Source of the DNA: a bacterium | Lineage (GTDB): Bacteria; JADJOY01 | Length of the DNA stretch: 20,000 nt | Reading direction: 5' to 3' | Assembly (NCBI GenBank): GCA_046331705.1 | Contig: JAXLQJ010000038.1 | Location: 51,346-71,345, forward strand | Part shown: one piece after another, positions 1-20,000 of the stretch | How the letters are laid out: every line of letters starts with the position of its first letter | Numbering within the stretch: the first letter of the stretch is position 1 | Program-made: the position numbers and the translations under genes | The notes under the pieces: model-generated | What the model was told of the DNA's origin: nothing | Seen by the model: only the letters and a program-made list of their open reading frames with translations | Databases searched by the model: none

Positions 1-1
1 G

Positions 2-367
2 GGGAAATGCGTCGACGAGCGTCGCCCCGCGTTCTACGCCACCAAGCAGATGATGGGCCATCTGCGCGATTACCAGGGCATCCAGCGTCTTGCGTATCCC
101 GACCCCGAGGTGCGCGTGTATCAGATCCGCTCGCCAGGCGCGCCGCGCTGGGTCGCGTGGCTGGACCCGGGCCGACTGGTGCTCCCGGGAGACGAGATCC
201 CCCGCAAGTCGATCCGCCTCTCCGTGGGTGCCAGCCAGGTGAGCGTCGAGCCCGTGATCAACGCACGCGGGCAGACCACCGCCGAGCGCACCGGTTTCCC
301 GGCGCCCGATGGGCGCGTGGACGTCACCCTCACGCCTCGGCCGGTGTTCATCGTTCCCGCGGGCTGA
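2..367 (+). CDS. C-terminal fragment of a probable glycoside hydrolase (GH39/GH5-like, with C-terminal beta-sandwich); 5' end lies outside the window
   Basis: Frame is open from base 2: GKCVDERRPAFYATKQMMGHL...VTLTPRPVFIVPAG*. RPAFYATKQ resembles the KPAYYAY-type motif at the end of clan GH-A barrels, and LTPRPVFI is a typical terminal strand. Catalytic residues are not visible. Confidence 0.5.
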   Translation, partial: GKCVDERRPAFYATKQMMGHLRDYQGIQRLAYPDPEVRVYQIRSPGAPRWVAWLDPGRLVLPGDEIPRKSIRLSVGASQVSVEPVINARGQTTAERTGFPAPDGRVDVTLTPRPVFIVPAG

Positions 368-468
368 GCGCGCCGTCGGGCAGGGCGTCGTTTCGTCGGC
401 GTCGGGATTGAAGTAAAAGATCCAGCAACAGGGGCCGCTCCTGCCACGCGCCCGCAGCGAGGATCCGA

Positions 469-1878
469 ATGCCGACCACCTGGCGACCCCATCTGGATCG
501 TCCGTTCCGTCTCGACGATCTGCTCCTGTTCGCGGTGTTCCTGACCTTGCCGCTCGAGGGCATGGGCCTCTTGAAGCGCGCACACGCAGGCGCCGGCTTC
601 GCGGGCGGCCTGACGTTCGCCAAGATCTTCATTCTGCTGGCGCTTGCCGCCTGGGCGGTTCGGACCATCGTCTCCCAGGACCAGTATCTGCTGCGCGCGC
701 TCTTCGGCATCAAGACCACGCTGTTCCTGATGGGCTCGTTGCTGGTGGCTTTCTCCACGTTGGTTCAGACCAAGATTCGCCCGTATTTCAGCCAGTTCTT
801 CGTCCAGGCGGTCAGCTTGTTCCTGCTCTACCTGCTGATCGTCGGGGTCGTTCAGGCGCGCACGCGAGTCTTCCAGTGGGCGTTGGCGGCGTTGCTCATC
901 GGCACCATTCCGAGCTCGCTCGGCGGCGTCTACGAGGCGCTCACCGGCCACTTGATCATGAAGGGACGCGTGCAGACGCCGCTCGGACCCGAGGCGCTGA
1001 CGCAGCAGCGTGGGCTCTACAAGTCCGAGTCCGGCCGCTACCGGATCGCGAGCTTCTCCGGCGATTGCGGCATTCACGGGGTGCACTGGGCCGTCTACGG
1101 GCCGATGAGCATGGCGGTCCCGTTCCTGTTCCGGCGTCGCTGGCTCAAGGTCGCGGGTTGGGGCTTCGTGATGCTCACGGTCGTGAACTGCCTCGGGACG
1201 GGCACGCGAACGGGAATGGGGTCGCTGCTCTTCGGGGTCCTGGCGTTCTTCGCGCTCGCCAAGATTCCGCACAAGCCGCAGATCGCCGCGGCAGCGATCG
1301 TCGCCGCGCTCGTGCTCGGAATCATGATGGGGGCTCCGCTGGAACGGATCCTCGGCAAGGAGCACAAGGCCGAGACGTCGACCGCGTGGCGCTTCGCCAT
1401 GACCAAGATCGCCATCCAGATGATCGAGGATCATCCGATCCTCGGAGTCGGCGTGGGCAACTACGTCGGCCTCTACTACAAGTACTGCGAGAAGGTGCCC
1501 GAGGCGAACCGGACTCCCGTCATCATGCACAACGGCTATCTGGCCGTGTGGTCGGAGCAAGGCACGCTCGGCTTGATCTGCTTCCTCGGCTTCTTCGGCT
1601 CCGTCGCCCTCGATCTCTTCCGCACGGTGCGTAGACCTGCGAGCCGCTACATCCACTTCGCGGCCGCCGGGCTGCTCGGGGGGCTGGTGGCGCACTTGAT
1701 CACGCAGCTCGGTTATCCGCTGCTCGGTGACGAGCTGGGTTACTGGCTCATGGGCTTCGGTGTCACGATCACCGAGCTGAATCGTCGGTTGCATGGCGAA
1801 TATCCATTCCGCGGCATGGCCCAGGAATCCACGTGGTCGTCCGAGCCCGGCGCGCTCCCCGCTGCCGTGCCGGCGTGA
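469..1878 (+). CDS. O-antigen ligase / Wzy polymerase-like membrane protein (Wzy_C family)
   Basis: 469 aa with many hydrophobic segments. Motifs TGTRTG, R...W/F...HPILGVGVGNY and HNGYLAVWSEQGTLG are typical of the family. GAGGA RBS upstream. Confidence 0.85.
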   Translation: MPTTWRPHLDRPFRLDDLLLFAVFLTLPLEGMGLLKRAHAGAGFAGGLTFAKIFILLALAAWAVRTIVSQDQYLLRALFGIKTTLFLMGSLLVAFSTLVQTKIRPYFSQFFVQAVSLFLLYLLIVGVVQARTRVFQWALAALLIGTIPSSLGGVYEALTGHLIMKGRVQTPLGPEALTQQRGLYKSESGRYRIASFSGDCGIHGVHWAVYGPMSMAVPFLFRRRWLKVAGWGFVMLTVVNCLGTGTRTGMGSLLFGVLAFFALAKIPHKPQIAAAAIVAALVLGIMMGAPLERILGKEHKAETSTAWRFAMTKIAIQMIEDHPILGVGVGNYVGLYYKYCEKVPEANRTPVIMHNGYLAVWSEQGTLGLICFLGFFGSVALDLFRTVRRPASRYIHFAAAGLLGGLVAHLITQLGYPLLGDELGYWLMGFGVTITELNRRLHGEYPFRGMAQESTWSSEPGALPAAVPA

Positions 1879-1932
1879 CGACGGGGCCCGACGGCGGTTG
1901 GATCCCGCCGTTTTGCGCATCGATCCGGCGCC

Positions 1933-1959
1933 TGGCGAACGTGCTGCTCGTGCTATGGT
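1933..1959 (+). promoter_or_regulatory. Candidate promoter for the GT2-led operon
   Basis: TGcTATGGT (1951-1959) is extended -10-like. TGGCGAACGTGCTGCT (1933-1948) has GG-N10-GC sigma54-like spacing. Both matches are imperfect. Confidence 0.25.
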
Positions 1960-2114
1960 AGACGGATCACCTTGATGCGGCGCGCGCTCGGACGTGGTGC
2001 GCGGGTCTCGAGGCCGTTTCCCCGTTCGTGAGCCACGCGGGCGCGCGAGCGGGACGCGGGCTCACGGCTCGCCGAGCAAACCGGCAGGCAGCGGCGCCGC
2101 CACATGCGAGGCTC

Positions 2115-2960
2115 ATGAGTTCCGCGCCCAACGCCACGACCGCCGAGCCCGACGTCACGCTCGGCATCATCACCTGGAACGCCAAGGCGCTCATGCGCCA
2201 GCTCCTCGACTCGATTCGGGAGCAGGTCCACGGCGTCGCGTACGAGATCGTGGTGGTCGACAACGACTCGCACGACGGCACCAAGGAGATGATCAAGGCC
2301 GAGTACCCCGAGGTCCGCCTGTTCGAGAACGAGCGCAACGTCGGCGTGGGACCGGCGCGCAACCGGCTGTTGCGCGAGTCCCGAGGTCGCTACGTCCTCA
2401 GCCTGGACAACGACACCACCATGCTCGCCAACGACGCGGTGGGGATGCTGGTGCGCACGATGGACGCGCACCCGAACGCGGCGGTGAGTGGTCCCAAGCT
2501 GGTCTACAAGGACGGCAGCCTTCAGCTCTCGTGCCGGCCCTTTCCGCGTCCGCTCAACATCCTGCTCGAGGGTACCGGGCTGAGGCGCTGGTTCGGCACC
2601 ACCCGCTGGGTGCTCGATTACACGCTGGAGCGCTGGGATCACGCCACGTTGCGCGAGATCGACTGGATGTACGGCGCGGCGCTGATGATCCGTCGCTCGG
2701 CGTTGCCCAAGCTCGGGCTCTTCGACGAGGGCTTCTTCTATCTCTACGAGGACGTCGAGTTCTGCCTGCGCGCGAAGCGCCTCGGCTACCAGATCCTCTA
2801 CATCCCCGATGCCGTGATCTGCCACCACCTGGAGCGGGAAGGGCGCAGCGTCCTGTCGAAGACGCTTCAGGTCCACGTGCGCAGCATCTTGCGGTATCTG
2901 CGACGACTCTACTTCGGCTATCCGGATGGTTTCCCGGGTGTGGCGCGGGTCGCGGCATGA
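2115..2960 (+). CDS. Glycosyltransferase family 2 (WbbL/rhamnosyltransferase-like)
   Basis: EIVVVDNDSHDGT, NVGVGPARN, LDND (DxD), GAALMIRR, GLFDEGFFYLYEDVEFCLR. Start taken as ATG 2115 after GAGG; the ORF track starts at 2028. Confidence 0.92.
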   Translation: MSSAPNATTAEPDVTLGIITWNAKALMRQLLDSIREQVHGVAYEIVVVDNDSHDGTKEMIKAEYPEVRLFENERNVGVGPARNRLLRESRGRYVLSLDNDTTMLANDAVGMLVRTMDAHPNAAVSGPKLVYKDGSLQLSCRPFPRPLNILLEGTGLRRWFGTTRWVLDYTLERWDHATLREIDWMYGAALMIRRSALPKLGLFDEGFFYLYEDVEFCLRAKRLGYQILYIPDAVICHHLEREGRSVLSKTLQVHVRSILRYLRRLYFGYPDGFPGVARVAA

Positions 2961-3886
2961 GCACGGGCGAGAGTGCCACTCCGCATCCCACGGTCTGCTC
3001 GCTGTGCGGCGCGGACCAGCCGCGCTTGCGCTACCGGCTGGAGGGCTTCGACACCGTCGAATGCCCACGCTGCGGACTCGTGTGGATCGTCCTGCAGCTC
3101 TCGGAGGACGAGCTACGGCGCCTCTACGGCGCCGAGTACTTCGAGGAACGCGGCAGCTACTTCTTCGACAACGCGGTTGCCGCGCCCGGCAGCGGCGACG
3201 AGACGGAAGTCATCCGCGATTTCCGTCGCGGGGTCGATCGCATCGAGCGCTTTCGCAAGGGCGGACGGCTTCTCGACGTCGGCTGCGGCGTCGGTGTGTT
3301 CCTGGGGGTGGCGAAGGGGCGCGGCTGGGACGTCACCGGTGTCGACGTTTCCGAGTTCGCGTCGCGCTATGCCCGCGAGAAGCTCGGATTCGACGCCCGC
3401 ACGGGCAAGCTCCACGAGATCGGTTTCCCGGACAAGAGCTTCGACGTCATCACGCTCTGGGACGTGTTCGAGCACTTCCCCGATCCCGCTCGCCAGCTCG
3501 CGGAGGTTCGGCGGCTGCTCAAGGACGACGGCATCATCCTGCTCGACACGCCGAACGAGCGCGGCTTGCTGCGCGAGATCGCACGGTGGGCGTACAAGCT
3601 CTCGGGCGGAGCCGTTCAGTACCCCGCACGCAAGCTTCACCACGTCTACCACCTCTTCTACTACTCGCCCGAGACGCTGACCCGCATGCTCGCGAACGCC
3701 GGCTTCGAGATCGTCGACTTCGAGAAGAAGGTCATCCCACCGCTCAAGGCCCGCGGTTCGGCGGTCGAGAAGGCGATGGTGGGCGCGTTCGGCCGCGTCG
3801 AGCGCTGGCTCGGGCGTGAGTTCGAGCTCTTGGTGATCGCGCGAAAGAGCGGTCCGTCGAGCGCGGAGCAGGGAGCTGCATCGTGA
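2957..3886 (+). CDS. Class I SAM-dependent methyltransferase with N-terminal Zn-ribbon
   Basis: ATGA overlap with the GT2 stop. CSLC...CPRC pair, LLDVGCGVG SAM-binding motif, FDVITLWDVFEHFPDP, HLFYYS. Confidence 0.9.
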   Translation: MSTGESATPHPTVCSLCGADQPRLRYRLEGFDTVECPRCGLVWIVLQLSEDELRRLYGAEYFEERGSYFFDNAVAAPGSGDETEVIRDFRRGVDRIERFRKGGRLLDVGCGVGVFLGVAKGRGWDVTGVDVSEFASRYAREKLGFDARTGKLHEIGFPDKSFDVITLWDVFEHFPDPARQLAEVRRLLKDDGIILLDTPNERGLLREIARWAYKLSGGAVQYPARKLHHVYHLFYYSPETLTRMLANAGFEIVDFEKKVIPPLKARGSAVEKAMVGAFGRVERWLGREFELLVIARKSGPSSAEQGAAS

Positions 3887-5325
3887 GACCACTGGAGCGC
3901 GCGCTCATCCTCGGCGGCGGCATCGGCGGCCTACGGGTCGCGAACTTGCTGGCGGAAAAGGGCGTCGCCGTCACGATCCTCGAGCGGCTCGACGAGACCG
4001 GCGGGCTGTCGCGTTCGTTCGAGCGGGGTGGCTTTTCCCTCGACATCGGGCCGCACGCGTACTACGCGGGCCAGGCCGCGATGTATCGCGACTGGATCGG
4101 GGCCGAGAACCTGCTCGACGTGCGAGGGATCTACGGCGTGGGCTACAAGCGCCGGCAGATCACCACGCCCATCAACCCCACCAATCTCATCAAGAACCTG
4201 CCCATCGGCGACTCGGCGCAGCTCGTGCTGGACATGGCGCTGCGCAAGACGCTGAAGCGCGGCCAGGCGGCGCCCGAGCACTTCGAGAACGTCGACCGGG
4301 TCATCACCCATCGCTTCGGCGAGAAGGTCACCCAGTTCTTCTTTCGCGACTACATCCCGAAGGTGACGGGCCTGCCGGCCCGCGAGGTCCACGAGGATTG
4401 GTTCCTGGAGCGGGATCGCTTCTACAAGGAGCACAACCTCTGGGCGAACTTGATCAAGACGCTGCTGCGCATCGTGAAGCCGGTGGCCACCGACGGTGCG
4501 GCCGGACAGCACGGCACGCTGCAGTTCCTGTATCCCCGAGACGGCGCCGGCCAGATCATTCGCGGCCTCACCGATCGGGTGCGCTCGCAGGGGGTCGCGA
4601 TCAAGCTGGGCTACACCGTCACGGCCGTGGAGCCGCACGGTGACGGTCCCGTCACGGTGCGCGCGCGCAACGCGTCCGGTGCCGAGGAGACGTTCGAGGC
4701 CGACGCGGTCGCGAGCACGATCCCCGTGACCGCGTTGGCGGCGGGCCTGCGCCCTGCGGACCCCGGCTTGGTCGAGGCGACCAGCAAGCTGCGCTACAGC
4801 GCGCTCCGGATGTTCTACTTCATCCTCGATCGGCCGCGGCTCTCGGACAAGATCCAGATCTACTTCCCCGAGAAGAAGTACCTGTTCAAGCGCATCTACG
4901 AGACCCGCAACCTGAATCCCGAGATGGGCTCGGCCGGACGCACGGCGATCGCCGTGGAGGTCTGCATCAATCCCGGTGACGCCAACGACCAGCTTCCCGC
5001 GGAGGCCATCCAGGAGCGTCTGGTCGGCGAGCTCGGCGACTTCTACGGCGTGGGGCGCGGCGAGGTCGTCGACTGGTTCACCGAGCGAGTGACCGAGTGC
5101 TACTCGGTCTACGCCAACGACTATCGCCGCAATCTCGATCCCTTCGTGCAGAAGCTCTTCGCCGAGGATCGGGTCGTGGCGTTCGGCAGGACCGGCGCCT
5201 TCCGGTACAACTTCCTGAGCGATCGCGTGCTCGCCGCGTCGGCGAAGGTCGCCGAATACCTGCTTTCGGGCCGAGCCAAGCAAGACGTCCTCGGCCAGCC
5301 CGATCCCAAGAATCCGTTTCTCTGA
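3883..5325 (+). CDS. FAD-dependent oxidoreductase (protoporphyrinogen oxidase / UDP-galactopyranose mutase-like)
   Basis: GTGA overlap with the previous gene. N-terminal ILGGGIGGL...E...GGLSRS...DIGPH dinucleotide-binding fold, FLYPRDGAG, C-terminal GRTGAFRY. Confidence 0.85.
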   Translation: MRPLERALILGGGIGGLRVANLLAEKGVAVTILERLDETGGLSRSFERGGFSLDIGPHAYYAGQAAMYRDWIGAENLLDVRGIYGVGYKRRQITTPINPTNLIKNLPIGDSAQLVLDMALRKTLKRGQAAPEHFENVDRVITHRFGEKVTQFFFRDYIPKVTGLPAREVHEDWFLERDRFYKEHNLWANLIKTLLRIVKPVATDGAAGQHGTLQFLYPRDGAGQIIRGLTDRVRSQGVAIKLGYTVTAVEPHGDGPVTVRARNASGAEETFEADAVASTIPVTALAAGLRPADPGLVEATSKLRYSALRMFYFILDRPRLSDKIQIYFPEKKYLFKRIYETRNLNPEMGSAGRTAIAVEVCINPGDANDQLPAEAIQERLVGELGDFYGVGRGEVVDWFTERVTECYSVYANDYRRNLDPFVQKLFAEDRVVAFGRTGAFRYNFLSDRVLAASAKVAEYLLSGRAKQDVLGQPDPKNPFL

Positions 5326-5354
5326 GCGCGCATCGAGGAGAGAGGTCCGATCCC

Positions 5355-6176
5355 GTGAGCACCCCCCAGGCACAAGAGGCCGACGTCGGCGGCCGCAAGA
5401 AGCAAGAGATCTACGCATCGGAAGCCGCGTTCTTCGACGCCATCGCGGAGGGCGAGGTCGAGGCTCGCTACGGTGGCGAGCTCAAGATCCGCCCCGAGGA
5501 GCACCTCGCCACGTTGCAGCTCTACGGGCTGACCGGCGATCTGACCGGCAAGCGCGTCGTGGACTGCGCCTGCGGCACGGGCTTCTTCTCGTCGTTGCTC
5601 GCGATGCGCGGCGCCGAGGTCTGGAGCTTCGATCTCTCGCCGCGTTGCGTGGAGGTCACCCAGGAGCGCGCTCGCGCCAACGGAGTGAGCGATCGCGTCC
5701 ACGCCAGCGTCCAGCCCTTCGAGCACCTCGACTACGAGCCCGCCTCGTACGACTACATCGTCGGCAAGAACATCCTCCACCACATCCCCAAGATCGAGGA
5801 AGCCGGCGAGGTGATGTACCGACTGCTCAAGCCCGGCGGGAAGGCACTCTTCTACGACCTGCAGGCCACCAACCCGATCCTGATGTTCTTCCGCAAGTAC
5901 ATCATCGGGAAGATCTCGTTCATCCCGAAGCGTGGCACTCCCGACGAGCATCCGCTCACCGCGGACGAGGTCGAAGCGCTCTCCAAGGTCTTCCAGGGGC
6001 GTATCCGCGTCTCGTACCCCAAGTTCCGATTCTTCGGGAAGTTCGACCGTCAGATCTTCGCTCGCCGCGTGAAGCTCGTGAGCATGATCTGCGACGGTCT
6101 CGATCGGTTCATCTACGATCATTTCCCGTCGCTTCGGAAGTACAGCTACAAGATCTTCGTCGAGCTCACGCGCTGA
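5355..6176 (+). CDS. Class I SAM-dependent methyltransferase
   Basis: VVDCACGTG motif I, DLSP, ILHHIP...LLKPGG, TPDEHPL. GTG 5355 follows a GAGGAGAGAGG RBS. Confidence 0.88.
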   Translation: MSTPQAQEADVGGRKKQEIYASEAAFFDAIAEGEVEARYGGELKIRPEEHLATLQLYGLTGDLTGKRVVDCACGTGFFSSLLAMRGAEVWSFDLSPRCVEVTQERARANGVSDRVHASVQPFEHLDYEPASYDYIVGKNILHHIPKIEEAGEVMYRLLKPGGKALFYDLQATNPILMFFRKYIIGKISFIPKRGTPDEHPLTADEVEALSKVFQGRIRVSYPKFRFFGKFDRQIFARRVKLVSMICDGLDRFIYDHFPSLRKYSYKIFVELTR

Positions 6177-6288
6177 GCCGACGCTCGGCCGAGACGAGCG
6201 GACGCGCGCCCGCCCGCGGCTCGGCCGTGCCGGCAGAGCGTTGCTCGCTCGCGAGGATCGAGGATCGTTCCGGACCAGGAGTGGACGC

Positions 6289-7488
6289 GTGACCGGCAGC
6301 CGCGCAGCTCAGCCGCGTGTGTACCAGGTGCTGGTGGGATTGGCGCTGCGCGGCGCCGAGGTCCACGCGATCCGGCTCGCCACGCGACTGAGCGAATGCG
6401 GCGTGGCGGGCGGGCTGATCTTCAACTACGACCACGAGCCCGCCGCCGATGCTCGCGCGCGCGGGCTCGAGGTGCACGTCGTACCCAAGCATCGACGCGG
6501 TGATCCGACGGTGATCCCGCGCCTCGCGGCGACCATTCGCCGGCTACGGGCGGACCTCGTCCACACCCACCTGGTCAACGGGAATTTCTTCGGACGCCTG
6601 GCGTCGCTCTTCGTTCCGGGCTTGTCCGTGATCTCGACGGTGCACAACTACGGCGATGCGCTGGTGGCGGTGCGCAACGAGCGTGAGCGGCGCTTCATCT
6701 ATCAGCAAGACATCTGGACCAGCGTCTTGGCCGATCGCGTCATCGCCGTCACCGAGAGCCTGCGCGATCGCTTGGTGGCCGACGGCATGCCCCCCGCGCG
6801 CGTGGTCGCGATCCTGAATGGCGTCGACACGGAGCGCTTCGACCCCGCGCGCGTGAGGCGGGGCGCGTTTCGCGCCGAGCTCGGGATCGCCCCGCAGACG
6901 TGTCTGCTGGCGTCGGCGGGTCGCCTGGTGCCTCCCAAGGGCTTCGACCGCTTCCTCGAGGTGGTTGCGGGCCTGCGCCAGCGCGGCGTCGACGCCGCGG
7001 CGCTGATCCTCGGCGACGGGCCGGAGCGCGAGCGGCTGCTCGCCCAGGCGCAGAGCCTCGGCCTCGGGGCTCGCGTGTTCCTGCCTGGCTATCGGGACGA
7101 TCTCGAGCAGGTCTACGCGGACATCGACGGCTTCGTGCTGTGCTCCGAGACCGAGACCACCTCGCTCGTCACGCTGGAAGCGATGGCGATGGAGAAGCCC
7201 GTGGCGGTGTGGGCGGTCGGTAGCTTGCCGGAGGTGCTCGTCGGCGAGAGCGCGGGATTCCTGGTGCCGCACGGGAACGTCGGCGGGCTCGTCGATGCGG
7301 TGGCGCGCTTCGCCGCCGATCCGGCGCGCGCCGCGGACATGGGGAGGGCGGGGCGCGGAATCGTCGAGGCGCGGTTTTCCGAGCGCGCCCAGATCGCCGC
7401 GACCGTCGCGGTGTACCGCGACGCGCTCGCGCGCCGCGGTAAGCGCTTCGCATGCTTCGAGACCGTCGCGTCGCCCACGGGCGGCTGA
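6289..7488 (+). CDS. Glycosyltransferase family 4 (GT-B)
   Basis: DLVHTH, STVHN, NGVD, AGRLVPPKGF, GDGPER and E-x7-E (ETTSLVTLEAMA). AGGAG RBS before GTG 6289. Confidence 0.92.
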   Translation: MTGSRAAQPRVYQVLVGLALRGAEVHAIRLATRLSECGVAGGLIFNYDHEPAADARARGLEVHVVPKHRRGDPTVIPRLAATIRRLRADLVHTHLVNGNFFGRLASLFVPGLSVISTVHNYGDALVAVRNERERRFIYQQDIWTSVLADRVIAVTESLRDRLVADGMPPARVVAILNGVDTERFDPARVRRGAFRAELGIAPQTCLLASAGRLVPPKGFDRFLEVVAGLRQRGVDAAALILGDGPERERLLAQAQSLGLGARVFLPGYRDDLEQVYADIDGFVLCSETETTSLVTLEAMAMEKPVAVWAVGSLPEVLVGESAGFLVPHGNVGGLVDAVARFAADPARAADMGRAGRGIVEARFSERAQIAATVAVYRDALARRGKRFACFETVASPTGG

Positions 7489-7538
7489 CGCGGGGTTCCA
7501 GAGATCGGCTCGAGGTTCATGGGCAGGGAGCGTGCGCG

Positions 7539-8714
7539 ATGAAGGTGGTGATGGTGAACTCGGTCTCGTTCCTGCCGACGCAGGGCCGCTATCGCTGGGT
7601 GTACGCCCAGGCGAAGAGCCTGGTCGACGCGGGGCACGAGGTGCATCTGCTCGCGTGGGATCGCACGCTGGAAGCGCCCGCGCGCGAGCGGATCGACGGC
7701 ATCGAGGTGGAGCGCATCCGCGTCAAGGCCGGCTTCGGCAGGCTGTCGCCGATTCGCACCGCGTTCCGCCTGTTGTGGTTCCACCTGCGCCTGCTGGCGC
7801 GGCTCCTCGCGATCGATGCCGACGTGCTGCACACGTTCAACCCCGACGTCATCCCGCCGGTGGCGCTGGTGGCGTGGCTCAGACGCAGGCCCCACGTGAT
7901 GGCGCTGATCGAGCCGCACTACTACTACAACTGGCCGGATCGCGTTCGCCCGCTCATCAAGCTGCTCGACGCGGCGGAACGGCACTTCGCGCTGCGCGCC
8001 AGCGCGGTGGTGGTCCACAACCTCTACCAGGTGAACAAGTTCACGCAGATGGGCGTGCGTCGCGTGGTCCACTTGGCACAGGTGCCGGATCGCGCGCTCG
8101 CCGACGAGGAGCTGCCGGACCGCTCGCGGCGCGAAGGACCGGTGGTGTTCGGTCGTATCGGCACGGTCTTCGGCGGCATCAACGGCATCGAGGAGCTGAT
8201 CCCCGCGTTCAAGATGGTGCTCGACGAGGGTCACGCGGCGAAGCTGCTCATCGCCGGGCGCGTGTCGCCCGAGTTCGAGGCTCAGTTCGCCAAGCTGGTG
8301 GCACCGCTCGGCGACGCGGTGGAGGTCACCGGCGCGTTCCATCCCAACGACATCGCCAAGCAGTACGAGCGCATCGACGTCTCGATCCAGCTCACACCGC
8401 GCACGATCTTCTACCGCTACATCACGCCCACCAAGTTCACCGACTCGCTCGCCCACGGCGTGCCCGTGATCTCGTCCGCCATCGGCGACGTGCCGTATCT
8501 GGCGGAGAAGACGGGCGCCGCGATCCTGGTCGACGAGACGGACCCCGCCAGCATCCGCGACGGCATCACCCGGTTGATCGAGGACCGCGCGCTGCGCCTG
8601 CGGATGGGGCAGGCGGGCCTCGACCTGGTCCGAAGCGAGTACTGCTGGGACCGGATGCAGGTGCGATTGCTCGATCTCTACCGCTCGCTCGAGCCGGCCC
8701 GCGCGCGGGGCTGA
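7539..8714 (+). CDS. Glycosyltransferase family 4 (GT-B)
   Basis: LVDAGHEVHLLAWDR, ERIDGIEVERI, PTKFTDSLAHGVPVISS, EYCWD. GGGAG RBS before ATG 7539. Confidence 0.85.
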   Translation: MKVVMVNSVSFLPTQGRYRWVYAQAKSLVDAGHEVHLLAWDRTLEAPARERIDGIEVERIRVKAGFGRLSPIRTAFRLLWFHLRLLARLLAIDADVLHTFNPDVIPPVALVAWLRRRPHVMALIEPHYYYNWPDRVRPLIKLLDAAERHFALRASAVVVHNLYQVNKFTQMGVRRVVHLAQVPDRALADEELPDRSRREGPVVFGRIGTVFGGINGIEELIPAFKMVLDEGHAAKLLIAGRVSPEFEAQFAKLVAPLGDAVEVTGAFHPNDIAKQYERIDVSIQLTPRTIFYRYITPTKFTDSLAHGVPVISSAIGDVPYLAEKTGAAILVDETDPASIRDGITRLIEDRALRLRMGQAGLDLVRSEYCWDRMQVRLLDLYRSLEPARARG

Positions 8715-8905
8715 GCTGCGGCGGCCAGCGGGGTTAGGCGCGGCTCCCGCGCGCTCGCGCGGAGTCGTTGGTTGGACGTTGCTCGCGACGCTGTGCGAGA
8801 CTCACGGATGATCCATCGCTTCCCCGCGGCGTGCTCGTCCAAGCGACGAGCCGGGGGTGCCGTGGGAACCCGCCGTGGTCGGCGGCACGGGTGCCGGAGG
8901 ACGAA

Positions 8906-9919
8906 GTGGACGTGACGATGACGGATTCCGCCGCGGCGAGCCGTGGCGATTCGGCGATGGTGTCGCTCCTCGAGCCACCGCTGCCGACGCAGATTCAGCT
9001 CGAGCCGACCACCGTGTGCAACCTCGATTGCATCATGTGCCCGATCAATTCGCTGCAGCGGGACAAGAACATGATGACCCTCGAGGAGTTCAAGACCCTC
9101 CTGGGACGCTTCCCCAAGCTCGAGCGCATCACGATGCACGGCATCGGCGAGCCCCTCATGAACCGGGATTTCTACGGCATGATCGAGCACGCCAAGTCGC
9201 GGGGCATCCGCGTCTATTTCAACAACAACATGACCTTCATGACCGAGGACAATGCCCGCAAGCTGCTGAGCCTCGGCGTCGACGAGATCCGCACCAGCCT
9301 CGACACGCCCTACAAGGACGAGTACGCGCGCATCCGCCCCGCACGTAACCAGCGGACCAACTTCTTCGACGAGGTGGTCGAGAACGTCCGCACGCTCGTC
9401 CGGGTGCGCAACGAGACGGGATCCACGACCAAGATCAAGCTGGTCGGCGTGTGCATGGACGAGACCATCCGGCAGATGCCCGATCTCACCCGCCTCGGCG
9501 TCGAGCTGGGCGTCGACGAGATCATGATCCAGAACATGCAGCTCTGGAGCGGCAAGGACGAGTTCCGCGAGGATCGCGAGAGCAAGGTGGTCGCCGACCA
9601 GGTGATGGCCGCGGTGTACGAGGAGTGCAGGGACATCGCCTCCGGCAAGGTGCCGCTCAAGATGTGGCACCCGGGCGTCTCGCACGGCTGCAACTGGGCC
9701 GAGACGTCCTGCTACGTCACCGTGGACGGCTACGTGACGCCCTGCTGCAACTGCCCGGATCCGAAGGTCAAGAACTTCGGCAACCTCAACGAGAAGAGCC
9801 TGGAAGAGATCTGGTGGAGCGACGACTACAAGGAGTTCCGTCGCCAGCTCGCCTCGCCGGAGATCCCGCAGATCTGTGACGGCTGCGTGATCTACGGAGG
9901 GCGATTCAAGGAGTACTGA
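8906..9919 (+). CDS. Radical SAM enzyme with twitch/SPASM auxiliary Fe-S domain
   Basis: CNLDCIMC (CxxxCxxC) and GIGEPLMN. C-terminal C-x17-CC...FGNL...SLEEIW...CDGC. GGAGG RBS 5 nt before GTG 8906; alternative ATG starts at 8918 or 8957. Confidence 0.92.
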   Translation: MDVTMTDSAAASRGDSAMVSLLEPPLPTQIQLEPTTVCNLDCIMCPINSLQRDKNMMTLEEFKTLLGRFPKLERITMHGIGEPLMNRDFYGMIEHAKSRGIRVYFNNNMTFMTEDNARKLLSLGVDEIRTSLDTPYKDEYARIRPARNQRTNFFDEVVENVRTLVRVRNETGSTTKIKLVGVCMDETIRQMPDLTRLGVELGVDEIMIQNMQLWSGKDEFREDRESKVVADQVMAAVYEECRDIASGKVPLKMWHPGVSHGCNWAETSCYVTVDGYVTPCCNCPDPKVKNFGNLNEKSLEEIWWSDDYKEFRRQLASPEIPQICDGCVIYGGRFKEY

Positions 9920-10060
9920 TCCGCCGCATCTCGACCGAACGGCCTTGTCGCTCGACCAACCGCTGTAGTAAGAAAACGCGCTTCCGGCCGGTCCGTGTCG
10001 CGGCCTCACGTCGTCGACGACGCGTCGGCGAGCTCACGAGCCGACAGGAAGGTTCCGACG

Positions 10061-10795
10061 ATGAAGAGCCTCCCGCTCGTCGTACCCGCCGCAGGGCGCG
10101 GCACCCGCGCGCTGCCGTACACCATGGAGCACCCCAAGGCGCTCCTCGAGGTCGACGGCAAGACGCTCCTCGAGCAAGTCCTGGACTTGGGCGCCGAGAT
10201 CGGCGTCGAACACGCGTTCCTGATCGTCGGCTTCCAGGCCGAGGAGATCAAGAAGCGCTTCGGCGATCGCTACCGCACCCTCGAGCTGCGTTACGTCCAT
10301 CAGCCCGAGCTGCTGGGCTTGGTGCACGCGATCAGCCAGCTCGAGCAGCACATCCAAGAAGACTTCATGATGATGCTGTGCGACGAGATCTACTTCGACA
10401 CCCGCCACAAGGACGTCGCGGCGCGCTTTCGCAGCACCAATCCGGACGTGCTGTGCTGCGTGATGCGGGGCTCGGTCGAGGAGATCCAGAAGAACTACAG
10501 CGTCGAGTTCGAGGGTGACCGCGTCACCAAGCTGATCGAGAAGCCGTCGCCCGAGCAGATCACCAACCCGTTCATGGGCACGGGGACCGTCCTCTTCCAC
10601 CCGACGGTCTTCGAGTACATCGCGCGCACGCCGGTGAATCCGAAGCGCAACCAGAAAGAGCTCGCGGACCTGCTCAACGTCATGATCACCGCGGGACGAT
10701 ACGTGAGCCTGTTCGACATCGGCGGCTCCTACGTGAACGTCAACTACGCCGACGATTACGAGCGTCTCACCAAGAAGATCCACGCCACGGGTTGA
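10061..10795 (+). CDS. Sugar-phosphate nucleotidyltransferase (NTP_transferase family)
   Basis: PAAGRGTRALPYT...PKALLEV (GxGTR...PK signature), YVHQ...GLVHA, IEKP, ELAD. Confidence 0.9.
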   Translation: MKSLPLVVPAAGRGTRALPYTMEHPKALLEVDGKTLLEQVLDLGAEIGVEHAFLIVGFQAEEIKKRFGDRYRTLELRYVHQPELLGLVHAISQLEQHIQEDFMMMLCDEIYFDTRHKDVAARFRSTNPDVLCCVMRGSVEEIQKNYSVEFEGDRVTKLIEKPSPEQITNPFMGTGTVLFHPTVFEYIARTPVNPKRNQKELADLLNVMITAGRYVSLFDIGGSYVNVNYADDYERLTKKIHATG

Positions 10796-10797
10796 TT

Positions 10798-10820
10798 CGG
10801 GGGGCCGCTTCATCCCCCCG
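10798..10820. terminator. Short hairpin after the nucleotidyltransferase stop, between convergent genes
   Basis: CGGGGGG-ccgcttcat-CCCCCCG, a 7-bp stem with no U-tract. Confidence 0.3.
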
Positions 10821-10981
10821 CCCGCCGCGGCCCAGCCGCGTCGGGTCCCAGCCGAGGCGACTCGCCGCGCGCGCGGCTCGTCGTTGGCGCCGGGAAGGAT
10901 CGGCGGCGAGCGTGGAGACCGAGTCGGCGATCATCGCCACGACGGCGATTCGCGCTGCTCCGGTCCGCGCCCGAGACGACG

Positions 10982-11662
10982 TCAGCTGGCCCGTTGCGGG
11001 ACGGGCGAGGCGATGCCCAGCACCTCGCGATAGTAGTGGTCGAGCTCGTCGAGCGAGGCGAGGTCGCCCTTGGCCTGGTAGGCGAGGACCCGCCGCACCT
11101 CCTCGAGGATGTGGTGGGCGCGCGCCATTCGAAGCTCACCCTGCGAGCCGTAGACGTCGCGATTCCAGTCCGTGGTCGCCGGCGTGACGGGAGTGGCGCG
11201 CATCGGGTGCCCGAAGAGCCGGAACGACACCAGAAGCCCGAGCATCACCCGGAGCGTCTCGTGCGGATTCATGAGGACGAGCGCCTCGGTCCAGCGCCGC
11301 TCCTTGGCGAGCCGCACGAAGTCGTCTCCTTCGGTGCGGGTATGCGCGCCTTCGCCGGGAACGAGCACGATCGCCTCCGCTGGCACGCCCAGCTCGCGCA
11401 GCGCTCGTGTCCACACGTGGCAGCCGGGGTAGGTGGTGGTCTCGGGCGTCCGGTCCGCGCCGGTGCCGGGTATGGCGATCCGTCCGGCCACGCCGGTGCG
11501 GTGCAACTCGGCGGCGAGCCACAAGAGCCCCTCGTTGCGAGGCGGATCGTGCTCGAAGTTGCCCGGACAGCGACTGAAGACGAACGCCACCGGACACGGT
11601 GTGCGCGGCGCGGGCCAGACGGCGAGATGCCATGGCGCGAGAACTCGATCGATGTCGCTCAA
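10982..11662 (-). CDS. YdcF/ElyC/SanA (DUF218)-like protein
   Basis: LAAELHRTG...LRELGVPAEAIVL...HTRTE...AKERRWTEALVLMNPHETLR follows the DUF218 pattern. TTG start at 11662 is preceded by GGAGG. Confidence 0.6.
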   Translation of the reverse strand: MSDIDRVLAPWHLAVWPAPRTPCPVAFVFSRCPGNFEHDPPRNEGLLWLAAELHRTGVAGRIAIPGTGADRTPETTTYPGCHVWTRALRELGVPAEAIVLVPGEGAHTRTEGDDFVRLAKERRWTEALVLMNPHETLRVMLGLLVSFRLFGHPMRATPVTPATTDWNRDVYGSQGELRMARAHHILEEVRRVLAYQAKGDLASLDELDHYYREVLGIASPVPQRAS

Positions 11663-11713
11663 TGCCGTTCCTCCAGCGCGCGCAACATAGGAACGACGAC
11701 GAGCTTGGGCAAC

Positions 11714-11751
11714 GACGGCGTCTGGACGGCGTCTGGAGGAGTCTGGAGGCG
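11714..11751. repeat. Short tandem direct repeat with 10-11 bp unit
   Basis: GACGGCGTCTG GACGGCGTCTG GAGGAGTCTG GAGGCG in the divergent intergenic region. Confidence 0.6.
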
Positions 11752-11840
11752 CGTGTCGGCGGCGGCGCCGCCCGCTCGCGCGTGCGTCGGCTCGATGGCG
11801 ATCGTGTGACGGCGCGAGCGCGATTTCGTGAGCGCGAGCC

Positions 11841-11869
11841 TTGACACGGGTCGAGGGGTCGGACACCTT
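11841..11869 (+). promoter_or_regulatory. Sigma70-type promoter candidate for the regulator-speD-speE operon
   Basis: Perfect TTGACA (11841-11846), 17-bp spacer, weak -10 CACCTT (11864-11869). TAGTAT at 11889-11894 is an alternative -10. Confidence 0.5.
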
Positions 11870-11884
11870 TCGCGTTTACCGAAG

Positions 11885-11923
11885 GGTTTAGTATATGAAA
11901 CAGCAAGTTTCATTAACTAGACC
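11885..11923. promoter_or_regulatory. AT-rich palindromic operator, probably bound by the adjacent XRE-cupin regulator
   Basis: GGTTTAGTATATGAAAC-agcaa-GTTTCATTAACTAGACC: 17-bp arms with 14/17 inverted match, strongly AT-rich against the GC-rich background. Confidence 0.7.
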
Positions 11924-11947
11924 TGCGGCGGAGGTAGGGGCAGGACC

Positions 11948-12490
11948 GTGTCGCATCCGATCGGCGAGAGGATCAAGACGCTTCGGCTTTCGAGCCAGCT
12001 GACCCAGGAAGAGCTCGCGGCTCGTTCCAACCTGACGAAGGGTTTCATCTCGCAGGTGGAGCGCGATCTCACCTCGATCTCGCTCGAGAACCTGGCGCTC
12101 ATGCTCTCGGCCCTCGACACCAGCCTGGCCGAGTTCTTCGCGGAGGAAGAGGAGAAGCCGGTCGTCTTCCGGAGGTCGGATCGGCGTTCGATGGAGTGGG
12201 GAGGATCGCAGAATCTCGAGGTGCTGGTGCCGGGCGGCACCAACCGGACCATGGATCCGACGGTCGTCCATCTCGCGGCCGGAGAGGCGTTCGGCTGCGA
12301 GCGACCGCACGAGGGCGAAGAGCTCGGATACGTGCTGACCGGAACCGTCCGCTTGCGCGTGAGCAAGAAGAGCTGGCTGCTCAAGGCCGGCGAGTGCTTC
12401 TACTACCGCGCGAACCGGATGCACGGCTTTCAGAACGAGGGCACGAACGAGGCACAGGTGTTGTGGATCGCGTCGCCGCCGCGACTGTGA
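11948..12490 (+). CDS. XRE-family HTH plus cupin transcriptional regulator (PuuR-like)
   Basis: IGERIKTLR...[29 protein letters not shown] forms the [15 protein letters not shown]...GECFYY...HGFQN...VLWIASPP forms the cupin. Confidence 0.92.
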
Positions 12491-12522
12491 CGCGAGCCGA
12501 TTTCCACGGTGGGAAGGTGAAC

Positions 12523-12573
12523 ATGGACCGAGGCATGGTGCCTCGGGGTTGGGACCGAAACACCATTGGGAGG
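12523..12573 (+). promoter_or_regulatory. Candidate structured RNA leader upstream of speD
   Basis: Two mutually exclusive stems: CCGAGGCA/TGCCTCGG and ATGGTG/CACCAT, the latter ending next to the GGGAGG RBS. Function is inferred only. Confidence 0.4.
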
Positions 12574-12582
12574 ATGGACCTG

Positions 12583-12990
12583 ATGAAAGCGCTTGGGCGC
12601 CATCTCTTGGTGGAGTACAGCGGCTGCGATCACGCAACGCTGAAGGAAGTGCCTCGAATCCAGGCACTGATGGAAGAAGCGGCGCGCGTTTCCGGCGCCA
12701 CGATCGTTCAGACCTGCTTCCATCAATTCAATCCGTACGGCGTGAGCGGAGTGGTGGTGATCGCGGAGAGCCATCTCGCGATCCACACCTGGCCCGAGCA
12801 CGGCTACGCGTCGGTGGACATCTACACCTGCGGCGACTCCGTCGATCCGTGGAAGGCGCACGCGTTCCTGCAGCAGGCGCTCGGCGCCAGCGACATCGAG
12901 ACCAACGAGCTCTTCCGCGGCCAGCTCGGCGACGAGCCGGCGTCGGCGAAGTACGGCAAGTCCGCGTTGCCCATCGTCCTGCACGCCTGA
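12583..12990 (+). CDS. speD: S-adenosylmethionine decarboxylase proenzyme (class IB)
   Basis: LGRHLLVE...GATIV...[38 protein letters not shown] with the E-S self-cleavage site. GGGAGG RBS at 12568-12573. Confidence 0.95.
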
Positions 12991-13031
12991 TCGGGAGCGC
13001 GCGGGCGCGTGCCCCGCGCTCCTCGTTCCCC

Positions 13032-13067
13032 CGGCGGCGCCGAGCCCAGGCCGGCTCGGCGCCGTCG
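13032..13067. other. Strong GC-rich intergenic hairpin between speD and speE
   Basis: CGGCGGCGCCGAGCC-caggcc-GGCTCGGCGCCGTCG: 15-bp stem with one G-U pair and no U-tract. Confidence 0.7.
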
Positions 13068-13117
13068 CTCACTCGCCGAGGCGCTCGCGCGGACGGCGCG
13101 CGAGAGGGAGGCCGCTC

Positions 13118-13954
13118 ATGGAGCTGTGGTTCACCGAGGCGCACCCGTCGCACCGCGGGCTCACGTTCCGCGTGCGCCGTGTTCTGGAATCGCGGAAGAG
13201 CCGTTACCAGCAGATCGACATCCTGGAGACCGAGGATGGCGCCCGGCTCTTCGTCCTCGATGGCATGGTGATGCTCACCACGCGCGACGAGTTCGTCTAT
13301 CACGAGATGCTCGCGCACGTGGCGCTCTTCGCCCACCCCGCGCCGCGCCGCGTGCTCATCATCGGCGGCGGCGATGGTGGCACCGCCCGCGAGGCGATCA
13401 AGCACCCTACCGTCGAGCACGTCGACTTGGTCGACATCGACGAGGACGTCTTCGAGCTCTCGCGCCGGCACCTGCCGGAGACCGCGGTCTCGTTCGACGA
13501 CCCGCGGGTCCACCTGCGCGCCGAGGACGGCGCCGCGTTCGTGCGCGAGGCGAAGACTCCCTACGACGTGGTGCTGGTCGACTCGACCGAGCCGATCGGC
13601 CCCGGCGCGGTGCTCTTCGGCGCCGAGTTCCACGCCGACATCCACCGCGCCCTCGGGCCCGACGGCATCATGGCGTGCCAGAGCGACACACCGTTCTTCG
13701 ACGGCGAGACCATCCGCACCCTGCACCGCGCCGTGCGCCCGATCTACCGCTCGCTACACCTCTACCTGGCGTCGGTGCCCGTGTACCCGAGCGGGCTGTG
13801 GAGCTTCACGCTCGGAACCAAGGGCGGCGCCGCCGGCGTGCGGCCCCGCGCACTCAGGACGCCACCCGCCGACTGGAAGCTGCGCTACTACAGCGCCGAG
13901 GTTCACGACGCGTGCTTCGCGCTGCCGCCGTTCGTCGCCGAGCTGGTCAGCTAG
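13118..13954 (+). CDS. speE: Polyamine aminopropyltransferase (spermidine synthase)
   Basis: MELWFTE, SRYQQI, LDGMVMLTTRDEFVYHEMLAH, VLIIGGGDGG, VDID, DSTEPIGP, YPSGLWSF, F-LPPF. GGGAGG RBS. Confidence 0.95.
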   Translation: MELWFTEAHPSHRGLTFRVRRVLESRKSRYQQIDILETEDGARLFVLDGMVMLTTRDEFVYHEMLAHVALFAHPAPRRVLIIGGGDGGTAREAIKHPTVEHVDLVDIDEDVFELSRRHLPETAVSFDDPRVHLRAEDGAAFVREAKTPYDVVLVDSTEPIGPGAVLFGAEFHADIHRALGPDGIMACQSDTPFFDGETIRTLHRAVRPIYRSLHLYLASVPVYPSGLWSFTLGTKGGAAGVRPRALRTPPADWKLRYYSAEVHDACFALPPFVAELVS

Positions 13955-14735
13955 CGCGGCGCGCGACCACGGTGACCGTCCAGTCGAGTGGGCTCGGGCT
14001 GTCGACGAGCTTGCCGAACGGCCGGATCGCGACGAGCTCGAGCCCCGCATCGGCGAGCGCCAGGCCGAGCTCGCGCGGGAAGAAGTAGCGCATGGGATGG
14101 GTCTCGACGATGCGGTCGAGGAGGCGACGTCCGCGCCAGCGCTCCGTGGTGAAGCGGATGTCGACCGCCTGTCGGAGCAGATCGTTGCGACAGGCCGCTC
14201 GCCGGACGATCCGCTCATCGCCTCGCCGGATCTCCTTGGTGTTCGCGTGCGGCGGATCGCGAAGCACCGCGGGCCCGAACCACACGTCGAAGACGAGGGG
14301 CGCGCCGCGCTGCAGGTGGGCCGCCGCGGTCTCGAGGGCGGCCCGGAGGTCGTGATCGGCGACCTGATAGCCGAGGACGGCGAACATCGCGATCGCGGCG
14401 TCGAACCGTTTCCCGAGGCGGATCGTGCGCACGTCGCCACGGTGGGTGTCCGGCTCGACGCCGTGGCAGCGGAACTTCGTGGCGTAGGCGGAGAGCATCC
14501 CGGGCGAGCGATCCACGCCCGTGACGCGGAAGCCGCGCCGGGCGAGGAGGATGTCGTGATTGCCGGTGCCGCAGCCCAGGCTCAGCACCGTCCGCACGGG
14601 TGTGCGCGCGTGGCGGCGGAAGAGCCGCTCCAGGTAGCGGCTCTCCGCCGGGTAGTCCTTGTCGGCGTAGATCGCATCGTAGATGGCCGCGTAACGCGGA
14701 CCGAACACCCGTGCCTGGCGGCCTCGCTCAGCCAC
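13947..14735 (-). CDS. Class I SAM-dependent methyltransferase (TylM1/DesVI-like NDP-aminosugar N-methyltransferase)
   Basis: YAAIYDAIYADKDYPAE, VLSLGCGTG, GVDRSPGML, FAVLGY, FDVWFGP, ETHPMRYFFPRE. GTG 14735 overlaps the DegT stop. Confidence 0.85.
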   Translation of the reverse strand: MAERGRQARVFGPRYAAIYDAIYADKDYPAESRYLERLFRRHARTPVRTVLSLGCGTGNHDILLARRGFRVTGVDRSPGMLSAYATKFRCHGVEPDTHRGDVRTIRLGKRFDAAIAMFAVLGYQVADHDLRAALETAAAHLQRGAPLVFDVWFGPAVLRDPPHANTKEIRRGDERIVRRAACRNDLLRQAVDIRFTTERWRGRRLLDRIVETHPMRYFFPRELGLALADAGLELVAIRPFGKLVDSPSPLDWTVTVVARRAS

Positions 14736-15870
14736 GGCGCGCGGCATCCCGGATCGCAGCACCCACGTAGGCGATGTCGTCCTCGGCGAGGCCCGGGCCG
14801 GAAGGCAAGTAGAGGCCTTCGGCAGCGAGCCGCGTGCTGACTGGAAACGCGCGCTCGGCGCGTCCGCCGCAGGCGCGCAGGTACGGCGGCTGCTCGTGGA
14901 TGGGTTGGAAGAACGGGCGCGTCTCGACCCCCCGATCGGCGAGGGCGCGCGCCAGCTCGTCGCGCGAGCGTCCGAACGTCTGCGCATCGATCGTCACGCC
15001 GAACATCCAGTAGACGTTCTTGGCACCCGCGCGTTCCACGGGGAGCGACAGACCGGGGATGTGACGAAGCGCCGCCGCGTACGCCCTGGCGTTTCGTCGG
15101 CGCGCCTCCACGAGCGCCTCCGCGCGCTCCATCTGCGCGAGGCCGAGCGCGGCCTGGAGGTTGGTGAGGCGGTAGTTGAAGCCGACGTCCTGGTGGAAGT
15201 AGTCGCGTGGCCTGTCGAGCGGGAAGCACAGGTTCCGGAAGTAGCGGCAGCGCTCGGCGAGGCGGGAGTCCGTGGTGACCACCATGCCGCCTTCGCCGGT
15301 CGTCACGATCTTGTTGGCGTAGAAGCTGAAGGTCGCGATCGCCCCCAGGCTTCCTGCTCGCCGGCCGTGCCACTCGGCTCCATGCGCTTCCGCGGCGTCC
15401 TCGACCACGGCGGCGCCGGCGCCAGCGGCGATCGCACCGATCGCGTCCATGTCGCAGGGGTGCCCGTAGGTGTGCACCGCGATGATCGCCTTGGTACGCG
15501 GGCTCACGGCGTGGGCGAGCGCGTTCGGATCCAGATTCCAGGTGTCCGGCTCGACGTCGACGAGCACGGGCGTTGCACCGCGATAGAGCACCGCGAAGAG
15601 CACGGCCACCATCGCGAAATCCGGCAGCACGACCTCGTCGCCGGGGCCGACGTCCAGCGCGGTCAGCGCGAGATGGAGCGCCGCCGTACCGTTCGAGACG
15701 CTCACGCCGTGGGTGGTTCCGCACCACGCGGCGAAGCGCCGCTCGAACTCACCGACCGCCGGGCCCACCGAGGAGATCCAGCCTCCGCGCACGGCCTCGG
15801 CGACGTAGCGCTCCTCGTTGCCGTCGAGAAGCGGCGTGCAGACGGGAATGGAGCGAGTGGACGCGCTCAT
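14728..15870 (-). CDS. DegT/DnrJ/EryC1/StrS PLP aminotransferase (perosamine synthetase-like)
   Basis: GWISSVG, SNGTAALHLAL, GPGDEV, VEDAAEAHGA, SFYANKIVTTGEGGM (PLP lysine), GFNYRLTNLQAALG, GVETRPFF. Confidence 0.95.
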   Translation of the reverse strand: MSASTRSIPVCTPLLDGNEERYVAEAVRGGWISSVGPAVGEFERRFAAWCGTTHGVSVSNGTAALHLALTALDVGPGDEVVLPDFAMVAVLFAVLYRGATPVLVDVEPDTWNLDPNALAHAVSPRTKAIIAVHTYGHPCDMDAIGAIAAGAGAAVVEDAAEAHGAEWHGRRAGSLGAIATFSFYANKIVTTGEGGMVVTTDSRLAERCRYFRNLCFPLDRPRDYFHQDVGFNYRLTNLQAALGLAQMERAEALVEARRRNARAYAAALRHIPGLSLPVERAGAKNVYWMFGVTIDAQTFGRSRDELARALADRGVETRPFFQPIHEQPPYLRACGGRAERAFPVSTRLAAEGLYLPSGPGLAEDDIAYVGAAIRDAARRG

Positions 15871-16271
15871 GCAGGCTCGAACCGTTCCTTGTCCTCGACT
15901 CCCGCGTACGGGCCCTGCTTCACCTCCACGATCTCGGAGTCCTCGAGCATCGTGAAGCCGTGGCCGCCCGACGCGAGCAAGATCACGTCGCCGCCGACCA
16001 GCTCGACGTGACCGATGCCCGAGCGGTCCGGCGCGTAGAGATCCACGCGGACGCGGCCCGAGCGGACGAACAGCACCTCGAGGGTGTGCGTCACCTCGCG
16101 CGGCACGTCCTTGTGGACGTGCGGCGGGATGCGATGGCCCGCCGGTCGCGCCATGCACGCGAGCTGCTGCGAGAAGTCGTTGGGCGTGTAGAACTCGATC
16201 CCGTCCGGCTGGTGATCGCGCGGCAGCACGATCGCGATCAGCGCTCCCTCGTGCTCGATGCGACGGATCAT
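15867..16271 (-). CDS. Cupin-fold protein of sugar-nucleotide clusters
   Basis: IPPHVH...TLEVLFVRSGRVRVD...GDVILLASGGHGF...EVKQGPY, a cupin H-x-H/E/H metal motif. ATGA overlap with DegT. Confidence 0.8.
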   Translation of the reverse strand: MIRRIEHEGALIAIVLPRDHQPDGIEFYTPNDFSQQLACMARPAGHRIPPHVHKDVPREVTHTLEVLFVRSGRVRVDLYAPDRSGIGHVELVGGDVILLASGGHGFTMLEDSEIVEVKQGPYAGVEDKERFEPA

Positions 16272-16308
16272 GGTGGGATCGGGCCTCGGATCACGGAGCC
16301 GCGCGGGC

Positions 16309-18219
16309 TCACGCGGGTCGAGCCTCGGGTGGGTTGGAATCGATCCACATGCGGAACCACAGCTCGAGCATCAGCATCGCCCACAGCCGGATGTGGTGCG
16401 AGTAGCGACCCGAGACGTGCTGGTCGATGGTCGCCTCGACCCAGCGTGGCCGGAACAGCCCGCGGCGCCGCGCCGTCGCGTCCAGCAGCACGTCGCGCGC
16501 CATCGGCTCGAGCTCGCGCCGGAACCAATGATCGATCGGCACTCCGAAACCCATCTTCGGCCGGTGCAACAGATCGTGGGGCAGGTGAGGCTCCATCGCC
16601 TCCTTGAGCAGCGACTTGAGGCCGCCGGCGAGCTTGTCGGCCACGGGAATGGTCGCGGCCCATTCCATCAACGCGTGATCGAGAAGCGGCGAGCGAGCCT
16701 CGAGCGAGTGCGCCATGCTCGCCACGTCGACCTTCACCAGCAGATCGTCCGGCAGGTACGTGTGGAGATCCGCCCACGAGGCGCCGCCCGTGAGCGAGGG
16801 CGCCGCGGCGAAGTAGGGATCGAGGAGCGCGAGCGTCGAGCGATCGAGCAGCGGTCGGAGCGAGTCCCCGTAGCTCGTGAGCTTGTCCTCGTCGCGGAAG
16901 TAGACGATCGAGGGCGCGTAGAGCTCGACCGGCGTCGCGGTCCAGGTCTTCAGCACCCGGCGTACGATCCGGACCACGGGAATCCGCGCCGTGAACGGCG
17001 GCACGAGGTGCACGAGGGCGCCCGCCAGACGGCGCAGCGGCACGCTCGGCGGGCCGGAGCGGTCGCGTTTCCAGCAGCGTTCGTAGCGCGGGTAGCCGAG
17101 GAAGCTCTCGTCGCCGCCGTCGCCGTTGAGCGCCACCGTCACGTGCCGGCGCGCCATCTGCGACACGTAGTAGGTCGGCACCGCGGACGAGTCGGCGAAC
17201 GGCTCGCCGTAATGCCAGACGAGCTTCGGCACCACGTCCACGGCGTCGGGCTCGACGATCATCTCCTCGTGCTCGGTGCCGTAGCGCTCGGCGACCCTTC
17301 GTGCCCAGCGGGTCTCGTCGTACTCGGCCTCGCGAAAGCCGATCGAGAACGTCTTCACCCGTCCGACGCCGGCTTGCGCCATCATCGCCACCACCGCCGA
17401 CGAATCGACGCCGCCCGAGAGGAACGCGCCGAGAGGCACGTCCGAGATCAGGCGCAGTCGCACCGCCTCGCGGAGCTGCTCGACGAGCTCCGCGATCAGC
17501 TCGGCCCGCGGCCGCGGGCGCGTGGAACGGGGGTCGGGGAGGGACCAATACGCGGCGAGCTTGGGCTCGCCGCGAGCTTCCAGCACGAGCGTGTGGGCCG
17601 GCGGCAGCTTGTGAATGCCCTCGAACGCCGTCCATGGCGACGGCACGTACTGGAGCGTGAGGTAGTGATGGATCGCTTCCAGGTTGGGGCGCCGTGGAAT
17701 CCCCGGAAAGGCGAGGATCGCCTTGATCTCCGACCCGAACACGAGGCAGCCGTCGTGCAGCGCGTAGTAGAGCGGCTTCTTGCCGACCCGGTCGCGCGCC
17801 AGGATCAGGCGCCGCTCGGCCGTGTCCCAGATCGCGATCGCGAACATGCCCCGAAGCCGCGAGAACACGTCGGCACCCCAGCGCCGGTAGCCCTGGACGA
17901 TCACTTCGGTGTCGGAGCGGCTCCGGAACGCGAATCCCTGCTCTTCGAGCTCGCGACGCAGCTCGAGGAAGTTGTAGATCTCGCCGTTGAAGACGATGTG
18001 GACGCGCCCATCCTCGCTGGCCATGGGCTGGTGCCCGGCCGGGCTCAGATCGATGATCGCGAGCCGCTGGTGGGCGAGCCCCGCGGTGCCGTCCGTCCAG
18101 ACGCCCGAATCGTCCGGGCCGCGGTGCCGCAACGTGGCGGACATCCGGCCGAGGGTCGCGGTCGCATCGTCCGTGTCCCGCCCGCCCGCGGGTCGTACGA
18201 ATCCGGCGATGCCGCACAT
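16309..18219 (-). CDS. asnB: Asparagine synthase (glutamine-hydrolysing)-like amidotransferase
   Basis: Starts MCGIAG (Ntn Cys). HRGPD, RLAIID, HQPM, FNGEIYN, SDTEV, RDRVGKKPLYY, FLSGGVDSS, GDGGDE, KVDVASMAHSLEARSPLLD, RPKMGF. Confidence 0.95.
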   Translation of the reverse strand: MCGIAGFVRPAGGRDTDDATATLGRMSATLRHRGPDDSGVWTDGTAGLAHQRLAIIDLSPAGHQPMASEDGRVHIVFNGEIYNFLELRRELEEQGFAFRSRSDTEVIVQGYRRWGADVFSRLRGMFAIAIWDTAERRLILARDRVGKKPLYYALHDGCLVFGSEIKAILAFPGIPRRPNLEAIHHYLTLQYVPSPWTAFEGIHKLPPAHTLVLEARGEPKLAAYWSLPDPRSTRPRPRAELIAELVEQLREAVRLRLISDVPLGAFLSGGVDSSAVVAMMAQAGVGRVKTFSIGFREAEYDETRWARRVAERYGTEHEEMIVEPDAVDVVPKLVWHYGEPFADSSAVPTYYVSQMARRHVTVALNGDGGDESFLGYPRYERCWKRDRSGPPSVPLRRLAGALVHLVPPFTARIPVVRIVRRVLKTWTATPVELYAPSIVYFRDEDKLTSYGDSLRPLLDRSTLALLDPYFAAAPSLTGGASWADLHTYLPDDLLVKVDVASMAHSLEARSPLLDHALMEWAATIPVADKLAGGLKSLLKEAMEPHLPHDLLHRPKMGFGVPIDHWFRRELEPMARDVLLDATARRRGLFRPRWVEATIDQHVSGRYSHHIRLWAMLMLELWFRMWIDSNPPEARPA

Positions 18220-18488
18220 GGATCGAGAGGGATCGCGAGTCAGCCGCGGCGGGACCCTGGGGCACGGCATCGCTCCATGCGCGGTGCTCGCGCGAGCGGG
18301 CCGATCGGGTCGGGCGGGATGATCCTTCCTAGTTGATCGAGGAGTGGTTGTCGAGGTCGAAGATCGAGGGAGTGGAGGCGAGCGTCTCGACGGCGCTCGC
18401 GAGCGCCGGCGCGCCGCGAGCCGAGTGAGCCCGCGCGGGACGGGCTCGCGGGCGGTGTGGTATTCCGTGCGCGCTCGCGAGCATCCGG

Positions 18489-19334
18489 ATGAGAGCCGAC
18501 TCGACGACCCCACCTTCGATTCTCATCGCTCCGGAATCGCGCGATCGCCGAGTCGATCTGCGCGAGCTCTGGCAGCATCGCGGCTTGCTGGTGCTGCTCG
18601 CCGGACGCGATCTGCGCGTCCGTTACAAGCAGGCCGTGTTCGGTGCGGGCTGGGCGGTGATGCAGCCCTTCACCACCATGGTGCTCTTCTCCGTGCTCTT
18701 TCATCGGATGGGGCGCTTTCCCGCGACGGGAAACGTCCCGTACCCGGTGCTCGCGTTCTGCGGGTTGGTGCCGTGGACGTTCTTCGCGAACGCACTCGGC
18801 CAAGCGAGCCTGAGCCTCGTGGCGAACCCCGAGCTCGTGACCAAGGTCTACTTCCCGCGCGAGCTGATCCCGATGGCGCCGGTGATCACCGCGGCGGTGG
18901 ACTTCTGCGTGGCGTTCGTGGTGCTGCTGGGGATGATGCTCTGGTTCCACGTCGAGGTGCCCGCGTCGGCGTTCGCCGTGGCGCCGCTGCTCGTCTTCGT
19001 CGCGCTCACCGTGATGGCGCTCTCGTTGTGGTCGTCGGCGCTCACGCTGCTCTACAGGGACCTGCGCTTCATCGTGCCGTTCCTGATCCAGATCGGCTTC
19101 ATGGTGACACCGGTGATCTGGGAGACCGGCAAGCTCGTCCCCGAGCGCTGGCACCTCGTGGCTGCGCTCAACCCGATGGCGACGGCGATCGACGGGTTCC
19201 GCTGGGCGATGCTCGGCTCGGCGCCGGTCCGGCTCTCGGACATCGTGGTCTCCGTTGCCGTCACCGCTGCGCTGCTCGCGATGGGCCATCGCTTCTTCCG
19301 GCGCACCGAACGATCGTTCGCGGACCGGATCTGA
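18489..19334 (+). CDS. wzm: ABC-2 polysaccharide export permease (Wzm/RfbA)
   Basis: ELWQHRGLL...RDLRVRYKQAVFGAGWAVMQP, LVTKVYFPRE, YRDL, LNPM...IDGFR, FRRTERSFAD. Confidence 0.92.
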   Translation: MRADSTTPPSILIAPESRDRRVDLRELWQHRGLLVLLAGRDLRVRYKQAVFGAGWAVMQPFTTMVLFSVLFHRMGRFPATGNVPYPVLAFCGLVPWTFFANALGQASLSLVANPELVTKVYFPRELIPMAPVITAAVDFCVAFVVLLGMMLWFHVEVPASAFAVAPLLVFVALTVMALSLWSSALTLLYRDLRFIVPFLIQIGFMVTPVIWETGKLVPERWHLVAALNPMATAIDGFRWAMLGSAPVRLSDIVVSVAVTAALLAMGHRFFRRTERSFADRI

Positions 19335-19524
19335 TCGACCGTTCACCACACTGGATCGACTGCGCCGATCGAGCCGAAGCACGGCGTGCGCCGAAGCGCC
19401 CGGCGACGTGCCGCGCGCACTCCGCGGCGCGTCCCGCGGCGCGTAGCCAGTCATCGGGTCTCGCGGTAGCCTCGCGCGGCTTCGTCGCGTCCTGACGGCA
19501 GCGAGCCACCCATCCTCTCCGGGC

Positions 19525-20000
19525 ATGCCAAACGCGGCCATCGAAGTCGCCGATCTCGGCAAGTCGTACCGCCTCGGTGAGCATCGCGGTTTCGACCGTT
19601 TCGGCGACCAGCTCCTGAGCGTGTTGCGCGGCCGTATGCGCCGCTCGCGGCGGCGCAACGCCTCCACCGCGAACGAGCCTCGGGACGTCGATCGACCGTT
19701 CTGGGCGCTGCGCAACGTCGGCTTCGAGGTGGCCGACGGCGAGGTCCTGGGAGTCATCGGGCGCAACGGCTCGGGCAAGTCGACGCTCCTCAAGATCTTG
19801 GCGCGGATCACGGACCCGAGCGAAGGCTGGGCTCGAATCCGTGGCCGGGTCGGCTCGTTGCTCGAGGTCGGCACCGGCTTCCATCCCGACCTCACCGGAC
19901 GCGAGAACGTGTTCCTGAACGGCGCCGTGCTCGGGATGCGTCGCGACGAGGTGCGCCGCAAGTTCGACGAGATCGTGGCCTTCGCGGGAGTCGAGGCGTT
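19525..20000 (+). CDS. wzt: ABC polysaccharide export ATP-binding protein (Wzt/RfbB), 3' end cut by the window edge; absent from the ORF track
   Basis: Manual translation: MPNAAIEVADLGKSYRLG...FWALRNVGFEV...GVIGRNGSGKSTLLKIL (Walker A)...SLLEVGTGFHPDLTGRENVFLNG...KFDEIVAFAGV. Confidence 0.93.
   Translation, partial: MPNAAIEVADLGKSYRLGEHRGFDRFGDQLLSVLRGRMRRSRRRNASTANEPRDVDRPFWALRNVGFEVADGEVLGVIGRNGSGKSTLLKILARITDPSEGWARIRGRVGSLLEVGTGFHPDLTGRENVFLNGAVLGMRRDEVRRKFDEIVAFAGVEA

Follow-up and report, generated by a model that had tools for sequence, protein, structure and literature searches.

Does the short gap between a regulator gene and speD, the gene for an S-adenosylmethionine decarboxylase, carry a regulatory RNA, and if so, of what kind? 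A first-pass annotation of the 20,000-nt stretch of DNA that we analysed (the window) had proposed such an element, acting either as a two-state RNA switch or as a leader peptide. The general part of that proposal held up, since the gap has a conserved plus-strand RNA-level feature tied to translation, consisting of a hairpin kept in six of six genomes, an invariant SD and 5' coding sequence, and a freeze of synonymous sites; the two-state switch and the leader peptide did not. The explanation we tentatively favour is a lineage-specific structured leader joined to a translation-initiation region, most likely providing post-transcriptional control of SpeD synthesis as a translational throttle. 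That the leader is a metabolite-sensing riboswitch is a minority possibility.

The regulator-speD-speE locus

The locus belongs to an uncultured phylum whose source is activated sludge, and half or more of its sequence words occur in each of 14 DNA runs from sludge and wastewater metagenomes. Its genes and the stretches around them are as follows.

11886 to 11917, no strand assigned: AT-rich palindrome (TGAAAC at 11896-11901, GTTTCA at 11907-11912) before the regulator gene
11948 to 12490, plus strand: PuuR-like transcription regulator with an XRE helix-turn-helix and a cupin domain (Pfam HTH_3, Cupin_2)
12491 to 12582, plus strand: speD leader, 92 nt, operon-internal (window sequence and list of open reading frames)
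12583 to 12990, plus strand: speD, Bacillus-type (SpeH-like) S-adenosylmethionine decarboxylase proenzyme (PF02675, E=1e-42)
13118 to 13954, plus strand: speE, spermidine synthase / polyamine aminopropyltransferase (NF002010, 338 bits, above the cut-off of 260)

The best NCBIfam match of the regulator is to PuuR (NF007408) over its full length, but its score of 75 bits falls short of the cut-off of 211, and we therefore call the protein PuuR-like and do not treat it as an equivalog. The product of speD is matched by TIGR03330 at 146 bits, above the cut-off of 75.65. The regulator stop codon is the TGA at 12488-90 and speD starts with the ATG at 12583, so that reading the window directly returns the 92-nt gap (12491-12582) that had been reported.

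The AT-rich palindrome at 11886-11917 is partly conserved in an alignment of five genomes and, going by its sequence, may serve the regulator-speD-speE unit as operator/promoter; a TTGACA at 11841-46, likewise upstream of the regulator gene, is conserved. A sigma-70 scan of 11700-13200 returned no full promoter, a weak result given that the promoter type of the organism is unknown, and a scan of the same interval returned zero terminator-like sites. One RNA-library contig covers 12319-12533 and thus crosses the regulator stop codon into the leader, and a second, from a relative, runs from hairpin A (described below) to 12650. These contigs cover the stretch in part, with the uncovered portions uninformative, and possibly derive from contaminating DNA.

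The leader is found in all six genomes of this small phylum, which are closely related: the genome analysed here (G000), four of one genus, and one of a second. It is single-copy in G000 by both blastn and nhmmer, on which ground we rejected its identity as a dispersed (REP/MITE-like) repeat. A 19-mer that the G000 leader has in common with a dispersed repeat found in the relatives was judged to be a chance match, the relatives' own leaders being without it.

A conserved hairpin in the leader

The elements of the leader and of the beginning of speD are listed below.

12512 to 12517, plus strand: GGAAGG, a purine-rich SD-like motif, in six of six leaders (alignments)
12528 to 12546, plus strand: hairpin A, CCGAGGCA / UGG loop / UGCCUCGG, in the MFE structures of six of six genomes
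12559 to 12623, plus strand: nucleotide-invariant block of SD, start and codons 1-14, interrupted at a single place, 12581-82, where there is a 2-nt indel
12560 to 12576, plus strand: 5' strand of the predicted SD-sequestering helix, ACACCAUUGGGAGGAUG, including the SD GGGAGG at 12568-73 (RNAalifold)
12583 to 12585, plus strand: true start of speD, an ATG that is TTG in one relative, spaced 9 nt from GGAGG
12589 to 12600, plus strand: predicted mini-hairpin GCGC-UUGG-GCGC in codons 3-6, invariant (RNAalifold helix 4)
12601 to 12616, plus strand: 3' strand of the predicted SD-sequestering helix, CAUCUCUUGGUGGAGU, in codons 7-12, with the rare codons CAT and TTG (RNAalifold)

Hairpin A is the perfect 8-bp hairpin that had been described in this gap, and we recovered it at the same place, with CCGAGGCA (12528-35) pairing with TGCCTCGG (12539-46) around a TGG loop (12536-38) and GGUUGGGACC lying directly 3' of it. 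It is present in each genome's own MFE structure. The stem has changed through a single compensatory swap (A-U/G-C), through C-to-U substitutions that arose independently three times and create G-U pairs, and through one bulge; all of the substitutions preserve pairing. Read from the minus strand, or as a DNA palindrome, the C-to-U changes would produce A-C mismatches, which favours pairing in the plus-strand RNA. Loop length ranges from 3 to 6 nt across the genomes, and the loop contains (A/G)UGG in all six. An intrinsic (Rho-independent) terminator or attenuator was rejected, as hairpin A lacks a downstream U tract in all six genomes and the scan returned no terminator-like site.

The covariation check that the first-pass annotation had called for was not significant: over the whole structure, a double change is seen in 1 of 35 pairs, and 234 of 500 shuffles score at least as high as observed. 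With the phylum amounting to six genomes in all and close relatives lacking, a proper covariation test is impossible. Searching the genome collection yields three MAGs of the family, after which the next matches are at no more than 63% identity, and the metagenome collection contains no close relatives (best identity 62%). As such, the leader is a candidate motif, with few sequences and non-significant covariation.

A frozen translation-initiation region

The most conserved stretch of the regulator-speD-speE locus is the block at 12559-12623. Its invariant runs measure 22 and 41 nt, while elsewhere in the 2.26 kb compared across five genomes runs reach at most 20 nt, and only 0-4 of 21 columns are conserved in the speD-speE spacer. 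The freeze extends to synonymous sites. Among speD codons 2-16, 14 of the 15 amino-acid-invariant codons are identical in six genomes, compared to 46 of 91 in the remainder of the gene (Fisher p=0.0013); the corresponding control counts are 3/8 versus 37/113 for the regulator gene and 2/5 versus 101/202 for speE. Codons 2-9 include the fixed rare codons AAA (6%), CTT (3%), CAT (18%), and TTG (7%).

The RNAalifold consensus combines hairpin A with a 15-bp helix (12560-76/12601-16) in which the SD is paired with codons 7-11. All 15 pairs are invariant, with 100% of cells paired, and without variation, covariation is uninformative either way for this helix. It includes four consecutive G-U pairs (12566-69 with 12607-10). 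In single-sequence predictions, the helix is in the MFE structure of only one of the six full leaders (G005), the others preferring alternative GGUG/CACC pairings.

The idea that the codons were chosen for SD occlusion found no support. Of 1000 synonymous recodings following the codon usage of the genome, 55% are as stable as the native sequence and 31% match or exceed it in occluding the SD, and the energy for opening the SD is 6.05 kcal/mol in the native sequence versus 5.28 +/- 2.3 kcal/mol in the recoded ones. The native codons are thus not special in this comparison; the His-Leu-Leu motif alone yields an anti-SD. The Pfam domain of SpeD starts at HLLVEY, in keeping with a start codon at 12583.

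The favoured explanation builds on what was observed: the element is conserved, its wobble pairs are strand-specific, synonymous sites are frozen, and no reading frame is kept. It divides the element into two modules. The first would be the GC-rich hairpin A (12528-46), acting as an upstream structural or stabilising module. The second would be the frozen initiation region (12559-12623), in which the SD and the preceding CACCAUU are predicted to pair with codons 7-12 (12601-16), leaving the start codon in an enclosed loop beside the small GCGC/GCGC hairpin. A ribosome-binding site partly occluded in this manner would set, or allow to be modulated, how frequently speD is translated from the operon transcript. 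That the SD helix is present in the cell, that translation is held back by it, and that a polyamine, temperature, or a protein modulates it are inferences.

RNA thermometers of the fourU/ROSE type are known to sequester the SD in a helix, and the speD leader resembles such SD-sequestering leaders in having the SD in a G-U/A-U-rich predicted helix with the start codon in an enclosed loop. In contrast to them, the partner strand here lies in the coding region (codons 7-12) and not upstream, and the helix is in the MFE structure of one of six leaders.

A generic spacer hairpin as an alternative

Somewhat unlikely, although the best of the alternatives, is that the gap holds a generic intercistronic hairpin followed by an ordinary strong ribosome-binding site, with no regulation at all. 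Hairpin A would then belong to a kind of element common in this GC-rich genome, with a stabilising, processing-stop, or weakly terminator-like role, and the block would be frozen for efficient initiation only. Hairpins are indeed easily found in this genome. Perfect 8-bp hairpins with loops of 3-8 nt number 2051 in its 3.0 Mb of 70% GC sequence, a density of about 0.063 per 92-nt window and roughly twice that of mononucleotide shuffles, and the speD-speE spacer of every genome also holds GC-rich hairpins, so that a spacer hairpin as such is commonplace here. The predicted folding stability of the leader alone has z = -1.59 (14 of 200 shuffles fold as well), and the local fold of 12547-12632 z = -1.22. 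That of the 142-nt leader plus 5' coding sequence, z = -2.48 (3 of 200 as good), counts instead for the structured leader. The unremarkable native codons in the recoding comparison also suit the generic hairpin, as does the fact that AT-rich rare codons near the start are a general trait of genes.

Nevertheless, while a hairpin of this kind is unremarkable in one sequence, hairpin A is above chance through its conservation in six of six related genomes, where it keeps both its place and its sequence, a constancy that the hairpins of the speD-speE spacer lack. Of the three genes, only speD shows the synonymous freeze at its beginning; the regulator gene and speE do not. Furthermore, the invariant block reaches 24 nt upstream and 41 nt into the coding sequence, which is more than a ribosome footprint needs.

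Other lineages with the regulator-speD pair also bear on this explanation, in that the hairpins in the same gap differ or are absent there. We ran a covariance model of the leader (R1) over 100 loci, six from the family and 94 others, and it scored only the six family leaders, with the best other match at E=0.22. Weak matches at the right place in four loci (L076, L041, L111, and L158; E 0.3-2) probably reflect similarity of the SD and coding sequence. Hairpins are seen in the GC-rich members of a second phylum and in two of three genomes of a third lineage (L007), but their sequences differ and R1 is silent on them, so a hairpin shared across lineages was rejected and the similarity is an architectural resemblance only. 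The synonymous freeze in the second phylum is a trend only (5/9 versus 18/66, p=0.093).

A possible binding site for a trans-acting factor

It is unlikely, though less so than the remaining alternatives, that the frozen block is covered by a trans-acting factor that represses translation. This could be a CsrA-type protein on the GGA motifs, namely GGAAGG (12512-17) and the SD-overlapping AGGAUGGA (12570-77), or else a small RNA or another protein. Both motifs are conserved in six of six leaders, with two GGA-containing motifs at the SD, and AGGAUG is similar to the core of the CsrA SELEX consensus. CsrA (PF02599) scores above the cut-off in four of the six genomes, including this one, and the two genomes giving no match are 74% and 90% complete. 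A long invariant block without covariation fits a footprint as well as it fits a helix. However, GGA is part of any strong SD, the GGA at 12526-28 is not conserved, and the loops of hairpin A carry UGG instead of GGA. Leaders bound by CsrA have at least two GGA motifs, of which one overlaps the SD and one typically lies in a hairpin loop. The speD leader may be likened to those repressed by CsrA/RsmA in carrying GGA both within the leader and across the SD, in a genome that encodes CsrA, but differs from them at the hairpin loop.

Competing pairings and the riboswitch question

The two-state switch originally put forward for this gap set hairpin A against a second, mutually exclusive fold (fold B). 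The segments of fold B are all present: ATGGTG at 12535-40, CACCAT at 12561-66, and GGGAGG at 12568-73, one base after CACCAT. However, forcing fold B costs 5.2, 5.0, 11.6, 7.3, 9.2, and 11.0 kcal/mol over the MFE in the six genomes, which argues against two mutually exclusive folds working as a switch, and the variation within fold B is one-sided only (A-U to G-U) or requires a register shift. Other alternative pairings, of the upstream GGUGG with CACC, do exist in the leader.

To our knowledge, the only validated bacterial polyamine riboswitch is a variant of SAM-I. The first-pass annotation had judged this leader not to look like SAM-I, and the Rfam search it suggested bears this out: cmscan of 12300-12800 at E<=10 matched no plus-strand family, SAM-I included, and returned only a minus-strand chance match to Twister-P5 (E=4.6), and a gathering-score scan of the whole window matched no family. 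With no RF00162-type match and no intrinsic-terminator platform, we rejected an identity as a SAM-I-variant spermidine riboswitch. In the excerpted text of Salvail et al. (Cell Rep 2023, PMC10853860), that class is found before speE, speB, speD, and ldcC and consists of a four-stem aptamer with an intrinsic-terminator platform. The two systems are alike as cis-acting RNAs before polyamine-synthesis genes for which a feedback logic is expected, but the leader here measures only 92 nt, has a single stable hairpin, and would exert any control at translation.

A different metabolite-sensing riboswitch appears improbable. It would be a small aptamer built from hairpin A and its flanks (GGAAGG, the UGG loop, and CCGAA(A)CACCAUU), in which spermidine, SAM, dcSAM, or MTA would toggle CACCAUU between UGG/GGUG and the strand within the coding region and in this way open or close the SD. 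The genes that spermidine riboswitches control, as given in the same excerpt (PMC10853860), make the context here a fitting one. Conserved unpaired nucleotides flank the covarying stem, the (A/G)UGG of the loop can in every genome pair with the CCAU before the SD, and several GGUG/CACC pairings compete. Excerpts of two further papers report that spermidine binds and stabilises a GGA-rich stem-loop RNA (PMC13382137) and that it binds the 5' UTR of S. pombe spe2 (PMC6961545). Besides the Rfam results, the cost of fold B, and the non-significant covariation, this explanation is opposed by the restriction of the motif to six genomes (no covariance-model match better than E=0.22 at the 94 other speD loci) and by the absence of the 5' part of the leader in G005. 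In addition, with a PuuR-like transcription factor, a sensor protein, encoded immediately upstream, a ligand response of the leader is less needed.

Upstream reading frames

The in-frame ATG at 12523 that had been pointed out is present and gives 20 further residues according to the list of open reading frames, and ATGGACC occurs both there and at 12574. Its proposed role as the start of an N-terminal extension or a leader peptide does not stand, however, as the frames differ among the six genomes. We regard it as very unlikely that the leader is translated, as an upstream open reading frame (uORF) or as an N-terminally extended SpeD, from ATG 12523 or the (A/G)UG of the hairpin A loop, with ribosomes then coupling to the speD start or making a longer proenzyme. 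A start-like (A/G)UG does lie in the loop in all six genomes, and in three of them (G001, G003, and G005) the frame begun there terminates in a UGA that overlaps the start of speD. In this gap of the second phylum there is a 12-codon frame of constant length, which has an SD-like motif of its own and whose stop codon overlaps the start of speD; that frame is a candidate uORF, although its entropy by codon position (0.65/0.88/0.63) shows no coding-type substitution pattern. In contrast, the distances from the loop start to the speD start in the six genomes are 48, 47, 46, 47, 45, and 47 nt, giving frames 0, 2, 1, 2, 0, and 2, which result in two in-frame fusions, three uORFs, and one frame running on out of frame. 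ATG 12523 is present in only two of the six genomes, the equivalent of ATG 12574 is out of frame in three (in G001, G002, and G004 it precedes the start by 7 nt), and the 1-2 nt indels inside the region speak against coding. With start codon, frame, and peptide all unconserved, a regulatory leader peptide was rejected.

Eukaryotic AdoMetDC is controlled by a uORF encoding MAGDIS. That system and the enterobacterial speFL, as the latter is presented in the excerpted text of its preprint (bioRxiv 10.1101/604074), share with the present locus short frames upstream of a polyamine gene, and in three of the six genomes here a frame ends at the speD start; unlike them, this leader is without a conserved frame, start codon, or peptide.

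Finally, a DNA operator is barely credible: a 19-bp palindrome bound by the adjacent XRE-family regulator would suit a perfect inverted repeat adjoining the gene for a dimeric helix-turn-helix protein, but the G-T mismatches, bulge, and 3-6 bp spacers of the relatives indicate RNA pairing and not a symmetric protein site, and the AT-rich, partly conserved palindrome upstream of the regulator gene is the better operator candidate.

Implications for control of speD

Translational control of AdoMetDC is well established in eukaryotes and little known in bacteria. The favoured structured leader resembles the 5' UTR of S. pombe spe2 (AdoMetDC), which in the excerpted report binds spermidine (PMC6961545), in being a structured leader of the same enzyme that would act on translation; the spe2 system is eukaryotic and cap-dependent and has no sequence relation to this leader. 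In a bolder version to which we assign a low probability, the leader would be a small undescribed polyamine-responsive translational switch and part of a wider habit of leaders between PuuR-like regulator genes and speD. Spermidine (or dcSAM) would bind the GGA- and G-U-rich RNA and make the SD helix, which has four G-U pairs in tandem, more stable; the helix would then outcompete the pairing of CACCAUU with the UGG loop/GGUGG of the hairpin A domain and switch off SpeD synthesis. The corresponding device of the second phylum would be the 12-codon frame that ends at the start of speD. If true, bacteria would thereby have an equivalent of the eukaryotic uORF and 5' UTR controls of AdoMetDC.

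At the strength of the favoured explanation, the leader and frozen initiation region offer a concrete small RNA of about 130 nt in which to look for responsiveness to polyamines or proteins, in an operon with a PuuR-like sensor. With a different-looking device in the same gap of another phylum, layered control of speD by a transcription factor and a leader may be more common than annotation suggests.

Genomic context of the speD leader

The speD leader is the 92-nt gap (12491-12582) between the regulator stop codon (TGA, 12488-90) and speD, in a genome of 8.2 Mb and 70% GC from an uncultured phylum. The genes on either side of it, and speE, are as follows.

11948-12490, + strand, regulator gene, XRE helix-turn-helix and cupin protein
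12583-12990, + strand, speD, Bacillus-type AdoMetDC (TIGR03330, 146 bits, over cut-off)
13118-13954, + strand, speE, spermidine synthase

The regulator's best NCBIfam match is PuuR, over its full length, at 75 bits against an equivalog cut-off of 211, and we therefore call it PuuR-like. ATG 12583 is the real speD start, with GGAGG 9 nt ahead and the Pfam domain starting 6 residues on. A scan of 11700-13200 returned no sigma-70-like promoter and no terminator-like site, which is weak evidence given that the host's promoter type may differ. Better candidates lie ahead of the regulator gene, namely a conserved TTGACA (11841-46) and a partly conserved AT-rich palindrome, TGAAAC-N5-GTTTCA (11896-11912), and 11841-11917 is likely the operator/promoter of the regulator-speD-speE unit; both motifs are embedded in a 70% GC genome. 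Two RNA-library contigs, one covering 12319-12533 with one difference and crossing the regulator stop codon, the other from a relative resembling G003 and running from the leader hairpin through 12650, fit co-transcription, but such contigs can originate from DNA. The speD-speE spacer (12991-13117) contains two strong GC-rich hairpins (~12997-13025 and ~13036-13063), and GC-rich inverted repeats are also visible in the spacers of some relatives.

Our comparison set comprised the only six species genomes that represent the phylum in the genome collection (the window's own, four of its genus and one of a second genus), here called the family. The leader is present in all six and is single copy in the window's genome. 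No further close relatives were found in genome and metagenome collections, where SpeD identity falls from 87% to at most 63%. DNA runs with the locus are labelled activated sludge, sludge, wastewater and anaerobic digester (13 studies listed). Relatives G001, G003 and G004 carry numerous copies of a dispersed repeat at least ~100 nt long, some in tandem ~158 nt apart (L197, L199, L200, L204-L206, L209, L210, L215, L216), and this repeat has a 19-mer in common with the window's leader (12539-57, one mismatch); this match is probably chance, since the leaders of the relatives themselves do not have the 19-mer.

A conserved hairpin in the leader

The sequence features listed in the first-pass annotation were all borne out by the window sequence and ORF list. 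Pairing of CCGAGGCA (12528-35) with TGCCTCGG (12539-46) gives a perfect 8-bp hairpin whose loop is UGG (hairpin A), ATGGTG (12535-40) and CACCAT (12561-66) are complementary, GGGAGG (the SD) lies at 12568-73, ATG 12523 shares the speD reading frame, and ATGGACC occurs twice (12523 and 12574). Judged on one sequence, the hairpin is ordinary: 3.0 Mb of the 70% GC genome contain 2051 perfect 8-bp hairpins whose loops are 3-8 nt long (~0.063 per 92-nt window), and the leader folded alone gives z = -1.59. Adding the 5' 50 nt of speD brings the fold to z = -2.48, a value that 3 of 200 shuffles equal.

Across the six genomes, hairpin A is in the minimum-energy fold of every leader. Its stem carries one double change (A-U in the window against G-C elsewhere), C-to-U changes on three independent occasions, each yielding a G-U pair, and one bulged U, and its loops, 3-6 nt long, all contain UGG. 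This G-U pattern fits a plus-strand RNA and disfavours hairpin A as a palindromic DNA operator of the adjacent regulator. With six such close sequences the covariation test is empty, finding a double change in one of 35 consensus pairs and a score matched by 234 of 500 shuffles.

An invariant translation initiation region

Downstream of where the first-pass annotation looked, the region 12559-12623 gives the strongest signal. In a 2.26-kb alignment of five genomes (G004 omitted for its short contig), the invariant runs of greatest length, 41 and 22 nt, cover 12583-12623 and 12559-12580 respectively and are separated only by a 2-nt indel; all other runs are 20 nt or shorter, and 0-4 of 21 columns are invariant in the speD-speE spacer. 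Within speD codons 2-16, 14 of the 15 amino-acid-invariant codons are identical in all six genomes, versus 46 of 91 elsewhere in speD (Fisher p = 0.0013). Applied to the regulator, this codon test gave 3/8 versus 37/113, and applied to speE, 2/5 versus 101/202 (five genomes, with an indel near the start). Rare codons are among those fixed in speD: AAA and CTT, used for 6% of Lys and 3% of Leu, and CAT and TTG, used for 18% of His and 7% of Leu, respectively.

RNAalifold predicts that 12560-76 (ACACCAUUGGGAGGAUG), which holds the SD, pairs with 12601-16 (CAUCUCUUGGUGGAGU, codons 7-12) in a 15-pair helix that includes four consecutive G-U pairs and whose enclosed loop holds the start codon together with a GCGC-UUGG-GCGC mini-hairpin. 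Because no pair varies, this helix is untestable by covariation; it appears in the single-sequence minimum-energy fold of one of the six full leaders, the rest favouring various GGUG/CACC pairings. Of 1000 synonymous variants sampled according to the genome's codon usage, 55% fold as stably as the native sequence and 31% occlude the SD at least as much. A conserved His-Leu-Leu motif encodes the anti-SD regardless of codons, so the frozen codons are not simply explained by selection for occlusion. Tuning of a helix, the footprint of a factor, or the kinetics of initiation could each account for the synonymous freeze.

Proposed riboswitch, two-fold switch and leader peptide

That the speD leader is a true riboswitch we consider improbable. 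Spermidine is reported to bind GGA-rich stem-loops (PMC13382137), and the S. pombe AdoMetDC 5' UTR is reported as spermidine-bound (PMC6961545). CsrA is another candidate binding factor: four of the six genomes encode it, and GGA motifs are conserved at 12512-17 and over the SD. PMC10853860 describes the validated bacterial spermidine riboswitch, a SAM-I variant that uses a terminator platform, and the leader here does not belong to that class. No known RNA family, SAM-I included, matches the leader, and a literature search returned no bacterial speD leader of the present type among the matches listed. Metabolite sensing, like the two proposals that follow, is unsupported by the sequence and folding evidence here.

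The two-fold switch proposed earlier would have hairpin A alternate with fold B, the ATGGTG/CACCAT pairing. The fold B core, (A/G)UGG with CCAU, can form in all six genomes, with one-sided variation and a register off by one base in G003 and G004. Forcing the UGG-loop/CCA pairing costs 5.2, 5.0, 11.6, 7.3, 9.2 and 11.0 kcal/mol relative to the minimum-energy fold in the six genomes, and at 5.0-11.6 kcal/mol worse the switch finds no support; fold B is possible, yet not competitive without a stabilising partner.

A leader peptide or N-terminal extension from an upstream ATG, also suggested earlier, is not conserved across the six genomes. ATG 12523 is found in two of them, and the counterpart of ATG 12574 lies 7 nt ahead of the start in G001, G002 and G004, hence out of frame. 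A start-like (A/G)UG does occur in the hairpin A loop of all six, at 48, 47, 46, 47, 45 and 47 nt from the speD start. Translation from it would fuse in frame with speD in two genomes, stop on the speD start after a short frame in three, and read on out of frame in one; the 1-2 nt indels within this putative frame argue against coding. In G004 (L033/L004), a 2-nt difference leaves TTG for ATG at the speD start position and puts the hairpin-loop GTG in frame for a possible 15-residue N-terminal extension, or is alternatively a MAG assembly error (genome 74% complete).

speD leaders in other lineages

A regulator-like gene precedes speD in at least 9 of 177 non-family loci, a lower bound because many loci have short flanks. 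Among the 180 loci whose start was assigned, family included, the count is at least 12, of which 3 are family. The nine rank among the closest SpeD relatives and have gaps of 15-148 nt. In the phylum of locus L056 ("Candidatus Tectomicrobia"), the regulator is found in 36 of 51 genomes, speD follows it at 47-99 nt in all 30 loci fetched, and GC-rich members have a GC hairpin ahead of the SD; the 5' codon freeze is a trend only (5/9 versus 18/66, p = 0.093). In a third lineage, two of three genomes have hairpins, which differ from one another. The covariance model of the family leader, R1, recognised none of the L056-phylum or other non-family regulator-speD leaders; with the differing third-lineage hairpins, this makes the cross-phylum likeness architectural, with homology not demonstrable. 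The motif GGAGG(U)AUGGA recurs directly ahead of the speD start in three distant lineages, all with the regulator upstream (window GGGAGGAUGGACC; L007 AAGGAGGAUGGAAAA; L111 AGGAGGUAUGGACA).

Fifteen L056-phylum loci (among L229-L252), with gaps of ~52 nt, have a common open 12-codon frame, approximately M-x-R-R-F-x-F-G-G-S-x-x. Its aligned start is ATG in nine, TTG in three, GTG in one, CTG in one and absent in one; an SD-like GGGAG precedes the frame in most loci, its TGA stop and the speD start overlap, and the Gly-Gly codons GGA GGA are the speD SD. As the fifteen loci show no third-position substitution excess (0.65/0.88/0.63) and open frames of 12 codons are not rare, the frame is only a candidate, possibly a bacterial counterpart of AdoMetDC uORFs.

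Interpretation

Of the first-pass interpretation, what stands is that the speD leader and the region where its translation starts carry a conserved element acting at the RNA level, as distinct from a two-fold switch, a leader peptide or metabolite sensing. This element appears to be undescribed. Its specific reading as a structured leader that would occlude the SD we put at slightly below an even chance. Most likely, the element would act as a translational throttle or regulator of speD in an operon that opens with a PuuR-like regulator gene.
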